Translations under genes and position numbers: made by a program
Shown here: piece by piece, positions 1 to 64,000 of the stretch
Position numbering within the stretch: the stretch's first letter is position 1
How the letters are laid out: every line of letters starts with the position of its first letter
Notes under the pieces: model-generated
What the model saw: only the letters and a program-made list of their open reading frames with translations
Told to the model about the DNA's origin: nothing
Databases searched by the model: none
Assembly: GCF_030680185.1 (NCBI RefSeq)
Contig: NZ_JAUXVZ010000039.1
Location: 3,466 to 67,465 of the forward strand
Origin: Phenylobacterium sp.
GTDB lineage: Bacteria > Pseudomonadota > Alphaproteobacteria > Caulobacterales > Caulobacteraceae
Length of the DNA: 64,000 nt
Reading direction: 5' to 3'

Positions 1-31
1 GGGGCCCTTTGCGACTGGCGATCTCTCACAC

Positions 32-745
32 CTAACCTCGCCGGGCCGGGATCGTTGCGAGAAAAGCCTCGATCCAGCCGCCGACACGCGAGGCGTCGTT
101 GGGCGCCGCATAACTGGCCACCGCCTGATCAGCCTGCGCATCGTCATAGCGACTGCCCCGGCGCGCCTCGATCAGCGCGCGGGCATAGGCCGGCTCGAAC
201 TCCGGGTGCAGCTGGATGGAGATGGCCGGCTGGTCCTCATAGGCCAGCATGCCGAAGGGCGTGAAATCGCTGGCGGCCACCACCCGGGCGCGGGGCGGGG
301 CCTGGACCACCTGATCCTGATGCGACGCCGCCACGGCGATGGGGGCCGTGCTGTCCATCCAGGGGGCCGGATCCGTCACCTCATAGGTGTGCAGGCCAAC
401 GCCCCACCCCTTGGGCGACTTGATCACCTCCCCGCCGAAGGCCTGGGCCATGATCTGGTGGCCGAAACAGACGCCGACGAGCCCTGCCCGCCCCTTGGCC
501 GCCCGCAGGAAATCGCTGAGGCCCTCGATCCAGGGCAGGGCCTCATAGACCCCTGCCGACGAACCGGTGACCAGATAAGCCTCGCAGACCTCCGGGCTCG
601 CCGGCAATTCCCCGGCCTCGGCGTCAAACACCACATAGTCGTGGGTGTCCGGCCCCAGCAGAGCCTGGAACATGTCGGGATAGCCGCCGAACTGCGTCTC
701 CAGCGGCGCCGGGGGCGCGCCGGTTTTGAGAATGCCGAGCTTCAT
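32..745 (-). CDS. Type 1 glutamine amidotransferase (GMP synthase-like)
   Basis: Start reassigned to MKLGILKTG (ATG at 745); CFGHQ nucleophile motif and QLHPEF His-Glu motif. Confidence 0.88.
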   Translation of the reverse strand: MKLGILKTGAPPAPLETQFGGYPDMFQALLGPDTHDYVVFDAEAGELPASPEVCEAYLVTGSSAGVYEALPWIEGLSDFLRAAKGRAGLVGVCFGHQIMAQAFGGEVIKSPKGWGVGLHTYEVTDPAPWMDSTAPIAVAASHQDQVVQAPPRARVVAASDFTPFGMLAYEDQPAISIQLHPEFEPAYARALIEARRGSRYDDAQADQAVASYAAPNDASRVGGWIEAFLATIPARRG

Positions 746-755
746 GGGGCCGCCC

Positions 756-2006
756 TTAGTAGGCCATGCCCTGGGCGACAGCCTTGAGCTTTTCGATGGC
801 CGAGAACTTGTCGTCGAGGAAGTCGTGGTCGATCCACCAGTCCTCGACCTCCTGCAGCACCTGGCCGACCATCGGCCCCTTGGGCACGCCGGCATGGACC
901 ACCTCGTCCCCGGTCAGGGGGAAGGGTGGCGGAGTCCAGCTGTCGCCCAGCGCCAGCAGGCCGCGCCACTGGGCCGCCGTGGCCGTACGATTGGAGCGCG
1001 CCCAGGCAAGCTTGACCCGGTCGTGGAAGGTCCCGGTCCCCAGGGCATAGACCGCCCGACGGGATTCCCGCGGGCTCATCCAGCTGGTGATGCGAGGCCC
1101 CTGCCCCTTGGCGGCGACCAGGCGATCGCGCTCGGCGTTGGACAGCCGCAGGCGCTCGGCCGCCTGGGCCACGCCGATCTGGTCGGCCGGCAACAGGCAG
1201 GCCAGGCGCAGGATCGGATCGCACTCGAAGAGCATCTCGCTCTCGATCTCCACCAGGGCGTCGAAGTCGTGCAGGTCGGCCACGGCCGGCACGATCACGT
1301 CCAGCACGCCGGCCTCGGCCATCAGCCGCACGCTGGCGCGCGGATCATCGGCGGCCAGCAGCTTGAGCAGTTCCTTGGACACCCGTTCGCCGGGTCGATC
1401 GGTCAGGCTGTCGCGCAGGGCCTGGCAGGCGGCCAGGGCGTCGGGGTCCGGCGCGCCGCGGCCATACCAGGCATGGAAGCGGAAGAAGCGCAGGATGCGC
1501 AGATAGTCCTCGGCGATCCGCGTGCGGGCCTCGCCGACAAACACCACCTGACCGGCGCGGGCCGCCGCCAGACCGCTCCCAAGGGGATCATGGATCGTCC
1601 CGTCGCGCTCGGCATAGAGGGCGTTGAGGGTGAAGTCCCGGCGCTGGGCGTCCTCGGTCCAATCGGTGGTGAAGGCCACCACGGCGCGGCGGCCATCGGT
1701 CTCCACATCCCGGCGCAGGGTGGTGATTTCGAAGGTCTGGCCGTGGGCGAGGGCCGTGATGGTGCCGTGGTCGACGCCGGTGGGAATGGCCTTCAGGCCC
1801 GCTGTCGTCAGCGCGGCGGTGACCTCGTCCGGGGTCAGGGTGGTGGCGATGTCGATATCGCTGACCGGCTGGCCCATGACGGCGTTGCGGACAGCGCCGC
1901 CCACCACCCGGGCGCATCCTGGACCACCGCGGGCCTCCAGGGCGTCGAACACCGCAGCCGTCGGAGCAGCGCTCAACCAGGGGCGTGGACCAAGGCTCTC
2001 GCTCAT
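756..2006 (-). CDS. cca: CCA tRNA nucleotidyltransferase
   Basis: GGAVRN, DIDIA, RRDFTLNAL and EDYLRILRFFRF motifs; start MSESLGP at 2006. Confidence 0.92.
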   Translation of the reverse strand: MSESLGPRPWLSAAPTAAVFDALEARGGPGCARVVGGAVRNAVMGQPVSDIDIATTLTPDEVTAALTTAGLKAIPTGVDHGTITALAHGQTFEITTLRRDVETDGRRAVVAFTTDWTEDAQRRDFTLNALYAERDGTIHDPLGSGLAAARAGQVVFVGEARTRIAEDYLRILRFFRFHAWYGRGAPDPDALAACQALRDSLTDRPGERVSKELLKLLAADDPRASVRLMAEAGVLDVIVPAVADLHDFDALVEIESEMLFECDPILRLACLLPADQIGVAQAAERLRLSNAERDRLVAAKGQGPRITSWMSPRESRRAVYALGTGTFHDRVKLAWARSNRTATAAQWRGLLALGDSWTPPPFPLTGDEVVHAGVPKGPMVGQVLQEVEDWWIDHDFLDDKFSAIEKLKAVAQGMAY

Positions 2007-2293
2007 GGGGCCGGCGTTTCCTTTTCCTCGAAGCGGCCTGGGGCGACCCGGCCGCCTTCTGTGACTTCCGCGGGCACATAGACCTCGCCGCGGTTGTCCG
2101 ATTGGAACACGACCATGAACAGCAGCGAAAGGCCAAACAGCACCGCCGAGGCCGTGGCGAGCCAGGCCCAGGGCGTCGCGCCCATCGGTCGGCCGGTGCG
2201 CTTGGCGTATTCGGCCCAGACAAACCACACCACGAAGGGCAGTGCGATCAGCACCGAACGGAGGAGAAAGACCCTAAGCAACCGCGCCTCCAT
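2003..2293 (-). CDS. Small membrane protein (DUF6111-like)
   Basis: Two hydrophobic segments and a C-terminal YVPAEVTEGGRVAPG; overlaps neighbours in operon fashion. Confidence 0.7.
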   Translation of the reverse strand: MEARLLRVFLLRSVLIALPFVVWFVWAEYAKRTGRPMGATPWAWLATASAVLFGLSLLFMVVFQSDNRGEVYVPAEVTEGGRVAPGRFEEKETPAP

Positions 2294-2918
2294 ACAGCCG
2301 ATCATAGAGCGACCGGAGCATTCCGGCCGTCGCGCCCCAGATGAACCTGTTCTCGTGCGTCATGGCGTAGAAACGTCGCAGCTGGCCAGAAAACTCCCGC
2401 TCATGTTCCTCGTGGTTGGCGGGATCCATGAGAAATCCGAAGGGCGTCTCGAACACATCGGCCACCTCGGCCGGGTTGGGGGCCAGGGTGAAATGGGGCT
2501 CGATAAAGCCCACCACCGGGGTCACCAGGAAGCCAGTGCCGGTCCGATAGGGGGTCGAGAGCCCGCCCAGGGTGACCAGGGTGCGGGGGATGCCGACCTC
2601 TTCCTCGGTCTCGCGGAGCGCCGTCTCCCAGACCGTCTCGCCCGGATCGCGGCGCCCGCCGGGAAAGGCGATCTGGCCGGTATGGCGGCGCAGGGTGTCG
2701 GCCCGCCGGGTCAGCAGCACCGAATAGCCGTGCTCGCGCTCGATCAGGCCCACCAGCACCGAGGCAGGCGTCAGGGGTTCGGGCTCATCGGCCAGGTCGG
2801 CTGAGCGGGGTTCGAAGTCCGAGGCCACCACGCCGTCCACGGGGTCGTGGTCTTCCAGGGGATCAAGTCGCTGGGTGATCCATTCGCGCAGCGCCCCGGC
2901 GGGCGAACTGGGACTCAC
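2274..2918 (-). CDS. CoA pyrophosphatase (Nudix hydrolase)
   Basis: HTGQIAFPGG, Nudix box ALRETEEEVG, IWGATA. Confidence 0.92.
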   Translation of the reverse strand: MSPSSPAGALREWITQRLDPLEDHDPVDGVVASDFEPRSADLADEPEPLTPASVLVGLIEREHGYSVLLTRRADTLRRHTGQIAFPGGRRDPGETVWETALRETEEEVGIPRTLVTLGGLSTPYRTGTGFLVTPVVGFIEPHFTLAPNPAEVADVFETPFGFLMDPANHEEHEREFSGQLRRFYAMTHENRFIWGATAGMLRSLYDRLYGGAVA

Positions 2919-3490
2919 GAGACCGGCGCCTCCGAGCGGCCGAGGGGAAACCAGACGCCGGCCGACTCCACGCCCAGCACGCCGTCCCGCTCCTGGGCCA
3001 TCTCGACCAGTTCATAGAAGACCGGGCGGCTGATCAGGGCCTCGAGACCGCGGCGCACATGCAGATAGGGGCGCGGCTCCTGGGTGGTCGGGTCGATCTC
3101 GACCCGGAGGGCGTTGTCGGGGCCGGCTTCGACCACATCGCCGACATTGGTGCTGAAGCTGAGCACCGGCGCGCCGTCCATCTGGGCGACATCCAGGGCG
3201 TTGGCGATGAACGGCGCATCCTCCACCGTGATCTTCATCTTCTCCACCGGCGTCACCAGCCAGTAGCCGTCAGGGTCCTTGCGCAGGACGGTGGAGAACA
3301 GGCGCACCAGGGGCGCCCGGTTGATCGTCGCGCCCTCATGAATCCAGCGGCCATCGGCCTTGATGACGATGTCGATTTCGCCGGAATGGGCCGGATTCCA
3401 CAGGTGAACGGGGGGCAGGCCGCGGCCCGGCGCCTGCTTGGCCGCCGCGATCACCCCATCAAGGCCAGCCTTGGAGTCGAGCTCTGTCAT
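2915..3490 (-). CDS. DUF1285 domain protein
   Basis: LPPVHLWNP, IKADGRWIHEG, LVTPVEKMKITVEDAPF, RPYLHVRRGLEALISRPVFYEL. Confidence 0.85.
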   Translation of the reverse strand: MTELDSKAGLDGVIAAAKQAPGRGLPPVHLWNPAHSGEIDIVIKADGRWIHEGATINRAPLVRLFSTVLRKDPDGYWLVTPVEKMKITVEDAPFIANALDVAQMDGAPVLSFSTNVGDVVEAGPDNALRVEIDPTTQEPRPYLHVRRGLEALISRPVFYELVEMAQERDGVLGVESAGVWFPLGRSEAPVS

Positions 3491-3521
3491 GGCTCAAAGG
3501 TAGGCGTGCGCGAGGTGCGCC

Positions 3522-4058
3522 TCAAGGCGCCGTAACGGCGCCCTGCAGCGGGGCCTGATCGCCGTTATCGCCCCGCAGGCGCTTGAGCAGCAGCCGGCGG
3601 GGATCGACTGGCCCTGGCATCACCACGCCGGCCGTAGGTTCGGCCGAAAAGCCCAGCCGGCCGAAGAAGGGCGGATCGCCCACCAGCAGCACCTCGGAAA
3701 AGCCTGCGGCGGCGGCGGCCGCACACGCGACCTCCACCAGCCGGGCGCCGGCCCCGAGGCGCCGCGCCGCGGCGTCCACAGCCAGCGGCCCCAGGAAGAT
3801 CAGCCGGCGGCCGCCGACGGCGATCTCGGACTGGCGCACCACGCCTACGAGGCGCGCGCCCTCCCAGGCGCAGAAGGACAGGTCGGTTCGCAGGGGGGCG
3901 ATCTCTCGCACCCGCTCCGACGCCTTCACAAAGCGGCCAGGACCAAAGGCGTGATCCAGCAGGGCATCGATGGCGGGGCCATCTGCGGGGGTTTCGGCGC
4001 GAATATCGGGGGCGGGACTCGGGACGGAGTCCGCAAGGGGAACGAAGGCGGCGGTCAT
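3522..4058 (-). CDS. GNAT N-acetyltransferase (YhbS-like)
   Basis: LGPLAVD...RRLGAGARLV acetyl-CoA motif, LLVGDPPFFGRLGF; start MTAAFVP at 4058. Confidence 0.85.
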   Translation of the reverse strand: MTAAFVPLADSVPSPAPDIRAETPADGPAIDALLDHAFGPGRFVKASERVREIAPLRTDLSFCAWEGARLVGVVRQSEIAVGGRRLIFLGPLAVDAAARRLGAGARLVEVACAAAAAAGFSEVLLVGDPPFFGRLGFSAEPTAGVVMPGPVDPRRLLLKRLRGDNGDQAPLQGAVTAP

Positions 4059-4312
4059 GGGCGAACTTTGCGGCGAACTTTGCAGGCTGCGAGACAGACG
4101 AACCCGGCCCGCAGCATCGGCGGCGCCAGGCGGCTCTAGAGGACGCGGATCTCGCGCCCGGTTCGTCGCAGCGCACGCATGGCGCCCCTCGCGGTCAGCC
4201 CTGGCGATCATGTCGCCGGAAGCGCGCCCGATAAGGCCCCTGCGCCCCAAGGTCAATCGAAACCGAATCGGCCGTTGCGAGGGGCCCGCGCTCAGGTCAA
4301 GTTGCGCCGCCC

Positions 4313-5581
4313 ATGTCCCAGTCCCCTCCCGAGTCGCCGGCGTCAGACCCCCTCCCCTCCGCCCGCGCTCTGCTGAGCCAGCGGAGCTATCTGCTGTTCT
4401 GGGGCTCGCGCTGGGCCAGTTCGATCGGCGTGCAGGTCCAGAGCGTGGCGCTTGGCTGGCAGATCTACGAGCTGGCGCGGCGGACCATGAGCGTCGCCGA
4501 GGCCGCCTTCGTGGTCGGCATGGTGGGCCTGGTGACCTTCATTCCGGTCTTCCTGCTGACCCTGCCGGCCGGCGAGGCCGTGGACCGCTATGACCGGCGC
4601 AAGATCCTACTGGCCTGCTACGCCGTCGAGATGACCAGCGCGGGCATCCTGGCCGTCGCCACCTGGCGGGACGTCGCCTCGGTGCCGCTGCTGCTGTGCG
4701 TGGCCGCCGTGTTCGGCGCGGGACGGGCCTTCATGTCGCCGGCCGGCACGGCGCTCGGCCCCATGCTGGTGCCCCGCAGCCTGCTGCCCCGGGCCATCGC
4801 CTGGAATTCACTGGCCTGGCAGACCGCCGCCATTGCAGGCCCGGCCATCGGCGGCCTGCTGCTGGCCCGCTCGACGGCGCTGGCCTACGAGACCGCCTTC
4901 TGCCTCTACGTCGCCGGCGCGACCCTCACCTTCTTCATCAACGGCCGCACCAAGCCCGACCTGCAGCCGGGCTCGCGCCTCGCCCTGATCAAGGAGGGTC
5001 TGGTCTATGTGTGGCGCCAGAAGATCGTCTTCGGCGCCATATCGCTGGACCTGTTCGCCGTGCTGCTGGGCGGGGCCACGGCCCTGCTGCCGGTCTTCGC
5101 CCGCGACATCCTGCATGTGGGCGAGGAGGGCTTTGGCCTGTTGCGCGCCGCGCCGGCCATGGGGGCGACGCTCATCGCCCTGGTGCTGGCGGCCCGCCCC
5201 ATTCGCTCCAATGCGGGGGTCACCATGTTCGCCGGGGTCGCGGTCTTTGGCCTGGCGACCATCGTCTTTGGGATCTCGCGCTCGCTCTGGCTGTCGGTGG
5301 CGGCGCTGGCCATCCTGGGCGGCGCCGACATGCTCAGCGTCTATGTGCGCCAGACCCTGATCCAGCTGGTCATTCCCGACAATATGCGCGGCCGGGTGGC
5401 GGCGGTTTCAACCCTGTTCATCGGCGCGTCCAACGAACTGGGCGAGTTCCGCGCCGGGGTCTTCGCCCGTTTCATGGGGGTGGTGGCGGCCGCCGTGGTC
5501 GGCGGCGTGGGCACGTTGATCGTCACCGGCCTTTGGGCCAAGTTCTTTCCCGACTTGCGCAAGGCTGACCGCCTCGAATAA
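4313..5581 (+). CDS. MFS transporter (EntS/DHA3-like)
   Basis: About 12 hydrophobic segments; GEAVDRYDRRKI motif A; SLDLFAVLLGGATALLP; PDNMRGRV. Confidence 0.88.
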   Translation: MSQSPPESPASDPLPSARALLSQRSYLLFWGSRWASSIGVQVQSVALGWQIYELARRTMSVAEAAFVVGMVGLVTFIPVFLLTLPAGEAVDRYDRRKILLACYAVEMTSAGILAVATWRDVASVPLLLCVAAVFGAGRAFMSPAGTALGPMLVPRSLLPRAIAWNSLAWQTAAIAGPAIGGLLLARSTALAYETAFCLYVAGATLTFFINGRTKPDLQPGSRLALIKEGLVYVWRQKIVFGAISLDLFAVLLGGATALLPVFARDILHVGEEGFGLLRAAPAMGATLIALVLAARPIRSNAGVTMFAGVAVFGLATIVFGISRSLWLSVAALAILGGADMLSVYVRQTLIQLVIPDNMRGRVAAVSTLFIGASNELGEFRAGVFARFMGVVAAAVVGGVGTLIVTGLWAKFFPDLRKADRLE

Positions 5582-5616
5582 CAATTCGCGCAATATTCTT
5601 TTAGGGAGATAGATCT

Positions 5617-6549
5617 ATGGGCGTATTAGACGGCAAGGTTGTCCTCGTCACCGGGGGCGGCAACGGCATTGGACGTGAGTGCGCGCTGATCGCCGCGCAG
5701 CAGGGCGCCAAGGTTCTGGTCAATGACCTGGGCGGCGGCCTGAAGGGCGAAGACGAGGGTTCAGCGGGCCCGGCCGAGCAGGTCGCCCAGGAAATCCGCG
5801 CCGCCGGCGGCGAAGCGGCCTCCAACTCGGAAAGCGTGACCAGCTACAAGGCGGTCGAAGGCATGGTCGAACAGGCCATGGACACCTTTGGCGGCCTGCA
5901 TGCGGTGATCAATCCGGCCGGCATCCTGCGTGACGTGATGTTCCACAAGATGTCGGAAGACGACTGGGACAAGGTCATCGACGTGCACATGCGCGGCTCG
6001 TTCAACGTGGCCCGCGCCACCATCGAGCTGTTCCGCAACCAGAACGACGGCGCCTACATGTTCTTCACCTCGACCTCGGGGCTGTTGGGCAATATCGGCC
6101 AGGCCAATTACGGCGCGGCCAAGATGGGCATCGCTGGCCTGTCGCGGATCATCGCCATGGAGGGCGAGCGCAATAACGTCCGCTCCAACTGCCTGGCCCC
6201 CGTCGCCTGGACCCGCATGACCCAGTCGGTCCCGGTGAAGGACGAAGCCGCCGCCAAGCGCCGCGAGGCCATGGCCGCCGCCATCCGTCCCGACCAGCCG
6301 GCCCGCCTGTCGGTGGCCCTGGTGTCGCCGGCCGCCGCCCACGTCTCGGGCCAGGTGTTCGGCGCCTCGGGTGAGAACATCATCCTCTACTCGCAGCCGC
6401 GTCCGATCTCGACCCAGACCAAGGAAGAGGGCTGGAGCGTCGACACCATCCTCTCGGAAGCCGTCCCGGCCATGAGCGAGAAGTTCTTCCCGCTGTCGCG
6501 CGGCCCCCTGGCCAGCCAGGGCGCCGCCCCGGCCAAGCAGGGCGCCTAA
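5617..6549 (+). CDS. SDR family oxidoreductase (hydroxyacyl-CoA dehydrogenase-like)
   Basis: TGGGNGIG, NPAGILRD, GQANYGAAKMG. Confidence 0.9.
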   Translation: MGVLDGKVVLVTGGGNGIGRECALIAAQQGAKVLVNDLGGGLKGEDEGSAGPAEQVAQEIRAAGGEAASNSESVTSYKAVEGMVEQAMDTFGGLHAVINPAGILRDVMFHKMSEDDWDKVIDVHMRGSFNVARATIELFRNQNDGAYMFFTSTSGLLGNIGQANYGAAKMGIAGLSRIIAMEGERNNVRSNCLAPVAWTRMTQSVPVKDEAAAKRREAMAAAIRPDQPARLSVALVSPAAAHVSGQVFGASGENIILYSQPRPISTQTKEEGWSVDTILSEAVPAMSEKFFPLSRGPLASQGAAPAKQGA

Positions 6550-6580
6550 GCCCTAAAGGGTCGATCAGACCGCAACGACG

Positions 6581-6612
6581 AGGCCCCGGCTCACGATGAG
6601 CCGGGGCCTTTT
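6581..6612 (+). terminator. Rho-independent terminator
   Basis: AGGCCCCGGCTCA-CGA-TGAGCCGGGGCCT stem followed by TTTT. Confidence 0.85.
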
Positions 6613-6693
6613 CTGTTGGGCTTCGAGGCGCCGCGCGGCGAGGTCAGGCGTGTGCTCACGCTCAACCGAACGCCAGCAGGGCGTCGCCTGCGA

Positions 6694-7482
6694 TCAGACG
6701 GTCGGGATGGTCCCACCGTCAACGACGAGCTCAGCGCCATGGATCGAGGAGGCGCGGTCCGAGGCGAGGAAGGCGATGGCTTCGGCGACTTCGAGGGGTT
6801 CGGCGCCCCGACCGATCGGAATGCCGCCGAGGCCTTTCAGGACGAGCTGACGCGCGTCCTCCAGCGTGCCGCCGTTGGCCTCCTGCAGACGCTGCAGGAA
6901 CACATCGGCCCCATCGGTCATGATCCAGCCGGGGGAGACGGAGTTGACCCGAACGCCTTTCGGACCCAGCTCCTTGGAGATCGACTTGCTGTAGGTCCGA
7001 AGCGCCGCCTTGGCGGCGGCGTAGGCCGTGGTCGCATCCGGGAGAGGCAGGACCGACTGGATGGACGTGACATGCACCACCGCGCCAGCGCCCCGCTCGA
7101 CCATCTGCGGGATCAGGAGGCGGTCAAGGCGAACCGCGGCGAGAAGGTTGAGGTTCAGCTCGGACAGCCAATAGTCGTCCGTCAGCATGCCGAAGCCGCC
7201 CCCTGGCGTCGTCGAGCCGCCGAGGACGTGAGCCAGAATATCCACGCCGCCCAGACGGTCGATCGCCGCCTTCGCCAGGGCTTGCCCGCCCTCGGCCGTC
7301 GTCAGATCGGCCTGGACGAACTCGACGCCGTCGATGGGCTCTTGGGCTGCGCGGGCGGAGGTGATCACGCGGGCGCCGCCGGCCAGGAACCGGTCGACGG
7401 TGGCGCGGCCAAGGCCTTTGGTGCCGCCGCTGACGAGCACGCGCTTGCCGGCGAACTCGGTCGGGTCAGGCTTGCGATTCAT
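6694..7482 (-). CDS. SDR family oxidoreductase
   Basis: SGGTKGLG, YAAAKAA, VRVNSVSPG, VDGG. Confidence 0.9.
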   Translation of the reverse strand: MNRKPDPTEFAGKRVLVSGGTKGLGRATVDRFLAGGARVITSARAAQEPIDGVEFVQADLTTAEGGQALAKAAIDRLGGVDILAHVLGGSTTPGGGFGMLTDDYWLSELNLNLLAAVRLDRLLIPQMVERGAGAVVHVTSIQSVLPLPDATTAYAAAKAALRTYSKSISKELGPKGVRVNSVSPGWIMTDGADVFLQRLQEANGGTLEDARQLVLKGLGGIPIGRGAEPLEVAEAIAFLASDRASSIHGAELVVDGGTIPTV

Positions 7483-7808
7483 CCCGTGACCTCCAGCGTC
7501 TTGATCGCGTCGCCTTCGAGGGTGAAGCGATAGATGAAACGGATCGGGCTGCCCGGAAAGTCGCCGTGGGCGGGGCCTTCGACGATCACCTCAGCGCCCT
7601 CGCGCCGGAGGGAGTCGGGCGTGAAGATCGCCTTCACGGGAACCACTTCCTTCTCCAGCAGCCCTCGGATTTCCGAGCGCCCCTGAAAGACGGCGCCGTT
7701 GTCACGAAAGACGGCGTCCGGCGCGAAGGTCTGAAGCATGGCCTCGATGTCGAGGCGGGCGTTGGCGGCCACATAGGCGGCGATGGAGGGGGGAAGGTCT
7801 AGCGACAT
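7479..7808 (-). CDS. SnoaL-like / NTF2-family protein
   Basis: FAPDAVFRD...GRSEI, GDFPGSPIRFIYRFTL; 4-nt overlap with the SDR gene. Confidence 0.82.
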   Translation of the reverse strand: MSLDLPPSIAAYVAANARLDIEAMLQTFAPDAVFRDNGAVFQGRSEIRGLLEKEVVPVKAIFTPDSLRREGAEVIVEGPAHGDFPGSPIRFIYRFTLEGDAIKTLEVTG

Positions 7809-7923
7809 GGACTTGTCCTGCTTGCTGCGCAGCCGTCAGCTACGGTCACCAATGAAGGTAGCGATAGACAGACCACGCGATAATCGGGACATTTGAGGAC
7901 GCTCCATCACGAGATTCGGGACA

Positions 7924-8826
7924 ATGTTCACTGGACTGACTGAGCTGGACGCCGTCCTGATGGTCGCCCGGCGGGGCAAGTTTCGCGCGGCGGCGCTTGA
8001 ACTGGGCATGTCGACCACGGCGCTCAGCAACGCAGTGGGAAAGCTGGAGCGCCAGCTTGGCGTACGGCTCTTCAATCGAACGACGCGCAGCGTTTCGCTG
8101 ACAGAGGCGGGCGAGCGGTTCATCGCGAAGGTGGCGCCGGCCATCGGCGAAATTCATGAGGCGATGAGCATCGCCCGCTCCCAGCAGGCCACGCCTGCGG
8201 GCGTTTTGCGGATCAACGCCTTTCCAACGGCGGCGCGCGAGATCTTCCCGTGGCTCGTCCTGCCGTTCTTGCGCGCCTATCCCCAGGTTCAGATCGACAT
8301 CGTCACAGAGAGTCGACTGGTCGACATCGTCGCAGGCGGGTTCGACTTCGGCGTCCGCAGCGCCGACCTCGTGCCGATCGACATGATCGCCCTGCCTCTG
8401 GGCGTGGCGCGACGCAACGTCGTGGTTGGCGCGCCGGAATATCTGAAGGCGCATGGGACGCCCGTGACGCCCGAGGACCTCGCACACCATGTGTGTTTCC
8501 GCGTTCGCCTTCCCAATGGCGCGATCTATCGCTGGCCCTTCGAGAAGGCGGGGCGTTCGGCGCACATCGACGTCGAAGGCGTGCTGACGCTCGACGAGGC
8601 AAGCCTTGCACGGGCCGCCGCGCTCGCGTCGGTCGGTCTCACCCTGGCGATGGAGTCCGATGTGCGTGACGACATCGAAGCAGGTCGGCTTGTGTGCGTG
8701 CTTGAGGACTGGACCCCCAAACTCGCGCCTCTCAGTCTTTACTACCCCAACCGGCGCAACCCCAGCGCCGCATTCAAGGCGTTCATCGACTTCGCGCGTC
8801 AGCATTATGAAACCGCCAGCGCCTGA
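7924..8826 (+). CDS. LysR family transcriptional regulator
   Basis: [34 protein letters not shown]; divergent from SnoaL-SDR. Confidence 0.93.
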
Positions 8827-8849
8827 GGGCGTCGGCGGGTCGGCCGACC

Positions 8850-9710
8850 TCAATAGAGGGGCTCAGTCTCCCATCCGGTGAAGCTCAGCATGACCAGGCC
8901 CAAGGCGCGCACGCTTCCCTGGTCCGGCGTCCAGCGCTCGACATAGCGATAGCGTCCTCGGTCCACGCCCTCGAAAATCCACTGCGCCCCGTCGTACCCC
9001 CACCGGCAGGACACCGCCTTGAGCCGCAGGCCGTTCGCAGCCGACAGGGCTCTGCGGAACTGGTGCGCCTCGTCCTGACTCAAGTCCTTGCTGATCCGCG
9101 CCTCAATCGAGCCCGGTACGTAGCCTCCCATGCCCGAAAGACGAGAAGCCGTCATGAGCAAGGCGCCGCTCTTAGCCCGCTCGATGCGTATTATGATGGG
9201 CTTTTCGAATGATCTGAGCCAGGTGAACCGATAAACGTCCCGCCTGGGCGTCCCTTGTTTCACCGCCTCCAGCAACGACGGCTCACCGGCCGCCGCCAGA
9301 TGGCGAGAATACCAGGCCACTTCCCAGTCATCCAAGACAGGCGCATTCCCGTTCTCTCTACAGGTATAGGTCGTTCGCATGAGCGAAGCGGGAAAGTAGC
9401 CTAGGGCCGCGTTTGCCCGTTCAGGGACCTTCGTCTTCGATGGCTCGGCATAGCCTGCGGCCGGTGGGCCAGGGATGTGCTGCAGGGGGAAGGCATGTTT
9501 CCCCGCCACGGCGGACGCCCCGACCCCGAAGGCGACAGAAAGCAAAAACACCGCCAGGAGGACCACGTAGCTGACCGGCCGCGTCGCCCGGCTCACCCCG
9601 ATGAGCGGGCCGATCAGGGCGAAGCGGCCTGTGACCAGGGCGTAGATCCACGCGGCGGCTAGGGCTGCCGTGAGGCCGACGACCGAGAGGAACATCACAA
9701 GCTGAGCCAT
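8850..9710 (-). CDS. Hypothetical membrane-anchored protein
   Basis: Two N-terminal TM segments and a soluble domain (YRFTWLRSF, DGAQWIFEG, RYVERWTP); atypical codon usage. Confidence 0.65.
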   Translation of the reverse strand: MAQLVMFLSVVGLTAALAAAWIYALVTGRFALIGPLIGVSRATRPVSYVVLLAVFLLSVAFGVGASAVAGKHAFPLQHIPGPPAAGYAEPSKTKVPERANAALGYFPASLMRTTYTCRENGNAPVLDDWEVAWYSRHLAAAGEPSLLEAVKQGTPRRDVYRFTWLRSFEKPIIIRIERAKSGALLMTASRLSGMGGYVPGSIEARISKDLSQDEAHQFRRALSAANGLRLKAVSCRWGYDGAQWIFEGVDRGRYRYVERWTPDQGSVRALGLVMLSFTGWETEPLY

Positions 9711-9785
9711 TGGGCTCAACTTACTGGACCCGCGAGCTCCTGCAACGCGGTGTGTGGAGTTCGCGCCCTTAGCCAGGCCGCTGGC

Positions 9786-10208
9786 TCAGGCCTTGTTGAT
9801 CTGGTCGCGGAGGGCCTGGATCTGCTTGTTCAGCGCCTCCAGATCCTGCCCGGACATCCTGGACCGCTCGATCAGACTGTCGCCGAGGCAGTCGGACCTT
9901 TCGAGGAGCGCCTGGCCCTCGGGAGTCAAGTTCACCTCCACCCGTCGTTCGTCATCGAGACTGCGCGTCCGGGTCACCAGGCCCGCCGCTTCGAGGCGCT
10001 TCACCAGGGGCGTCACCGTGCTGGATTCCAGATCCAGGCGCGCGGCCACGCCGCCAATGGTCAGGCCGCCCGCCTCCCCCAGCACGCTCAGCACGAGGTA
10101 CTGCGGGTAGGTCAGCCCCAACTCGTCGAGCAGGGGCTTGTAGGCCCGGGTGACCGCCATGCTGGTGGCGTACAATGTGAAGCAAATCTGTTGGTCCAAT
10201 GGGCGCAC
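9786..10208 (-). CDS. MarR family regulator (OhrR-like)
   Basis: GTG start at 10208 after GAGGAG; LDQQICFTLY, LTYPQYLVLSVL, DERRVEV. Confidence 0.9.
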   Translation of the reverse strand: MRPLDQQICFTLYATSMAVTRAYKPLLDELGLTYPQYLVLSVLGEAGGLTIGGVAARLDLESSTVTPLVKRLEAAGLVTRTRSLDDERRVEVNLTPEGQALLERSDCLGDSLIERSRMSGQDLEALNKQIQALRDQINKA

Positions 10209-10252
10209 GCCGCCTCTCCTCTGTCGCAAAACCTTCTTATCACAAAAATAGA

Positions 10253-10317
10253 TATCGCGATAAGAAATATCTGGACATCGCGAAATGGCGCAGCCAGAGG
10301 TTTTGTTATCGCGATAA
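10253..10317. promoter_or_regulatory. Repeated palindromic operator (TATCGCGATA) between MarR and hydrolase genes
   Basis: TATCGCGATA at 10253-10262, TTATCGCGATAA at 10306-10317, degenerate CATCGCGAAA between them. Confidence 0.7.
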
Positions 10318-10347
10318 ACGTTGTCGCAAACACCAATGGAGATGACC

Positions 10348-11316
10348 ATGACTGTGTCCCATCAGGCTTCCCGCCGCGGCGTCATGACCGCCGGCCTCGG
10401 CATCGCCGCGCTCTCGGCCGCTACGGTCGCTCAAGGCGCCGAGCCCAAGACCGCCCAGACGCCCCGTGGCGCCGACCGCGCCGAAAGCGGCTATGTCACC
10501 ACCCAGCACGGCGTGCAGATCTTCTACAAGGACTGGGGTCCGAAGGACGCGCAACCGGTCGTCTTCCATCACGGCTGGCCCCTGTCCTCCGACGACTGGG
10601 ACGCCCAGATGATGTTCTTCCGGCTGCAGGGCTATCGGGTGATCGCCCACGACCGACGCGGCCATGGGCGCTCGACCCAGACCGACAGCGGCAACGAGAT
10701 GGACACCTACGCCGCCGACGTGATCGCCCTGGCCGACGCCCTGGACCTGAAGAACGCCATCCATGTCGGCCATTCCACCGGCGGCGGCGAGGTCGCCCGC
10801 TATGTGGCGCGCGCCAAGCCCGGCCGGGTCTCGAAGGCCGTGCTGATCGGCGCGGTGCCGCCGATCATGCTGAAGACGCCGGCCAATCCGGACGGCCTGC
10901 CTATGGAGCTGTTCGACGGCTTCCGCACGTCCCTGGCCGCCAACCGCGCCCAGTTCTTCCGCGACATCCCCGAGGGGCCGTTCTTCGGCTTCAATCGCCC
11001 CGGCGCCAAGGTCAGCCAGGGTCTGATCGACAACTGGTGGCGGCAGGGCATGGCCGGCGGCGCCAAGGCCCACTACGACTGCATCAAGGCCTTCTCGGAG
11101 ACCGACTTCACCGAGGACCTGAGGCAGATCGACGTCCCTGTGCTGATCCTGCACGGGGAAGACGACCAGCTCGTCCCCATCGCCAACAGCGCGCATCTGG
11201 CCATCAAGCTGGTGCGGCAGGGGACGCTGAAGACCTATCCCGGCCTGCCGCACGGGATGGCGTCGACCCACCCGGACCTGATCAACGCCGACCTGCTGGC
11301 CTTCTTCAAGTCCTAG
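10348..11316 (+). CDS. Non-heme chloroperoxidase-like alpha/beta hydrolase with Tat signal
   Basis: SRRGVM Tat motif; [20 protein letters not shown] (Ser), HGEDDQLVP (Asp), PHG (His). Confidence 0.9.
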
Positions 11317-11341
11317 GCTGGTCGATCAGAGCACGCGAGAG

Positions 11342-11370
11342 GCCCCGGTTCGCGTGAGCCGGGGCTTTTT
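11342..11370 (+). terminator. Rho-independent terminator (second copy of the 6581 repeat)
   Basis: GCCCCGGTTC-GCGT-GAGCCGGGGC stem followed by TTTTT. Confidence 0.82.
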
Positions 11371-11422
11371 CGGCGTTAGGGGGCGTCCTCGGGCGCGGCG
11401 CCTTGGCCGCGATCACCGAAGC

Positions 11423-12007
11423 TTAGCGAATTGCCGCGCCTCCCCTTCGCGACCGCCACGCCTCCTGATTGAGCCGCCAGAACGCTGTCTCTTTGACGCC
11501 CTCGACATACTCGCCGACGCCCATGTGCCGGAGGGTGAAGCCTTGCTTCTCCTTGATGCGCTGCGAGGCGCGGTTGGCGCTGTTCGTGCTCACCTCGATA
11601 AAGGGCCAGTCCAGCACCTCGAAGGCATACGCGTTCACCGCGTCGGCGGCTTCCGTCATCAGGCCGCGGCCCCAGTAGTCCTGGGCCAACCAGAAGCCGC
11701 GCATGGAGCCGACGCCGGCGTCCGGCCGCAGGTCGATGCGGCCTATCAGTTCGTCGTCTCCGCCCTTGAGCGTGATCGCCCAGTAGAACTGTTCGCCGCG
11801 GGCGCGTGTCTCCAGGCATGCGCGGATATGGGTTTCCGCTCCGTCGGCCGGGTAGGGCCAGGGCGTTCTCGCCATCATGTGGCGCACCATCGCCCAGTGC
11901 GGGAAATGGCGCTGAACGGCCGGACTGTCTTCGAGCCTCAAGGGGCGGAGGACCAGTCGCTCCGTCTCAAGACGCGGCGTTTCGGGAAGGGGTAAAAGGA
12001 AGGGCAT
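11423..12007 (-). CDS. GNAT N-acetyltransferase (RimJ/RimL family)
   Basis: LETERLVLRPL, GFWLAQDYWGRGLMTEA, NRASQRIKEKQGF; SD AGGAG before ATG 12007. Confidence 0.9.
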   Translation of the reverse strand: MPFLLPLPETPRLETERLVLRPLRLEDSPAVQRHFPHWAMVRHMMARTPWPYPADGAETHIRACLETRARGEQFYWAITLKGGDDELIGRIDLRPDAGVGSMRGFWLAQDYWGRGLMTEAADAVNAYAFEVLDWPFIEVSTNSANRASQRIKEKQGFTLRHMGVGEYVEGVKETAFWRLNQEAWRSRRGGAAIR

Positions 12008-12049
12008 CACAAGGGTCTCCTGAATTGGGAGGCCGGATGCATGCTTTCC

Positions 12050-12084
12050 AAGAAGAAGCCCCGGCCGTCCTCGGCGGGGCTTGG
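12050..12084 (-). terminator. Attenuator terminator in the GNAT leader
   Basis: Minus strand AAGCCCCG-CCGAGGACGGC-CGGGGCTT-CTTCTT; located 10 nt after the leader ORF stop. Confidence 0.7.
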
Positions 12085-12092
12085 GTCGACGG

Positions 12093-12176
12093 CTAGGTGT
12101 CGCGCACGCAGCCGGCTCCACGCCCCGCAAGGGTGACGCAATTGGTGCTGGCTGACGTATTGAGAGCGCGATCCAT
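12093..12176 (-). CDS. Putative leader peptide MDRALNTSASTNCVTLAGRGAGCVRDT
   Basis: 27-codon ATG..TAG ORF whose codons 17-20 can pair with the terminator 5' arm. Confidence 0.6.
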   Translation of the reverse strand: MDRALNTSASTNCVTLAGRGAGCVRDT

Positions 12177-12263
12177 GCCGTTGCTGTTATCAAGGCCGCG
12201 CCTCAAAATCCATGGGCGTTTCCGCTGAGACCCGAGCGCCCTCGCCGCACGCCGGATCGCCCC

Positions 12264-12734
12264 ATGCCCCAGCATCTGACCGACAAGCCCATCGCCATCG
12301 CCTCCGACCATCGCGGGGTCGCCTTGAAGGCGCATCTGTCCGCGTGGCTGGTCGCCCACGGCTACGGCGTGAACGACTTCGGGGCGAACAGCGCGGCCGA
12401 GCGGGTCGATGCGATGGACTATGCGGTTCGGTTGGTCGATGAGGTCGGCGCGGGCCGGTCTGACTTCGCCATCGGCATCTGCGGCAGCGGACAGATGATG
12501 GCGATCACCGCCAACCGCTTCCCCTTCATGCGCGCGACACTGCTTCATACGGCCGCCGAGAGCGGTCCGGCGCGGGAGCATGGCGACGCCAATATGCTGG
12601 TCCTGGGCGCTGACACCGTCGATGAGGCGAGCGCCGCGCAAATCCTGAAGGTCTTCCTCAGCACCGCGCCCCTGGACGACCGCTATGCCGAGCGTCGCGC
12701 GCGATTGGCCCGGCTGGACACCTCCAGGCCCTAG
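12264..12734 (+). CDS. RpiB/LacA/LacB family sugar-phosphate isomerase
   Basis: IASDHRG, ICGSG, ANR, HGDANMLVLG. Confidence 0.85.
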   Translation: MPQHLTDKPIAIASDHRGVALKAHLSAWLVAHGYGVNDFGANSAAERVDAMDYAVRLVDEVGAGRSDFAIGICGSGQMMAITANRFPFMRATLLHTAAESGPAREHGDANMLVLGADTVDEASAAQILKVFLSTAPLDDRYAERRARLARLDTSRP

Positions 12735-13018
12735 TCGGTCTCCCGCCCGAAGGCCTTGCGCAGTTCGTCCTTGGCCGCCTCCAGGGTCTTGCGCTGCTGG
12801 GCGGGCAAATTGTCGCCAGCGCGGTTGATATAGAAGGTCAGCATGGACATGGCCGACTGGAAGGGCGTGCCCTTCCGGCGGTGGCTGCGCTCGGCCGAGC
12901 GCTTGAGCGAGGCGGCGATCTTCGCCGGATCGTCGAGGGTGAAGACGTCCTCTTCCAGATCCAGGGCGTCGCTGTGTTCGGTCACGTCCTGCGACCATTT
13001 TTCGGTTTTCTGACTCAT
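12731..13018 (-). CDS. DUF3175 family protein
   Basis: KWSQDVTEHSDALDLE, SAMSMLTFYINRAG, LEAAKDELR. Confidence 0.88.
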   Translation of the reverse strand: MSQKTEKWSQDVTEHSDALDLEEDVFTLDDPAKIAASLKRSAERSHRRKGTPFQSAMSMLTFYINRAGDNLPAQQRKTLEAAKDELRKAFGRETD

Positions 13019-13088
13019 CTGGCCTTCCTCCTCTCGGGGGAACTCGCCGTGCGGCCTGCGGTTTCGAGGGTGTCGCTTAAGCGAGCGC

Positions 13089-13137
13089 TTGACTCTCAAG
13101 ACGTGGCCGCTAAAAACTTAAGTCAATGCTACAGCAT
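13089..13137 (+). promoter_or_regulatory. Sigma70-type promoter with near-leaderless start and ArsR operator-like palindromes
   Basis: TTGACT (13089) - 16 nt - TAAAAA (13111); ATG at 13126; ACTTAAGT and ATGCT-AC-AGCAT palindromes. Confidence 0.55.
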
Positions 13138-13473
13138 CACTCCGAGCGCCTCGACATCGCCTTTCAGGCCCTGTCCGATCCGGGACGCCGCGCCATGGTC
13201 GAGCGGCTGAGCCTCGGGCCGGCCTCGGTCAGCGAACTGGCGAGGCCCCTGCCCATGACGCTTTCGGCCGTGGTCCAGCACCTCCAGGTTCTGGAAGCGG
13301 CAGGGCTGGTGAAGAGCCAGAAGGTGGGCCGCGTGCGCACCTGCAGCCTGGAGATCGGCGCCATCGCCCAGATCGAAGGCTGGATCACCGAGCGCCGGCG
13401 GTTCTGGGCGCAGCAGTATGACCAACTGGAGGCCTATCTGGCCCAGACCGCCCCGCAGGAGGGGGACAAATGA
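13126..13473 (+). CDS. ArsR/SmtB family regulator
   Basis: FQALSDPGRRAMVERL, VVQHLQVLEAAGLV, KVGRVRTC. Confidence 0.9.
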   Translation: MLQHHSERLDIAFQALSDPGRRAMVERLSLGPASVSELARPLPMTLSAVVQHLQVLEAAGLVKSQKVGRVRTCSLEIGAIAQIEGWITERRRFWAQQYDQLEAYLAQTAPQEGDK

Positions 13474-13943
13474 CGCTGATCAACGCCACCTTCACCATCG
13501 AGCGGGCGCTGGCCGCCACGCCGGCCCGGGTCTTCGCCGCCTATTCGAGCCTGGAGGCCAAGATGGCCTGGTTCAAGGCGCCGGCCGATATCGAGACCCT
13601 GAACCGCGACTTCGACTTCCGCGTCGGCGGCAAGGAGCGGTTCCACGCCCGCTGGCCGGACGGCAAGGTCACCGACTTCCAGGCCACCTACCACGACATC
13701 GTCGAGAACGAGCGGATCGTGCTGGTCTACGACATGTTCCACAACGACGAGAAGCTGTCGGTCTCCCTCCAGACCCTGGAATTCCGGGCGCAGGGCGACG
13801 GGACCCGGCTGATCCACACCGAGCAGGGCTCCTATTTCAGCGGCGGCGTCGAGGCCGTGAAGGGCCGCGAGCACGGCACCACCTGGCACGTGGACAATCT
13901 GGTGGCCTTGATGGAGGGGCGGGAAGCCCGGGCCTTCGCATGA
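13470..13943 (+). CDS. SRPBCC (AHSA1-like) domain protein
   Basis: ARVFAAYS, DFRVGGKE, YHDIVENERIV, GTRLIHTEQ. Confidence 0.88.
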   Translation: MTLINATFTIERALAATPARVFAAYSSLEAKMAWFKAPADIETLNRDFDFRVGGKERFHARWPDGKVTDFQATYHDIVENERIVLVYDMFHNDEKLSVSLQTLEFRAQGDGTRLIHTEQGSYFSGGVEAVKGREHGTTWHVDNLVALMEGREARAFA

Positions 13944-14593
13944 CCCTGGAATTTTTCGCCCACCCCTTCTCGTCCTACTGCCAGAAGGCCCTGATCGCCT
14001 TCTATGAGAACGACGTTCCCTTCGCCTACCGGATGCTGGAGGACCCCGGCGTCGGCGAGGAGTTCGCCGAGCTGTGGCCATTGAAGCGCTTTCCGATCCT
14101 GCGCGCGGACGGACGGGTGGTGCTGGAGGCTTCGGTCATCATCGAATATCTGCAGGTTCATCATCCGGGGCCTGTAAGGCTGATCCCGGACGATCCCGAC
14201 CTGGCGCTGGAGGCGCGCATGCTGGACCGCGTCTTCGACAACTACGTCATGACGCCCCAGGGCAAGTTCGTCTACGACTCCCTGCGGCCCGCCGACCAGC
14301 GCGATCCGCTCGGAGTGGATGAGGCGCGCCAGATGCTGGACGCCAGCTATGCCTGGCTCGACCAGCGCATGCAGGGCCGCACCTGGGCCGTGGGCGACAC
14401 CTTCACCCTGGCCGACTGCGCCGCCGCCCCGTCGCTCTTCTATGCCGACTGGACCTATCCGATCCCGGAGGCCTGCGCCGCGCTCAAGGCCTATCGCCAG
14501 CGCCTGTTGCAGCGGCCGTCCTTCGCCCGCGCGGTGAATGAGGCCCGCCCCTTCCGCCACTACTTCCCGCTGGGGGCTCCGGACCGGGACTAG
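13940..14593 (+). CDS. Glutathione S-transferase family protein
   Basis: HPFSSYCQKALIAFYE, ASVIIEYL, GDTFTLADCAAAP. Confidence 0.92.
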   Translation: MTLEFFAHPFSSYCQKALIAFYENDVPFAYRMLEDPGVGEEFAELWPLKRFPILRADGRVVLEASVIIEYLQVHHPGPVRLIPDDPDLALEARMLDRVFDNYVMTPQGKFVYDSLRPADQRDPLGVDEARQMLDASYAWLDQRMQGRTWAVGDTFTLADCAAAPSLFYADWTYPIPEACAALKAYRQRLLQRPSFARAVNEARPFRHYFPLGAPDRD

Positions 14594-14654
14594 GGTGATC
14601 GGCTGGCGCCAATCTTGCTTAACGCCAGGCGAGATTGATCAGCGGAGCCGAACC

Positions 14655-15011
14655 ATGGTCGCCAGCATTGGCGCTTCCAACCCCTTTGCGGCCCTGACGG
14701 CGTCGAACCCGTTCGCGCGGGATCAGAGCCGCGCCGACAAGCCCCAGGGCCCCAGCGTGACCGACGAGATCGGCCAGGCCGGCGGCTTCTATGAGTGGCA
14801 GAAGAAGGTGAAGCGCGAGAAGCTTGAGGAGATGATCCGCAAGCAGGTCGAGACCGAGTTCGCCGCGCAGGGCGGCGGCGACCCTCAGGCGCTGAAATCG
14901 GCCATCGCCGAAGAGATCGCCAAGCGCCTGCGCGAGGCCATCGAGCAGGAGGCCAAGGCCGACGCCCAGTCTGGCGACGCCAAGGGCGCCATCATCGACA
15001 TCGCGGTCTAG
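14655..15011 (+). CDS. Hypothetical protein
   Basis: Host-like codon usage, GGAG SD, helical core, C-terminal GAIIDIAV. Confidence 0.72.
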   Translation: MVASIGASNPFAALTASNPFARDQSRADKPQGPSVTDEIGQAGGFYEWQKKVKREKLEEMIRKQVETEFAAQGGGDPQALKSAIAEEIAKRLREAIEQEAKADAQSGDAKGAIIDIAV

Positions 15012-15098
15012 ACCGGGCCAGCTAGCTCGGAAACTAGCGACGCCCACCGCCGCTCAATGCAAAGTGCCTTGCCCCCAAATTACGAGCGGCAGAGTCGC

Positions 15099-15509
15099 AT
15101 GGCTGAAATCTCGCAAACTGCAGCTAGCCTTCGATTGTTTGGCGATGACCTTGACCCAGACGAGGTGACGCAGTTGCTGGCCGCGGCCCCTACACAGTGG
15201 GGCCGAAAGGGCGACATCAGGGCGGGTCCGACGCAACACTATGTCGAAAAAACTGGCCGCTGGCATTTCAGCGCGCCCGACGCGCAGCCGGGCGATCTGG
15301 AAGGCCAAATAGTACGAATTCTCGCATCGCTCACGCCGGATACGGCCGTCTGGACCGGACTGTCCAAACGCTTCAGCATCGACATGTACTGCGGCCTGTT
15401 CATGAGAGAGACGAACGAAGGGCTGGAACTTAGTCCGGAAACGCTCCACGCCATGGGTCAGCGAGGCATCAGCCTCATTCTGGACATCTACGATCCCGTT
15501 TCAGATTGA
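15099..15509 (+). CDS. DUF4279 domain protein
   Basis: LRLFGDDLDPDEVTQLLAAAPT, LELSPETL, ISLILDIY. Confidence 0.8.
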   Translation: MAEISQTAASLRLFGDDLDPDEVTQLLAAAPTQWGRKGDIRAGPTQHYVEKTGRWHFSAPDAQPGDLEGQIVRILASLTPDTAVWTGLSKRFSIDMYCGLFMRETNEGLELSPETLHAMGQRGISLILDIYDPVSD

Positions 15510-15556
15510 AGTCCAAAGTCGGTCGGAAGCTGACGCCAACTAGTAGGTGGTCATCC

Positions 15557-16414
15557 TCACCCGATCTTCACGCCAGGGGGCGGGACGGGGTCCTCCGGCA
15601 CGAAGAAGTCCGGCATCAGGGGCGCGGTGGGATCGACCCGGTACTTGTCGAAGTCCCGCTCGCCCTCGCCATAGAGGAAGGTGTCGTCGATCAGGAAGTT
15701 GCCGGTGAAGTCGCGGGCCGGCTTGTTGAAGATGGCGTAGGCGGCGTCGGCCATGATGTCGGTGGTGCGGCAGCTCTTCATGCCCTCTTCGCCGGCCAGG
15801 GCGAACTGGATGGCGGCGGTGGCGATGCCGGTGCGGGGCCAGAGCGCATTGAAGGCGATCCCGTCCTCGCGGAATTCCTCGGCCATGCCCAGCACGCACA
15901 TGCTCATGCCGAACTTGGCCATGGTGTAGGCCACATGGCCCTTGAACCAGCGGGGGTTCATGTCCAGCGGCGGCGACAGCATCAGGACGTGGGGATTGGC
16001 GCTGCGCTTCAGGTGGGGGATGCAGGCCTTGGAGGTGAGGTAGGTCCCCCGGGCGTTGACCTGGTTCATCAGGTCATAGCGCTTCATCTCGGTCTGCAAG
16101 GTGCCGGTCAGCTGGATGGCCGAGGCGTTGTTCACGCAGATGTCGATGCCGCCGAATTTCGCCGCCGCCTGCTCGACGGCGTCCATCACATTGGCCTCGT
16201 CGCGGACATCGACGATCAACGGCAGGGCCTTGCCGCCGGCCTTCTCGATCTCCTCGGCGGCCGAATAGATGGTGCCGGGCAAATGCTTGTGGGCCTCTGC
16301 GGTCTTGGCGGCGATGGCGACATTGGCGCCGTCGCGGGCCGCCCGCAGCGCGATGGCCAGGCCGATGCCGCGGCTGGCGCCGGTGACGAACAGGGTCTTG
16401 CCTTGCAGGCTCAT
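15557..16414 (-). CDS. SDR oxidoreductase (HSDL2/citronellol-dehydrogenase-like)
   Basis: TGASRGIG, AKTAEAHKHLPGTI, YTMAKFGMS, NALWPRT. Confidence 0.9.
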   Translation of the reverse strand: MSLQGKTLFVTGASRGIGLAIALRAARDGANVAIAAKTAEAHKHLPGTIYSAAEEIEKAGGKALPLIVDVRDEANVMDAVEQAAAKFGGIDICVNNASAIQLTGTLQTEMKRYDLMNQVNARGTYLTSKACIPHLKRSANPHVLMLSPPLDMNPRWFKGHVAYTMAKFGMSMCVLGMAEEFREDGIAFNALWPRTGIATAAIQFALAGEEGMKSCRTTDIMADAAYAIFNKPARDFTGNFLIDDTFLYGEGERDFDKYRVDPTAPLMPDFFVPEDPVPPPGVKIG

Positions 16415-17373
16415 AGGGTCGCTCCCACGGTTTCTTCGGTGAGGATCCACAGCCGCTCTGCGGCTTCCGGATCCAGGGCGTGGTCCATCACGCCCTGGTT
16501 AGGCTTGTCCTTGGTCCAGGGCATGGCCACCGAGCAGTCCTCCAGATAGAGGCCGCCTTCGCCTTCCAGCTCCTCGGCCACGGCGGCCCAGACGCTGGTC
16601 GACGCGCCCTGTTCCGGGGTCTTGAAGCCCTCGACCGGCTTGCCGTCCTCGTCCAGCCAGCCCATGGCCGCCATCTCGTCCTCGGTCAGGTGGCGCTGCA
16701 GCGGGGTCATGATGCCGCCGGGCATGACGGCGTTGGCGTTGATCCCGTGCTCGGCGAAGCGTTCGTCGAAGGCCACGGCGAACAGCGCATTGGCCGTCTT
16801 GGACTGCCCATAGGCCTCCCACTTGTCGTAGGGCCTGTTGCGAAAATGGACGTCGTCGAATTGGATCGGGCTGCGGCGGTGGCCGATGGACGACAGGCTG
16901 ACCACGCGGGCGGCGCGATCGGCCTCGGCGGCGTTCATCAGGGCCCGGGCCAGGCCGATGCTCAGCAGGAAGTGGCCGAAGTGATTGACCCCGATCTGCA
17001 TCTCCAGATCGTCCGAGGTGTATTCCAGCGGGCAGGCCATGACCCCGGCATTGTTGATCAGCACGTCCAGGGGTTCATCCCCCCAGGCGTCGACAAAGGA
17101 GCTGACCGAGGACAGGCTGGCCAGGTCCAGCGTGCCGGCCACGACGCGATCGGCGCCGATGCTCTCATTGATCTGTACGGCCGCCCGCTCGCCGGCTGAA
17201 CGGTCGCGGACCGCCAGCATGACGTCGGCCCCCGCCCCGGCCAGGGCGCGTGCCGTCTCCAGGCCGATGCCGCTGGCCCCGCCAGTGACGATGATGTTGC
17301 GGCCCGAAAGATCATGCTCGCCCGCGACGATGCGGGCCGGTGTGAAGGCGCCGAACCTCGAACCGAAACTCAC
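16411..17373 (-). CDS. SDR oxidoreductase (retinol dehydrogenase-like)
   Basis: TGGASGIG, NNAGVMA, NHFGHF, YGQSKTAN, KTPEQGAST. Confidence 0.9.
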   Translation of the reverse strand: MSFGSRFGAFTPARIVAGEHDLSGRNIIVTGGASGIGLETARALAGAGADVMLAVRDRSAGERAAVQINESIGADRVVAGTLDLASLSSVSSFVDAWGDEPLDVLINNAGVMACPLEYTSDDLEMQIGVNHFGHFLLSIGLARALMNAAEADRAARVVSLSSIGHRRSPIQFDDVHFRNRPYDKWEAYGQSKTANALFAVAFDERFAEHGINANAVMPGGIMTPLQRHLTEDEMAAMGWLDEDGKPVEGFKTPEQGASTSVWAAVAEELEGEGGLYLEDCSVAMPWTKDKPNQGVMDHALDPEAAERLWILTEETVGATL

Positions 17374-18152
17374 CGGCCGCTGACCTTGGCGAAGTCCGGG
17401 GCGCGTTTTTCGGCGAAGGCGGCGAAGGCCTCCTTGGCTTCCGGCGATTTGAGCTGGTCGGAGAAGTGACGGCCCTCCCGGTCCATGCGTTCGGCCAGAC
17501 CGACGGGGTCACGCATCAGCGCCTTGGTGATGGTGACGGCGGCCGGCGGCCGGGCGGCGACAGCCATGGCCGCGGCGCGCGCCCGGGCGCGCAGTTCTTC
17601 CCGGGGCAGGACCTCGTTGGCGATGCCCCAGGCGAGCGCCTTCTGGGCGTCGACGGCCTCGCCGAGCACGAACATGGAAAAGGCCCGGGCATGACCGATG
17701 CGGTCGGGCAGGGTCAGGCTGGAGGCGGCCTCGGGCACCAGGGCCAGGTTCACGAATGGCGTGGTCAGCACCGAGTCCTCGCTCAGATAGACGAGGTCGC
17801 AGTGCAGCAGCATGGTGACGCCGACGCCCACGGCGCGGCCATTGACGGCGGCCACCAGGGGCGTCTTGGCCCGGGCGAGCGCCGCCAGCAGGGGATTGCC
17901 GCCGCGGCGGGCCTCATTGGCCGGCGCCTCGCCCGCATTGACCGCCGCGAAGTCCGACAGGTCGTTGCCGGCGGTGAACATGTCGCCCTCGGCCTGGAAC
18001 AGGATGCAGCGGACATCCTTGTCGAATTCGGCCGCATCGATGGCGTCGCCCAGGGCCTGGTACATGTCCCGGGTCAGGGCGTTCTTCTTTTCCGGGCGAT
18101 TGAGGGTCAGGGTCAGGACCCCATCGGACGTCTGCGCGATCACATGGCTCAT
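17370..18152 (-). CDS. Enoyl-CoA hydratase/isomerase
   Basis: LTLNRPEKKNAL, FTAGNDL, NGRAVGVG, PFVNLALVPEA. Confidence 0.92.
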   Translation of the reverse strand: MSHVIAQTSDGVLTLTLNRPEKKNALTRDMYQALGDAIDAAEFDKDVRCILFQAEGDMFTAGNDLSDFAAVNAGEAPANEARRGGNPLLAALARAKTPLVAAVNGRAVGVGVTMLLHCDLVYLSEDSVLTTPFVNLALVPEAASSLTLPDRIGHARAFSMFVLGEAVDAQKALAWGIANEVLPREELRARARAAAMAVAARPPAAVTITKALMRDPVGLAERMDREGRHFSDQLKSPEAKEAFAAFAEKRAPDFAKVSGR

Positions 18153-18489
18153 GTGGGGGTCCTCTCCATTGGTCTTACTTCGTAAATTCTAGGCTGCGGC
18201 GCCGGACGCGTCGACGCCGTTCTGAACAGCGCCTGTGACCCGCCGCCGCAGGCCGGGGCGCAGCCTGCATCGAGAGGCGGCGTGTCAGCCCCCGTTCATG
18301 TGCGCCGATCAAGGATCGTGGAAGAGCAAGAGAGGCGAAAACCCGTGGCGAACCAAAAGCTTGACCACATCGCGATCAAAGGTTTCGGCGTCGGCCAAGC
18401 TTGATCTCGGAAAGACTCGACCTTGACCCCAATGGATCGCGGGGGCTTATCTCCGCGCAGAGGAACGACCCCCAGGAGATGAAGTAATC

Positions 18490-19824
18490 ATGAGGCGTAT
18501 GACAATTGGGCTCGCCGCAGCCCTGGCCGTGGTCGCCCTGGCGCCGGCCGCAGTGATGTCGCAATCCCGCGACGCCGGCGTCACCGAGCAGTCGCGGACC
18601 CAGGGCATGGCCGAGGCCCCCGCCCTGGCCCAGGCCGCCGGCCTGAACTGCCAGATCGTCGACGCCCGTCTCGTGGGCAAGAATGAGGATCGCCGCGCCA
18701 AGACCTCGACCTCGTACTACGAAGTCGATTGCCAGGAAGGCATGGGCTTTGTGATGGAGGCCGTGTCCGGCGGCGCCACCAACCTGTTCACCTGTCTTGA
18801 AGCCGGCGCCGTCGGCGAAGACGGCAAGCCCTCGGCCCTGGCCTGCCAACTGCCCGGCAACCAGAACCCCGGCGCTGAGCTGGCCAAGCTGGCCGCCAAG
18901 GACGGCGTCGCCTGCACCGTGGCCAACAGCCGCGCCATCGGCCGCAGCGCCACCAACACCTTTTTCGAGATCGCCTGCGACGACGGCGTCACCGGCTACA
19001 TCCTGAACACCGGCTATCCGGCCACCGCCGACACCACCGTCGACGCCACCAACTGCCTGATCTACGACCAGGCCGAGACCAACATCAGCTGCGAGCTCGG
19101 CGACGCCGCCGCCCGCCTGCGGATTGTCGATCAGATGGCCACGGCCGACGCCAAGAGCTGCGCCGTCACCAATCGCCGCTTCGTCGGCGCCACCACCGAT
19201 GGCTCCAACTATTTCGAAGCCGCCTGTGAAGACGGCAAGGGCTACATCTACAAGGTCGCCAACACCGGCCAGCTGGCGGAATCCTGGGACTGCGCCCGCG
19301 CCCTGGGCATCCTCGGCGGCTGCACCCTGACCGACGCCCGTGAGGCGGCCACCGAGCAGGCGGCCCTCTACACCCGTCTGGCCAAGGGCGCCGGCTTCGA
19401 CTGCGACGTCGAACGCTACGCGGCCTTCCCCGCTGCGGCCGGCAAGGACGTGGTCGAGCTGGTCTGCAAGGACGGCAAGCCCGGCGGCGTCGGCGTGTTC
19501 GAGACCGGCGGCAAGGCCACCGTCTACAACTGCGCCTATGCGCCGATCGCCGGCTATCGCTGCGGCCTGAACGACGACGCGGCCACCTATCCGGCCCTGA
19601 CCGCCGACCTGAAGAAGCACGGCCGCGACAGCTGCCAGGTGTCGGCCCAGCGCCTGGTCGGCAAGACCGCCGACGGCTCGGCCTATATCGAAGTGGCCTG
19701 CGCTGACGGCCTGGCCGGCTACATGATCGAGTACAAGCAGAACCCGATCGTGTCCTCCGACGCCCTGGGCTGCGCCTTCGCCAAGGGTATCGCTGGCGGG
19801 TGCAAGCTGCCCGGCAACACCTGA
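18490..19824 (+). CDS. Secreted Cys-rich protein with five internal repeats
   Basis: Signal peptide; 20 Cys arranged as 5 x 4; strong host codon bias; SD CAGGAG. Confidence 0.85.
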   Translation: MRRMTIGLAAALAVVALAPAAVMSQSRDAGVTEQSRTQGMAEAPALAQAAGLNCQIVDARLVGKNEDRRAKTSTSYYEVDCQEGMGFVMEAVSGGATNLFTCLEAGAVGEDGKPSALACQLPGNQNPGAELAKLAAKDGVACTVANSRAIGRSATNTFFEIACDDGVTGYILNTGYPATADTTVDATNCLIYDQAETNISCELGDAAARLRIVDQMATADAKSCAVTNRRFVGATTDGSNYFEAACEDGKGYIYKVANTGQLAESWDCARALGILGGCTLTDAREAATEQAALYTRLAKGAGFDCDVERYAAFPAAAGKDVVELVCKDGKPGGVGVFETGGKATVYNCAYAPIAGYRCGLNDDAATYPALTADLKKHGRDSCQVSAQRLVGKTADGSAYIEVACADGLAGYMIEYKQNPIVSSDALGCAFAKGIAGGCKLPGNT

Positions 19825-19850
19825 TCGATCAGATCGATCGGAACGGCATC

Positions 19851-19879
19851 AAGGCCCGCGGGAAACCGCGGGCCTTTTT
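19851..19879 (+). terminator. Rho-independent terminator (possibly bidirectional)
   Basis: AAGGCCCGCGG-GAAA-CCGCGGGCCTT-TTT between convergent genes. Confidence 0.88.
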
Positions 19880-19896
19880 GTTGGCCGGAGACAGGC

Positions 19897-21441
19897 TCAG
19901 CCGATGGCCGCTTCGATGAACATGGGGCCCTTGTTGCGCATGGCGCCGGCGAACGCGGTCTCGAAGGACTCGGCGGTTTCGCAGCGTACGGCCGGCAGGC
20001 CCATGGCCTTGGCCATGGCCACCCAGTCGATCCGCGGGTCACCGAGATCGAGCAGGCGTGAGGCCGAAGGGCCAGCCTCGCCCGCCCCCGTGCGGCCCAG
20101 CTCGATATTGAGGATCCGATAAGCGTGGTTGGCGAAGACCACGACGGTGACGTCGAGGTTTTCCCGGGCGATCGTCCAGAGGCCCTGGACCGTGTACATG
20201 GCCGCCCCGTCGCCGTTCAGCGACAGCACCTTGCGGTCGGGACAGGCCACGGCCGCGCCGATGGACAGCGGGATCGCCTGGCCGATGGCGCCGCCGGTCA
20301 GGGCCAGCACCTCGTGCGGGGCCGCCGTGCCGGTCTGGCTGGCGACGCCGCCGCCAGAGGTCACCGAGTCGTCGCAGATGATCGCCCCTTCGGGCAGATG
20401 ACGGGCGATGGAGGCGCCGGCCGCCTGCGGGGTCATCGGGCCCGTGGGCGCAGCTTCAGGCCGCTTCAGGGGCTGGACGGGGCCCGACGCCGGGGCGCCC
20501 AGGGCGTCGGCCAGGGCGCGCAGGCCGGCCACGGCGTCCTCGCTGCGGGCGGCCAGGGTCATCAACTCGCAGCCCTCCGGCACCAGCAGGCTCGGCCGGT
20601 CCGGATAGGCGAAGAAGGCCACCGGCTGGGTCGTGCCGGCCAGCAGCATCAGGTCGGTCCCGGCCAGATCGGCCAGGGCCGCCTCTCCGAAATACTGCAT
20701 CCGCCCGGGCTGGAAGAGGCCGGCCCCCCGGCCTTGGCGGGCGACGAAGGTGTCGGCCAGCACTCGCACCCCATGGGCGGCCAGCCGCGCGGCCTGGACC
20801 ATGGCCTCGGCGCGGCAGGCCTGGCCGCCGATCAGCAGGACCGTCTTCTTCGCCGCGCGGACGGCGCGGGCGGCCGCTTCGATGGCGTCGCCGGACGGGG
20901 CTGGCCGTTCGGGCTTTTTCGCCTTCACCGCGCCCACCTTGGTCTGCGTCCAGGCGGAGTCGGCGGGCAGGATCAGGCTGACCGGGCCGCCGGGCGGGCC
21001 GAAGCTCGCGGCGACGGCCTCGGCGGCGAGGCCCGCCACATCGTCGGCGCGGTCGGCCGACTTCACCCACAGCGAGTTCGGGCCGACGATGGTCGGGATG
21101 TCGGAGTTCAGCGGCGCGTCGTACTGGCGGTGATAGGTGGCGTGGTCGCCGACCACATTGACCAGCGGCGTGTAGGCGCGCCTCGCATTATGCAGATTGG
21201 CCAGGCCGTTGCCGTAGCCCGGGCCCAGGTGCAGCAGGGTGCAGGCCGGCCGATCGGCCATGCGGCCGAAGCCGTCGGCGGCGCCGGTGGCCACCCCTTC
21301 GAACAGACACAACACCGGCCGCATGGTCGGCTGCCGGTCCAGGGCGGCGACGAACTGCATCTCGCTGGTGCCGGGATTGGCGAAGCAGGCGTCGACCTCA
21401 TTGGCCAACAGGGTCTCGATCAGGGCGTCGGCGCCGTTCAT
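19897..21441 (-). CDS. ThDP-dependent enzyme (acetolactate synthase large subunit-like)
   Basis: FANPGTSEM, TLLHLGPG, NGDGAAMY...N ThDP motif. Confidence 0.88.
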   Translation of the reverse strand: MNGADALIETLLANEVDACFANPGTSEMQFVAALDRQPTMRPVLCLFEGVATGAADGFGRMADRPACTLLHLGPGYGNGLANLHNARRAYTPLVNVVGDHATYHRQYDAPLNSDIPTIVGPNSLWVKSADRADDVAGLAAEAVAASFGPPGGPVSLILPADSAWTQTKVGAVKAKKPERPAPSGDAIEAAARAVRAAKKTVLLIGGQACRAEAMVQAARLAAHGVRVLADTFVARQGRGAGLFQPGRMQYFGEAALADLAGTDLMLLAGTTQPVAFFAYPDRPSLLVPEGCELMTLAARSEDAVAGLRALADALGAPASGPVQPLKRPEAAPTGPMTPQAAGASIARHLPEGAIICDDSVTSGGGVASQTGTAAPHEVLALTGGAIGQAIPLSIGAAVACPDRKVLSLNGDGAAMYTVQGLWTIARENLDVTVVVFANHAYRILNIELGRTGAGEAGPSASRLLDLGDPRIDWVAMAKAMGLPAVRCETAESFETAFAGAMRNKGPMFIEAAIG

Positions 21442-23213
21442 CAGTCAAACACCATCACATCAGGGGGCGGGGGATCGGCGAAGAGGCGCGACAGGGCCTC
21501 CGCGCGGCGGGTTCTGGCCAGGGTCTGGGCGATGTAGCCCTTGTCGGTGATCTCGCCGGCCCCGGCATCGGGGCCGTCCGGCAGGACCAGGGCGCGCGCG
21601 ATGCGGCCGCCGCCCCGGGCCTTGGCGTTGTAGGCGTCGAGGCCGCGGCGCACGGCGGCCTCGACCTCGTCGCGGGCCCGGCGGGGATCGGGATAGAACA
21701 TCAGGCCAAGGGCGGCCTGGCCTTCGCCGCAGACCACCGCGTCGGTGACCGCCCCGCCGATGGCCGACAGGGCCGCGATCCGCACCTCGCCCACGGCCAC
21801 GAAGGTGCCGCTGGCCAGCTTGAAGTTCTCCGAGATGCGTCCGTCGAAGGCCAAGCCGGCCTCCGGCGCCTGTGGGTCCACCAGGCGCGCGGCGTCGCCG
21901 AGGATATAGAAGCCGTCCTCGTCGAAGGACTGGGCCGAGAGCTCGGGCCGTCCCAGATAGCCGGTGGTCACCTGCGGCCCCTTGACCCGGAACTCCAGCT
22001 TGCCGGCCACGGGAACCAGCTTCACCGCCGTGCCGGGGATGGGCAGGCCGATCAGCCCCATGCGGTCGTTGGGCCAGTGGACGTTGCAGGCTGTGGGGCC
22101 GGTCTCGGTGGCGCCATAACCGCTGGCGAAGCTGATCCTCTCGCCCACGGTGCGCACGGCGACCGCCTGGATGCGGTCGCTGATGTCCTGGCCAAGGCTG
22201 GCGCCGCCATACTGCATCAGCCGGAGGCGGGCGAAGAAGGTCCGCGCCAGGGCCTCGTCCTTCTCCAGCTCGTCCACCAGCAGCATCCAGCCGGCCGGAA
22301 CCATGTTGTGATAGGTGGGCGAGATCTCGGTGAGGTTGCGCACCGTCTCGGCAAACCGCGCCGCCGTCGGCTGGCCCGCATCGATATACAGCGTCCCGCC
22401 CCGGGTGGCGCACATGTGCAGGATGGAGTTGGCCCCCAGGCTGTGGCTCCAGGGCGCGGAGTTGACGATCACCGGCGGCTCGTCGTCGTCAAAGCAGGCG
22501 GCGATCTGGGCCGAGTTCAGGGCCAGGGCCTGCTGGGTGATGATCACCGCCTTGGGCAGGCCGGTGGAGCCCGAGGTCAGCAGATACTTGGCGTGGTCGC
22601 CGGGATGGGCGCTGGGCGCCGCCGCCTGTCCATAGAGTTCGGCGAGCGCGATGTGTCCCGGCCGGCCATGGCTGGCGGCGATCACCGGCAGGCCGGCCAG
22701 AACCTCCGCCGACAGCCCGGTGGCGAAGCGCTCGGCGTCCTCGGTGAAGACCGCGGCCGGGCGCAGCACCTCGCAGGCGTGGGTCAGACGCGCCAGGTTC
22801 GCCCCCGCCAGCCCATATTGCGGCGAGACCGGCGCCACCGGCGTCCCCTGGCTCATGGCCGCGTACATCAGGAGCGCATGGTCGACGCCATTGTGCGCCA
22901 GGATCAGGATCGGCCGCGGACCGGTCAGGCCGCGGGCGACGAGCCCCCCGGCCAGGTGCGTCACCGCATGCCAGGCCTCGCCATAGGTGAGCGTCCGCCA
23001 GCCCGCCCCGGCCCGCTCGGCCAGCCAGACGCGGTCGGGCGCCGCCTCGGCCCAATAGGCCAGGGCCTCATGGGGCGTCTGAAACCGCTGCGAGAAGGGC
23101 GTGGGATTGGCCAGGACCATGGTCCCGTCCGCCCTATGCTCCACCTCCAGCCGCTTGGCGCCATAGCGCGGATCGCGGAAGGCGGCGGTCTCGATGCGAA
23201 GCTCTGCGTCCAT
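21441..23213 (-). CDS. Feruloyl-CoA synthetase-like acyl-CoA ligase
   Basis: LTSGSTGLPKAV, GYGATET, DEDGFYILGDA, GRISENFKLASGTFV. Confidence 0.85.
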   Translation of the reverse strand: MDAELRIETAAFRDPRYGAKRLEVEHRADGTMVLANPTPFSQRFQTPHEALAYWAEAAPDRVWLAERAGAGWRTLTYGEAWHAVTHLAGGLVARGLTGPRPILILAHNGVDHALLMYAAMSQGTPVAPVSPQYGLAGANLARLTHACEVLRPAAVFTEDAERFATGLSAEVLAGLPVIAASHGRPGHIALAELYGQAAAPSAHPGDHAKYLLTSGSTGLPKAVIITQQALALNSAQIAACFDDDEPPVIVNSAPWSHSLGANSILHMCATRGGTLYIDAGQPTAARFAETVRNLTEISPTYHNMVPAGWMLLVDELEKDEALARTFFARLRLMQYGGASLGQDISDRIQAVAVRTVGERISFASGYGATETGPTACNVHWPNDRMGLIGLPIPGTAVKLVPVAGKLEFRVKGPQVTTGYLGRPELSAQSFDEDGFYILGDAARLVDPQAPEAGLAFDGRISENFKLASGTFVAVGEVRIAALSAIGGAVTDAVVCGEGQAALGLMFYPDPRRARDEVEAAVRRGLDAYNAKARGGGRIARALVLPDGPDAGAGEITDKGYIAQTLARTRRAEALSRLFADPPPPDVMVFD

Positions 23214-23270
23214 ATGACTTTATGGACGCGCACGCCGGCGCCTGAAAAGGGGGCGTGGCCTGTGTCGGCC

Positions 23271-24605
23271 TCAGCTCGCCAGGGTTTCGGCGAAGCGGAC
23301 GGGCGCCCCGGTCCCCTCGGCCACCACCTCGTCGTCGCGCATGACGACCCGCCCGCGGATGATGGTCGCCATGGGCCAGCCCTTGGCCTCCATCCCGTCG
23401 AAGGGGGTCCAGCCGGCGCGGTTGGCCATGGCGTCGTGGGTGATGGTCCGGCGCGCCTTGAGGTCGACGATGGTCAGGTCGGCGTCATAGCCCACCGCCA
23501 GCCGGCCCTTGTCGGCCAGGCCGAACAACCGGTTGGCCCCATGACTGGTCAGGTCCACGAAGCGTTCGATGGACAGCCGTCCCTCGGCCACATGGGTCAG
23601 CATGATGGGCACCAGGGTCTGGACGCCGGGCATGCCCGAGGGCGAGGCCGGATAGGGCCTGGCCTTCTCCTCGCGGGTATGGGGGGCGTGATCGGAGCCG
23701 ATGACGTCGGTGACGCCAGCCGCCAGCCCGCGCCAGAGGCCTGCCCGGTGGCGGGCCTCGCGGATCGGGGGGTTCATCTGGGCGAAGCCCTTCAGCCGCT
23801 CATAGGCCTCGGGGCCTTCCAGGGTCAGGTGCTGGGGAGTCATCTCGACGCTGGCCACGTCCTTGTGGCGCGCCAGGATCTCGACCTCTTCCGCCGTCGT
23901 CACGTGCAGGACGTGGATACGCTTGCCGAGCTTGCGGGCGATGCGCAGCAGCCGCTCGGTGGATTCGATGGCGGCCTGGGCGTCGCGCACCTCCGGGTGA
24001 CTGGTCCAGTCGCCGGTGCGGGCCAGACCCCGGCGATCGGCCAGGCGGTACTCGTCCTCGGAATGGAAGGCCGCCCGCCTGTTCACATGGCGCAGCACCT
24101 GCTCGACGCCCTCGTCGTCCTGCACCAGCAGGGTGCCGGTGGACGCGCCCATGAAGACCTTGATCCCGCAACAGCCCGGCAGGCGCTCCAGCTCGCCCAG
24201 GAAGCTGGCGTTCTCGTGGGTGCCGCCCACATAGAAGGCGTGGTCGCAGTGCATCCGCCCCTTGGCGCGGGCCAGCTTGTCGGCGAGCGCATCGGCGTCG
24301 GTGGTGGTGGGCTCGGTGTTGGGCATCTCGAAGACGGCGACCACGCCGCCGAGCACCGCCCCGCGCGAGCCGCTCTCCAGGTCTTCCTTCCACTCCAGGC
24401 CGGGCTCGCGGAAATGCACCTGGGTGTCGATGACGCCGGGCAGGACGTGCAGGCCCGCCGCGTTGAAACGCTCGGCCGCCGAAGCCTGGGAGAGGTCGCC
24501 GATAGCGACGATCTTGCCGCCGCGCACGCCGATATCGGCGGCCCCGCGTCCGTCGTGGTTCACCACCTCGCCCCCATGGACGATCAGGTCATAGGTCTCA
24601 GCCAT
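23271..24605 (-). CDS. pyrC: Dihydroorotase
   Basis: DTQVHFREPG, IHVLHVT, IGSDHAPH, PSGMPGVQT. Confidence 0.88.
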   Translation of the reverse strand: MAETYDLIVHGGEVVNHDGRGAADIGVRGGKIVAIGDLSQASAAERFNAAGLHVLPGVIDTQVHFREPGLEWKEDLESGSRGAVLGGVVAVFEMPNTEPTTTDADALADKLARAKGRMHCDHAFYVGGTHENASFLGELERLPGCCGIKVFMGASTGTLLVQDDEGVEQVLRHVNRRAAFHSEDEYRLADRRGLARTGDWTSHPEVRDAQAAIESTERLLRIARKLGKRIHVLHVTTAEEVEILARHKDVASVEMTPQHLTLEGPEAYERLKGFAQMNPPIREARHRAGLWRGLAAGVTDVIGSDHAPHTREEKARPYPASPSGMPGVQTLVPIMLTHVAEGRLSIERFVDLTSHGANRLFGLADKGRLAVGYDADLTIVDLKARRTITHDAMANRAGWTPFDGMEAKGWPMATIIRGRVVMRDDEVVAEGTGAPVRFAETLAS

Positions 24606-25578
24606 GGCTCGTCTCCGTCTGCGCCAGCAGGTCGTAGGCCGCCCGCGCCACGGTGTCGACGCTGAGATCCATCATGTGACAGAAGCTCTGGTTGAGGTCC
24701 GGGTCCTGCTGGCGGATCTGTTCGAAGGTGCGGGCGCCACGCACCACGCGGGTCTGCGGCCCCCAGGGGGCGTACAGCGTGTCGTCCGAGGGGCCGAACA
24801 GCCCGAGCGTCGGGGCGCCGGCCGCGGCGGCCATGTGCATCAGCCCCGAATCGTTGCCGACGAAGAGCCGCGCATGACGGAGCGCGGCATAGCTGGTCAG
24901 CAGGTCGGTCTTGCCCACCAGGTTGATGAACTTGTGGCTGGGAACCACGTGGCGCAGCGACGCCACCACCTCGGTGTCGTCGGGAGATCCCAGCACCATC
25001 AGCCGCGCGCCCTGCAGGGCGCCGTCCCGGCCAAGCAGACGGATGGCGAGCTGGGCGAACCGTTCAAGGGGCCAGGTCTTGCCCACCCAGTTGGCGGCCG
25101 GCGCCAGGGCCAGGATCGGTCCCCCGCCCCGGGTCAGGGCGGCGGCGGCGGCCTCGGTCTCGGGGCTCGTGAAAATATGGGGCGCCGGCGGCTCGTCCTC
25201 CAGCTTCAGCAGGCGGGCGGCCTCGACCACCTTGTGGACGGGGTGGCCAGGCTGGCGGCGGAAGATCGCCCGGCGCCTGGTGCGCACGAAGCTGGCCATG
25301 GCCGAGCCGCGCAGGTCAACCACCAGGCCCCAGCGCCGGTGGCGGACCCTGTTCCACAGGGCCAGCCAATGGCCGCCGTTGCGCGCCTTCTGGAAGACGA
25401 TCAGCTCGTCCAGGCCTGGCGTGTCGGCGAACAGCGGCGCGGCGGCGGGTCCGGCCACAATGGTGAAGCGGGCGTGGGGAATCTCTTCGCGCAGCTTGGC
25501 CAGCAGGCCGGAGGACAGCACTGCGTCCCCGATCCGGGTCGCGGTGATGAACAGAATGGGGAAAGACCCTTGCGTCAT
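24598..25578 (-). CDS. Glycosyltransferase family 9 (heptosyltransferase-like)
   Basis: RIGDAVL, APAANWVGKTWP, GNDSGLMHMAAA, GLFGPS. Confidence 0.9.
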   Translation of the reverse strand: MTQGSFPILFITATRIGDAVLSSGLLAKLREEIPHARFTIVAGPAAAPLFADTPGLDELIVFQKARNGGHWLALWNRVRHRRWGLVVDLRGSAMASFVRTRRRAIFRRQPGHPVHKVVEAARLLKLEDEPPAPHIFTSPETEAAAAALTRGGGPILALAPAANWVGKTWPLERFAQLAIRLLGRDGALQGARLMVLGSPDDTEVVASLRHVVPSHKFINLVGKTDLLTSYAALRHARLFVGNDSGLMHMAAAAGAPTLGLFGPSDDTLYAPWGPQTRVVRGARTFEQIRQQDPDLNQSFCHMMDLSVDTVARAAYDLLAQTETSHG

Positions 25579-25639
25579 CGGCCGGTTATAGAGGGCCTCT
25601 GGCTGGCGCGCGAGCCGCCGCGATCCTAAGTGCCCTACC

Positions 25640-26464
25640 ATGGTCCAGACCTTGAGCTATGTTCCCCTCGCCAGCCGCGCCGTGATCGCCCTGGGCGGGG
25701 CTGACTGGCGCGACTTCCTGCACAATCTGATCAGCCAGAATGTCGAGACCCTGGCGGCGGGCGAGATCCGCTTCGGCGCCCTGCTGACCCCCCAGGGCAA
25801 GGTGCTCTACGACCTGTTCGTGATCGGCCGCGAGGACGGCTGCTGGCTGGACGTGGCCGCCGAGCACCGGGACGCGATCCTGCAGCGGCTGATGATCTAT
25901 CGCCTGCGGGCCAAGGTGACGATCGCCGCCGACGAGGCCGAGGTCGCCGTCCTGTTCGGCGATGGCGCGGCGCCCGGCGAGGGCTGGCTGGCCGATCCGC
26001 GACTGCCGCAGCTGGGCTGGCGCGGCTATGGCGCTGTGGCCCCGCAGGGCGCGGCCATGGGCGGCGAGGCCGACTACGCTGCCTTCGCCCGATCCCTGGG
26101 CGTGCCAGGTCCCGCCGACTGGGGGACCGAGCAGACCTATCCGATCGAGGCGAATTTCGACCTGCTGAACGGCATCGACTTCAAGAAGGGCTGCTTCGTC
26201 GGCCAGGAGACCACCTCGCGGATGAAGCGCCGCGGCACGGTGAAGACGCGGTTCCTGCCGATCCGTTTCGAGGGCGTGGCCCCGGCGCCCGGCGCCGAGG
26301 TGCTGGCCGGCGAACTGCGGGCCGGCCAGATGCTGAGCGGCGCGGACGGCCTGGCCATGGCGTCGCTGCGCCTGGACCGCATCGAAGGCGCCGACCTGAG
26401 CGTGGACGGCCGGCCCGTGCGGGTGGTGCGGCCGGACTGGTTCGAGCGGGCGCTCACACAGTAG
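25640..26464 (+). CDS. ygfZ: Folate-binding Fe-S/tRNA-modification protein YgfZ
   Basis: LLTPQGK and KGCFVGQE signature. Confidence 0.92.
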   Translation: MVQTLSYVPLASRAVIALGGADWRDFLHNLISQNVETLAAGEIRFGALLTPQGKVLYDLFVIGREDGCWLDVAAEHRDAILQRLMIYRLRAKVTIAADEAEVAVLFGDGAAPGEGWLADPRLPQLGWRGYGAVAPQGAAMGGEADYAAFARSLGVPGPADWGTEQTYPIEANFDLLNGIDFKKGCFVGQETTSRMKRRGTVKTRFLPIRFEGVAPAPGAEVLAGELRAGQMLSGADGLAMASLRLDRIEGADLSVDGRPVRVVRPDWFERALTQ

Positions 26465-26585
26465 GTTCCCGGCGCCCTCGGACTTGATCCGAGGGCCCAT
26501 GAACACCCTGCCAGGCCGGTGTTCATGGATGGTCGGGTCAAGCCCGACCATGACGGAAAAGGGTGTTGGCGTGAGGGGGAACCTC
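26463..26585. repeat. CGTC-type REP-like palindromic element
   Basis: Three hairpins GCCCTCGGA-CTTGA-TCCGAGGGC, CCATGAACACC..GGTGTTCATGG and ATGGTCGGG-TCAAG-CCCGACCAT followed by GACG; outer AGGTTCCC/GGGAACCT. Confidence 0.75.
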
Positions 26586-26625
26586 CTCACTTGCGAGCCT
26601 GGAAGGCCCCGGCGAAACTTCGCCC

Positions 26626-27216
26626 ATGAGCAGCGAGCTGATTCGATGTGGCTGGCGCGGCATGGCCGGCGACCCGCTGTACGAGGCCTATCACGACACC
26701 GACTGGGGCGTGCCGGAGTACGATCCTCGGGCGCTGTGGGAGAAGCTGGTGCTCGACGGCTTCCAGGCCGGGCTCTCCTGGATCACCATCCTTCGCAAGC
26801 GCGAGGCCTTCCGCGAGGCCTTCGCCGGCTTCGACCCCGAGATCGTCGCCCGCTTCGACGAGGCCGACCGCGCCCGACTGATGGCCAACGCCGGCATCGT
26901 CCGCTCCAACGCCAAGATCGACGCCGCCATCGCGAGCGCGCGCATCTATCTGGACATGCGCGACAAGGGCCAGGACCTGTCGAGCTTCCTCTGGGCCTTC
27001 ACCGACGGCAAGCCTATCCAGAACCAGTGGAGTGAGATCGGCCAGGTCCCGGCCCAGACGCCGCTGGCCGTGGAGGTGTCCAAGGCGCTGAAGGCGCAGG
27101 GCTACAAGTTCGTCGGCCCGGTGATCGTCTACGCCTTCATGCAGGCCGTGGGCATGGTGAATGACCACCTCACCTGCTGCTTCCGTCACGACGAAGTCGC
27201 GGCTATGAGCGCCTGA
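26626..27216 (+). CDS. tag: DNA-3-methyladenine glycosylase I
   Basis: [30 protein letters not shown]. Confidence 0.93.
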
Positions 27217-27893
27217 TGGCCCGCAAGCCCGCCCCTCTCCTCGTCTTTCCAGACCTGCTGCTGGAAGCCGCCTGCCCCTCTCCGGTCTGTGGCGTGGACG
27301 AGGCCGGCCGCGGGCCCTGGGCCGGCCCGGTCAGCGCCGGGGCGGTGATCCTCGATCCGGCGCGCATTCCGACGGGCCTCAACGATTCCAAGAAGCTGAC
27401 CGCCAAGGCCCGCGAAGGCCTGGAAATCGAGATCAAGGCCAGCGCTATCGCCTGGGGCGTCGGCTTCGCCTCGGTGGGCGAGATCAGCGAGCTCAACATC
27501 CTGCACGCTGCGGGCCTTGCCATGTGCCGGGCCATCGAGGCCCTGGCGGTGACTCCGGTCTTCGCCCTGGTGGATGGCAACTACCCCTTCAAGCTGCCCT
27601 GCCCGGTGAAGACCGTGGTCGGCGGCGACGGCAAGTCGCTCTCCATCGCCGCGGCCTCGATCCTGGCCAAGGTCGCCCGGGACCGGCTGATGATCGAGAT
27701 GGACGAACGCTATCCCGGCTACGGCTTCGCCGGCCACAAGGGCTACGGCGCCCCGGTCCATATCAGCGCCCTGGAACGCCTGGGCCCCTGCGAGATTCAT
27801 CGCGCCAGCTGGTCGCCGGTGCAGAAGGTGCTTCGCGGCGAGCGCATCACCGGAAGCCTCGCCAAATACGACGCCGAACCCCTTCAGGACTGA
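27216..27893 (+). CDS. rnhB: Ribonuclease HII
   Basis: [33 protein letters not shown]. Confidence 0.95.
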
Positions 27894-27997
27894 GGCTGGA
27901 CCGGGGTTCGCCGACCGGCGGCTCTTGACCTTCCGCCTTCGGCCCCGGCGAATGGCCGCTGGGACGTGTTGGCGTGAACAGGGGCTTGGCCGCGGTC

Positions 27998-29776
27998 ATG
28001 CAGCCAGGGGAAAAGCGTAGGTCGGCGGTGGGGACCGCATCCGGCGGGCCGGGGGCCGAGCGCCTTCTGGCCTCGATCGACCGCGTGTCCCCCGACGCCG
28101 CGGCGGCCGGGGCGCCCCTGTCCCTGCCTGCCCAGGCCCTGGCGAGCGCGGCCTTCACGCGTTCCGGCCGATTGATCCTCGCCGATCCGGTCTTCACGCA
28201 GACCTTTGGCTCCGACCTCCAGCCGGCCCCGCCCGCGGTGGGGGCCTGGCGGCTGTCGGCGGAGCCATGTCTGGACGGGGACACGGCCGTCGTGCTGGTC
28301 GCAGCGCCGCTGGCGGCCCGCCGCTGGCCCCTGTCGCCGGCCATCGCCGCCGCTGGGGAGGGTGAAGCCGGGTTGATCGTGCTGACCTACCGTCCCTTCG
28401 CCCATCCAAGCCTGGTCCAGCGGGCCTGCGACGGCTGGCGGCTGACGTCCCTGGAAGGCCGGGTGGTCGCGGCGCTGCTGGGACGCGACAACCTCAGGGC
28501 CGCCGCCCGCTCCGCCGGCGTAGCCTACGAAACCGCCCGGGAGGCGATCGCCTCAGCCCTGCGAAAGGCCGGCGCCCGACGGCAGGCCGATCTGGTGCGC
28601 CGGCTGCACATGGCGGTGGGGCTGGGGGATTTCGACCTGGCCGAGACCGGCCTGCTCGCCCAGGCGCTCGGCCTGTCTCAACGCCAGGCCGGCGTCGGCC
28701 GGCTGGTGGCCATGGGTCTGACGCGGCCGGAGATCGCCGCCACCCTGCAGGTCAGCGAGCATGTGGTGAAGGCCGAGCTCAAGCGGCTGTTCGAGGTGCT
28801 GGGCGTGCGCACAGCCGGCGCCCTGAGCGAGGTGGTGGTCCAGGCCTCGGTCCTGCTGGCGGTAGCCGGCGCCGACAACCTCGCCCATGCGGCCCAGGCC
28901 GACGAACTGAGGCCCCTGCGCCTGCTCGCCCGACCGGACGGGGGCGGACGTATCGCCCTGTCGGACTATGGCCCGGCCAGCGGCGCGCCCACCTTCCTCA
29001 TGCACAGCGCGCTGACGGGCAGTCTGATCGATCGCGGCCTGATCGGCGCCCTGCAGCGGCGGGGGCTCCGACCTATCGCCATCGAGCGTCCGGGTTTTGG
29101 CCTCACCGATCCGCCCCAGGGCGAGGGCGAGGTCGGCGCCCAGCGCGCAGCGGCCGACATGGCCCTGGTGGCCGGCGCGCTCAGGCTGAAGTCGGTCCGC
29201 CTGCTGTGCCGCGGCGGCGAGGCCGCCGCCCTGGCCTTCGCCGAGACCTATCCGCAACTGTTCGCCGGCGGCGTCCTGCTCAATCCCTTTCGACCCTATG
29301 AGGTCGACACCCGCTGGGACGGACTGATGAACATGGCCAAGCGGATGATCTCCGCCCAGCCGCAGCTGATCGAACCGATCGCCGCCTTCCTGGTCCGGCG
29401 CGCCAGCCCGAAGTCCATGGCCGGTATCGTGCGCGAGGCGGTCAAGGCGAGCCCGGCCGACCTCGCCGCCCTGGAGGACCCGAGGGTCCTGGCCGACTAT
29501 GTGGCCTCGGCCCGTCTGGCCGCCCTGGCCACCCCCTGGGGCTTTATCCAGGAGCAGAGCGGCTATATCGGCTGGCGCCCGCCGACCCTGGCCGATGGCC
29601 GGTCCTGGACGCGGATGGTCGGCGAGCAGGACGTGCTCTACCTCCCGGGCGAAGGCGATGAGGTGTGGGACACGGCCCTGCCTGGCCACCAGGTGATCCG
29701 GGTCCCGGAGGCCGGGCGCCTGATCCACGCCTCCCACCCCGAAATCGTCGCCGCAGCGACCGCGGCCCTGGTCTGA
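27998..29776 (+). CDS. Two LuxR-type HTH domains fused to a degenerate alpha/beta hydrolase fold
   Basis: HTH1 LTSLEGRVV..ETAREAI..RRQADLV; HTH2 LSQRQAGV..GLTRPEIA; hydrolase ERPGFGLTD; start uncertain (27974 or 27998). Confidence 0.8.
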   Translation: MQPGEKRRSAVGTASGGPGAERLLASIDRVSPDAAAAGAPLSLPAQALASAAFTRSGRLILADPVFTQTFGSDLQPAPPAVGAWRLSAEPCLDGDTAVVLVAAPLAARRWPLSPAIAAAGEGEAGLIVLTYRPFAHPSLVQRACDGWRLTSLEGRVVAALLGRDNLRAAARSAGVAYETAREAIASALRKAGARRQADLVRRLHMAVGLGDFDLAETGLLAQALGLSQRQAGVGRLVAMGLTRPEIAATLQVSEHVVKAELKRLFEVLGVRTAGALSEVVVQASVLLAVAGADNLAHAAQADELRPLRLLARPDGGGRIALSDYGPASGAPTFLMHSALTGSLIDRGLIGALQRRGLRPIAIERPGFGLTDPPQGEGEVGAQRAAADMALVAGALRLKSVRLLCRGGEAAALAFAETYPQLFAGGVLLNPFRPYEVDTRWDGLMNMAKRMISAQPQLIEPIAAFLVRRASPKSMAGIVREAVKASPADLAALEDPRVLADYVASARLAALATPWGFIQEQSGYIGWRPPTLADGRSWTRMVGEQDVLYLPGEGDEVWDTALPGHQVIRVPEAGRLIHASHPEIVAAATAALV

Positions 29777-29832
29777 CACACCCCCCAACCGGGGATACCG
29801 GGCGGGGTTAACGGGCGACATCGTCGCCCATC

Positions 29833-30429
29833 ATGACGCACCAGCCCCAGGCCCCCTGGCCCCACATCCCCATCTCCGCCGCCTGGGCGTTGGCCCCGCC
29901 GCTGACCCAGACCAGCAGCGCCATGCTTGTGGTCGATGGCGGCGATCGGGTTCTGGGCGGCAATCCCGCGGGCGTCGCCCAGTTTGGCGCCTTGCTGGGC
30001 GCCATCGAGGGCGACCGCCTCGCCTTCCGGGACGCCGCCTGTGCGGAGGCCCTGGCCACGGCGCGGCGGCGTCTGCGGCAGGATCGCATCCACGAAGTCA
30101 TCGTACGGTTCGACGCCGACGCCGGTGGGCCACTCTTCGCCCTTCTGTCCGGCGGCGGCGACAGCTACGCCCTTCTTCTGCCCCCGCCCGCACGAACCGA
30201 GGCCTTGGCTAGCGCTCTGATAAGCAGCTTTGGTCTGACCCGGGCGGAGACCCGTCTGGCGCTGAAGCTCCAGGGTGGCCTGAGCCTGGCCGAATGCGGC
30301 CGCGACCTGGACATCTCGGTCAACACGGCCCGCAATCAGCTCCGCGCCATCTTCGAAAAGCTCGGCCTGCGCCGCCAGAGCGAACTCGCCCGAACCCTGG
30401 CGCAGCTGGCGGCTCTGGCGAACGGATGA
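29833..30429 (+). CDS. LuxR-type HTH regulator with a PAS-like N-terminus
   Basis: FGLTRAETRLALKL..GLSLAEC..ISVNTARNQLRAIFEKLGLRRQSEL. Confidence 0.85.
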   Translation: MTHQPQAPWPHIPISAAWALAPPLTQTSSAMLVVDGGDRVLGGNPAGVAQFGALLGAIEGDRLAFRDAACAEALATARRRLRQDRIHEVIVRFDADAGGPLFALLSGGGDSYALLLPPPARTEALASALISSFGLTRAETRLALKLQGGLSLAECGRDLDISVNTARNQLRAIFEKLGLRRQSELARTLAQLAALANG

Positions 30430-30439
30430 GGCCGGCGCC

Positions 30440-31610
<1,171 letters not shown>

Positions 31611-31635
31611 GGCCACTCACCCCGACCACCATCAC

Positions 31636-31723
31636 CGTCATGCTCGGCCTTGTGCCGAGCATCCCTGTCGAGGGCGGGGCGCAAGCGTCGAGAGGGATCC
31701 TGGGCACAAGGCCCAGGATGACG
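31636..31723. repeat. CGTC-type REP-like palindromic element
   Basis: CGTC-ATGCTCGGC-CTTGT-GCCGAGCAT ... ATCCTGGGC-ACAAG-GCCCAGGAT-GACG between convergent ccrM and mutY. Confidence 0.8.
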
Positions 31724-31754
31724 ATAGTGGGGCTAAGAGCGCGGCGGACAAGCC

Positions 31755-32801
31755 CTACAGCAGGTTCGACAGCCCCGCCCGCGCCGCCTTCAGGAAGACG
31801 CTGGGCAGGGCGTCGAGGTCGCGTCGGTGCGTCCAGATCACGTCATCGGCGTCCCCTTCCGCCCGTAGCAGCCGCAGGGTCAGGGAGAAGTGGGTGAAGA
31901 CGTGGTCCACCTCGCCCGCGCCCTGCCAGTCTCCCGCGGCCGGGGCCGCCGCCAGCGCCTCGGCGTCTGACCACCGGGCCTCCCGCCAGTCGCTGGTGGG
32001 CAGGGCCAGCATGCCCCCCAGCAGGCCCTTGGGCGGCCGGCGCACCAGGGCGACCTCCTCCCCGCGGGTCAGGATATAGGCCACGCCGTGGCGGTGGGGT
32101 CGGGCCGCCTTGGCGCTCTTGCGCGGATAGGTCTCCGGCGCGCCCGTGGCCAGGCCGGCGCAGGCGGCCGTCAGGGGGCAGCGGTCGCAGAGCGGCGACT
32201 TGGGCCGGCAGACCGTGGCGCCCAGGTCCATCAGCGCCTGGGCCCAGTCGCCGGGGCGCTCATCGCGCACCAGGGCGGCGGCCAGGGACTTCAGCTCCGG
32301 CTTGGCGGCCGGCAGGGGCGTCTCGACGGCGAATAGCCGCGCCATGACCCGCTCCACATTGCCGTCGACCACATTGGTCGCCTCATCGAAGGCGATCGCC
32401 GCCACGGCCGCCGCCGTATAGGGGCCGAGCCCCGGCAGGGCGCGCAAGGCCGCCTCGGTGTCGGGGAAGACGCCGCCGTGGTCGTTCGCCACAGCCCGGG
32501 CGCAGGCCAGCAGGTTGCGGGCCCGGGCGTAGTAGCCAAGCCCCGCCCAGGCGGCCATCACCTCGTCGTCCGGCGCAGCGGCGAGATCCGAGACCGTCGG
32601 CCAGCGGGCGGTGAACTTCAGAAAGTAAGGGGTGGCGTGCGGCACCGTCGTCTGCTGCAGCATCACTTCCGACAGCCAGACGCGGTAGGGGTCTGACCGC
32701 AGGCCACCGCGCCCCTGCGCCGGCCCCGTCCGCCAGGGCAGGTCACGGGCGTGTCCGTCGTACCAGGACAGCAGGGCGGCGCGGAGGGCTTCGGGCTTCA
32801 C
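31755..32801 (-). CDS. mutY: A/G-specific adenine glycosylase
   Basis: SEVMLQQT, GLGYYARARNL, HhH LPGLGPYTA, Fe-S motif CRPKSPLCDRCPLTAAC. Confidence 0.95.
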   Translation of the reverse strand: MKPEALRAALLSWYDGHARDLPWRTGPAQGRGGLRSDPYRVWLSEVMLQQTTVPHATPYFLKFTARWPTVSDLAAAPDDEVMAAWAGLGYYARARNLLACARAVANDHGGVFPDTEAALRALPGLGPYTAAAVAAIAFDEATNVVDGNVERVMARLFAVETPLPAAKPELKSLAAALVRDERPGDWAQALMDLGATVCRPKSPLCDRCPLTAACAGLATGAPETYPRKSAKAARPHRHGVAYILTRGEEVALVRRPPKGLLGGMLALPTSDWREARWSDAEALAAAPAAGDWQGAGEVDHVFTHFSLTLRLLRAEGDADDVIWTHRRDLDALPSVFLKAARAGLSNLL

Positions 32802-32883
32802 GGCGGCAGACTTAGGCGTTCGCAGCCGACTTGGGCAGGGGGACTCTCACCTGGCGATCGTTCGGGTGTATCCTGGCGTCCTG

Positions 32884-33435
32884 ATGGCCCGCCGCCCCCT
32901 GCCCGACCTGGAAGAAACCCGCCAGATCCTGGCCCAACGCCGCTCGCGTCCCGCGCCGCGGCCGCCCCCGCCGGCTGGCCGCGCGCTGAACAAGCTGATC
33001 CGTGATCTGGACGCCCGGTTCGGCCAGGGCCCCGGCGCCCTCCAGGCCCGCTGGCGCGAGATTGTCGGCGAGCAGATCGCCCGGCGCACCGAGCCGGTGA
33101 AGCTGGTCAAGGGCCGCAATGGCGCGGGCGCAGCCCTGGAGATTCGCGTGGCCGGCCCGGCCGCAGCGCTCGTCCAGCATCAGGCGCCGGAAATCCTCTC
33201 GCGGGTGAACCTGTTCCTGGGCTCCGGCGCCGTCGAGCGGCTGCGGATCGTGCAGGGCCCCCTGCGCCCGCAGGCCCCCACGCCGGCCCAGACGCCCCGG
33301 CGGCGCCCGGCCCCCCTGGACGCCGCCCAGGAAGCCGAACTGAGGGAAAGTCTGGCCGAGGCGCCGGATGGTCCTTTGAAAGCCGCATTGCTGGCCTTGG
33401 GACGTGGTGTGCTGCGCGGCGCCGCGCGACGTTGA
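32884..33435 (+). CDS. dciA: DUF721/DciA family protein
   Basis: LQARWREIVG, ALVQHQAPEILSRVNLFLG..VERLRIVQGP; divergent from mutY, upstream of dsbA-smc. Confidence 0.8.
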   Translation: MARRPLPDLEETRQILAQRRSRPAPRPPPPAGRALNKLIRDLDARFGQGPGALQARWREIVGEQIARRTEPVKLVKGRNGAGAALEIRVAGPAAALVQHQAPEILSRVNLFLGSGAVERLRIVQGPLRPQAPTPAQTPRRRPAPLDAAQEAELRESLAEAPDGPLKAALLALGRGVLRGAARR

Positions 33436-33558
33436 CATTGGCGGCTCCGCGCCGTTCCTGCCTGCACGTGGACCAGCCGCCAATGGCCGCATGGGCCGAG
33501 CGCAGGGAATCGCGCTTAACTCATCAAACCGGACTTGAGAACAAAGGGCCGACCCAAA

Positions 33559-34176
33559 ATGCCGAACCTCAGCCGCCGCCTCCTGATGGCCGCCGCCGCC
33601 GCGACGCTGGTCGCTCTGGGCGCCTGTTCGGGCGCCTCCTCCGCCGGATCCGCCAATGGCGACATGACGATGGGCGACCCCAATGCGCCGGTGAAGCTCA
33701 CCGAGTACGCCTCGCTGAGCTGCGTCCACTGCGCGACCTTCAACAACGAGGTCTTCCCGGAACTGAAGTCGAAATACATCGACACCGGCAAGGTCCACTA
33801 CACGCTGAAGGAATTCCTGACCCAGCCCGTCGAGGTCGCGGCCGCCGGCTTCCTGCTCGCCCGCTGCGCCGGCGACGACAAGTATTTTAGCGTGGTGGAT
33901 TCGATCTTCCACAGCCAGCAGGAGATGTTCACCAGCGGCGACGTGCGCGGGACCCTGCTGCGCATCGCCCAGTCGGCGGGGCTGAATGAACAGCAGTTCC
34001 AGGCCTGCGTCTCCGACGAGGAAGGTCTGCGGGCGCTGAACGCGCGCATCGACCAGAGCCAGCGGGAAGCGCGCATCACCTCGACCCCGACCTTCCTCAT
34101 CAACGGCAAGGTGGTGAAGGAAGGCGAGATGAGCATCCAGGAGCTCGACGCCGCCATCGCCGCGGCCCAGAAGTAG
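33559..34176 (+). CDS. DsbA family thioredoxin-fold protein
   Basis: [15 protein letters not shown] motif, STPTFLING, Tat/lipoprotein-like N-terminus. Confidence 0.9.
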
Positions 34177-34198
34177 CGGCCGAGGGACCCAGGCGCCC

Positions 34199-37100
34199 GT
34201 GCGCTTCCAGCGGCTTCGGCTCACCGGATTCAAGTCCTTCGTCGATCCGACCGAGTTTCGGATCGAACCGGGGCTGACGGGCATTGTCGGGCCGAACGGC
34301 TGCGGCAAGTCGAATCTGCTGGAAGCCCTGCGCTGGGTCATGGGCGCCAATTCCGCCAAGGCCATGCGGGCCGGCGGCATGGACGACGTGATCTTTGCGG
34401 GATCGGGCAAGCGCCCATCCCGCAACCATGCCGACGTCACCCTGACCATCGACAATTCCGAGCACCGGGCGCCGGCGGCCTATAACGACCATCCGGTTCT
34501 GGAGGTGGTGCGGCGGATCGACCGGGGCTCGGGCTCGACCTATCGGATCAACGGCAAGGAGGTCCGCGCCCGGGACGTCCAGCTTTTGTTCGCCGACGCC
34601 TCGACCGGCTCCAACTCCCCGGCCCTGGTGCGCCAGGGGCAGATCTCCGAGCTGATCGCAGCCAAGCCGCAGAACCGCCGGCTGATCCTGGAAGAGGCTG
34701 CAGGCGTCTCTGGCCTGCATTCCCGCCGTCACGAGGCCGAGCTGCGCCTGCGGGCGGCGGAGACCAATCTCGCCCGGCTGGACGACGTGGCCCAGGAACT
34801 GGAGGGCGGGCTCAACCGCCTGCGCCGCGAGGCCAAGCAGGCCGAACGCTACAAGCGGCTGTCGGCTGAGATCCGCGCCCTGCAGTCCGCCCTGCTCCAT
34901 GCCCGCTGGACCGAGGCCCGCCAGGCCGCCGAGCGCCTGCAGGCTGAGGCTGGCGAGGCCGCCCGCGCCGTCGAGGCCACCGCCCGCGCCGCCGCCACGG
35001 CCACGACTGACGCTGAGATCGCCGAGGCGGCGCTGGCGCCCCTGCGCGAGGCCGAGGCTGTGGCCGCCGCCGTGCTGGGCAAGCTCGCCATCGACAAGGA
35101 CCGCATCGAGCGCGAGGGCGAGGCCCTGGCCGCCGAGGTCGCCCGCGGCGAGGCCGAGATCGCCCGCATCGACGCCGACCGCGCCCGCGAAAGCCAGATG
35201 GTCGAGGACGCCCAGGCCGCGCTCGCCCGCCTGGCGGAGGATGTCGAAGGCCTGGAGGCCGCCGTGGCGCAGGCCCCGGAACGCCTGCCGGAACTGCAAG
35301 CCGCCCTGGCGGGCGCTGAAGCCGCACGCGCCGCCGCCGACGTCGATGTAGAGCGTCTGGCCGCCGCCCTGGCCGCCCAGGAAGCCCAGGCCCGCGCCGC
35401 AGCGGCGCAGATCAGCGAAGCGGAGTCCCGGGTCGCCCGCACCCGTCGGACCCTGGACCAGACCCGGGCCGAGCGGGCGGCCCTGGGTCCGGCGCAGGAC
35501 CCCGCCATTGTCGAGGCCAAGGCGCAGTTCGAGGCCGCGCTGGCCGCCCTCGCCGCCGCCCGCGCCCAACTGGAGGAAGCCGAGGCGGCTCAGGTCCGCG
35601 CCGCGAGCGCCGAGGCGCAGGCCCGCGAGGCCGCCCGCAAACAGGACGAGGTGATCGCCCGGCACACCGCCGAGGCCCGCGCGCTGGCCCAGATCGTTGC
35701 CCCTCAACTGCGCGGCGGGTTTGCGCCCGCCCTGGACGCCATCGCGCCGGCGCGCGGCTATGAAATGGCCCTGGCCGCCGCCCTCGGCGATGATTTGGAA
35801 GCCGCCCTCGATCCTAAGGCGCCGGCCCACTGGGGCGGGGCGGAGGCTGCGCCCCCGGTCTGGCCGGCCGGCGCCAGCCCCTTGAGCGACCACGTCAAGG
35901 CTCCGCCGCAACTGGCGGCCCGCCTGGCCTATGTGGCCCTGGTGTCCCGGGACGCCGGCGAGGCCCTGACCAAACAGATCGCCCCCGGCTGCCGGCTGGT
36001 GTCCCGCGAAGGAGATCTCTGGCGCTGGGACGGCTTCACCGCCCGGGCCGAGGCCAAGAAGCCGGCGGCTGTCCGCCTGGAGCAGAAGACGCGGCTGGCC
36101 GAGGTGGAGGCCGAGATCGAGGCTCTGACGCCCGCGGCGCAGGCGGCCAGGACCGCCCTAAGCGCTGCGCGTGAGGCGATGACCCAGGCCGAAGCCGCCC
36201 ACAAGGCGGCGCGACGGGAGCCCCCAGCCTGCGAACAGCGCGTCGGCCAGGCGCGCGCAGTCCTGGAGCGTCTGGAGCGGGAGGACGCCCGCCGCGAGGC
36301 CCAGGCCCAGGCCCTCGACGACATGATCGGCCGCTTCGAAGCCGAGCTGGCCGAGGCCCAGGCCCACCATGCCGCGGTGCTGGCCGAGGTGAGCGTGGCG
36401 AGCGCCGATGGCGACCTGGCCGCCGCCCTGGCCCAGGCCCGCGCCGCCGCAGGGCCGGCTCGAGAGGCCGCCGCCGCCGCCCGTTCGGCTCTGGATGTGG
36501 AGACTCGCGAGCGAGAGGGCCGCGCGCGCCGCCTGACCACGCTGGTCAAGGAGCGCGACGACTGGGCGCGGCGGGCCGAAACCGCCAGCCGACGCCTCGA
36601 CACCCTTGAGGCTGACCGGGCCCGCACCCTCCAGGCCCTGGACGCCGCCCGGGAAGCGCCCAAGGCGCTGGACTCCCGCCGCATCGCCCTGCTGGACGCC
36701 TTCGCCGCCGCCGAGACCCGGCGCGCCCAGGCCCGCGACGCCATGCTGGCCGCCGAATCGACGCGCTCGGACGCCGAGCGGGCCCTGCGCGCCGCCGACG
36801 CGGCCGCCGCCCAGGCCCGCGAGGCCCGCGCCGCCCTGGACGCCCACCGCGAGGCCGCGGTTCAGCGGCTGACCGAAATCACCGAGCAGATCCGCGAGAC
36901 CGCCCGGGTGGAGCCCGCCGAGCTCGCCCGCCTGCTGGCCGACGAGGCCGTGGCCATCCCCGCCGACGCCGGCGGCATGGAATCCCATCTCCACAATCTG
37001 GAGCGTCAGCGGGACTCCATAGGCGCGGTGAACCTGCGGGCCGAGGATGAGGCCCGCGAGAGCGCCGCCCGCCTCGAGACCATGCAGACCGAGCGCGCCG

Positions 37101-37642
37101 ACCTGACCGGCGCCATCGCCCGCCTGCGCCAGGGGATCGACGAGCTGAACGGCGAGGGCCGCGAACGGCTGCTGGCGGCCTTCGAGGTCATCAACGCCCA
37201 TTTCAAGACCCTGTTCGAAACCCTGTTCGAGGGCGGCCAGGCCGAGCTGCGCTTGGTAGAGTCCGACGATCCCCTGGAGGCGGGTCTGGAAATCTATGCC
37301 TGCCCGCCGGGCAAGCGCATGGCGACCATGAGCCTGATGAGCGGCGGCGAGCAGGCCCTGACGGCGGCCGCCCTGATCTTCGCGGTCTTCCTGGCCAATC
37401 CGGCGCCGATCTGCGTGCTGGACGAGGTGGACGCGCCGCTGGACGACGCCAATGTCGATCGCTTCTGCAACATGCTCGACGAGATGCGTCGGCGCACCGA
37501 GACGCGGTTCATCACCATCACCCACAATCCGGTGACCATGGCCCGCATGGACCGGCTGTTTGGGGTGACCATGGCCGAGCGCGGCGTGTCGCAATTGGTG
37601 TCGGTGGACCTCCGCCAGGCCGAGGCCCTGGCCGCGGAATAG
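34199..37642 (+). CDS. smc: Chromosome segregation protein SMC
   Basis: GPNGCGKSN Walker A, long coiled coils, LMSGGE signature, LDEVDAPLD Walker B. Confidence 0.96.
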
Positions 37643-37811
37643 GCGCCGCAGACGCCGAATCGCGGCGCCTAGGTCGATAGGCAAGAGAAATCAAACAATT
37701 AGAGTGGGGCGCCAGCGCCTTGACGCTGTACCTCCGCCCCTTTAGGTTCCGCCGCGATCGAACCAGGGGCGCCGGCAGGCCGCCCGCGCCCGGGGAAGGC
37801 GTCATCCGCTC

Positions 37812-38213
37812 ATGTCGCAGTCGAACGATCCGCACGATGAGGCGCTGAAACGCCTCGACGCACAACTGGATGCGGTGAACGCCCAACGGGCGGCGCGTGA
37901 CCAGAAGGGGAAGTTCGACACGAGCGCGATCGGCTCCGGCTACAAGCTGGTGGCCGAACTGATCGGGGGTGTTCTTGGGGGGCTCGGCCTAGGCTGGCTC
38001 TTCGATCAATGGGCTGGAACCTCGCCCTGGGGCTTGCTCCTGGGCGTGCTTGTGGGTACCGCCCTGGCGATGTTCTTGATCTCGCGTTCAGCGGGACGCA
38101 TGAGCGCGCAGGCGGCGGCGAAGGCCGGACCGGTTTCCTCGGTCCCCTTCGACGACGATGAAGATGACGACGACGGCTGGCCCGCGGGGCCTGGCCAGAA
38201 CAAGAGGGACTGA
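37812..38213 (+). CDS. atpI: ATP synthase protein I (AtpZ/AtpI)
   Basis: ELIGGVLGGLGLGWLFDQWAGTSPWG; first gene of the F0 cluster. Confidence 0.85.
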   Translation: MSQSNDPHDEALKRLDAQLDAVNAQRAARDQKGKFDTSAIGSGYKLVAELIGGVLGGLGLGWLFDQWAGTSPWGLLLGVLVGTALAMFLISRSAGRMSAQAAAKAGPVSSVPFDDDEDDDDGWPAGPGQNKRD

Positions 38214-38216
38214 GGC

Positions 38217-38969
38217 GTGGCTGATCCGATGCATCAGTTCGAGATCCAGCAGGTTCTCGAGCTTCCGCCTGTTGCGGGCTTCGATCTCTCGATCACCAAT
38301 TCGGCCTTGTGGATGATCATCGCCGCGGCCAGCGTCACCCTGTTCTTCGCCGCGGCCTCGGCCAAGGCCGCCGTGGTGCCGGGCCGGCTGCAGTCGGTGG
38401 GCGAGATGCTCTACGAGCTGATCCACAACCTGACCGACTCGATCATCGGTCACGAGGGCAAGCGGTACTTCCCCTTCGTCTTCACCCTGTTCGCCTTCAT
38501 CCTGGCCATGAACCTTCTGGGCATGGTCCCCTATTTCTTCACCTCGACCTCGCAGCTGGCGGTGACCGCCACCCTGGGCGTCCTGGTGATCGCGGTGGTG
38601 ATCGCCGTCGGCTTCGCCCGCAACGGCCTGGGCTTCTTCAAGCTCTTCGTGCCCTCGGGCGTGCCCTTCTTCGTGCTTCCCCTGGTGGTGGTGATCGAGA
38701 TCATCTCCTTCCTGGTCCGCCCGGTGACGCTGGCCCTTCGACTGTTCGGCAACATGGTGGGCGGCCACGTGGTGCTGAAGGTCTTCGGCGGCTTCGTGGT
38801 CTCGCTCGGCGCGCTGGGCGCGCTGGGGATTGTCGGCGCCCTGGTCACCCTGACCGGCACCGTCGCCATCACCGCCCTTGAGTTCATGGTCGCGTTCCTG
38901 CAGGCGTTCGTCTTCGCCGTGCTGGCCTGCGTCTATCTGAACGACGTCGTGAACCTGCATAGCCACTGA
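38217..38969 (+). CDS. atpB: F0F1 ATP synthase subunit a
   Basis: DPMHQF, PGRLQS, LALRLFGNM..GH, FLQAFVF. Confidence 0.95.
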   Translation: MADPMHQFEIQQVLELPPVAGFDLSITNSALWMIIAAASVTLFFAAASAKAAVVPGRLQSVGEMLYELIHNLTDSIIGHEGKRYFPFVFTLFAFILAMNLLGMVPYFFTSTSQLAVTATLGVLVIAVVIAVGFARNGLGFFKLFVPSGVPFFVLPLVVVIEIISFLVRPVTLALRLFGNMVGGHVVLKVFGGFVVSLGALGALGIVGALVTLTGTVAITALEFMVAFLQAFVFAVLACVYLNDVVNLHSH

Positions 38970-39028
38970 TCACGACTGACTCCTCACCCCCGTTTCCCCG
39001 ACCCCATCGCTTAAACGGAGCACTCTCG

Positions 39029-39256
39029 ATGGATCCCCTTGCTGCTAAATACGTCGGCGCTGGCCTGGCGATGTTGGGCATGATCGGCGCCGGTATCGGC
39101 CTCGGCACCATGTTCGGCCAATACCTCAACGGCGCGCTGCGCAACCCGTCGGCCTCGGCCGGCGAGCGTCCGATGCTCTTCCTGGGCATGGCGCTGACCG
39201 AAGCCCTCGGCATCTTCGCCTTCGTGGTCGCGCTGCTGATCCTGTTCGCCGCCTAA
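39029..39256 (+). CDS. atpE: F0F1 ATP synthase subunit c
   Basis: GAGIGLG, ALRNPS, ALTEALGIF. Confidence 0.95.
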   Translation: MDPLAAKYVGAGLAMLGMIGAGIGLGTMFGQYLNGALRNPSASAGERPMLFLGMALTEALGIFAFVVALLILFAA

Positions 39257-39280
39257 GGCGAGACTATCCGTGCGTGGGGG

Positions 39281-39306
39281 GGCGGGCTGTCGCACGGCCC
39301 GCCTTT
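39281..39306 (+). terminator. Hairpin between atpE and the b' gene
   Basis: GGCGGGCTGT-CGC-ACGGCCCGCC followed by TTT. Confidence 0.5.
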
Positions 39307-39373
39307 CGCATGACCCGGCTTTCGGATTTCTCGTCCTTCGCACGGACCTGCGCAGACTCAACGGAGCGCCTTG

Positions 39374-39973
39374 ATGGCCCAGACTTCACCAGAGCTCGAG
39401 CCCGGCGGCGCCCTCGTCGAAACCCCGCCGACCACGCCGAGCCACGATCTGCACGAAAGCACGGAAGCCGCCGAGCACGGCTCGTCGGGCCTGCCCCAGT
39501 TCGAGTTCGGCTACTGGCCGGGCCAGATCTTCTGGCTGCTGATCGTTTTCGTCATTCTCTACGTCATCCTGTCCAAGCTGTTCCTGCCCCGGGTGGGCGG
39601 CGCCATCGAGGCGCGGGCGGCGAAGATCGAGGGCGACCTGGCTGACGCCCGCAGCGCCCGCGACGAGGCCGAGCGCCAGTCGGCGGAGGCCGCGGCTGAA
39701 CTGGCCCAGGCCCGCGCCCGGGCGCAGAAGACCGCCGCCGAAGCCAAGGCGGCCGCCAAGGCTGAGGCCGACAGCCGCAATGCGGCCGAGGAAGCCAAGC
39801 TGAACGTGCGCCTCGCCGAGGCCGACGCCGCCATCGCGGCGGGTCGCGACCGGGCCATGGCCAATGTCCGCACCGTGGCGGCCGAAACCGCCGAGGCCAT
39901 CGTCGAGAAGCTGAGCGGCCAGGCGCCGTCCCGCGCCGAGGTCGATGCGGCCATCGCCCGTAACGCGGCCTGA
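39374..39973 (+). CDS. F0F1 ATP synthase subunit b'
   Basis: [27 protein letters not shown], Ala-rich coiled coil. Confidence 0.92.
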
Positions 39974-39984
39974 GGAGAGACGAC

Positions 39985-40476
39985 ATGACCTTTTTCATGA
40001 CCCCCGAATTCTGGGTTCTGGTCGCCGTCCTGATCTTCTTCGGGCTGCTGATCTATCTGAAGGTGCCTGCGGCCATGGCCAAGGCCCTGGACGCCCGCGC
40101 CGAGCGGATCCAGGCCGAGCTTGACGAAGCCCAGCGCCTGCGGGCCGAGGCCGAGCGCCTGCTGACCGAGATCAAGGCTCAGCGCGAAGAGACCGAACGC
40201 CTGGCCGCCGACATGATGGCCCAGGCCAAGGAAGACTCCGAGCGCATGCGCAAGGACGCGGCGGTGAAGCTGGAAGAGCAGATCGCCCGCCGCACCGAGA
40301 TGGCCGAGCGCAAGATCGCCAGCGCCGAAGCCCAGGCCATGGCCGACGTGAAGGCGGCCGCCGCCGACATGGCCGCCGAAGCCGCCCGCAGCGTGCTGTC
40401 GGCTCGCCTGGCCGTGGCCACGACCGATCCCCTGGTGGACCGGGCGATCGGCCAGATGGCTTCTAAACTACAATAG
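39985..40476 (+). CDS. atpF: F0F1 ATP synthase subunit b
   Basis: [27 protein letters not shown]. Confidence 0.92.
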
Positions 40477-40885
40477 TCGAGGCTCTGCGCCGGCGTCGAA
40501 ACAGACGCCGGCTGCGGACCGCCACCCGGTAGCGCCGCGGGATGATCAGGCGCTCGGTTCTCAGCATCATCTGCCAGGCCACCGGCGCCACCTCCGGCCG
40601 ACGCTTCAGCAGCCGGCGTACGGGGCTCAGCGTCCGAGGATGGGCGCGCTGGAAGCGCACAAAGGCCCGCCGGGCCTTGTAGGAATTGCGCAGAATAATC
40701 ATCAGGCCGACGGCCGCCACCGGCAGGCCCATGGGCCCCGGCAGAGGGGCGATCAGCACGCCCGCCAGGACGATCAGCCCACCCAGCCCCACCAGCCCAA
40801 GCCGCAGCAGCCGGCGCAGCATCTGGCCGACGCCGCCGGGGGCGGAGGTGTGGCCATGAGGCCGCGCGGAGAGGGCGAGAGACAC
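40463..40885 (-). CDS. PGPGW-like membrane protein
   Basis: [12 protein letters not shown] followed by a basic tail; start uncertain (40822 possible). Confidence 0.65.
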
Positions 40886-41015
40886 GCTTGCAAACCTGGG
40901 ATCGCGCGCGGTCAGACCCGTTCGGGGAGGCAGGGCCCCCGCGCGCTCTCCTCATATGTGCCGCGTCAGGCTGAAAGTAAGGCGACAGCCGGCCGCTTTC
41001 TGGGCCTTGCCGCTG

Positions 41016-42596
41016 CTATTCTGCGGCGAGCGGCGCCGGCGCCACACCTGACTCCGGTTTCCAGGTGAGGCGGGGCTTGCGGGCGGCCAGGGTTTCGTCC
41101 AGCCGGCGCATGGGGGCGAGGTAGGGCGCGCCCTTGAAGCGGTCCACATCGCCGGCCTTGGCCGCCTGGGCGAGCGCCACCAGGGCGTCGCAGAAACGAT
41201 CCAGTTCCTGCTTGGACTCCGTCTCGGTGGGCTCGATCAACATCGCCCCATGCACCACCAGCGGGAAGTACATGGTCATGGGATGGAAGCCCTCGTCGAT
41301 CATCGCCTTGGCGAAGTCCAGCGTGGTGACGCCGGTCCCCTCCAGCCAGGAGTCGTCGAACAGGGCCTCATGCATGCAGGGGCCGTCAGGGAAGGCCGGC
41401 GTCATCACGCCCGAAAGCCGGGCCTTGATATAGTTGGCGTTGAGGACGGCGTCCTCGGCCACCTGCCGCAGGCCGTCGGCCCCATGGCTGCGCATATAGG
41501 CGTAGGCGCGCACGAACATGCCCATCTGGCCGTGGAAGGCGCTCATCCGCCCGAAGGCCTGGGCGGCCTCTTCCACCGTCTCCTCGACGAGGGTCAGGCC
41601 GTTCGCCCCGTGCACCACCCAGGGCGCCGGCGCAAACGGCGCCAGGGCTTCGGAGAGCACCACGGGTCCCGCGCCTGGACCGCCGCCGCCGTGCGGGGTG
41701 GAGAAGGTCTTGTGCAGGTTGATGTGCATGGCGTCGACGCCCAGGTCGCCGGGGCGAACCCGACCGACGATGGCGTTGAAGTTGGCCCCGTCACAGTAGA
41801 AGTAGGCGCCCGCCTCATGAGTCAGCCGGGCGATCTCGATAATGTCGCGCTCAAACAGGCCACAGGTGTTGGGATTGGTGACCATGATGGCCGCCACGTC
41901 GGGGCCGAGCTTGGCGGCCAGATCGGCCAGATCCACCCGGCCGTCCTCGGTCTGGGCGATCTCGGTCACCGAATAGCCGACGAAGGCGGCGGTGGCCGGG
42001 TTGGTCCCGTGCGCCGAGGTCGGCACCAGGACCCGGCGGCGCGGATCGCCCTTCGCCTCGTGCGCGGCGCGGATGGCCAGCAGACCGCACAACTCCCCAT
42101 GGGCGCCGGCCTTGGGCGACAGGGCGACGGCCGGCATGCCGGTCAAGGTCTTGAGCCAGTGCGACAGACGGTCCATCAGGGCCAGGGCGCCCTGGACGGT
42201 GGGCAGGGGCGCCATGGGGTGCAGGTCGGCGAACCCGGCCAGCCGCGCCATCTTCTCGTTCAGGCGCGGATTGTGCTTCATCGTGCACGAGCCCAGGGGA
42301 TAGAGGGCCAGGTCGATGGCGTGGTTCTTCTGCGACAGGCGCACATAGTGGCGCATGGCCTCAGGCTCCGAGAGGCCGGGCAGGCCGATCGGGGCGCTAC
42401 GGGCCAGATCCCCCAGGTCGGAGCCATCGAGGTCGGCCTCGGGCAGGTCGACGCCGGTCTTGGTCCAGCCGTCCCGCTCGAAGATCAGGGCCTCATCCTG
42501 CAGCAGGCCGCGGCCGCCGGTCAGGGAGGCGAATTCGGCCGCCAGGGGCTGCACATCCTCGGGCCGGGTGGGCCGGCCGACATTCTGCATGGTCAT
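41016..42596 (-). CDS. gcvPB: Glycine dehydrogenase subunit 2
   Basis: [39 protein letters not shown]. Confidence 0.96.
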
Positions 42597-43939
42597 CGGC
42601 CGATCCTCCGGGCCAGGGCCTGGGCGAAGGCGTCGATATCCTCGTCCAGGGTCATTTCAGTGGCGGCGCACAGCAGGACGTCGTCCAGGCCCGCATGAGG
42701 GTCCAGGCGCGAGAAGGGCACGCCGGCGACGACACCGTCGTCCAGCAGGCCCTCGACCATGGCCGCAGCCTCGCCGGGCAGGCGCACGGCGATCTCGTTG
42801 AAGAACCGCTTGGTCAGCACCTCGACCCCCTCGATGGCGCCGAGCGCCTGGGCCAAGCGACGGGCCTTGGCGTGGTTGATGGCCGCGAGCTGACGCAGGC
42901 CCACCTCGCCCAGCAGGGTCAGATGGATGGTGAAGGCCAGCGCGCAGAGCCCCGAATTGGTGCAGATGTTCGAGGTCGCCTTTTCCCGCCGGATATGTTG
43001 CTCGCGGGTGGAGAGCGTCAGGACGAAGCCCCGGCGACCCTCGGCGTCGACGGTCTCGCCGCACAGGCGGCCAGGCATCTGCCGGACCAGTTTTTCGCGG
43101 CAGGCGAACAGGCCGATATAGGGGCCGCCGAAATTCAGGGCGTTGCCGATCGACTGGCCCTCGGCCACCGCGATGTCGGCGCCCATCTCGCCGGGCGACT
43201 TGAGCAGGCCATAGGACACCGCCTCGGTGGTCACCACGATCAGCAGCGCGCCAGCCTTGTGGGCGGCCTCGGCGATGGCGGTGACGTCGGTGGCGACGCC
43301 AAAGACATTGGGGGTCTGGACCACGACGCAGGCGGTTTCGGCGTCGATGGCGTCCACCACCGCGGCCTCGGCGTCGATGGCGACGGTCTGGCGGACGATG
43401 TCCATGCCCTCGGCATGGGCGATGGTCTGGGTGGTGGCGGCATAGTGGGGATGCAGGCCGCCGGACAGGATGGCCTTCTTCCGACGGGTCACGCGCCGGG
43501 CCATCATCACCGCCTCGGCGCAGGCGGTGGAGCCGTCGTACATGGACGCATTGGCCACATCGAGGCCGGTGAGCGCGGCCACCTGGGTCTGGAACTCGAA
43601 CAGCACCTGCAAGGTGCCCTGGGCGATCTCGGGCTGGTAGGGGGTGTAGCTGGTCAGGAATTCCGAGCGCTGGATGATGTGGTCCACCGTCGCCGGCACA
43701 TGGTGGCGATAGGCGCCCGCGCCGCAGAAGAACGGCCCGGCCCCGGCCGAGCGGTTCAGAGCCGCCAGCCCTACAAGCTCACGCTCCACCTCCAGCTCGC
43801 CCGCATGGTCGGGCAGATCGAAGGTTTCGGACTTGCGCGCAGCCGCCGGCACATCGGCGAACAGGTCATCAATAGTCGCAGCGCCGATCACGCCCAGCAT
43901 CTGGGCGCGGTCGTCGGGCGTGAGCGGCAGGTAACGCAT
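42593..43939 (-). CDS. gcvPA: Glycine dehydrogenase subunit 1
   Basis: [35 protein letters not shown]. Confidence 0.96.
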
Positions 43940-43944
43940 GGGGC

Positions 43945-44310
43945 TTACAGGCTCTCCAGGAAGGCGTCGTAGGCGGCGCGGTCCATCAGCGCCTCATAGG
44001 CCGACGGATCGGCGATCTTGACCTTGGCGAACCAGCCGCCGGCTTCGGGCGCCTGGTTGACCGTTTCCGGCGCGTCGGCCAGGACGGCGTTGGCCTCGAC
44101 CACCTCGCCCGACAGGGGAGCGTAGACGTCCGAAGCGGCCTTGACGCTCTCGACCACGGCCAGGCCTTCGCCGGCGCTGACGGTCTTGCCAACCTCAGGG
44201 GTCTCGACGAAGACCACGTCGCCCAGCTGCTCGGCGGCGTAGGCGGTGATCCCGATGGTGGCCACGTCGCCGTCGAGGGCGACCCATTCGTGATCCTTGG
44301 TGAAGCGCAT
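43945..44310 (-). CDS. gcvH: Glycine cleavage system H protein
   Basis: [20 protein letters not shown] lipoyl motif. Confidence 0.96.
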
Positions 44311-44326
44311 TGCGGACATTCCTTCT

Positions 44327-45436
44327 CTAGACCTTGCGCACGTAGCGATGGGGGACGAACGGGGTGGCGACCACCTGGGCGGCCTGGGCCCTGCCCCGCA
44401 CGATGACTTTCAGTTCCGTCCCGGCGGCGGCCAGCGACGGCGGCACAAATCCAAGGGCGATGGGATAACCAAGGCTGGGGGCGAAGCCGCCCGAGGTGAC
44501 GACGCCCACCACCTTGCCCTCGGCGTCGGCGATCTCGGCGCCTTCCCGGGCCGGCGCGCCCTCGACCTTCAGGCCGACAGCCTTGCGGGCGACCTCACCG
44601 GCCAGTTCGGCGGCGATGCGGCTGGCGCCGGGGAAGTCGCGGGCGTCGCGGCGCTTCTTGGACACCGCAAAGCCAAGACCGGCTTCGATGGGCGACACCG
44701 TCTCATCCAGATCGTGGCCATAGAGCGGGAGCCCGGCCTCCAGCCGCAGGCTGTCACGGGCGCCCAGGCCGATGGGTCGGACCCGCTCATCGGCCAACAG
44801 GGTGTTCCAGATGCGCAACGCGGCCTCGCCCGGCACGGAGATCTCGTAGCCGTCCTCGCCGGTATAGCCCGAGCGCGAGATGATGGCGTCCACGCCAAAG
44901 GCTGGGATCGCCGCGGTCTCCATGAAGGCCAGTTTTGCGGCGTCCGGCGCATGAATGGCCAGCACCTCGGCGGCTTTCGGCCCCTGCAGGGCCATCAACG
45001 CCCGGTCCTCCAGGCGATCGATTCGCACCTGGCCGGCCAGTTCGTCGTCGATGACCTTGAAATCGTTTTCCTTGCAGGCGCCGTTGACCACCACGAACAG
45101 CCCATCGTCATCGGGACGCCCGGCCATCAGGTCGTCGATGATGCCGCCCTTCTTGTTCAGAAGGACGGAATAGCGCTGCTTACCGGGCTTCAGGCCGATG
45201 AAATCGCCCGGCGTGACCTCCTCGAAGGCCGACAGGGGCGAGACGCCGCGTAGGCGGGCCTGACCCATATGGGAGACGTCGAACAGGCCGGCGCTCTCGC
45301 GGGTCCAGAGGTGCTCCTTGAGCACCCCATCCTTGTACTGCACCGGCATGGAATAGCCCGCGAACGGAACCATCCGGGCGCCGGCCTCGAGATGGGCGGC
45401 GTGAAGGGGCGTCAGTTTAAGCGTCTCGTCCGACAC
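44327..45436 (-). CDS. gcvT: Glycine cleavage aminomethyltransferase
   Basis: [31 protein letters not shown]. Confidence 0.96.
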
Positions 45437-45499
45437 GGCGGGCCTCCGGCTGATGATTCGACGCGCCGGGGCCTTGGTCGCCCATTCTCGACACGCGCC

Positions 45500-45700
45500 C
45501 CCGCTGTCCCTGAGCCTGAGAGATTTAGAGGCGGACGATCATGTCCGCGCCCATTGCTCCTTCGGCGAGCCCTACCTTTCGGCGGGCTGCTTTCCAGCGT
45601 TCATCAGCTCTTCGCGGTCCGTTTGCCTGAGCGTTTCCGGGGCGGTTGCGCCTTCGGCGCCGGGCCAGACGAACCCGGTCTCTCCCGCGAGGAGTCCTCG
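45500..45700 (-). ncRNA. Tandem glycine riboswitch
   Basis: Minus strand: GCGGGAGAGA..CGCCGAAGGCGCAA..AAACGCTCAGG then CTGGAAAG..CGCCGAAGGAGCAA..AATCTCTCAGG..GACAG; directly upstream of gcvT. Confidence 0.93.
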
Positions 45701-45785
45701 GAAACTCCGCGATCACCCGTTGGGAGTCAACGCGCAAAGTTCGCGCGGCGGCATGGCGCATCGCCACGCCCAGTTATGCGCCGTT

Positions 45786-45826
45786 GCGCCCGCCCGAACG
45801 ACTCCAGCGGGCGCTCGGGCGGGCGC
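45786..45826. terminator. GC-rich inverted repeat downstream of arsI
   Basis: GCGCCCGCCCGA ... TCGGGCGGGCGC, 12-bp perfect arms, no U tract. Confidence 0.4.
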
Positions 45827-45836
45827 GCTGGGATGG

Positions 45837-46298
45837 TCAGCAGCAGGCCGCGGCGGGCTCTTGCGCTTTGGGCTCGGCGCCACAGCAGGCCGCCGCAGGG
45901 GCTTCCATGGCCGGGACGTCGTCCTCGCCATAGGTGGTCGCCTCGCCAAAGGTGTGGAAGGTCTCCCAGCGCAGTCCCGACGGATCGCTGACCCAGGACT
46001 TGTCCGACCGGGCATAGCAGCAGGTGGCCGCTTCCTGGTCGAAGGTGGTCTCGCCGGCCGCCTTGAGACGTTCGGCCAGCACCGTCAGTTCGTCGCCCTC
46101 GTCCACCTGGATGCCCAGATGATCGACGCCAACGCGCCCGCCGTGGGTGGAGATGGCGAAGTTCACCTTCGGATCGTCCAACTGCCACTTGGCGTAGTCG
46201 TCCTTCACCACTGTGGGCTGGGCGCCGAACAGGGTGGCGTAGAACTGGGTGGAGCGGTCCAGGTCCTCGACCGAGACGTGCACATGCAGACGCTTCAT
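45837..46298 (-). CDS. ArsI/CadI family VOC metalloenzyme
   Basis: RLHVH, VDHLG, ATCCYARSDKSW, WETF, C-terminal ACC. Confidence 0.9.
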   Translation of the reverse strand: MKRLHVHVSVEDLDRSTQFYATLFGAQPTVVKDDYAKWQLDDPKVNFAISTHGGRVGVDHLGIQVDEGDELTVLAERLKAAGETTFDQEAATCCYARSDKSWVSDPSGLRWETFHTFGEATTYGEDDVPAMEAPAAACCGAEPKAQEPAAACC

Positions 46299-46654
46299 GC
46301 GGGCATTCCTTCTTTCTGATCGCAACAGGATTGAGCGGCCGCGGCCGCAACGGGGTCGCAGACCTCTGGGCGGCCCTGGCAGCAGTCCTGCATCAGGTAG
46401 AGGAGCAGGTCCCCCATGCCGTCATAGTCGGCGCTATAGATGATCGATCGCCCGTCCCGACGGGACTTGGCCAGGCCGGCATTGGTCAGGATGCTGAGCT
46501 GGGCCGAGAGGGTATTGGGGGCGACATTGGCCGCCCGGGCCAGATCGCCGGCCGGCAGGCCCCCGTCGCCGGACTGAACCAGCAGACGAAAGACTTCCAG
46601 GCGGCCCTGTTGAGCCAGGGCGGACAGACGCTTGAGGGCGGTATCGATTTCCAT
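46295..46654 (-). CDS. arsR: ArsR repressor with C-terminal Cys-Cys..Cys site
   Basis: ALAQQGRLEVFRLLV, NTLSAQL, QDCCQGRPEVC. Confidence 0.88.
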   Translation of the reverse strand: MEIDTALKRLSALAQQGRLEVFRLLVQSGDGGLPAGDLARAANVAPNTLSAQLSILTNAGLAKSRRDGRSIIYSADYDGMGDLLLYLMQDCCQGRPEVCDPVAAAAAQSCCDQKEGMPA

Positions 46655-46674
46655 AATTCAACAATTATGGAAAT
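46647..46674. promoter_or_regulatory. ArsR operator (12-4-12 perfect inverted repeat)
   Basis: ATTTCCATAATT-CAAC-AATTATGGAAAT overlapping the arsR start codon. Confidence 0.8.
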
Positions 46675-46693
46675 GATGAAGTTAGGTCAAGGC

Positions 46694-47029
46694 TCAGATG
46701 ACCGGCGATCGCGGTCCAAAGAGGATGACGCCTGCGCCGACCAGGCAGATGCAGACGCCGATCAGATCCCAGCGGTCTGGGCGCACCCCCTCCACCGCCC
46801 ACAGCCAGACCAGGGCCGAGGCGATATAGACCCCGCCATAGGCGGCGTAGGTCCGGCCGGCATGCTCGGCATCGACCAGGGTCAGCAGCCAGGCGAAAAG
46901 GGCCAGACTGGCCATTCCAGGGATGAGCCAGAGGATGCTCTGGCCCTGGCGCAGCCAGGCCCAGAAGGCGAAGCAGCCGGCGATCTCGGCGATCGCCGCG
47001 CCCAGATAGGTCAACAGCCAGAACTTCAT
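46694..47029 (-). CDS. ynfA: YnfA/UPF0060 family small membrane protein
   Basis: [30 protein letters not shown]. Confidence 0.9.
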
Positions 47030-47060
47030 GCGTCCCTCCGCCCATGCCGGGCGTTGAAGA

Positions 47061-48860
47061 CTACATGCGTTCGGGCGTCTCGATACCCAGCAGGTCCAGG
47101 GCGAGCTCAAGCTGCTGCAGGGTGACCTTGGCCAGGGCCAGGCGCGAGGCCTTGACCGGCGGCTCGGCGATCAGGATCGGACAGGCCGCATAGAAGCGCG
47201 AAAAGGCCTGGGCCAGCTTGTAGGCGTGATCGGCGATGAAGTTAGGCGCCTTGCGCTCATAGGCTTCAGCCAGGGCCTGGTCGAAGGCGTCCAGCAACAG
47301 GACGAGCTCGCGCTCGGCCGGTTCGGCCACCTGGATCTCGCCGCCAGCCACGCCTTCGTCGGCGGCCTTGCGCAGCACCGATTTCACCCGCACCGCCTGA
47401 TAGAGCAGATAGGGGCCGGTCTTGCCCTCGAAGCTGGTGAAGCGATCGAGGTCGAACACGTAGGAGGTGCCGCGGAAGTTCTGCAGGTCGGCGAACTTCA
47501 GGGCGGCGACTGCAACCTTGTGGGCGGTGGCCTCGAAGGCATCGGGGTCGAGACCCGCGCCGAGGTCGGCCTCTTTCAGACGCTCGCGGGCCTTGTCGCG
47601 AGTCATCTCGATCAGGTCGTGCAGCTTCAGCACACCGCCTTCGCGGGTCTTGAAGGGCTTGCCGTCCGTACCGTTCATGGTGCCGAAGCCGATATGCTCC
47701 AGCGCCCCCTCCTTGGCGTAGCCGGCCAGGTAGGCCGCCCGGAAGACGATCTCGAAATGGTCGGCCTGGCGCTGGTCCACCACATAGAGGACGTGGTGGG
47801 GATCAAAGCCCTGCTTGCGGTCGAGAATGGTGGCGAGATCGGTCGTGCCGTACATGGCCGAGCCTTCGGACGACACCACCAGCAGGGGCGGCAGCTCGCG
47901 CTTGTCGCCCTGGCGGTTCACGCGAATGATCCGGGCGCCCTGGTCCTCGACCAGCAGGGCCTTGGCCTCCAGGTCCTTGACCATGTCCGGGATCAGGGGA
48001 TCGGCGTCGCTCTCCCCCTTCCAGAGGTCGAAGTCCACGCCGATGGCGTGGAAGTCCCGCGCCAGCGCCACCTGGGTCACCCGAGCAAAGTGACGCCACA
48101 GGAGGTGGTAGCCTGGATTGTGCGCCTGCAGCTCGGCGGTGAGCTTGCGCGCCCGGTCGCGATAGTCGGGATCTTCCTTCCCCCTGGCCGCAGCCATGGG
48201 ATAGAGCCGGTCCAGGTCCGCCAGGCTGACCCGCTCGTCCAGGGCCTTGAAGGCCTGGGCCTCGTCTTCAGGGGTCAGGGGCGTGGTGCGGGCGTTGACC
48301 TGCTCGACCAGCCTGGCGACGAAGGCGTCTTCGTCGCAGACCGCCCCGATCAGCAGCCCCATCTGATAGCCCCAGTCGCCGAAGTGGGCGTCGCCAACCA
48401 CCTCGTCGCCGCGGAACCGGTAGAGCCGCTTGATCGCCTCGCCGATGATGGACGAGCGCAGATGGCCCACATGCATGGGCTTGGCGACATTGGGGCCGCC
48501 ATAGTCCACCAGCACCCGCCGCGGCGTCTCCACCAGGGCTGCGCCCAGACGGGAATCGGCGGCCAGTTCATTGGCCCGGACCGCAAGGGCGTCCGGCGCC
48601 ACGCGCATATTGATGAAGCCCAGGCCGGCGATCTCCACCGAGGCCAGGCGCGGGTCTTTGGCCAACTCCGCCACGACGCCCGCGGCGATCTCGCGGGGGT
48701 CGCGGCGCGCCTTCTTGGCGGCCGCCAGGGCGCCGTTGCATTGGAAGTCGGCCAGGTCAGGCCGGTCGGACGGCGTCACACGGCCAAGCTCGGCCGGCAG
48801 ACCCGCAGCGGCGAAGGCGGCCGAAACCGCCTCCCCCAAGCCCCTCTTCAGGTCGGTCAT
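47061..48860 (-). CDS. argS: Arginine--tRNA ligase
   Basis: [38 protein letters not shown]. Confidence 0.95.
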
Positions 48861-49540
48861 GGGTTGGCTTGCGTGGTCCCGGTGGCCACGTCGGTCCCGA
48901 CGTCGATACGGAAGCGCTTCCCGGCCCGGTTGAACTCGGCCATCTCGGGCGTGACGTCAAAGCCGACCAGGACCTCGAAGTTGGCGCCGCTGGTGGTGAG
49001 CTGCGCCCGCGGGATCACGATGCCCTCCACCATCTGGCGGACATAGGTGCGATCCTCGCCCGGACGGAAGGTGACCGGCAGATCGAAATATTCCTTGGCG
49101 ATGACCGCGTCGTTACGCTTGGTCACCGCGACCCAGTAGCGATAGGTCTTCTGCGATCCCTGGGCGGTGGGGCCGCGGCCGAGCTCGAACAGGAGCTCCA
49201 TCATCACCTGAATCGGCTCCTCGTTCTCATAGGAACAGCCGGCCGAAATTCCCTGGATCTCGCCGGAATAGCCCACGGCGGCGGAAGCCTCCTGGCCGCC
49301 GGCGAACTCCACATAGCGCCCGGCGTCATAGAGCACCTTCACATAGGGGCACGGACCGGCGTTGCGCAGTTGCGGCAGGGGCGCCTGGCGGTCGCCCCAC
49401 TCGGTCTGGCGCTGCCGACGGTCGCTGGCCTGCTCGGAGCGGCCCTCCGGGGTTTGGCTGCGCCCCTGGGCCAGGCTCTCCGCCGGGAAGGAGCCGGCGG
49501 CGAGCGCCAGGGTAAGAGCGGCAAGCAGGTAACGGCGCAT
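48857..49540 (-). CDS. Conserved exported hypothetical protein
   Basis: Signal peptide [35 protein letters not shown]; 4-nt overlap with argS. Confidence 0.75.
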
Positions 49541-49658
49541 CAGACGTCCAGAATTGTCGGCGCGGGGGCCCCGCGCATGCAAGGCCTGTACTAATGGTTC
49601 TCGATTGAGGCCGCAACGCGGCTGGCGGCGGGGGCTGCAAACCCCTAACTTCAAGACC

Positions 49659-50636
49659 ATGAATCCTGCCCTCGATCCCGCCCCGATCCGAACGCCCCTG
49701 ACCGTCCTTCTGGCCGCGCCCCGCGGGTTCTGCGCCGGCGTCGACCGGGCGATCCAGATCGTTGAGCGGGCCATCGAGAAATACGGGGCGCCGGTCTATG
49801 TGCGCCATGAGATCGTCCATAACCGCCATGTGGTCGATCGGCTGCGCAGCCTGGGCGCGGTGTTCGTCGAGGAGTTGGACGAATGCCCCGACGACCGCCC
49901 CGTGGTGTTTTCGGCCCACGGCGTGCCAAAGTCGGTCCCGGCCGAGGCCGGACGTCGGCAGATGCTCTATCTGGACGCCACCTGCCCGCTGGTCTCCAAG
50001 GTCCATGTGGAGGCCCAGCGCCACTATGAGGCCGGCAAGGAGATCGTCCTCATCGGCCATGCCGGCCACCCGGAGGTGATCGGCACCATGGGGCAGCTGC
50101 CGGACGGCGTCGTCACCCTGATCGAGACGGTGGAGGACGCCCAGGCGTTCACGCCCAAGGATCCGGCCAACCTCGCCTTCGCCACCCAGACCACGCTCTC
50201 GGTTGACGATACGGCCGGCATTGTCGGCGCCCTGCGCGCCCGCTTCCCCCAGATGGCCGCCCCCCACAAGGAGGACATCTGCTACGCCACGACCAACCGC
50301 CAGGAGGCGGTGAAGTCGGTCTCGGCCCGGGCCGACGTGCTGCTGGTGATCGGCTCGGCCAATTCTTCGAACTCGGTGCGTCTGGCCGAGGTGGGGGCCC
50401 GCGCCGGCTGCGTGGCGCACCTGATCGACGACGCCAGCGCCCTGGACTTCGCCTGGCTCGACGGCGCCCAGACCGTGGGCGTCACCGCCGGCGCCTCGGC
50501 GCCCGAGGATCTGGTTCAGGGGGTGATCGACAAGCTGGCCGAACGCTTCGACCTGACCATCGAAATGGAAGAGGCGGCCCGCGAAGCGGTGACCTTCAAG
50601 CTGCCGCGGCTGTTGAGCGAGGCAGAGACGGCCTAG
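49659..50636 (+). CDS. ispH: 4-hydroxy-3-methylbut-2-enyl diphosphate reductase
   Basis: [29 protein letters not shown]. Confidence 0.96.
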
Positions 50637-50712
50637 GTCGGCTACGTAAAATACGGTTGCGGGAGCGGGTCTGTCTTGACCGCGCCTGCGGCCTCCCCCA
50701 TGCCCGGCGGCC

Positions 50713-51678
50713 ATGGCCGTCTATACCGACATCTCCGACGAAGAGCTCGCCGAGCTGCTCGCCCGCTATGACCTGGGGGCGGCGCAGACCTTCAAGGGCA
50801 TCGCCGAAGGCGTGGAGAACTCCAACTTCCTGCTGGAGACCGACCGTGGCCGCTTCATCCTGACAATCTATGAGCGTCGGGTGCAGCCTGAAGACCTGCC
50901 CTTCTTCCTCGGCCTGATGCATTGGCTGGCCGATCACGACTACCCCTGCGCCACGCCCATGGCTGGCCGCGACGGGGAGCTGATCCAGAGCGTCCGCGGC
51001 AAGCCCGCGGCCATTGTCGGCTTCATGCCGGGCCTGTCGGTGCGCCGCCCCACGGCCCGCCATTGCCGGGAGGCCGGCGAGGGCCTGGCCCGCCTGCACC
51101 TGGCGGCCGAGGGCTTTCCCATGGGCCGGGCCAATGATCTGGGCCATGAGGCCTGGGGTCCGCTGTTCGCCGGCCTGAAGGGCGCGGCCGAGGACCTGAA
51201 GCCGGGCCTGGCCGCGACCATCGACGCCGACCTGGCGCACCTGGCGGCCCACTGGCCGACGGGCCTGCCCGAAGGCGTCATCCACGCCGACTATTTCCCC
51301 GATAACGTTTTCTTCCAGGGCGAGCAGTTCGCCGCGGCCATCGACTTCTATTTCGCCTGCGTCGACGCGCTCGCCTATGACATCGCCGTGGCGCTGAACG
51401 CCTGGTGCTTCGAGGCCGACGGCAGCTTCAACATCACCAGCGCCCGGGCCCTGGTGGCGGGCTATGAAGCTCACAGGCCCCTCACCGACGCCGAGCGGAA
51501 CGCCCTGCCGATCCTGGCGCACGGGGCGGCCATGCGCTTCTTCCTGACGCGGCTGAACGACTGGGGCGCGACGCCGGCCGGCGCCCTGGTGCGGCCCAAG
51601 GACCCTCTGGAATACGAGCGCAAGCTGGCGGTCCATCGCAGCGCCACAGACCTCGTGCTGTTCGGGGATCGCCCGTGA
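50713..51678 (+). CDS. thrB: Homoserine kinase (type II)
   Basis: [32 protein letters not shown]. Confidence 0.94.
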
Positions 51679-52121
51679 CGCCGCAGGTCACGGTGTTCAC
51701 CGACGGCGCCTGCAGCGGAAATCCTGGCCCCGGCGGCTGGGGCGCGATCCTGATCTTCGGCGAGCGGGAGAAGGAGATCAGCGGCGGCGAGCCGGCGACC
51801 ACCAACAACCGCATGGAGATGATGGCCGCCATCCAGGCGCTGGAGACGTTGAACCGTCCCTGCCGCGTCGAGCTGCACACCGACAGTCAGTATGTGATGA
51901 AGGGCATCACCGAATGGCTGCCCGGCTGGAAGGCCCGCGGCTGGAAGACGGCCGCCAAGGCGCCGGTCAAGAACGCCGACCTCTGGAAACGGCTGGACGA
52001 GGCGCGCCTGCGCCATCAGGTCGACTGGCGCTGGGTGAAGGGCCATGCCGGCCACGTTCTGAACGAACGGGCCGACGCCCTGGCCCGCAAGGGCTTGAAG
52101 GACGCCCAGGCCCTGGCCTGA
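51675..52121 (+). CDS. rnhA: Ribonuclease HI
   Basis: [37 protein letters not shown]. Confidence 0.96.
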
Positions 52122-52130
52122 GCGCGCGCT

Positions 52131-53069
52131 CTAGCCCAGAAGCAACAGACCGACATAGGCCACATAGGCCAGCAGGAAGCCTGCGCCCTCCAGGCGCTTC
52201 AGCCCGCCGCCCGTCCGCAGCAGCAGGGCCAGGAGGCCGGTGGCCGCCAGCAGCACCCAGATGTCCAGGTTGGCGATTTCCGGCGGAATGCGGATCGGCG
52301 ACACCGCCGCCGTGATCCCGAGGATTCCGAAGACGTTGTAGATGTTGGAGCCGATGACGTTGCCCAGCGCCACGTCGGCATGGCGGCGCAGGGCGGCCAC
52401 CACGCAGGCCACCAGCTCCGGCAGGGACGTGCCCACCGCCACGATGGTCAGGCCGATCACCCGCTGCGGCATGCCCAGGCCCTCGGCCAGCTCGATGGCC
52501 CCGCCGACCAGCAGGCGCGCGCCGACCACGGTCAGGACGATGCCGCCAGCGGTCATCAGGACGAAACGGCCCAGGCGCTTCCAGTCCCGCTCCACGGGCG
52601 GCCGGGTGACCCCGCCGGCTTCGTGATTGCGCTCACGAAGATAGGTCACCACCAGATAGATCCCGAGCAGGACGAGGAGGAACAGGCCGAACCAGCGGTC
52701 GATAAAGCCCGCCACCACCGCCAGCAGGCAGATCACCGACGAGGCGCCCAGCGCGATCATGTCCCGCCCGATCGCCTGGGGACGGACATAGATCGGCGAG
52801 ATCGCCGCGGTGACGCCCAGGATCAGCAAGATGTTGGCGATGTTGGAGCCGACCACATTGCCCACGGCGATATCGGGGGCGTTGCGCAGGGCGGCGATCA
52901 GGCTGGTGACGAGTTCCGGCGTCGAGGTGCCGAAGCCCACCAGGACGAGACCGCTGAGCAGGGGCGAGACCCCCAGCACCCGGGCCGAACCCACCGCCCC
53001 ACGGACCAGGATTTCGCCCCCGAACGCCAGGAAGACCAGGCCGCCGATGATCAGCAGGGAGATGATCAC
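52131..53069 (-). CDS. Ca2+/Na+ antiporter (CaCA/YrbG family)
   Basis: Two alpha repeats GFGTSTPEL and AVGTSLPEL, GNVVGSNIAN and GNVIGSNIYN; GTG start at 53069. Confidence 0.92.
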   Translation of the reverse strand: MIISLLIIGGLVFLAFGGEILVRGAVGSARVLGVSPLLSGLVLVGFGTSTPELVTSLIAALRNAPDIAVGNVVGSNIANILLILGVTAAISPIYVRPQAIGRDMIALGASSVICLLAVVAGFIDRWFGLFLLVLLGIYLVVTYLRERNHEAGGVTRPPVERDWKRLGRFVLMTAGGIVLTVVGARLLVGGAIELAEGLGMPQRVIGLTIVAVGTSLPELVACVVAALRRHADVALGNVIGSNIYNVFGILGITAAVSPIRIPPEIANLDIWVLLAATGLLALLLRTGGGLKRLEGAGFLLAYVAYVGLLLLG

Positions 53070-53113
53070 CTGAGCGCCGCCCCTGGGGCCGGCAAGAAGT
53101 CGCAGTCGGGCAA
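53066..53113 (-). CDS. Putative uORF (M)PDCDFLPAPGAALR coupled to the antiporter
   Basis: AAAGGAG SD 6 nt before TTG; its TGA overlaps the antiporter GTG (GTGA). Confidence 0.4.
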   Translation of the reverse strand: MPDCDFLPAPGAALR

Positions 53114-53230
53114 TGGGCGCTCCTTTGGGTCGCGGAAAAGAGCGAACGGATGGGGCAGATGTTCCGCCCGCCGGCCTCAGGCGCCCAAAATGGGGCCGCG
53201 GCAAATTGGCGATGTCCGCCCGAGTGTCAA
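53067..53230 (-). promoter_or_regulatory. Promoter and structured 5' leader (riboswitch candidate)
   Basis: TTGACA (53230-53225) - 16 nt - CAATTT; several mutually exclusive stems including an SD-sequestering hairpin. Confidence 0.5.
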
Positions 53231-53250
53231 GACGTCCCTTGGGGCGAGCC

Positions 53251-53688
53251 TCAGGGGGAGACTGGCGGCGCAAGCTCCAGGGCCTGCCGCCGCGCCTCAG
53301 CTTCGCGGGGGTCGAGCCTGTGGGCGACGCGGCTCATTCGGCTGGCGAGGCTCTGGCCGCGGCGAGCCGTCGCCGCCTCGGCGATCCGGCTGGCCCGCGT
53401 ACATTGGGGATACTCGGTCCGGCGCGCGGCGAAACCGGAATTGAAGGCCTCCTTCATCCGCCGGTCGAGGGCCGCATCGGGCTGTTCGGTGTCGGTCACC
53501 CCGATCATCCGGTCGCGCCAGTATTGGTCATAGGCGCCTTCGCAGACCTGACGCAGGGCGTGGCTCTCGCCGAGGACATAGGCGATGTCCACCAGGGTCT
53601 GGCGTTGGGCGGGCGTTCGCTCCTGCGCCACGGCGGGGTTCGCCAGGGCCAGGAGTCCGCCGAGGATCAGAAGCGCAGCTGCACGCAT
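53251..53688 (-). CDS. TIGR02301-like secreted protein
   Basis: Signal peptide; YVLGESHALRQVC, QYWRDRM, AFNSGF. Confidence 0.8.
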   Translation of the reverse strand: MRAAALLILGGLLALANPAVAQERTPAQRQTLVDIAYVLGESHALRQVCEGAYDQYWRDRMIGVTDTEQPDAALDRRMKEAFNSGFAARRTEYPQCTRASRIAEAATARRGQSLASRMSRVAHRLDPREAEARRQALELAPPVSP

Positions 53689-53805
53689 GGCGCCTAATCT
53701 GAGCCTTCCCCCCGTCGTTGTCACGGGTGCGCGCTTGAGGGGCGAACCCTCGCCTCGGGGCGCGGCTTCTGCTAGCCGGTGGACCGACAGCGCGGGGGAG
53801 CGATC

Positions 53806-54312
53806 ATGCGGGCGACAGTGTTCTTCCAGACCTTGGTCATCAGCCTCGTGGTGAGTTTCGCCGCAGGTCCCGGCCAGGCCCAGACGGGCGCGCCGGCGCG
53901 CGATCCCAGCACCCTGATCGCCGTGCTGGCGGACATGGGCGCCCGGGGCGAGATGGAGGGCCGTGAGGCCGACCAGGTGCGCCTCAATGTCGTGACGCCG
54001 GGCGGCATCTTCGGGGCCGAGTTCATCGGCTGCGACGAGGCGGGCCGCGCCTGCCGCGCGCTGGGTTTCACCGCCAGCGTCGACAAACGCGCCATGACGC
54101 TCGACCACCTCAACAGATTCAACAGCCGCGACATCCTCTGCCGCACCGTGATGCGCGGCGATCAGGCCGATATCCGCTACGGGCTGCTGCTCGCCGACAG
54201 CCAGACCGAGGACGACCTGCGCGATCATGTGGCTGTCTGGCAGCGCTGCCTGGGCGCCTTCGCCGGCTTGGCCAACGACCCCGACGGCTTCCTCGGCGCG
54301 GCCCAGGACTAG
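53806..54312 (+). CDS. YbjN-like exported protein
   Basis: Signal peptide; Cys pair GCDEAGRAC; LNRFNSR. Confidence 0.6.
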   Translation: MRATVFFQTLVISLVVSFAAGPGQAQTGAPARDPSTLIAVLADMGARGEMEGREADQVRLNVVTPGGIFGAEFIGCDEAGRACRALGFTASVDKRAMTLDHLNRFNSRDILCRTVMRGDQADIRYGLLLADSQTEDDLRDHVAVWQRCLGAFAGLANDPDGFLGAAQD

Positions 54313-54314
54313 GC

Positions 54315-55292
54315 TCAGGCCGGGACGCGGCTGCGGAGTTTCGCCATGCGGTCAATGGCGGCCTCGGCCTCTGCGACCATCTCGGCCACGATCTGGGCCG
54401 CCGGCTTGATGTCATGCACGCCGCCGGCCGACTGGCCCATGGCGAAACACGAGCGGTCAGGGTCCAGCCCCTCGACCTGACCGCCGATGCCGCCCATCAC
54501 GCCCGCCTTGGACGAATGCATGGCCTGCATGGGGAAGGGTTGGATGTCCTGCGGACGGGTTTCCCAGTCTTCCACATAGGGGTTCTTCATCACCCGCATG
54601 GGCTTGCCCGAATAGCAGCGGGTGCGGACCGTATCGACGTCCTCGGCCGCCACCACCGCCTCGCGATAGGCCTGGCCGGCGTGGGCCTCGGTGGAGGCGA
54701 TGAAGCGGGTGCCGATCCAGACCCCTTGCGCGCCCAGCGCGAGCGCGGCGGCCAGGCCGCGGCCATCGGAAATGCCGCCGGCGGCGACCACGGGAATCTT
54801 CACCGCCTCGACGGCTTGCGAAACCAGCGGCAGGGTGCCGACCAGGCCGGTGTGGCCGCCGCCCTCCCCGCCCTGGCAGATCACCGCGTCGCAGCCGGCC
54901 TGCTCGGCCTTGACCGCGTGCTTCACCGCGCCGCAGACCACCATGACCTTGAGACCCGCGGCCTTCAGCTTCTCCATGATCGGCATGGGCACGCCGAGGC
55001 CAGCGATGAAGGAGGACGCGCCTTCTTCGATGATGATCTCCACCGAGGCCGTCAGGCTCTCGGGCGAGGCGGCCAGCAGATCGACGCCGAAGGGCTTGTC
55101 GGTGAGCTTGCGGACCTTGCGCATCTCCTCGCGGATGAAGTCCGGCGAGCGGCCGGCCATGCCCAGAACCCCATAGCCGCCGGCCTCGCAGACGGCGGCG
55201 ACCAGGTCGGCATAGGCCACCCCGCCCATGCCCGCCTGCATGATCGGATGCTGGATTTCCAGCAGGTCGCAAAGCGGCGTGTGCAGGGTCAT
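54315..55292 (-). CDS. Nitronate monooxygenase / FabK-like flavoprotein
   Basis: HPIMQAGMGG, QGGEGGGHTG, VAAGGI, GTRFIAS. Confidence 0.9.
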   Translation of the reverse strand: MTLHTPLCDLLEIQHPIMQAGMGGVAYADLVAAVCEAGGYGVLGMAGRSPDFIREEMRKVRKLTDKPFGVDLLAASPESLTASVEIIIEEGASSFIAGLGVPMPIMEKLKAAGLKVMVVCGAVKHAVKAEQAGCDAVICQGGEGGGHTGLVGTLPLVSQAVEAVKIPVVAAGGISDGRGLAAALALGAQGVWIGTRFIASTEAHAGQAYREAVVAAEDVDTVRTRCYSGKPMRVMKNPYVEDWETRPQDIQPFPMQAMHSSKAGVMGGIGGQVEGLDPDRSCFAMGQSAGGVHDIKPAAQIVAEMVAEAEAAIDRMAKLRSRVPA

Positions 55293-55401
55293 GGCGTCGT
55301 CTCCCGTGGTGTTCTGATTGCCCCCACCATGGCGCCGACGACCGCGCCCGCAAACACTGACCCTGCGTCAGGGGGCTCAAGGCTTCGCGCGCAGCGCATT
55401 C

Positions 55402-55512
55402 AAAAAGAGGGGACACGAAGGACACGAAGGACCGCGAAGGACACGAAGGGAGAAGCCGCGAGGCCTTCGTGTCCTTGGCTTCCCTTCGTGCCCTTCGTGT
55501 CACCTTCTTTTT
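55402..55512. repeat. Long hairpin with tandem GGACACGAA / TTCGTGTCC arms
   Basis: Four GGACACGAA-like units (55411-55447), an inverse array at 55464-55502, outer AAAAAGAGG/CCTTCTTTTT. Confidence 0.8.
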
Positions 55513-55539
55513 CAGCGCCTGCGGCGCAAGGCGTCGGGA

Positions 55540-56319
55540 TCAGAAGACCCCGTAGCCGCCGTCGATCAGGAAGGAGTCGCCGGTGTGGAAGCGCGAGGCG
55601 TCAGAGGCCAGATAGACGGCCATGCCGCCGAAATCGGCCGGCTCGCCCCAGCGGCGCATGGGCACGCGCTTGATGACGTTCTCGTTGAACTTGTCATTGT
55701 CCTGGGCCGCAGCGGTCATGTCGGTGGCGACCCAGCCGGGCAGGATGACATTGGCCCGCACCCCATAGCGCGCGTGCTCCACGGCGATGGCCCGGACCAT
55801 GGGGATCAGGGCGCCCTTGGTGGCGGCATAGGCCTGGTTGCGGGCCGCGCCGTCCAGGGCCGAGAGCGACGAGATCGCCACCAGCGAGCCGCCCTGCCCG
55901 TCAGCGCCCCTAGCGACCATGTGCTTGCACGCCTCGCGGAAGGTGAAGAAGACCCCGTCCAGATTGACCGACAGCACCTTGCGATAGGTCTCGGTAGGAA
56001 ACTCCGAAAAGGACCTCGCCCCGCCGCCGATGCCGGCGTTGGCGACCACCGTATGGACCGCGCCCATCTTTGCCACCGCAGCTTCCATGCCCTCAGCCAC
56101 CGCGGCCTCGTCGGCCACATTGACCACCTGGGTCAGGACCCGCACGCCGGTGGGCTTGAGCTTCTCTTCCGCCGCCCGGTTCTTGTCGGGATTGGAGCCC
56201 CAGATGACGATGTCGGCGCCGGCCTGGGCCATCGCCTCGACCATGCCAAAGCCGATCCCGCCATTGCCGCCAGTGACCAGGGCCACCTTGCCGGTCAGAT
56301 CGAAGGGTTTGTAGGCCAC
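55540..56319 (-). CDS. SDR oxidoreductase (KduD/gluconate-5-dehydrogenase-like)
   Basis: TGGNGGIG, ANAGIGG, YAATKGA, RWGEPADF; GTG start after GAGGAGG. Confidence 0.9.
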   Translation of the reverse strand: MAYKPFDLTGKVALVTGGNGGIGFGMVEAMAQAGADIVIWGSNPDKNRAAEEKLKPTGVRVLTQVVNVADEAAVAEGMEAAVAKMGAVHTVVANAGIGGGARSFSEFPTETYRKVLSVNLDGVFFTFREACKHMVARGADGQGGSLVAISSLSALDGAARNQAYAATKGALIPMVRAIAVEHARYGVRANVILPGWVATDMTAAAQDNDKFNENVIKRVPMRRWGEPADFGGMAVYLASDASRFHTGDSFLIDGGYGVF

Positions 56320-56469
56320 GGCGTCCTCCTCATTTTCAAACACTTGTTGGGCGAGAAGAGAGGCGGGACGAGGCGGCAGGTCAAGGGTGACGCAGGGGCG
56401 GGGGCGCCCACCGGAGTTGATCCGCTTGATGGGCTAGAAAAGGCAGAGGCGTGCGCGTACATTGTGCGC

Positions 56470-56709
56470 ATGGAAAACACGCACGCTTCCGGCCGCCAGC
56501 GATTGAACCTTACCCTTCCAGGCGCGCTGGTCGAGGAAGCCAAGGCGCTTGGCCTAAATCTCTCGCGGGCCTGCGAGAGTGGCTTGGAGGCTGCTGTCGC
56601 GGCTGAACGGGCGCGTCGCTGGCAGGCTGAAAACCGCCCCTTCTTCGACTGGTACAACGCCAAGGTGGAGAAGGATGGCCTGTTGTTGGCAGAGTACCGG
56701 CAGTTCTGA
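56470..56709 (+). CDS. ccdA: Type II antitoxin CcdA
   Basis: RLNLTL..LVEEAKALGLNLSRACESGL..RWQAEN..YNAKVEKDGL..YRQF. Confidence 0.9.
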   Translation: MENTHASGRQRLNLTLPGALVEEAKALGLNLSRACESGLEAAVAAERARRWQAENRPFFDWYNAKVEKDGLLLAEYRQF

Positions 56710-57011
56710 TGAAGCATGGCGTTTACCGGCTTCCGAACGGCGTATTGGTCGTGGACGTACAGTCGGATCTGCTGAATCCCACAAACACGCGCGTCGTCGT
56801 GCCGCTCATTCCCTCGCTGGAGTTGAAAGGCTCACAGCCAGGACGGCTGACGCCCATTTTCGAGGTTGAGGGTCAGGAGGTCATGCTGCTGCCTCTGCAG
56901 ATGGCCGCCATACCTCTTCGCGAGCTAGGTCATCGCCCCCTGCGCATACTCACTGAGGACGAGGCCTATGCCGTGAGTGGCGCGCTTGGCGTGCTGTTCG
57001 ACGGCGTCTAG
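56709..57011 (+). CDS. ccdB: CcdB family toxin
   Basis: LVVDVQSDLL, TRVVVPL, RLTPIFEVEG, LFDGV C-terminus; 1-nt overlap with ccdA. Confidence 0.88.
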   Translation: MKHGVYRLPNGVLVVDVQSDLLNPTNTRVVVPLIPSLELKGSQPGRLTPIFEVEGQEVMLLPLQMAAIPLRELGHRPLRILTEDEAYAVSGALGVLFDGV

Positions 57012-57138
57012 CAAAGCCGGCCTCTGTTTTCAGGCGAATTCGCAGAGTCCCCTACAAGCGGCCACCGCACGTGCGTGCTCCCCTGCTGGGGCGCGTGTCC
57101 CTGGGTCAGGCCGGCGGACGACGACCCACCCTTCGACC

Positions 57139-57936
57139 TCAAGTCGCCGTCCAGCCGCCGTCCACTGAGAGCGCGGCGCCGGTGGCTGAGGCCCCCATGT
57201 CGGAGACGAGATAGAGCAGCATCCCGGCCAGGTGGTCGTATTCGACGAAGGCGCGGTTGGGCTGGGCGGCGAGGATGACCTCGTCCACCACCCGGTCTTC
57301 GGAAATGCCCCGGGAGCGGGCCTGGTCGCCGATCTGGGCTTCCACAAGAGGGGTCTTCACATAGCCCGGGCAGATGGCGTTGCAGGTGACGCCGCTCTTG
57401 GCGAGCTCGACGCCGACGGCCTTGGTCAGGCCGACCACCCCGAACTTGGCCGCCACATAGGCCGACTTGAACGGCGAGGCCACCAGGCCGTGGGCCGAGG
57501 CGATATTGACGATCCGGCCGCGGCCTTGGGCCTTCATCACCGGCACGGCGGCGCGCGTGGCGTGGAAGGCCGAGGACAGGATGATGGCGATCAGGGCGTC
57601 CCACTTATCAGCCGGGAAGTCTTCGATCGGCGAGACGTGCTGAATGCCCGCATTGTTGACCAGGATGTCGAGCCGGCCGAACTCGCGCACGGCGAAGTCC
57701 ACCAGGTCGGCGATCTGATCGGGTTTGGTCATGTCGGCGGCGTGATAGGCGATGGTCGCGTTGGTGCGCGCCTGCAGCGCCTTGCGGTCAGTCTCGATCT
57801 GGGCCGGATCGCCCAGACCGTTGAGGATCACATTGACCCCCTGTTCGGCCAGGGCTGTGGCCATGGCCTGGCCGATACCGCTGGTGGAGCCGGTGACGAT
57901 GGCCACATGGCCGGCGATCCCATAATCCACGGCCAT
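57139..57936 (-). CDS. bdhA: 3-hydroxybutyrate dehydrogenase
   Basis: TGSTSGIG, NNAGIQHVSP, SAHGLVASPFKSAYVAAKFG, ICPGYVKTPLV. Confidence 0.92.
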   Translation of the reverse strand: MAVDYGIAGHVAIVTGSTSGIGQAMATALAEQGVNVILNGLGDPAQIETDRKALQARTNATIAYHAADMTKPDQIADLVDFAVREFGRLDILVNNAGIQHVSPIEDFPADKWDALIAIILSSAFHATRAAVPVMKAQGRGRIVNIASAHGLVASPFKSAYVAAKFGVVGLTKAVGVELAKSGVTCNAICPGYVKTPLVEAQIGDQARSRGISEDRVVDEVILAAQPNRAFVEYDHLAGMLLYLVSDMGASATGAALSVDGGWTAT

Positions 57937-57960
57937 GTCGCGCTCCTTGAGGTCTGAATG

Positions 57961-58743
57961 TCAGGCCGCGGCGGCGGCCGGTTGCTTGCGGCTGAAGGTC
58001 CATTCGCCGGGCTGGGACTGGGCGGCCACGAAGCCGTAGCCCTCCAGATCGAAGCCCCGCAGATCATCGGCGCGGGTGATGCGGTTGTCGATGGCGTACC
58101 GGGCCATCAGGCCCCGGGCCTTCTTGGCGTAGAAGCTGACGATCCGTGCATGGCCGTCCTTTTCCTCCAGGAAGCGGATGTTGAGGATCGGCAGCTTCAG
58201 GGCCTGGGCGTCGACGGCGCCGAAATATTCCTGGCTGGCCAGGTTTACGAGCGTCGGGTCGGCATGGTCCTGGCCGGCGACGTTCAGCGCCTTGGCGATC
58301 CGGTCGGCCCAGAAGTCATAGAGGGTGGCGCCGCGTTTGGTCTTCAGCCGCGTCCCCATCTCCAGGCGATAGGGCTGGATCACGTCCAGCGGCCGCAGCA
58401 GCCCATAGAGCCCCGACAGGATTCGCAGATGATCCTGCGCCCAGTCGAGGTCAGCCTTGCTGAGCGTGCGGGCCTGAAGCCCCGAATAGACGTCGCCGTT
58501 GAAGGCCAGGGCCGCCTGCAGCCCGTCCTCGCTCTCGGGATCGAAGGCCTGGAACCGAGCGCGGTTCAGCTCGGCCAGATTGTCCGACAGGGACATCAGC
58601 CGCTTGAGGTCGGCGACGGTCAGTTTGCGGGTGGTCTTGGCCAACTCGATGACGTCCGCATCGAACTGCGGCGCCGTCATGGGCAACAGCTTTTGCGGCG
58701 CGGAAAAGTCCAGCGCCTTGGCCGGGGAGAGAACGATCAGCAT
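57961..58743 (-). CDS. yaaA: Peroxide stress protein YaaA
   Basis: LSPAKALD, FNGDVYSGL, PYRLEMG, SFYAKKARG. Confidence 0.95.
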   Translation of the reverse strand: MLIVLSPAKALDFSAPQKLLPMTAPQFDADVIELAKTTRKLTVADLKRLMSLSDNLAELNRARFQAFDPESEDGLQAALAFNGDVYSGLQARTLSKADLDWAQDHLRILSGLYGLLRPLDVIQPYRLEMGTRLKTKRGATLYDFWADRIAKALNVAGQDHADPTLVNLASQEYFGAVDAQALKLPILNIRFLEEKDGHARIVSFYAKKARGLMARYAIDNRITRADDLRGFDLEGYGFVAAQSQPGEWTFSRKQPAAAAA

Positions 58744-58794
58744 GGCGCGGTCCTTTGACCGCTCTTGATGACAATGCCAAGGCGGTTAGGCGCC

Positions 58795-60204
58795 TTAGAA
58801 GTGGACCCGCGGGTTCATGATGCGCTTGGGGTCAAGGGCGGCCCGGATCGCCCGCAGGGCGTTCACCTCAACCGGGGCCTTATAGCGCAAGGCTTCTTCC
58901 GTCTTCATCGCCCCCAGGCCGTGCTCGGCCGAGATCGAGCCTTCGAGGCGGGCGACAATGTCGTGGACAAGCCGCGACCCAGCGTCACGCCCGGCCGAAT
59001 GGGCGGCGTCGTCGCCGCCGTCCGGACGCAGCACGTCATAGTGGATGTTGCCGTCCCCCACATGGCCGAAGGCGCAGATCCGGCAGCCGGGGGCAAAGGC
59101 GGTCATGGCCGCGCCCGCCTCCTCCAGGAAGTCGGCCACGCGGCTGACCGGCACCGAGACGTCATGCTTCCAGGTGGCGCCCTCGGGCTTCTGGGCCGGC
59201 GACTGGTTTTCCCGCAGGGACCAGAGCGCCTCGGCCTGGGTTTTGGTCTGGGCGACCACGGCGTCGGCGATGAGCCCAGTCTCCAGGGCCTGGCCGAGCA
59301 GCCGCTCGAGCGCCGCCTCGGCCGAGCCCGGCTCGCCAGACGCCACCTCCACCAGGACGTACCAGGGATGGGGCTCGCTCAACGGATCGCGCTGGCCGGC
59401 GATGTTCTTGAGTGCGAAATCGACGCCGACCCGGCTGATCAGCTCGAAGGCCTCGACGCCGCCGCCGGCCGCCTCCTTGGCCCGGGCCAGCAGGTCGAGC
59501 GCCGCCCGCGGACTGGCCAGGCCGACCATGGCCGTGGCCCGGGAGGGCAGGATGGGGAACAGCTTCAGGCTGGCGGCCGTCACCACGCCGAGCGTGCCCT
59601 CGGCACCGATCAGCAGCTGCTTGAGGTCATAGCCGGTATTGTCCTTGCGCAGGCGCTTGAGGCCATTCCACACCTCGCCATTGGGCAGCACGGCCTCCAG
59701 GCCCAGCACCAGGTCCCGGGTCGTTCCATAGCGCAGCACCGCGGTGCCGCCGGCATTGGTGGAGATCACCCCGCCGATGGTGGCGGTCCCTTGCGAGGCG
59801 AGGTCCAGCGGGAAGCGGCGGTTCTTTTCCAACGCCGCCTCATGGGCGCCGGCCAGGGTTACGCCGGCCTCCACCACCATCACGTCGTCCAGGGCGTCCA
59901 CATCGCGGACGGCGCGCAGGCGCTCGGTGGACAACAGGATCTCGCCCATGGGGATCTGGCCGCCCACCAGGCCGGTGTTTCCCCCCTGTGGCGTGATGGG
60001 GACGCCCGCCTCGAAACAGATGCCGACCACGGCGGCGACGTCGGCCGTCGAGCCTGGCAGGGCCAGGAATGGCGTCTGGCCGCTCCAGCGGTCGCGCCAT
60101 TCCAGCAGCTTGGGCGCCAGGCGCTCAGGCTCCTGGCTCCAGCCGCCTTCGCCGAGCACGGCCTTGAGGCGGGAGATGACATCGGCGGGCACGGAAGTGG
60201 TCAT
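58795..60204 (-). CDS. FAD-binding oxidoreductase (D-2-hydroxyacid dehydrogenase-like)
   Basis: PQGGNTGLVGG, LRKDNTGYDLK, FGHVGDGNIH, SISAEHGLG. Confidence 0.9.
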   Translation of the reverse strand: MTTSVPADVISRLKAVLGEGGWSQEPERLAPKLLEWRDRWSGQTPFLALPGSTADVAAVVGICFEAGVPITPQGGNTGLVGGQIPMGEILLSTERLRAVRDVDALDDVMVVEAGVTLAGAHEAALEKNRRFPLDLASQGTATIGGVISTNAGGTAVLRYGTTRDLVLGLEAVLPNGEVWNGLKRLRKDNTGYDLKQLLIGAEGTLGVVTAASLKLFPILPSRATAMVGLASPRAALDLLARAKEAAGGGVEAFELISRVGVDFALKNIAGQRDPLSEPHPWYVLVEVASGEPGSAEAALERLLGQALETGLIADAVVAQTKTQAEALWSLRENQSPAQKPEGATWKHDVSVPVSRVADFLEEAGAAMTAFAPGCRICAFGHVGDGNIHYDVLRPDGGDDAAHSAGRDAGSRLVHDIVARLEGSISAEHGLGAMKTEEALRYKAPVEVNALRAIRAALDPKRIMNPRVHF

Positions 60205-60227
60205 GGGATAAATCTAGTCCCTCAGGG

Positions 60228-61160
60228 CTAGCCGACAAAGCCCGCGGCCCGGCGCAGGCGGTCGGTGATCGCCTCCCCCAGGCCATGGGTCGGGATCGGG
60301 GCCACGGCGATGGCCCGCGGAGCCGTACGGTCGGCGGCCCGCAGATAGGCGAACAGGTGGGCAGCGGCCTCGGCCAGGTCACCGGTCGGGCTCAGATTGA
60401 ACACCCGCGGCCCATCCGGCGCCCCGGGTCCGAAGGCCAGATAGGCCTCGTCGGCCTCCGGCGCGGCGACATCCAGGCGCACCGGCGCCTGGGGGGCGTA
60501 GTGACGGGCCATGCGGCCGGGCGAGCGCCGGGCGTCGTCCCCGGCCTCGGCCAGGGGTCCGATCACCGCCTCGATCTGTTCGCGGGTCACCGCGCCGGGC
60601 CGCAGCAGACGCGGTTCGTCAAGCAAGGCGACCACGGTGGACTCCAGCCCCACGGCGCAGGGGCCGCCGTCCAGGGCGGCGAGGGCAAAGACGCCGGTCT
60701 CCTCCAGGGCGTCGGAGAAGGTGGTCGGGCTGGGCCGGCCCGAGCGATTGGCCGACGGCGCCACCACCGGCCGGCCGAGGGCCGCGATCACCGCCCGAGC
60801 CATGGGGTGAGCCGGGGCGCGCACGGCGACGCTGTCGAGGCCGGCTCGGGCCAGGTCGCAGACCGCTGCGCTGTCAGTGACGGGCAGGACCAGGGTCAGC
60901 GGGCCGGGCCAGAAGGCCTTGGCGAGCGCCCGGGCGCGGTCGTCGAACCGGGCGATGGTCTCAGCCATGGCGAGGTCGGCCACATGGGCGATCAGGGGGT
61001 TGAACCGCGGCCGGCCCTTGGCCTCGAACAGAGCGGCCACAGCGCGCGGATCGGCGGCGTCGGCGGCCAGGCCATAGACCGTCTCGGTGGGCAGGATGGC
61101 GAGCGCGCCGCTGGCCAGGGCCTGGGCGGCGCGTTCGACCGCTCCATCGACTTCGCTCAT
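60228..61160 (-). CDS. sua5: L-threonylcarbamoyladenylate synthase (Sua5 type)
   Basis: PTETVYGL, KGRPRFNPLI, APSANRSG, GLEST, SPGRMARHYAP. Confidence 0.93.
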   Translation of the reverse strand: MSEVDGAVERAAQALASGALAILPTETVYGLAADAADPRAVAALFEAKGRPRFNPLIAHVADLAMAETIARFDDRARALAKAFWPGPLTLVLPVTDSAAVCDLARAGLDSVAVRAPAHPMARAVIAALGRPVVAPSANRSGRPSPTTFSDALEETGVFALAALDGGPCAVGLESTVVALLDEPRLLRPGAVTREQIEAVIGPLAEAGDDARRSPGRMARHYAPQAPVRLDVAAPEADEAYLAFGPGAPDGPRVFNLSPTGDLAEAAAHLFAYLRAADRTAPRAIAVAPIPTHGLGEAITDRLRRAAGFVG

Positions 61161-61237
61161 GGTCTGGCTCCGGTTGCGCGCAGGGGTGATAGCCGTAAAG
61201 GGGCCAGCTTGTCCCGCCTCGACCAGCCCGGCCTTGG

Positions 61238-61250
61238 TGACGCCACGTCA
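61238..61250. promoter_or_regulatory. Operator-like palindrome upstream of the acyl-CoA dehydrogenase
   Basis: TGACG-CCA-CGTCA; regulator not identified. Confidence 0.3.
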
Positions 61251-61288
61251 TCGCGCCTAAATAGCGCCCTGCCAATCTGGAGCCCCGC

Positions 61289-63037
61289 ATGACCTTCCGC
61301 GCGCCCGTCCGCGACATCGCCTTCGCCCTCAACGTCGCCGGCCACGGGGACCTGGCCAAGGCGAGCTTTCCGGAGCTGGACGAGGCCACGATCGAAGCCG
61401 TGCTGGACGCCGCCGGCGCCTTCACCACAGACGTGCTCGCCCCCTTGAACCGCATCGGCGACCAAAAGGGCGCGAGCCACAAGGACGGCAAGGTCACCGC
61501 CGCGCCGGGCTTCGCCGAGGCCTATCGCGCCTTTTCCGAACAGGGTTGGAACAGCCTGTCGGCCGAGCCCGAGCATGGGGGCCAGGGCCTGCCCAAGGCC
61601 ATGGAACTGGCCGTCTTCGAAATGGTCCATGCGGCCAACATGGCCTTTGGCCTCTGCCCCATGCTGACCCAGGCGGCCATTGAGGCGCTGACCCTGCACG
61701 GGGACGAACGCCAGAAGCGCCTCGTCCTGCCGAAGCTCGTGTCCGGCGAATGGACCGGCACCATGAACCTGACCGAGCCCCAGGCCGGCACGGACCTCGC
61801 GGCGCTCACCACCCGGGCCGAGCCAGACGGGAACGGCGGCTACAGGCTCTATGGCCAGAAGATCTTCATCACCTGGGGCGACCACGATGCGGTGGACAAT
61901 ATCTGCCACCTGGTGCTGGCCAGGCTGCCCGACGCGCCGCCAGGCGTGAAGGGCATCTCGCTGTTCCTGGCCACCAAGCGGCTGGTCAAGGATGACGGGT
62001 CGCTGGGCGAGGCCAACGCCCTTTGGCCCGCCTCCATCGAACACAAGCTGGGCATCCACGCCTCGCCCACCTGCGTGATGATGTTCGACGGCGCCCAGGC
62101 CGAGCTGGTTGGCGAGCTCAACCAGGGCCTGGCCCACATGTTCGTCATGATGAACGCCGCACGCCTGCAGGTCGGCGTCGAGGGCGTCGGCATCGCCGAG
62201 CGGGCCTTCCAGCAGGCGCTGGCCTACGCCCAGGACCGCATGCAAGGGCGATCGGCCTGGACCGGCGCCTCGCCGGCGCCGATCTACGACCATCCCGATG
62301 TGCGCCGCACCCTGATGCTGATGAAGGCGAAGATCGAGGCGGCCCGCGGCATCTGCTTCATGACTGGCGTGCTGGCCGACCATGCGCGTCTGGCGCCGAC
62401 GCCCGAGGCCCAGGCCGGCGCCAAGGCGCGCCAGGAGTTGCTGACCCCCATCGCCAAGGCCTGGTCCACCGACATGGGGGTCGAGGTGGCCTCCATGGGC
62501 GTGCAGATCCACGGGGGCATGGGCTTCATCGAGGAGACCGGGGCGGCCCAGCACTATCGCGACGCCCGCATCGCCCCGATCTATGAGGGCGCCAACGGCA
62601 TCCAGGCCCTGGACCTGACCGGCCGCAAGCTCGGCATGGCCGACGGCGCGGTGATGGATGCCCTGTGCGCCGAGATGGCCATGACCGCCGAAGCGCTGAC
62701 CGAACGCGCGGACCTGACCGAAGCCGGCCGCCGCCTGGCCGAGGGGGTGCGGGCCCTGGAGGCCGCCACGGACTGGTTGCTGGCCAACCGGGGGACCGAC
62801 TCCGCGGCCGGCGCGACGCCCTATCTGAAGCTGGCCGGGGACGTGATCGGCGGCTTCGTCCTGGCCCGGCAGGCCCTGGCCGCCGCGGGCTCGGACGATC
62901 CCTGGATGCAGGCGAGGCTGCCGCTCCTGCGCCTCTATGCGGCTCAGGTCCTGGCCGGCGCCGGGGGCCTCGTGGCCGCGGTGACCCAGGGGGCGGCGGA
63001 GCTGGAGGCGGTGAGCGCCGAGGCGCTGGGCGGCTGA
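61289..63037 (+). CDS. Acyl-CoA dehydrogenase
   Basis: TMNLTEPQAGTDL, GQKIFITWGDH, EHKLGIHASPT, GGMGFIEE, IYEGANGIQ. Confidence 0.94.
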   Translation: MTFRAPVRDIAFALNVAGHGDLAKASFPELDEATIEAVLDAAGAFTTDVLAPLNRIGDQKGASHKDGKVTAAPGFAEAYRAFSEQGWNSLSAEPEHGGQGLPKAMELAVFEMVHAANMAFGLCPMLTQAAIEALTLHGDERQKRLVLPKLVSGEWTGTMNLTEPQAGTDLAALTTRAEPDGNGGYRLYGQKIFITWGDHDAVDNICHLVLARLPDAPPGVKGISLFLATKRLVKDDGSLGEANALWPASIEHKLGIHASPTCVMMFDGAQAELVGELNQGLAHMFVMMNAARLQVGVEGVGIAERAFQQALAYAQDRMQGRSAWTGASPAPIYDHPDVRRTLMLMKAKIEAARGICFMTGVLADHARLAPTPEAQAGAKARQELLTPIAKAWSTDMGVEVASMGVQIHGGMGFIEETGAAQHYRDARIAPIYEGANGIQALDLTGRKLGMADGAVMDALCAEMAMTAEALTERADLTEAGRRLAEGVRALEAATDWLLANRGTDSAAGATPYLKLAGDVIGGFVLARQALAAAGSDDPWMQARLPLLRLYAAQVLAGAGGLVAAVTQGAAELEAVSAEALGG

Positions 63038-63042
63038 CAGGC

Positions 63043-63690
63043 TCACACGCCCTCGTCCACCGCCTGGACGATCCTGGCCCGGCCGCCGCGGATCTGGAAG
63101 AACAACCCCTTCTCGCCATCATTGGCGAGGTTCAGCACGCCTTCGACCTCGATGAGGTGGTAGCCGGCGCGGATGGGGCGATCCAGCCAGACCTCGATCA
63201 CCTCATTGGGTTCGGCGGGCGGGTGATAGAAGCAGACCGGCGTATAGGGCGAGATCAGGAAACGGCGGGTCTGCTCGGCCATCTCCAGGGGCAGCATGAA
63301 GCCCTGGATCCTGAACGGCTTGCCGGCCAGCTCGCGCACGGCGGCCGGGTGGCTGGCCTGGAAGAGCTGGCTGTCCTCGTCCACCCAGACGCGGGTCTGT
63401 CGAAGCTTCTCCCACTGGGGGCCGTCCGCGGTCGGCAGGGTCAGTTGCAGGGCGCGTTCGCCGGCAAGCTCCTGCGCCATCGGGCTCTGGCCGGATTCGA
63501 AGTCGGCCCAGATGTCGTCGACCGCGGCCGGCGTCGGAGCCATGTCCGGCTCCTCCAGCGCCTCGGCGGGCGCCGCCTGCGGTAGCGCCGTCTCCGATAG
63601 CGCCGGCGTCTCGGGCGCCTCAGGCGGCGGCCCGCAGGCGGTCAGGACGAGTAGCGCCAGCGTCAGGGCGGGGTCAGGTCGAATGGGCAT
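63043..63690 (-). CDS. DUF3299 family lipoprotein
   Basis: Lipobox LTAC; IQGFMLPLE, FLISPYTPVCFYHPPAEPNEVIEV. Confidence 0.85.
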   Translation of the reverse strand: MPIRPDPALTLALLVLTACGPPPEAPETPALSETALPQAAPAEALEEPDMAPTPAAVDDIWADFESGQSPMAQELAGERALQLTLPTADGPQWEKLRQTRVWVDEDSQLFQASHPAAVRELAGKPFRIQGFMLPLEMAEQTRRFLISPYTPVCFYHPPAEPNEVIEVWLDRPIRAGYHLIEVEGVLNLANDGEKGLFFQIRGGRARIVQAVDEGV

Positions 63691-64000
63691 GAGAGTGGCG
63701 GGCCGCCCGGCTCTTCCAGTTCATGAGGTGGGCGCTGGCCAGGGTCAGGCCGCCGGCCACCGTCAGGAGCGTCTCGGCGTCGTGAAAGACCAGGCCCGAC
63801 ACCAGCAGAGCAAGGCCGGAGGCGGCCAGGCTGATCGGCCTCAGGCGTCGGGGTTGCGCCAGCAGCAGGGCGCCGACCGACAGGGGCGCGGCCAGGATGA
63901 CGAAGGCCAGGTGAACCCACTCGGCCTCGCCCCAAAGACCCACCAGAGGGGCGAAGGCGGCGGCCACCGGGAGCGCCAGACAGTGGATCAGGCAGAGGCC
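63674..64000 (-). CDS. MerC-domain membrane protein (5' end beyond the window)
   Basis: Reading frame stays open to the window edge with CLIHCLALP; His-rich C-terminus HSHAH. Confidence 0.8.
   Translation of the reverse strand, partial: GLCLIHCLALPVAAAFAPLVGLWGEAEWVHLAFVILAAPLSVGALLLAQPRRLRPISLAASGLALLVSGLVFHDAETLLTVAGGLTLASAHLMNWKSRAARHSHAHST

What the first reader, a model, noticed from the sequence alone, without database searches (positions are those of the whole stretch)
12007..12176. Complete ribosome-dependent attenuator in front of a GNAT acetyltransferase
Seen on the minus strand: a 27-codon ORF (12176-12093, MDRALNTSASTNCVTLAGRGAGCVRDT*). Ten nt after its stop lies a terminator AAGCCCCG/CGGGGCUU with tail CUUCUU (12082-12050), then an SD and the RimJ/RimL GNAT gene. 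Leader codons 17-20 (GCGGGGCGUGG, 12128-12118) can pair 10 of 11 nt with the terminator 5' arm (CCAAGCCCCGC, 12084-12074), giving a mutually exclusive antiterminator. Established: this is the architecture of thr/ilv/leu/trp attenuators. Unusual: the regulated gene is an acetyltransferase, and there is no run of one amino acid. The codons just before the antiterminator are T-S-A-S-T-N-C-V-T. Inference: ribosome stalling (Thr/Ser/Cys limitation, an amino-acid analogue or a translation inhibitor) induces an acetylating or detoxifying enzyme.
Basis: partly seen in the sequence, partly recalled or inferred. Interest (0 to 1): 0.82.

Follow-up and report, generated by a model that had tools for sequence, protein, structure and literature searches.

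The report
Leader-peptide attenuator controlling an acetyltransferase
A tiny upstream reading frame and competing RNA hairpins in front of an acetyltransferase gene form a ribosome-sensing switch of the type that normally controls amino-acid genes, but here it controls a modifying enzyme and carries asparagine, cysteine, serine and threonine codons instead of a run of one amino acid.

Summary

- **uORF:** The 27-codon uORF (12176-12093) is kept in 44 of 44 distinct orthologous leaders (Phenylobacterium, other Caulobacteraceae, Reyranella). It runs 24-30 codons, and all three stop codons are used.
- **Stop position:** The stop always lies 13-26 nt before an invariant CCCCGCC...GGNCGGGG hairpin.
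- **Promoter:** A -10 box sits at a fixed 7-nt gap before the AUG, so the uORF is probably leaderless.
- **Alternative pairings:** The segment after the invariant GGGGCG pairs either upstream or just after the stop, with compensatory changes in both.
- **Family:** The same RNA layout precedes asd (Thr/Ile/Lys/Met codons), hisS (His runs), thrS (eight Thr) and dapA in Alphaproteobacteria. This places the element in a real attenuator family.

New points:
- The output may be SD occlusion through a 3:4/4:5 relay as much as termination. The U-tail is weak here and absent in most orthologues.
- The sensing codons are enriched in Cys and Asn (about 8-fold) and in Ser and Thr (about 2.5-fold).
- Two further GNAT families and a methyltransferase carry similar leaders.

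The signal and the enzyme's substrate remain unknown. Verdict: a new variant of a known kind.

The parts
12184..12191 (-). -10-like promoter box GATAACAG, with a 7-nt gap to the uORF AUG. This implies a leaderless or nearly leaderless leader transcript.
   Evidence: In 43 leaders aligned without gaps on the ATG, 'G.TA' sits at -15..-12 and TTTAC near -37; the window fits the -10. The -35 is weak in the window. No sigma-70 consensus hit. No TSS data.
12093..12176 (-). Leader uORF of 27 codons plus TAG: MDRALNTSASTNCVTLAGRGAGCVRDT.
   Evidence: In 44 of 44 orthologous leaders, frame 0 is open for 24-30 codons and stops 13-26 nt before the hairpin core. Frames 1 and 2 do so in only 12 and 11 of 44. 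Stop codons are TAG 21, TGA 12, TAA 11.
12138..12164 (-). Proposed sensing window, codons 5-13 (L N T S A S T N C). These codons occupy the same positions as the His run in hisS leaders and the Thr/Ile/Lys/Met codons in asd leaders.
   Evidence: Position match with control leaders, all anchored on the Ala17 codon of 'LAG'. In a footprint-masking model, 1:2 pairing is favoured with the A site on codons 5-8 and 10-11 and is lost from codon 13 on. Clade-averaged enrichment: Cys 8.3x, Asn 7.8x, Ser 2.6x, Thr 2.4x.
12132..12154 (-). Region 0 (protector): CAGCCAGCACC...GCGTCACC. It pairs with region 1 and its 3' extension when no ribosome is present.
   Evidence: The MFE of the free leader contains this domain. 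In relatives the upstream partner covaries with region 1: CCGUCC:GGACGG and CCGGUCUC:GAGACCGG. In the window itself this pairing is imperfect, and the inner hairpin is no better than shuffles.
12110..12128 (-). Region 1 (antiterminator 5' strand): GCGGGGCGTGG plus AGCCGGCT.
   Evidence: GGGGCG is invariant and starts 44-53 nt from the ATG in all leaders, yet it falls in all three reading frames depending on clade. It is therefore conserved as RNA, not as peptide. It pairs with 12084-12074.
12056..12084 (-). Regions 2 and 3: the terminator-like hairpin CC-AAGCCCCGCCG / AGGA / CGGCCGGGGCTT. The 5' arm is shared with the antiterminator.
   Evidence: Energy -20.1 kcal/mol. On 44 leaders, 88% of cells are paired. 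There are 36 cells changed on both sides against 13.6 in shuffles (0 of 500 shuffles reach this). The outer pairs covary (AU/GC/CG/UA) and the core never varies.
12048..12055 (-). Tail CTTCTTGG: a weak U-rich tract after the hairpin.
   Evidence: It fails the terminator scan. Most orthologues (genus g33, Reyranella) have no U-tract, whereas asd and thrS leaders of other alphaproteobacterial families have UUUUU.
12028..12037 (-). Region 4: TCCGGCCTCC. Its CCGGCC can pair with the hairpin 3' arm (GGCCGG), and its CCUCC can pair with the SD.
   Evidence: With the ribosome masked on codons 5-8, the model pairs 3:4. The 3:4 duplex beats shuffles in most Phenylobacterium leaders (0-12 of 200 shuffles as good). 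In the window it is only 12 of 200 and z = -0.46.
12016..12021 (-). Shine-Dalgarno AGGAGA of the GNAT gene (region 5).
   Evidence: The anti-SD/SD hairpin is strong in Reyranella and g33 leaders (0-14 of 200 shuffles as good) but weak in the window (-7.8 kcal/mol, not better than shuffles).
11423..12007 (-). Regulated gene: a 194-aa GNAT acetyltransferase of the RimJ/RimL-type Pfam family. It is monocistronic.
   Evidence: PF13302 E = 5.7e-30. Solved structures are only distant relatives: YdaF 1nsl, Atu2435 2fsr, PA3944, SpeG, RimL 1s7k, BlmB. The substrate is unknown.

Best explanation
This is a ribosome-dependent (leader-peptide) attenuator.

**Proposed mechanism**
- Transcription starts at or next to the AUG of a 27-codon leader ORF, which is translated as the RNA emerges.
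- If the ribosome runs through to the stop, it occupies region 1 (GCGGGGCGUGG...) and then the stretch up to the foot of the hairpin. Region 2 therefore pairs with region 3 into the GC hairpin (OFF).
- In the OFF state transcription may end at the weak CUUCUU tail, and CCUCC (region 4) is free to cover the SD.
- If the ribosome lingers on codons 5-13, it covers the upstream protector (region 0) and leaves region 1 free to capture region 2 (antiterminator).
- The released 3' arm (GGCCGGGG) can then pair with CCGGCC of region 4, which exposes the SD, and the acetyltransferase is made (ON).

**Status of each step**
- Shown here by comparison: the conserved uORF, the mutually exclusive helices with compensatory changes, and kinship with His/Thr/Lys-type attenuators.
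- Inferred: the leaderless start, the order of events, and whether the output is termination or SD occlusion.
- Least certain: the signal. My preferred reading is slow decoding of Asn and Cys codons, with Ser and Thr, meaning a shortage of those charged tRNAs. The genome lacks AsnRS, so Asn-tRNA depends on the GatCAB route. This would switch on an enzyme that acetylates, and probably detoxifies or diverts, a small molecule.
For: - **uORF:** conserved in 44 of 44 leaders in frame 0, against 12 and 11 of 44 in the other frames. All three stop codons are used, and the stop lies 13-26 nt before the hairpin core.
- **Promoter:** the -10 box is at a fixed distance from the ATG in 43 leaders including the window.
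- **RNA-level conservation:** region 1 GGGGCG is invariant at 44-53 nt from the ATG but sits in all three frames.
- **Hairpin covariation:** 0 of 500 shuffles reach the observed value.
- **Three-way covariation:** the segment after GGGGC pairs upstream (CCGUCC:GGACGG, CCGGUCUC:GAGACCGG) or downstream (GUCGGGA:UCCCGAC, GUCUGGA:UCCAGAC, GUGAGA:UCUCGC, GUCCG:CGGAC).
- **Folding in the window:** the antiterminator folds at -32.2 kcal/mol, z = -2.8. ON and OFF folds lie within about 5 kcal/mol of each other.
- **Family membership:** two covariance models built from these leaders find the same layout before asd, hisS, thrS and dapA with matching control codons. One such asd leader is in this very genome.
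- **Model calibration:** in those control leaders the control codons fall exactly in the positions where the footprint model allows 1:2 pairing.
- **Codon content:** Asn and Cys are about 8-fold enriched in the sensing window and almost absent (Asn 0.4%) from the rest of the peptide.
- **Asn-tRNA route:** no AsnRS scores above the family cut-off in a genome that is 98.8% complete.
- **Precedent:** Caulobacter is already known to use leader-peptide attenuation (ilvBN, and a small CDS before trpS) and many leaderless mRNAs (PMC4117421).
Against: - There are no expression data.
- There is no run of one amino acid, so the sensed residue is not evident.
- Part of the 'conserved' peptide is forced by RNA pairing. 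Examples are the Pro-Ser-Gly codons CCGUCCGG, and AAC-GCC inside region 0. This weakens the codon-enrichment argument.
- In the window itself, the 0:1, 3:4 and 4:5 helices are no better than shuffled sequence, and the whole spacer has z = -0.14.
- The U-tail is poor.
- The equilibrium footprint model ignores sterics and kinetics. It gives inconsistent free-RNA states among leaders.
- The -35 box is weak in the window.
Confidence: 0.78

Rival explanations
1. Same hardware, different signal. The leader senses drug- or antimetabolite-slowed ribosomes, either as a general elongation slowdown or as a nascent-peptide-dependent arrest. It then switches on a detoxifying acetyltransferase, as the erm, cat and cmlA leaders and the mycobacterial whiB7 uORF do.
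For: - There is no single-amino-acid run.
- The sensing strings are rich in Ala, Ser and Thr (TSASTN, MTSATK, NANA). From my own knowledge, not tested here: this is the context in which chloramphenicol-type drugs arrest ribosomes, and the cmlA leader reads MSTSKNAD.
- Similar leaders precede two further unrelated GNAT families and a SAM methyltransferase. That is what a resistance or detoxification battery would look like.
- The nearest named relatives by sequence include an antibiotic acetyltransferase (BlmB/TlmB) and PA3944.
- The whiB7 uORF answers both to alanine starvation and to antibiotics (PMC10274678, listed).
Against: - All clearly readable members of the family are amino-acid sensors.
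- The peptide differs greatly between clades (NPSGCNA, ANPQNANAR, MVSATKG), which is not expected of one specific arrest peptide.
- Asn and Cys enrichment is not explained by an Ala/Ser/Thr-context rule.
- The GNAT's substrate is unknown.
Confidence: 0.3
2. The conserved leader is a ligand- or protein-binding RNA switch (a riboswitch-like element), and the ORF is incidental.
For: - The core motifs GGGGCG and CCCCGCC...GGNCGGGG are strikingly invariant across all leaders. Such invariance could mark a binding site.
- No Rfam family matches, so it would be unclassified.
Against: - Frame, length and stop position of the ORF are kept in 44 of 44 leaders with interchangeable stop codons.
- The AUG lies at a fixed distance from the promoter.
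- The variable part is exactly the part that carries His, Thr or Lys codons in sister leaders.
- There is no conserved multi-helix aptamer core.
Confidence: 0.04
3. The small ORF encodes a functional micro-protein, for example a substrate or partner of the acetyltransferase, and is not a sensor.
For: - A short ORF is always linked to the GNAT.
- S. meliloti peTrpL shows that leader peptides can act in trans (PMC7298713, listed).
Against: - The distal half is conserved as nucleotides in three different frames.
- Peptides diverge almost completely between clades.
- The same scaffold serves asd, hisS and thrS.
Confidence: 0.04
4. Chance: an ordinary GC-rich hairpin and a spurious ORF in a divergent promoter region.
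For: In this roughly 65% GC DNA, open frames and stable folds are common. The whole spacer has z = -0.14, and there are no consensus promoter or terminator hits.
Against: - The leader scores 100-144 bits against its model upstream of orthologous GNATs in several genera, and it is also found in another order (Reyranella).
- It covaries.
- The frame test passes.
Confidence: 0.01

Closest known systems
Classical leader-peptide transcription attenuators (E. coli/Salmonella trp, his, thr, leu, ilv, pheA; Caulobacter crescentus ilvBN leader)
   Same: A short translated leader ORF; protector, antiterminator and terminator helices that exclude each other; ribosome position decides the fold; the stop codon is placed just before the terminator arm. 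Sister leaders with His or Thr runs share the same RNA scaffold. The Caulobacter ilvBN and trpS leaders are mentioned in PMC4117421.
   Different: The regulated gene is an acetyltransferase, not a biosynthetic or aaRS gene. There is no run of one residue. The uORF is probably leaderless. The U-tract is weak or absent, and an extra anti-SD relay is present. No match to Rfam leader families.
Alphaproteobacterial hisS/asd/thrS/dapA leaders of the same scaffold
   Same: Same promoter-to-AUG spacing, the same invariant GGGGCG and CCCCGCC...GGNCGGGG, the same uORF length, and the same anti-SD segment. They are detected by models built from the GNAT leaders.
   Different: Their control codons match the product of the regulated gene. 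The GNAT leader's codons (Asn, Cys, Ser, Thr, Ala) point to no obvious pathway.
Mycobacterial leaderless polycysteine uORF attenuators (bioRxiv 10.1101/834739)
   Same: A leaderless short ORF as the first cistron, Cys codons as sensors, and control of downstream genes by ribosome stalling (abstract seen).
   Different: Different phylum and no sequence relation. Those leaders have Cys runs and control Cys-related operons. Here single Cys codons are mixed with Asn, Ser and Thr, and a defined terminator/antiterminator scaffold is present.
whiB7 uORF attenuator of mycobacteria, and drug-inducible leaders (ermC, cat, cmlA)
   Same: A uORF that reports translation stress and turns on resistance or modifying functions, including GNAT enzymes in the WhiB7 regulon. 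It has dual sensitivity to amino-acid shortage and antibiotics (PMC10274678).
   Different: whiB7 acts through a transcription factor, whereas here each enzyme gene carries its own cis leader. No evidence yet that drugs induce this element.

Membership tests
Ribosome-dependent leader-peptide attenuator | A short ORF in the 5' leader that is translated | tested here: inconclusive
   Conservation of frame, length and stop in 44 of 44 leaders against 12 and 11 of 44 in the other frames, and a fixed promoter-AUG spacing, argue strongly for translation. No Ribo-seq or RNA-seq could be consulted.
Ribosome-dependent leader-peptide attenuator | Mutually exclusive antiterminator and terminator helices sharing one strand | tested here: met
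   Pairing 1:2 (12128-12118 with 12084-12074) excludes hairpin 2:3. Both are supported by compensatory changes.
Ribosome-dependent leader-peptide attenuator | Control codons for the regulating amino acid, placed so that a stalled ribosome frees the antiterminator strand | tested here: inconclusive
   The position is right: codons 5-13 coincide with the His and Thr/Ile/Lys runs of sister leaders. There is no run. Only an enrichment is seen: Cys 8.3x, Asn 7.8x, Ser 2.6x, Thr 2.4x, and this is partly confounded by RNA pairing.
Ribosome-dependent leader-peptide attenuator | An intrinsic terminator (GC hairpin plus U-tract) as the output | tested here: inconclusive
   The hairpin is present at -20.1 kcal/mol. 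The tail CUUCUUGG fails the scan. Most GNAT-leader orthologues lack a U-tract, while asd and thrS leaders of other families have UUUUU. An anti-SD relay offers an alternative output.
Ribosome-dependent leader-peptide attenuator | Regulated gene belongs to the pathway of the sensed amino acid | tested here: not met
   The gene is a GNAT of unknown substrate. This is where it departs from the classical family.
Riboswitch / known Rfam cis-regulatory RNA | Match to a curated covariance model | tested here: not met
   No Rfam 15 match up to E = 10 in 11000-13500.
RimJ/RimL-type GNAT (Pfam Acetyltransf_3) | Domain match above the gathering score | tested here: met
   PF13302 scores 105 bits against a cut-off of 25.4. 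Specific function (ribosomal-protein, antibiotic or metabolite acetylation) was not tested.

The most novel reading that the evidence does not exclude
Alphaproteobacteria such as Phenylobacterium and Reyranella have re-used their amino-acid attenuator scaffold as a cis-acting translation-stress sensor. Its sensing window of Asn, Cys, Ser and Thr codons has no single-residue run. The sensor individually switches on a set of unrelated small-molecule-modifying enzymes: at least three GNAT families and a SAM methyltransferase. This would be an inducible detoxification or intrinsic-resistance battery comparable in logic to the WhiB7 regulon, but without a transcription factor.
Probability: 0.3. Interest if true: 0.8.

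Novelty: new variant of a known kind. Interest (0 to 1): 0.64.

Why it matters
Leader-peptide attenuation is textbook for amino-acid operons, where the control codons name the signal.

Here the same scaffold, clearly related to His, Thr and Lys leaders, drives acetyltransferases and a methyltransferase of unknown function. Its codon set (Asn, Cys, Ser, Thr) names no pathway.

If confirmed, two things follow:
- It gives a direct experimental handle on what these orphan GNATs are for, because whatever stalls ribosomes on the leader is the condition the enzyme answers.
- It shows how a modular attenuator can be moved to new genes by changing only about 10 codons.

It also adds a probably leaderless, SD-occluding version of attenuation in high-GC Alphaproteobacteria.

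Tried and rejected
- **Rfam scan:** nothing found even at E = 10.
- **Consensus promoter/terminator scan:** nothing.
- **Whole-spacer fold:** not better than shuffles, so single-sequence thermodynamics cannot carry the claim.
- **RNAalifold on 15 leaders:** recovered only the hairpin and a 3-bp stem. Alternative helices had to be examined with per-sequence duplex searches.
- **Duplex-versus-shuffle tests:** individually weak in GC-rich RNA.
- **Pairing of 5' CGCGC with the conserved GCGCG box:** only marginal, 33 of 44 better than the shuffle mean. Left unexplained.
- **Footprint-masking model:** qualitatively right for control leaders but inconsistent for genus g33 and for ribosomes at the stop, because it ignores sterics.
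- **Function of the GNAT:** PDB and NCBIfam give only remote relatives. No structure prediction was run, because a GNAT fold would not give the substrate.
- **Distant GNAT homologues** in Bradyrhizobium, Pseudomonas and Azospirillum have no such leader. The leader is therefore not an ancestral trait of the enzyme family.
- **First search of 400 genomes** failed on the server and was repeated with 200.
- **Literature searches** found no description of a GNAT under leader-peptide control in Alphaproteobacteria. The library lacks most subscription journals.
Full report
**1. What is in the window**

The stretch 12263-12008 is a divergent spacer. On one side is an rpiB/lacAB-type isomerase gene (+, 12264-12734, PF02502). 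On the other is a 194-aa GNAT acetyltransferase (-, 12007-11423, PF13302, E = 6e-30).

- The 27-codon uORF is at 12176-12093.
- Ten nucleotides separate its stop from the hairpin.
- The hairpin is AAGCCCCGCCG / AGGA / CGGCCGGGGCTT (12082-12056).
- The tail is CTTCTTGG.
- Pairing of 12128-12118 with 12084-12074 holds at 10 of 11 positions.
- An SD (AGGAGA, 12021-16) precedes the start.

Folding results:
- The hairpin alone folds at -20.1 kcal/mol.
- The region 1 to region 2 segment folds into the antiterminator at -32.2 kcal/mol, z = -2.8.

Single-sequence statistics are otherwise unimpressive in this GC-rich DNA:
- The whole spacer has z = -0.14.
- There are no consensus promoter or terminator hits.
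- There is no Rfam match up to E = 10.

**2. Conservation of the leader with the gene**

- The GNAT is patchy. It occurs in 14 of 151 genomes of the family.
- Wherever a close orthologue occurs, the same leader lies upstream.
- A covariance model of 15 leaders (R1) scores 100-144 bits upstream of the orthologues in four genera of the family.
- Record titles identify the window's genus as Phenylobacterium.
- The leader-GNAT pair also occurs in Reyranella, in one Bradyrhizobium and in another alphaproteobacterial family.
- More distant GNAT homologues (Bradyrhizobium after mutM, Pseudomonas, Azospirillum) have no leader.

**3. The ORF is real**

- In 44 distinct leaders, the frame starting at the ATG is open for 24-30 codons. 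Its first stop falls 13-26 nt before the hairpin core in 44 of 44 cases.
- The other two frames do so in only 12 and 11 of 44.
- The stop codons are TAG 21, TGA 12 and TAA 11.
- Upstream, 'G.TA' sits at -15..-12 and TTTAC near -37 relative to the ATG in 43 leaders. The window has GATAACAG at 12191-12184 with a 7-nt gap.
- This places the transcription start at or next to the AUG, giving a leaderless uORF. Leaderless mRNAs are common in Caulobacter (PMC4117421). This is an inference; no 5'-end data were available.

**4. The distal half is RNA, not peptide**

The invariant GGGGCG starts 44-53 nt from the ATG in every leader. It lies in frame 2 in Phenylobacterium, frame 1 in genus g33 and frame 0 in Reyranella.

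**5. Helices**

- *Hairpin 2:3.* 88% of cells are paired. There are 36 double-change cells against 13.6 in shuffles (0 of 500 shuffles reach this). The outer pairs switch among AU, GC, CG and UA, and the core CCCCGCC/GGNCGGGG never varies.
- *The segment 3' of GGGGC has two alternative partners, and both covary.*
  - Upstream (protector 0:1): CCGUCC:GGACGG and CCGGUCUC:GAGACCGG.
  - Downstream, just after the stop (extension of antiterminator 1:2): GUCGGGA:UCCCGAC, GUCUGGA:UCCAGAC, GUGAGA:UCUCGC and GUCCG:CGGAC.
  - The 3:4 duplex beats shuffles in most Phenylobacterium leaders.
  - The 4:5 hairpin beats shuffles in Reyranella and g33.
  - In the window itself both are weak.
- *U-tract.* It is weak here and absent in most GNAT leaders. 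The output may therefore be SD occlusion, termination or both.

**6. Kinship with bona fide attenuators**

The weaker hits of R1, and the hits of a second model of the scaffold (R2), are leaders with the same promoter spacing, the same invariant motifs and the same uORF length. They stand in front of:

| Gene | Leader peptide (example) |
|---|---|
| asd | MRRSTIKSAIKTTMPAG...; in this very genome MRHLATMTMIIKTTALAG |
| hisS | MTRIAHHHGHHHHPTLAG |
| thrS | MSQVRATTTTTTTTRLGG |
| dapA-type genes | ...AKK... |

- In other alphaproteobacterial families these leaders end in GC hairpins followed by UUUUU.
- The His, Thr, Ile and Lys codons occupy codons about 6-14, exactly the positions of N-T-S-A-S-T-N-C-V in the window's leader. 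All are anchored on the same Ala17 codon of 'LAG'.
- In a footprint-masking model these are the positions that allow 1:2 pairing.
My hisS hits agree with it.

**7. What differs**

- The GNAT leaders have no single-residue run.
- Averaged over nine clades, codons 4-15 are enriched in Cys (8.3x), Asn (7.8x), Ser (2.6x) and Thr (2.4x) relative to the genome's long ORFs. They are depleted in Asp, Glu, His, Trp, Leu, Ile and Val.
- Asn makes up 13.6% of the sensing window against 0.4% in the rest of the peptide.
- Caveat: some of these codons are held by RNA pairing. Examples are CCG-UCC-GG (Pro-Ser-Gly) and the AAC-GCC in region 0.
- The genome has no AsnRS above the family cut-off. Asn-tRNA is therefore presumably made by the AspRS/GatCAB route. 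This is an inference from established knowledge of that pathway.
- Leaders of the same scaffold with similar strings precede other enzymes:
  - A second Acetyltransf_3 GNAT: own genome contig C6:6742, MFALAALACNSYGPIRG; also MHRACALSNSNGPFG.
  - A third small GNAT: ...NLTSCTASGG and ...VTLCTAQAG.
  - A class I SAM methyltransferase...IMTSTIAPSRG and ...QMTSSTAAAPWG.

**8. Mechanism proposed**

See the best explanation. A ribosome that reaches the distal uORF and its stop prevents 1:2, so 2:3 forms (OFF). A ribosome held on codons 5-13 masks the protector and lets 1:2 form, which releases the 3' arm to pair with region 4 and frees the SD (ON).

The signal is open between two readings:
- Shortage of charged tRNA for Asn and Cys, with Ser and Thr.
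- Drug- or analogue-slowed ribosomes.

The GNAT's substrate is unknown. Only remote relatives have solved structures: YdaF, Atu2435, PA3944, SpeG, RimL and BlmB.

**9. Novelty**

Leader-peptide attenuation is known, including in Caulobacter (ilvBN, and a small CDS before trpS). I found no description of such a leader controlling GNATs or a methyltransferase, nor of an Asn/Cys-rich leader. The searchable library is incomplete. I rate this a new variant of a known kind.

**10. Limits**

- No transcript or ribosome data were available.
- Equilibrium folding ignores kinetics and ribosome sterics.
- E-values of the home-built models are rough.
- Genomes are anonymised, so some clade names are unknown.

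Noticed in passing
own genome, contig C6:6742-6903 (+), outside the window: A second leader of the same scaffold (uORF MFALAALACNSYGPIRGRGMARA, hairpin GACCCCGCCGCCTGGCCGGGGTC, anti-SD/SD) in front of a different Acetyltransf_3 GNAT (188 aa).
   Followed up: partly
own genome, contig C54:24072-24177 (+), outside the window: An asd (aspartate-semialdehyde dehydrogenase) leader of the same scaffold, with uORF MRHLATMTMIIKTTALAGAGVWSWLDAAD rich in Thr, Met, Ile and Lys.
   Followed up: partly
L146, L176 (Phenylobacterium genomes G015, G240): The same scaffold with uORFs MLRCAAQIMTSTIAPSRGVGGRARD and MFERRQMTSSTAAAPWGGGRRARV before a class I SAM-dependent methyltransferase (PF13649).
   Followed up: partly
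all leaders; window 12125-12120 and 12079-12058: GGGGCG and CCCCGCC...GGNCGGGG are invariant across leaders of quite different genes and across alphaproteobacterial families. This is more than base pairing alone would require. A conserved GCGCG box (window 12105-12100) has no convincing partner; pairing with the 5' CGCGC is only marginal.
   Followed up: partly
L018/L024, L020/L025, L037 (genus g33): Downstream of the leader there are two tandem GNAT copies in one long open frame (about 400 aa). This is either a duplication or a fusion.
   Followed up: no
L017-L022 (genus g33), between uORF end and hairpin: An extra hairpin holds the uORF stop codon in its loop (for example CUGUCG-UAAG-CGACAG). 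The window lacks it.
   Followed up: no
window 11330-11375 (-): A GC hairpin with an A/U-rich flank (aaaaagccccggctcacgcgaaccggggcc) lies between the convergent GNAT and alpha/beta-hydrolase genes. Another first-reader note (e1-5271015) lists this spot as one copy of a direct repeat bracketing 6559-11370. I did not check it.
   Followed up: no
own genome (whole): No asparaginyl-tRNA synthetase scores above the NCBIfam cut-off. The only hit is a 650-aa AspRS-like frame, which implies the indirect GatCAB route to Asn-tRNA.
   Followed up: partly
window 12734-13099 (-), 13126-13473 (+): Neighbouring genes are a DUF3175 protein and an ArsR/HTH_20 regulator. No link to the leader was seen.
   Followed up: no

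What the first reader, a model, noticed from the sequence alone, without database searches (positions are those of the whole stretch)
27998..29776. Double LuxR-HTH protein fused to an apparently catalytically dead alpha/beta hydrolase
Seen: two successive LuxR-like HTHs followed by a recognisable hydrolase fold (YGPASGAPTFLMHS, ERPGFGLTD). Aligned by eye to G-x-S-x-G-G-x-x-A-L-x-x-A, the nucleophile elbow reads L-C-R-G-G-E, with Arg at the Ser position. The C-terminal 'aGH' His motif reads AGRL, also Arg. Established: hydrolase folds serve as small-molecule receptors (plant GID1/KAI2/D14, Bacillus RsbQ). Inference: a one-component regulator in which a pseudo-hydrolase pocket binds an anionic ligand (two Args in the pocket) and two HTHs read a bipartite operator.
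Basis: partly seen in the sequence, partly recalled or inferred. Interest (0 to 1): 0.72.

Follow-up and report, generated by a model that had tools for sequence, protein, structure and literature searches.

The report
Gene regulator with dead hydrolase domain
This gene encodes a DNA-binding regulator with two DNA-reading heads fused to an enzyme-like domain that has lost its catalytic residues but is still conserved; the family is widespread in Alphaproteobacteria and unstudied, and the dead domain probably acts as a sensor or switch.

Summary
ORF 27974..29776 (+, 600 aa) encodes a PAS-like N-domain, two homologous LuxR/GerE HTH domains in tandem, and a C-terminal alpha/beta-hydrolase fold with a large lid (AlphaFold2 pLDDT 88.5; best solved match TM 0.80).

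No catalytic triad is present. The catalytic His position is Arg582 and the acid Asp553 is kept. One detail needs correcting. In 202 relatives the elbow is one residue shorter than normal. Arg413 (191/202) corresponds to the residue before the nucleophile, the Q of C-Q-D-W-G-G in haloalkane dehalogenases. About one in six relatives still read R-D-G-G but lack both His and the acid. No member examined has a full triad, and Cys412 is not conserved.

The dead domain evolves under purifying selection as strong as that on the HTHs (dN/dS 0.15 against 0.14-0.17).

The family has at least 150 full-length clusters. All named genomes are Alphaproteobacteria (Caulobacterales, Sphingomonadales, a few Rhodospirillales), often with paralogues and with no conserved neighbour. 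A sister family with one HTH occurs in the same genome.

The best reading is a one-component regulator whose pseudo-hydrolase is a non-catalytic sensing or allosteric module. The anionic-ligand idea and the bipartite operator remain untested.

The parts
27974..29776 (+). Whole gene: 600-aa PAS-like / HTH / HTH / pseudo-alpha/beta-hydrolase regulator. GTG start; an alternative ATG lies at 27998.
   Evidence: ORF list and translation. Full-length homologues. dN/dS 0.19 against orthologue L001.
27894..27973 (+). Upstream intergenic region with blocks conserved in four orthologues: GGGTTCGCCGA, CTTGACCT, GCGAATG and GGGACGTGTTGGCGTG. Probably the gene's own promoter and ribosome-binding site.
   Evidence: Alignments of four orthologous loci. 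The sigma-70 consensus scan found nothing, so the promoter call is inference.
28109..28438 (+). N-terminal PAS-like alpha/beta domain (residues 46-155).
   Evidence: AlphaFold2 gives five strands plus helices. The N-terminal half matches VqmA, EL222 and TraR best (PAS or ligand domain plus LuxR HTH), Foldseek probability 0.95 but E about 0.01. No Pfam hit. Least conserved domain: only W118 reaches 90%; dN/dS 0.28.
28442..28606 (+). HTH1, a divergent LuxR/GerE-type four-helix DNA-binding domain (residues 157-211). Recognition helix reads Y-E-T-A-R189.
   Evidence: No Pfam hit. 35% identity to the neighbour's HTH. hhalign to HTH2: 98.8%, E 6e-17. Helices 159-214 in the model. T187, A188 and R189 are at least 90% conserved in A1.
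28661..28843 (+). HTH2, a LuxR/GerE HTH (residues 230-290). Recognition helix reads S-E-H-V-V-K266.
   Evidence: Pfam GerE 27.1 bits when scanned alone. Matches the EL222 HTH in PDB. K266 is at least 90% conserved.
28880..29773 (+). C-terminal alpha/beta-hydrolase-fold domain (residues 303-600), closest in sequence to HLD-I haloalkane dehalogenases, without a catalytic triad.
29204..29221 (+). Shortened nucleophile elbow L-C-R413-G-G-E. The nucleophile residue is deleted and Arg413 is nearly invariant.
   Evidence: R413 in 191/202 members. 156/202 have no residue between R413 and G414 (153/187 of those with Arg413); 35 have Asp and 2 have Glu there. Alignments to CQDWGG and GWSGGG enzymes place R413 one residue before the nucleophile. 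Strand 408-412, coil 413-415, helix from 416.
29309..29593 (+). Lid (cap) domain of about 95 aa and six predicted helices. Carries the near-invariant D496.
   Evidence: Secondary structure. D496 in 200/202. Lowest dN/dS of the protein, 0.11.
29630..29632 (+). Asp553 at the canonical catalytic-acid position, three residues after strand beta7.
   Evidence: Profile alignments to 6f9o and 9wlv. Strand 545-550. D in 89% of the R-G-G subfamily, replaced mostly by Gly in the R-D-G-G subfamily.
29711..29722 (+). A-G-R582-L: Arg at the catalytic His position.
   Evidence: Aligned to the catalytic GH of haloalkane dehalogenases and of 9wlv. R in 90% of the main subfamily and Leu or other hydrophobic residues in the minor one. 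His588, six residues later, is present in 173/202.
29833..30429 (+). Adjacent small regulator P0002 (198 aa; PAS-like plus one LuxR HTH), 56 bp downstream. Possibly co-transcribed.
   Evidence: Its position is kept only in close orthologues (L001, L002). 45% identical to the N-terminal half of the in-genome paralogue P0058.

Best explanation
The gene encodes a cytoplasmic one-component transcription regulator of a conserved, unstudied alphaproteobacterial family. Its domain order is a PAS-like N-domain, LuxR-type HTH1, LuxR-type HTH2, and an alpha/beta-hydrolase-fold domain with a large lid.

The hydrolase domain descends from an Asp-nucleophile enzyme of the haloalkane-dehalogenase (HLD-I) kind and has lost catalysis:
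- the nucleophile is deleted;
- the catalytic His is replaced by Arg582;
- the HG oxyanion motif reads HS.

The domain is nevertheless kept under purifying selection as strong as that on the DNA-binding domains. I therefore read it as a non-catalytic regulatory module. Most probably the remodelled former active site and the lid bind a small molecule. Alternatively the domain holds the protein in one conformation. Either way it would control how the two HTHs engage DNA. The two HTHs lie in one chain and both keep the basic DNA-contact residue (R189, K266), so they probably bind two adjacent half-sites.

Shown: the architecture, the fold, the loss of the triad, the selection and the distribution. 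Inferred: ligand binding, allosteric coupling and the operator layout.
For: **Architecture and fold**
- Domain calls and structure models.

**Loss of the triad, family-wide**
- R413 in 191/202 members.
- No residue at the nucleophile position in 156/202.
- In the main subfamily (153 members): R582 in 90%, D553 in 89%, S345 in 76%.
- Alignment to a bona fide HLD-I-like enzyme of the same genome (LFCQDWGG...GAGH) puts R413 opposite Q and R582 opposite the catalytic His.

**Evidence that the former active site is still selected**
- The four catalytic-site positions switch together between two subfamilies. One reads HS / nucleophile deleted / Asp acid / Arg. The other reads HG / Asp nucleophile / Gly / Leu. 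Each state is conserved within its subfamily.

**Selection**
- dN/dS is 0.15 for the hydrolase domain, 0.11 for the lid, 0.135 and 0.166 for the HTHs, and 0.28 for the PAS-like domain.
- 15 of the 24 positions that are at least 90% conserved lie in the first core segment of the hydrolase domain (residues 300-445).

**Family size and spread**
- 429 representatives at E<=1e-30, with at least 150 full-length.
- 126 loci in GTDB genomes; those with informative names are all Alphaproteobacteria.
- Several paralogues per genome.
Against: - No ligand, operator or regulon was identified.
- I could not read model coordinates, so it is not shown that R413, R582, D553, H588 and D496 line one cavity.
- In canonical elbows the side chain before the nucleophile points away from the pocket (my own knowledge). 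Arg413 may therefore be structural.
- Arg582 may only form a salt bridge with Asp553.
- The PAS-like domain could be the real sensor, as in VqmA or EL222.
- No neighbouring gene is conserved in 80 loci, so context gives no functional clue.
Confidence: 0.6

Rival explanations
1. The pseudo-hydrolase is a structural or oligomerisation scaffold, or an intramolecular partner that stabilises the active HTH conformation, without binding any small molecule. Sensing, if any, is done by the PAS-like N-domain. The closest analogy is the activation of the LuxR-type RhlR by PqsE, which does not need PqsE catalysis. Neuroligin-type dead esterases used for protein contacts are another analogy.
For: - The N-terminal half resembles the PAS/LOV-LuxR sensors VqmA and EL222.
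- The high pTM of 0.88 for the whole chain suggests fixed inter-domain packing.
- The RhlR-PqsE complex 8dq0 appears among the fold hits of the N-terminal half.
- Many of the invariant residues are generic fold motifs: D-x-G-P, H344, R-P-G-F-G and D395.
Against: - The PAS-like domain is the least conserved part, with one position at 90% or more and dN/dS 0.28.
- A 95-aa lid with the lowest dN/dS (0.11) and the near-invariant D496 is kept. A pure scaffold would not need this.
- The coordinated switch of all four catalytic-site positions between subfamilies points to selection on the site itself.
Confidence: 0.25
2. The domain is still an enzyme with an unconventional catalytic set, for example Ser/Thr587-His588 or Asp496. 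The protein would then be a bifunctional enzyme-regulator that processes its signal, as D14, KAI2 and RsbQ do.
For: - His588 (173/202), Ser/Thr587 (181/202) and Asp496 (200/202) are conserved.
- The receptor-hydrolases D14, KAI2 and RsbQ do hydrolyse their ligands (abstract of bioRxiv 10.1101/2023.12.05.570042, listed).
Against: - No Ser, Cys or Asp sits at the elbow in 156/202 members.
- In the main subfamily (153 members) the oxyanion HG motif reads HS in 76% and the general base position is Arg in 90%.
- Position 587 is Thr in 80 of 202 members, and Thr is a poor nucleophile in this fold.
- No member examined combines a nucleophile, a His and an acid.
Confidence: 0.07
3. The hydrolase domain is a decaying remnant of a gene fusion with no function of its own.
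For: - The catalytic residues are lost.
- Pfam scores lie below the gathering threshold.
Against: - dN/dS is 0.15 across the domain.
- Reading frames are intact in 37 of 38 matches in the Caulobacteraceae genomes searched; one carries a TGA.
- 20 of the 24 positions that are at least 90% conserved lie in this domain.
- The fold is predicted with high confidence.
Confidence: 0.03

Closest known systems
Haloalkane dehalogenases of subfamily HLD-I (e.g. DccA of Caulobacter crescentus, PDB 5esr; DpcA, 6f9o; DmrA, 4mj3) and the HLD-I-like enzyme in the same genome (L008)
   Same: - They are the closest sequence relatives of the C-terminal domain: E 1e-5 for the single sequence and 1e-16 for the family profile.
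- They share the motifs D-E/Y-G-P, H-G/S and P-G-F-G-x-S/T-D, a Cys two residues before the nucleophile, and the G-x-x-D acid loop.
- A minority of the family still carries R-D-G-G, i.e. an Asp at the nucleophile position.
   Different: - The nucleophile Asp and the halide-binding Trp (D-W) are replaced by a single Gly.
- The catalytic His is Arg.
- The lid is larger.
- The domain is fused behind two HTHs.
- It is not a member: the defining triad was tested and is absent.
Alpha/beta-hydrolase receptors: plant D14/KAI2, Bacillus subtilis RsbQ (partner of the PAS-phosphatase RsbP), and the non-catalytic gibberellin receptor GID1
   Same: - A hydrolase fold is used for signal perception.
- RsbQ works with a PAS-domain protein, and here a PAS-like domain and a hydrolase fold lie in one chain.
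- GID1 is, like this domain, catalytically inactive through loss of the His (my own knowledge).
   Different: - D14, KAI2 and RsbQ keep an intact Ser-His-Asp triad and hydrolyse butenolides (bioRxiv 10.1101/2023.12.05.570042, abstract).
- None of them is fused to a DNA-binding domain.
- The present domain is HLD-like, not RsbQ-like, in sequence.
- The resemblance is functional only, and ligand binding here is unproven.
PAS/LOV-LuxR one-component regulators: VqmA (Vibrio cholerae, DPO receptor; PDB 6ide, 6ugl) and EL222 (Erythrobacter litoralis; 3p7n, 8a5r)
   Same: - The N-terminal half (PAS-like domain followed by a LuxR HTH) gives these as the best fold matches.
- EL222's HTH is the best solved sequence match of HTH2.
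   Different: - The fold match is weak: E about 0.01, TM 0.2-0.3.
- Those proteins end at the single HTH and bind DNA as dimers.
- Here a second HTH and a 300-aa pseudo-enzyme follow, so the HTHs are internal. This is unusual for the LuxR C-terminal family.
Sister family in the same genome (P0058; G000 contig C59; 560 aa): PAS-like, one LuxR HTH, dead alpha/beta-hydrolase
   Same: - It is homologous over HTH2 plus the hydrolase domain: hhalign probability 100%, E 1.4e-42.
- It also lacks a nucleophile; its elbow reads A-F-M-N-G, A-I-L-S-G and similar.
- It is found mainly in the same organisms, chiefly Phenylobacterium, with 183 clusters.
   Different: - It has only one HTH.
- The elbow has normal length, with Met, Leu or Thr at the nucleophile position.
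- The catalytic His and Asp are mostly retained.
- It has no Arg before the nucleophile position.
RhlR-PqsE of Pseudomonas aeruginosa (PDB 8dq0)
   Same: An enzyme-fold protein controls a LuxR-type regulator independently of its own catalysis (my own knowledge). This is a model for a scaffold or allosteric role of the dead domain.
   Different: - PqsE has a metallo-beta-lactamase fold.
- It is a separate polypeptide.
- It is still an active thioesterase.

Membership tests
LuxR/GerE (LuxR C-terminal type) HTH, Pfam PF00196 | Sequence match to the GerE profile above the gathering score | tested here: met
   HTH2 scores 27.1 bits when scanned alone against a cut-off of 23.5, and 22.5 bits in the full protein. 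HTH1 has no direct hit, but its profile matches HTH2 at 98.8%, E 6e-17, and it shares 35% identity with the neighbour's HTH.
LuxR/GerE (LuxR C-terminal type) HTH, Pfam PF00196 | Four-helix bundle with a basic residue in the recognition helix (the position of NarL K188; my own knowledge) | tested here: met
   The model shows four helices for each HTH. R189 in HTH1 and K266 in HTH2 are at least 90% conserved in A1. Foldseek gives target TM 0.83-0.88 to the NarL, LiaR and VraR DNA-binding domains.
LuxR/GerE (LuxR C-terminal type) HTH, Pfam PF00196 | Sequence-specific DNA binding | not testable with these tools
   No operator was identified. The palindrome at 29813-29829 is only a lead.
Alpha/beta-hydrolase fold superfamily | Eight-stranded sheet flanked by helices, with the strand-elbow-helix motif | tested here: met
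   AlphaFold2 pLDDT 88.5. Foldseek gives target TM 0.80 and rmsd 3.4 A to 9wlv, with 1040 matches at E<=0.001. Profile E 1e-16.
Catalytically active alpha/beta-hydrolases | Nucleophile (Ser, Cys or Asp) at the elbow in sm-x-Nu-x-sm | tested here: not met
   The elbow reads C-R-G-G-E. The nucleophile residue is absent in 156/202 relatives. Cys412 is not conserved: Ala in 108, Cys in 17.
Catalytically active alpha/beta-hydrolases | Catalytic His after strand beta8 | tested here: not met
   Arg582 aligns with the catalytic His of 6f9o, 9wlv and the in-genome HLD. Family-wide the position is Arg in 152/202 and His in 5/202.
Catalytically active alpha/beta-hydrolases | Catalytic acid after strand beta7 | tested here: met
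   Asp553 lies three residues after strand 545-550. It is present in 151/202 members.
Haloalkane dehalogenase subfamily HLD-I | Asp nucleophile followed by a halide-binding Trp (D-W), plus His and Asp | tested here: not met
   NCBIfam haloalkane dehalogenase scores 34 bits against a cut-off of 265. D-W is replaced by Gly and His by Arg.
RsbQ/D14/KAI2 receptor-hydrolases | Intact Ser-His-Asp triad and closest sequence relationship to RsbQ/KAI2 | tested here: not met
   The triad is absent. No RsbQ, D14 or KAI2 entry appears in the 60 listed sequence hits or the 50 listed fold hits.
PAS-LuxR sensors (VqmA/EL222 type) | PAS fold directly N-terminal to a LuxR HTH | tested here: inconclusive
   The model shows a five-stranded alpha/beta domain. 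The best fold hits are VqmA and EL222 with probability 0.91-0.96, but E about 0.01 and TM 0.2-0.3. No Pfam PAS hit.

The most novel reading that the evidence does not exclude
The family may be a new class of bacterial small-molecule receptor. In this reading, a haloalkane-dehalogenase-derived pocket has its nucleophile excised and its His replaced by Arg, and it binds an anionic metabolite. The precedent is the Arg pair that holds the carboxylate in fluoroacetate dehalogenase (my own knowledge). Ligand binding would directly gate an intramolecular pair of LuxR HTHs, so that a single chain reads a two-half-site operator without needing to dimerise. The R-D-G-G subfamily would be a second specificity class of the same receptor.
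Probability: 0.25. Interest if true: 0.75.

Novelty: new variant of a known kind. Interest (0 to 1): 0.5.

Why it matters
One-component regulators are the main way bacteria sense chemicals. I know of no characterised bacterial transcription factor that uses an alpha/beta-hydrolase fold as its input domain, and four literature searches found none. The known hydrolase-fold receptors (D14, KAI2, GID1, RsbQ) are all stand-alone proteins.

Here the fusion to DNA-binding domains makes the regulatory role of a dead hydrolase nearly unavoidable. The family-wide pattern names the residues to mutate: an invariant Arg before a deleted nucleophile, Arg for His, and a minority subfamily with Asp kept but His and the acid lost.

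The family and its one-HTH sister family are numerous in Caulobacterales and Sphingomonadales. Databases label them only 'alpha/beta fold hydrolase', which will mislead metabolic annotation. The tandem LuxR HTH is also a rarely discussed way of building a DNA-reading pair inside one chain.

Tried and rejected
1. **Cys412 as an alternative nucleophile.** Rejected. The position is Ala in 108/202 members and Cys in 17.
2. **Arg413 as a direct replacement of Ser.** Rejected as stated. All alignments to enzymes, to the R-D-G-G subfamily and to the sister family place a one-residue gap at the nucleophile and put Arg413 one residue before it.
3. **Conserved gene neighbourhood.** ORFs in 80 loci with 4-kb flanks were clustered. 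No neighbour recurs in more than 10 loci. The rnhB-gene-P0002-ccrM order is kept only in close orthologues. A divergent PEP-CTERM protein lies upstream in three related loci (L004/L005 and L031) but not generally.
4. **Operator search.** A perfect 7-3-7 palindrome lies at 29813-29829. It is only partly kept in orthologues. Its genome-wide excess (43 against 10 control sites at up to 1 mismatch) is probably due to GGC-GAC / GTC-GCC codon usage. I did not accept it as an operator.
5. **Sigma-70 promoter and terminator scan.** Nothing was found.
6. **Literature.** Four searches found no paper on a LuxR-hydrolase fusion regulator.
8. **Residue-level geometry of the pocket.** Not possible, because model coordinates are not exposed to me.
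9. **The BLAST pairing of G-E-G-D561 with the HLD acid.** Rejected in favour of D553, which follows strand beta7 in the model and in the profile alignments.
Full report
**1. The gene.**
The finding lies in one ORF, 27974..29776 on the + strand, which gives 600 aa from a GTG start. The 24 bases between the two starts are identical in the orthologues, so the start cannot be decided.

The flanking genes, by Pfam labels on the syntenic orthologous locus L001, are:
- upstream, on the same strand: a CAF17/YgfZ-like gene, a DNA-3-methyladenine glycosylase (Adenine_glyco) and RNase HII;
- downstream: a 198-aa LuxR-type protein (P0002, 29833..30429), an N6/N4 DNA methyltransferase (362 aa; I call it ccrM from its size, domain content and position, on my own knowledge) and, on the opposite strand, a MutY-like glycosylase.

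Names attached to homologues place the organism in or near Phenylobacterium, family Caulobacteraceae. A 422-aa ORF on the opposite strand (28553..29821) is most likely one of the long spurious frames expected in 72-75% G+C DNA; I did not test it.

**2.
- Every quoted motif is present at verified coordinates.
- HTH2 (residues 230-290) passes the Pfam GerE threshold when scanned alone: 27.1 bits against a cut-off of 23.5.
- HTH1 (157-211) is too divergent for Pfam. It is 35% identical to the HTH of P0002.
- The family profile of HTH1 matches the family profile of HTH2 at 98.8% probability, E 6e-17.
- Both HTHs keep the basic residue of the recognition helix, R189 and K266.
- The C-terminal 300 residues are an alpha/beta-hydrolase fold. 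The family profile gives E 1e-16 to a haloalkane dehalogenase.
- The AlphaFold2 model has pLDDT 88.5 and pTM 0.88. Foldseek gives target TM 0.80 to 9wlv, followed by dehalogenases, epoxide hydrolases and esterases.

**3.
Residues 46-155 form a five-stranded alpha/beta domain. A separate model of residues 25-300 has pLDDT 92.6. Its best matches are VqmA, EL222 and TraR, i.e. a PAS or ligand-binding domain followed by a LuxR HTH. Scores are weak (probability about 0.95, E about 0.01). The architecture is therefore PAS-like / HTH1 / HTH2 / hydrolase fold, with both HTHs internal.

**4. The catalytic positions.**
*His.* Arg582 aligns with the catalytic His in every comparison. It matches GGH of 6f9o, GH of 9wlv and GAGH of an HLD-I-like enzyme encoded in the same genome. 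It lies five residues after strand 573-577.

*Acid.* Asp553 lies three residues after strand 545-550 and aligns with the acid of 6f9o and 9wlv.

*Nucleophile.* The elbow is one residue shorter than normal.
- Counted from the conserved Pro of helix C, Arg413 is 14 residues upstream, exactly like the nucleophile.
- Counted from strand beta5, Arg413 aligns with the residue before the nucleophile. That residue is Q in LFCQDWGG, W in GWSGGG and F in the sister family's A-F-M-N-G. The gap falls on the nucleophile itself.

The family settles the matter. Among 202 relatives, 191 have Arg at position 413. Of those, 153 have nothing between Arg413 and Gly414, and 34 have Asp or Glu there (R-D-G-G, a normal-length elbow with an Asp nucleophile). 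So Arg413 is the conserved pre-nucleophile residue and the Asp was deleted.

The model puts strand 408-412, coil 413-415 and helix from 416. This is compatible with a shortened turn. I had no coordinates, so I cannot say which residue sits at the apex.

**5. Two subfamilies, both dead.**

| Position | Main subfamily (153 sequences, includes this gene) | Minor subfamily (34 sequences) |
|---|---|---|
| Oxyanion motif | H-S, 76% | H-G, 94% |
| Nucleophile | deleted | Asp or Glu kept |
| Acid (553) | Asp, 89% | Gly (47%) or other |
| His position (582) | Arg, 90% | Leu (41%) or other, mostly hydrophobic |

No sequence examined combines a nucleophile, a His and an acid. R413, D496, G523, E527, W565, G581 and H588 are conserved in both subfamilies.

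All four classic active-site positions change together, and each state is then conserved. I take this as evidence that the former active site is still under selection.

**6. The dead domain is functional.**
Measured against the 83%-identical orthologue in L001, dN/dS values are:
- hydrolase domain 0.15
- lid 0.11
- HTH1 0.135
- HTH2 0.166
- PAS-like domain 0.28

Of the 24 positions that are at least 90% conserved among 172 near-full-length members, 15 lie in the first core segment of the hydrolase domain (residues 300-445) and 20 in the domain as a whole.

**7. Family and distribution.**
- A profile search of 1.84 billion cluster representatives gives 429 proteins at E<=1e-30. The best 150 are mostly full-length, 540-650 aa.
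- A scan of one genome per GTDB species gives 126 loci. The 80 kept loci whose names are informative are all Alphaproteobacteria: Phenylobacterium, Caulobacter, Hyphomonadaceae, Terricaulis, Sphingomonas, Polymorphobacter, Sandarakinorhabdus, Sphingorhabdus, Erythrobacter, Azospirillaceae and Caenispirillum.
- Within the organism's own family, 23 of 201 genomes and 6 of 27 genera have it, with up to four copies and some adjacent copies.
- Across the class, only 2 of 301 evenly drawn genomes have it.
- Database names are only 'alpha/beta fold hydrolase' or JGI's 'pimeloyl-ACP methyl ester carboxylesterase/DNA-binding CsgD family transcriptional regulator'.
- NCBIfam has no specific model.

**8. 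Relatives in the same genome.**
- P0058 (contig C59, 560 aa) has a PAS-like domain, one LuxR HTH and a hydrolase domain. It is homologous to HTH2 plus the hydrolase domain of this protein (E 1.4e-42). Its family has at least 183 clusters. It also lacks a nucleophile (A-F-M-N-G, A-I-L-S-G and similar) but mostly keeps GH and the Asp.
- P0002, the downstream neighbour, is 45% identical to the N-terminal half of P0058 and has no hydrolase domain.
- Contig C25 encodes a canonical HLD-I-like enzyme with CQDWGG and GAGH.

**9. Context gives no function.**
The rnhB-gene-P0002-ccrM order is kept in the close orthologues, but more distant members sit in unrelated places. Clustering of all flanking ORFs in 80 loci finds no recurrent partner.

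The upstream 80 bp carries conserved blocks, including CTTGACCT and GCGAATG. These probably form the gene's own promoter, but a sigma-70 consensus scan found nothing.

A perfect palindrome, GGGCGAC-ATC-GTCGCCC, lies 3 bases before the P0002 start (29813-29829). It is partly kept in orthologues, with one G-C to C-G exchange. Its genomic excess of 43 against 10 control sites is plausibly codon bias, so it stays a lead.

**10. Mechanism.**
I commit to a one-component regulator in which the pseudo-hydrolase is a non-catalytic control module for the two HTHs. Ligand binding in the remodelled site under the lid is the most probable mode. The combined confidence of 0.6 covers the non-catalytic-module reading; pocket-ligand binding specifically I put at about 0.4-0.45, and an anionic ligand at about 0.2.

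The main rival is a scaffold or allosteric role with sensing by the PAS-like domain (0.25). A cryptic enzyme (0.07) and a decaying remnant (0.03) are unlikely.

That two HTHs in one chain read two adjacent half-sites is an inference from the normal dimeric use of GerE domains. It was not tested.

**11. Comparison with known systems.**
- It works most like the hydrolase-fold receptors GID1, D14, KAI2 and RsbQ. It is not a member of their families: there is no triad, and its sequence is HLD-like.
- It is not a haloalkane dehalogenase, because the defining residues were tested and are absent.
- Each HTH is a member of the LuxR/GerE family.
- I found no paper on such a fusion.
- Earlier notes of this scan report other LuxR-hydrolase fusions with dead triads in other genomes. 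This agrees with my finding of the sister family and suggests a broad, unstudied theme. Those notes are unchecked AI leads and I do not count them as evidence.

**12. Verdict.**
This is a new variant of a known kind: a LuxR-type one-component regulator with an unusual pseudo-enzyme input domain and a duplicated HTH. Interest is 0.5. The anatomy is clear and testable and the family is large and unannotated, but there is no ligand, operator or regulon yet.

Noticed in passing
window 29833-30429 (+): A small regulator, P0002 (198 aa; PAS-like domain plus one LuxR HTH), lies 56 bp downstream of the finding and 92 bp upstream of ccrM. It is 45% identical to the N-terminal half of the hydrolase-fused paralogue P0058, i.e. 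a hydrolase-less version of that family. Its position is conserved only in close orthologues.
   Followed up: partly
window 29813-29829: A perfect 7-3-7 palindrome, GGGCGAC-ATC-GTCGCCC, ends 3 bases before the P0002 start codon. Orthologues keep a similar hairpin or palindrome with one G-C to C-G exchange and a bulge. The genome holds 43 sites at up to 1 mismatch against 10 for the reversed control, possibly because of codon bias. It could be an operator, an RNA hairpin or chance; this is undecided.
   Followed up: partly
L007 955-2637 (G000 contig C59, about 92717-94399): A paralogous family occurs in the same genome (P0058, 560 aa): PAS-like domain, a single LuxR HTH and an alpha/beta-hydrolase. 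Its elbow reads A-F-M-N-G, with no nucleophile, but GH and the Asp are retained. At least 183 homologue clusters exist, mostly Phenylobacterium.
   Followed up: partly
L008 1114-2013 (-) (G000 contig C25): A canonical-looking HLD-I haloalkane dehalogenase homologue (299 aa; LFCQDWGG, GELDPV, GAGHFIQED) is encoded in the same genome. It served as an internal yardstick for the triad positions.
   Followed up: partly
window 30440-30454: TTAA-N7-TTCA lies in the 92-bp region upstream of ccrM. It is a near match to the CtrA box TTAA-N7-TTAA known from the Caulobacter ccrM promoter (my own knowledge).
   Followed up: no
G411:C19:1838-3535 and 3548-5326; G499:C5:105063-106856 and 108337-110121: Some Caulobacteraceae genomes carry two family members next to or near each other on the same strand (a gap of about 12 bases in G411, about 1.5 kb in G499). 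Others have up to four copies per genome. The family expands by local duplication.
   Followed up: no
L004 4952-5611 (-), L005 3718-4377 (-), L031 4104-4808 (-): In three related loci a 219-234-aa protein with a PEP-CTERM sorting signal is transcribed divergently from the regulator, with intergenic gaps of about 190-390 bp. It is a possible target gene in those lineages. It is absent from the window.
   Followed up: partly
window 28553-29821 (-): A 422-aa open frame lies on the opposite strand and overlaps the gene. It is most likely one of the long spurious frames expected in 72-75% G+C DNA. I ran no search on it.
   Followed up: no

Follow-up and report, generated by a model that had tools for sequence, protein, structure and literature searches.

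Leaders of cation-related genes have been described that act either through short upstream open reading frames (uORFs) or through structured RNAs. In Escherichia coli and Salmonella, the uORF YoaL overlaps mgpA/yoaE, and replacing the YoaL start lowers MgpA translation (PMC12421838). The Mg2+-sensing mgtL leader of MgtA encodes a Pro-rich peptide and depends on intrinsic ribosome destabilisation (bioRxiv 10.1101/2021.02.02.429294). Among the structured RNAs, terC RNA (RF03067) is a candidate riboswitch of the orphan kind, and its published gene associations are with TerC and COG3809 (Weinberg et al. 2017, PMC5737381). No inducing cation or ligand had been found when it was described in 2017 (PMC5737381), and no later report of a ligand was found in the literature after that year. 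The CaCA-family exporter BP3410 of Bordetella pertussis has a yybP-ykoY Mn2+ riboswitch upstream, and a CaCA homolog under this type of riboswitch has been proven to export Mn2+ (PMC8546581). Since BP3410 stands under yybP-ykoY, CaCA genes belong to metal-riboswitch regulons, and because a CaCA homolog exports Mn2+, the annotation 'Ca2+/Na+ antiporter' should not be taken as a statement of substrate (PMC8546581).

The window considered here, that is, the whole stretch of 64,000 nucleotides that was analysed, comes from Phenylobacterium sp. (contig NZ_JAUXVZ010000039.1). The region under study is best explained as the promoter and 5' untranslated region that serve a CaCA cation-antiporter gene, and the genome is Phenylobacterium-like. 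All of the leader elements lie in the 180-nt gap between an upstream DUF2385 gene and the antiporter GTG, and they are listed here with the flanking genes and the basis for each call.

52131-53069, minus strand: CaCA (YrbG-type) cation antiporter gene, GTG start, 312 aa (PF01699 1.4e-59; TIGR00367 8.9e-65).
53066-53113, minus strand: uORF of TTG, 14 codons and TGA, peptide MPDCDFLPAPGAALR (kept in 8/8 leaders).
53111-53165, minus strand: conserved block of ~55 nt ending at the Shine-Dalgarno sequence (SD) and TTG (37/58 alignment columns invariant).
53166-53196, minus strand: variable 5' part of the leader, with CGCCUGAG, GGCCGGC and part of GGGCGG (10/37 columns invariant).
53203-53230, minus strand: putative promoter, -35 TTGACA at 53230-53225, 16-nt spacer, -10-like CAATTT at 53208-53203 (conservation).
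53231-53248, minus strand: conserved box CTCGCCCCAAGGGACGTC adjoining the -35 hexamer, with a CCC-N2-GGG palindrome (leader alignment).
53251-53253, minus strand: stop codon TGA of the upstream TIGR02301/DUF2385 gene (ORF list; PF09539 1.4e-24, TIGR02301 1.8e-32).

The antiporter GTG occupies 53069-53067 on the minus strand. This start was placed at V69 of the long open reading frame because the TIGR00367 profile alignment begins at residue 73, and 312-aa gene calls for close relatives in public records agree with it. The GTG is kept in all eight leaders of the window's clade. A sister clade has ATG at the same position, antiporters that are ~72% identical to that of the window, and identical synteny, comprising DUF2385, leader, antiporter and a convergent rnhA. 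The antiporter is patchy in the genus: only 6 of 24 sampled same-genus genomes (G001-G024) have a CaCA match, and this particular ortholog is carried by two of them (G002 and G010, 72-74% identity). Loci that have it show good conservation of the neighbouring DUF2385 and rnhA genes.

Genome and metagenome scans provided seven further leaders of the window clade (group-1), whose antiporters are 93-95% identical. Together with the window these make eight leaders, six of them distinct, and the ~6 independent sequences give low power for covariation. An index of 5.8 billion proteins supplied two extra group-1 contigs, both identical to leaders already in the set. No further copy of the window-type leader was found by model R1 in 301 family genomes, where the sole match was the window's own; the leader type is thus associated with one gene in one narrow clade.

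The first-pass annotation had proposed the promoter TTGACA-16-CAATTT, and this call is borne out by comparison. The element lies at 53230-53203, and TTGACA-N16-C(A/G)A(T/C)(T/C)T occurs in 21/21 syntenic loci of both clades, with TTGACA invariant and the spacer fixed at 16 nt. A simple consensus scan of the leader reported neither promoter nor terminator, and the call therefore rests on conservation across the 21 loci instead. The Caulobacter housekeeping consensus is TTGACGS-N10-14-GCTANAWC, which the leader promoter fits. Transcription would start near 53196, and the promoter, ~160 nt upstream, would then give a leader of ~127 nt, in keeping with the long leader that had been claimed.

The box directly 5' of the -35 hexamer may be the site of a regulator. 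A related box, CGCCCC(A/T)GG(G/C)GCGACC, is found in the clade with terC RNA, and the CCC-N2-GGG palindrome is recognisable there too. The box, of ~17 nt (CTCGCCC(T/C)A(G/A)GGGACG(T/C)C), is partly tandem-duplicated 5' of the -35 hexamer, at 53231-53262 on the minus strand of the window and at L030:1330-1365 in a relative. CTCGCCCCAAGGGACGTC is the second copy of this partial duplication, which in L030 is exact over 17-18 nt. In the window, the TGA of the upstream gene sits in the first, diverged copy; in relatives, a TAG lies inside the box.

The leader had also been interpreted as an ion-responsive translational switch, either a variant of nhaA-II or a new class. A cmscan search with Rfam 15 (4227 families, E <= 10) returned no match to the leader, the only match being a chance snoRNA inside the coding region. 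The families for which a check had been proposed, nhaA-I (Li+), DUF1646 (Na+), yybP-ykoY (Mn2+) and M-box (Mg2+), were thus negative at E <= 10, as were NiCo and terC, and no separate Rfam entry was seen for nhaA-II. For terC, positions 52900-53450 of the window were scanned (the Rfam gathering threshold of RF03067 is 39.9 bits), and no terC RNA was detected at E <= 1 in the leaders of close relatives, which matched no other Rfam family either. A clade-specific terC CM (R2), run with filters off, found nothing in any group-1 leader; its control, L036, scored 73 bits. The terC boxes CCGGGCCCCUCUG and GAUGUCGG, which flank a variable hairpin and are invariant in 27 genus or family examples, are both absent from the window leader. 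Identification of the leader as terC RNA was rejected, there being no Rfam match, no R2 match and no such boxes. By these criteria of sequence, the leader belongs neither to terC RNA nor to any Rfam ion riboswitch.

The structure proposed for the leader fares no better than chance. The 211-nt leader has a minimum free energy of -90.7 kcal/mol, compared with -86.9 +/- 4.3 kcal/mol in dinucleotide shuffles (z = -0.87), and its fold is therefore not better than chance. The hairpin said to sequester the SD, CGCUCUUU/AAAGGAGCG (53144-53137 with 53126-53118), does exist in the sequence, with eight pairs including one G-U, but as a fold it has a probability of just 0.07-0.08 in the window ensemble and 0-0.37 across the eight leaders. 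In these ensemble calculations, the pairing partners of the SD differ from species to species, and its degree of pairing does not exceed that of flank-shuffled controls. The upstream hairpin GGGCGG/CUGCCC (53169-53153; six pairs including one G-U), the long-range pairing of CGCCUGAG (53183-53176) with CUCAGGUG at the antiporter start (8/8 complementary) and the pairing of GGCCGGC with GCCGGCC (53093-53087) are likewise present as complementary sequences, but they are broken in relatives, with 46-62% of cells paired. The alternative pairing of GCGGAA with UUCCGC (53137-53132) is possible as described (6/6).

Conservation gives the same picture. Aligning the orthologous leaders and looking for covariation had been suggested as a check; on the eight-leader alignment, 64.5% of cells are paired in the proposed structure while shuffles average 64.4%, and RNAalifold detects no covariation among the window-clade leaders (covariation term +1.05). 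The invariant fraction of the 5' third of the leader lies below the 42% found at 4-fold codon sites of the antiporter gene. The alignment thus places no conserved aptamer where the first-pass annotation drew its helices. With this fold, these broken helices and no covariation, the claim of an ion-responsive switch, and with it a riboswitch reading of the window leader, is unsupported; a new riboswitch here is rated as very unlikely.

The part of the leader that is conserved is the block of ~55 nt. From its 5' end, this block comprises GGAACA (53165-53160), a variable stretch, CGCUC (53144-53140), UU-CGCGAC, the SD AGGAG (53124-53120), a 6-nt spacer and the TTG. The stretch between GGAACA and CGCUC varies in sequence, while its length is fixed at 15 nt (16 nt when counted from GGAAC). 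The best 30-column window within the block has 23 invariant columns, with P of ~1e-4, or 0.014 when corrected for the number of windows.

Such a block might represent a small lineage-specific sensor, a new riboswitch or a thermometer-like element that replaced the terC aptamer and masks or unmasks the SD of the uORF in response to a cation. Conservation in the block exceeds that of neutral sites, and its CGCUC/GAGCG core, the only part of any helix that never varies, is invariant in 8/8 leaders. Furthermore, the seven relatives can lock the SD into a 9-bp helix, GGSCCUUCC/GGAG(C)GGCYC (88.9% of cells paired), GGAA can compete for the same UUCC of this anti-SD helix, and orthologs of the antiporter stand under a candidate cation riboswitch, terC RNA. 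Against this, the covariation is not significant, with 103 of 500 shuffles reaching the observed values and the RNAalifold term at +1.05, and the window itself breaks the helix, retaining 6 of its 9 pairs. The pairing of the SD is no stronger than with shuffled flanks, the element stands before one gene in one clade, with nothing else found by R1, and Rfam offers no match. A sensor of this kind is therefore rated as very unlikely, and the alternative anti-SD helix was set aside because its pairing in relatives did not reach significance and the window disrupts it.

The two boxes at the 5' end of the block also suggest a different reading, in which GGAAC(A)-N16-CGCTC is a second promoter of the ECF-sigma type inside the leader. 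The main transcription start would then lie near 53135-53130, followed by a short leader with the SD and uORF. GGAAC is the -35 element of EcfG-type promoters. Both boxes are invariant (GGAAC-N16-CGCT in 8/8), the 16 nt between them change in sequence and never in length, the sequence 5' of GGAAC changes at least as fast as neutral sites do, and the genome's own EcfG-like sigma gene is preceded by GGAAC-N16-CGTT. The leader's -10 element, however, is CGCT in 8/8, deviating from that CGTT, and GGAAC-N16-CGCT is not enriched in the genome (29 matches, against 15-44 at other spacings). Nor do the nine genome matches to GGAACN16CGCTC show a regulon, and the motif is found upstream of none of 12 other sigma-70-family region-2 genes. 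An internal promoter is accordingly considered distinctly unlikely. The GGAAC-N16-CGTT of the window's genome (G000:C38), a canonical EcfG-type promoter, lies ~81 nt upstream of the ECF sigma gene at 43545-43736, and is presumably the autopromoter of a general-stress-response sigma factor.

The 3' end of the block leads into the uORF. The first-pass annotation had described a 15-aa uORF with a TTG start behind a strong SD and a TGA overlapping the antiporter GTG, and this element is present in all eight leaders. The SD, AAAGGAG at 53126-53120 on the minus strand, falls within a segment of AGGAGCG, 6-nt spacer and TTG, in which SD and TTG are invariant in 8/8. The TTG occupies 53113-53111 (-44), and the TGA, at 53068-53066, overlaps the GTG as GTGA in 8/8. 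The uORF frame contains no stop in any of the eight leaders and suffers no indels; the other two frames are stopped in 7/8 and 3/8. Upstream of the antiporter GTG itself, only weak G-rich runs are seen and no good SD.

It is the frame that is maintained, whereas the peptide drifts. Its variable columns are distributed 11/8/7 over the codon positions, with no third-position bias. The likeness to a Pro-rich leader of the mgtL kind that had been proposed is not sustained, as the Pro codons are not kept: P2 is S in 3/8 leaders, P6 is F or L in 3/8, and the window's P8 and P10 show no conservation. The same is true of acidic and Pro residues taken together, with 1-4 of the five residues 2-6 being D, E or P across the leaders. 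Alternative in-frame starts, namely ATT at -45 (53114-53112) and TTG/CTG at -36, are not conserved either. The ATT start that had been put forward does exist in the sequence, but three relatives have an in-frame stop at -39.

This drift is one of several observations that would be expected of a plain, unregulated 5' untranslated region in which the uORF arose by chance or plays no part and ribosomes start the antiporter directly at its GTG. The fold does not exceed chance expectation, a GC content of 70% makes open frames frequent, and many Caulobacterales genes initiate without an SD, so that the GTG may need no coupling. Yet the SD and TTG are invariant, at optimal spacing, in 8/8 leaders while the neighbouring sequence varies, the uORF frame is the only one to stay open, and in the sister clade a uORF that looks independent overlaps the antiporter start with its stop in the same way. 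Overall, a plain leader has a small chance of being the right description.

The reading preferred with moderate confidence is that the leader is a uORF-coupled translation platform without an aptamer. Under this reading, transcription would start from the conserved sigma-70-type promoter TTGACA-N16-CAATTT and yield a leader of ~127 nt with no conserved aptamer. The SD AGGAG, 6 nt 5' of the TTG, would load ribosomes that translate the 15-codon uORF and stop at the UGA overlapping the antiporter GUG (GUGA). Since a good SD is missing in front of the antiporter start, this gene would be translated mainly by termination-reinitiation coupling at this GUG, and the act and position of uORF translation, and not the peptide sequence, would matter. 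The transcription start, translation of the uORF and dependence of the antiporter on it are each inferred from sequence.

Several points weigh against coupling. A 15-codon open frame has a ~75% probability of arising by chance at 70% GC, an estimate that is based on base composition and applies to one sequence. Given the conserved second codon, ATC, the TGA of GTGA arises of necessity, and the substitutions (11/8/7) carry no signature of coding for a peptide. Lastly, the uORF model leaves the conserved half GGAACA...CGCUC...CGCGAC unexplained.

Coupling of this type would make the leader work most like the published leader uORFs that overlap cation-transporter genes. As in the window, YoaL is a short SD-led open reading frame over the start of a cation-transport gene (PMC12421838). 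The two differ in that they have no sequence relation, that MgpA (YoaE) is a TerC-CorC transporter and the window gene a CaCA antiporter, and that coupling in the window is deduced from sequence. The likeness to mgtL extends to a short leader peptide before a cation transporter and to some D, E or P among residues 2-6 in the window clade. However, these residues are not conserved in the window clade, which also has no conserved alternative RNA structures, and mgtL acts by transcription attenuation, while the window leader is proposed to couple by stop/start overlap.

The sister clade provides the most direct comparison. Its antiporter leaders carry terC RNA (RF03067, 59-60 bits) at the same locus and behind the same promoter, with the aptamer starting 8-9 nt after the -10 element. 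The aptamer thus holds the same position as the window leader with respect to promoter, flanking genes and orthologous antiporter. terC RNA is associated with cation-related membrane proteins, and the window gene is the positional ortholog of an antiporter with this RNA in its leader, a relation that gives context and not membership. The cation-RNA context that had been claimed for the gene is therefore real, in the sense that its positional orthologs carry terC RNA. Of the two terC RNAs in the window's own genome, one precedes a TerC gene and the other a COG3809 zinc-ribbon gene, and neither stands at the antiporter; these genes match the published associations (PMC5737381).

Directly 3' of the sister-clade aptamer, a conserved extension (CAUCGAGGGUGCUCGAUG) holds an SD, GAGGG, followed 6 nt later by an AUG. 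The uORF that begins here has 40-42 codons and is open in 11/11 leaders, the other frames being stopped in 8/11 and 6/11. Its length differences are multiples of 3, and its stop overlaps the antiporter start as ATGA. Since the uORFs of both clades overlap the antiporter start, both place that start under the stop of an SD-led uORF, and an aptamer over the initiation region of the uORF is confined to the sister clade. The window leader is consequently best seen as a putative aptamer-less version of a uORF-coupled expression platform, and the sister-clade arrangement suggests that terC RNA acts on uORF initiation.

Common descent of the two leader types is not apparent. No significant nucleotide similarity was found between terC-type and group-1 leaders, local alignments mostly giving z < 2 against shuffles, and a derivation of the group-1 leader from a terC-type leader was rejected because these alignments do not rise above shuffles. 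A resemblance of the window uORF to one sister-clade uORF, LPDC(A/D)F, was treated as coincidence. The sister-clade peptide has the form M[TP]GLGP...GD[IF]RSR, and CAUCGAGGGUGCUCGAUG forms a hairpin that encloses the SD and AUG of the uORF (for example L036:1311-1503; leaders L031-L039 and L098-L103).

Taken alone, the window leader would be an ordinary leader uORF coupled to a transporter gene, and its value is comparative. Sister clades with and without terC RNA, at the same locus and promoter, form a natural pair for testing the signal and action of this RNA. The terC regulon here also includes a CaCA antiporter, and as a CaCA homolog exports Mn2+ under another metal riboswitch, yybP-ykoY, which has no match in the window leader, the plausible terC signals are narrowed to divalent cations (PMC8546581). 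The link to terC RNA is indicative of divalent-cation stress. In sister-clade leaders the aptamer lies directly over the SD and AUG of a uORF whose stop is coupled to the antiporter start, an arrangement from which a mechanism for the expression platform can be proposed and tested.

A more speculative idea is that the window clade replaced the terC aptamer by a sensor within the uORF platform. This might operate through competition among GGAACA, CCUUCC and the SD, responding to a cation or temperature, or through an acidic and Pro-containing uORF start (MPDCD-) that destabilises ribosomes. Were the latter variant true, low divalent cations would leave fewer ribosomes at the UGA/GUG overlap, and synthesis of the exporter would be tuned to cation load without an aptamer. 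This idea is a long shot.

Elsewhere in the window, a glycine riboswitch aptamer (RF00504) lies at 45605-45697 on the minus strand (70.5 bits, E = 1.1e-12). It is the sole Rfam match at gathering level in the whole window and is unrelated to the antiporter leader.

At many terC RNAs of the genus (L073, L074, L080 and L076), CAUCGGGUGCGCUCGAUGCC comes next, and an AUG lies 19 nt 3' of GAUGUCGG. The open reading frames that begin at this AUG are Pro/Gly-rich (MPGPGPSLPP...). In L080, a frame of 26 codons ends in a TGA that overlaps the ATG of a TerB-like gene, and in L073 the open reading frame and the gene share one frame. Ahead of the main SD, a C-run, CUCCCCCC, is a recurrent feature at terC RNAs of the genus. 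The genes that follow these RNAs include TerC, TerB-like, COG3809 and CaCA antiporter genes, together with small proteins that resemble DUF465 and BI-1/YccA and were named by eye only. One replicon (G018:C2:74804-110906) has eight terC matches within ~36 kb, six of them over the Rfam cut-off, and one RNA of this cluster precedes a TerC gene with a CaCA antiporter gene behind it (L009).
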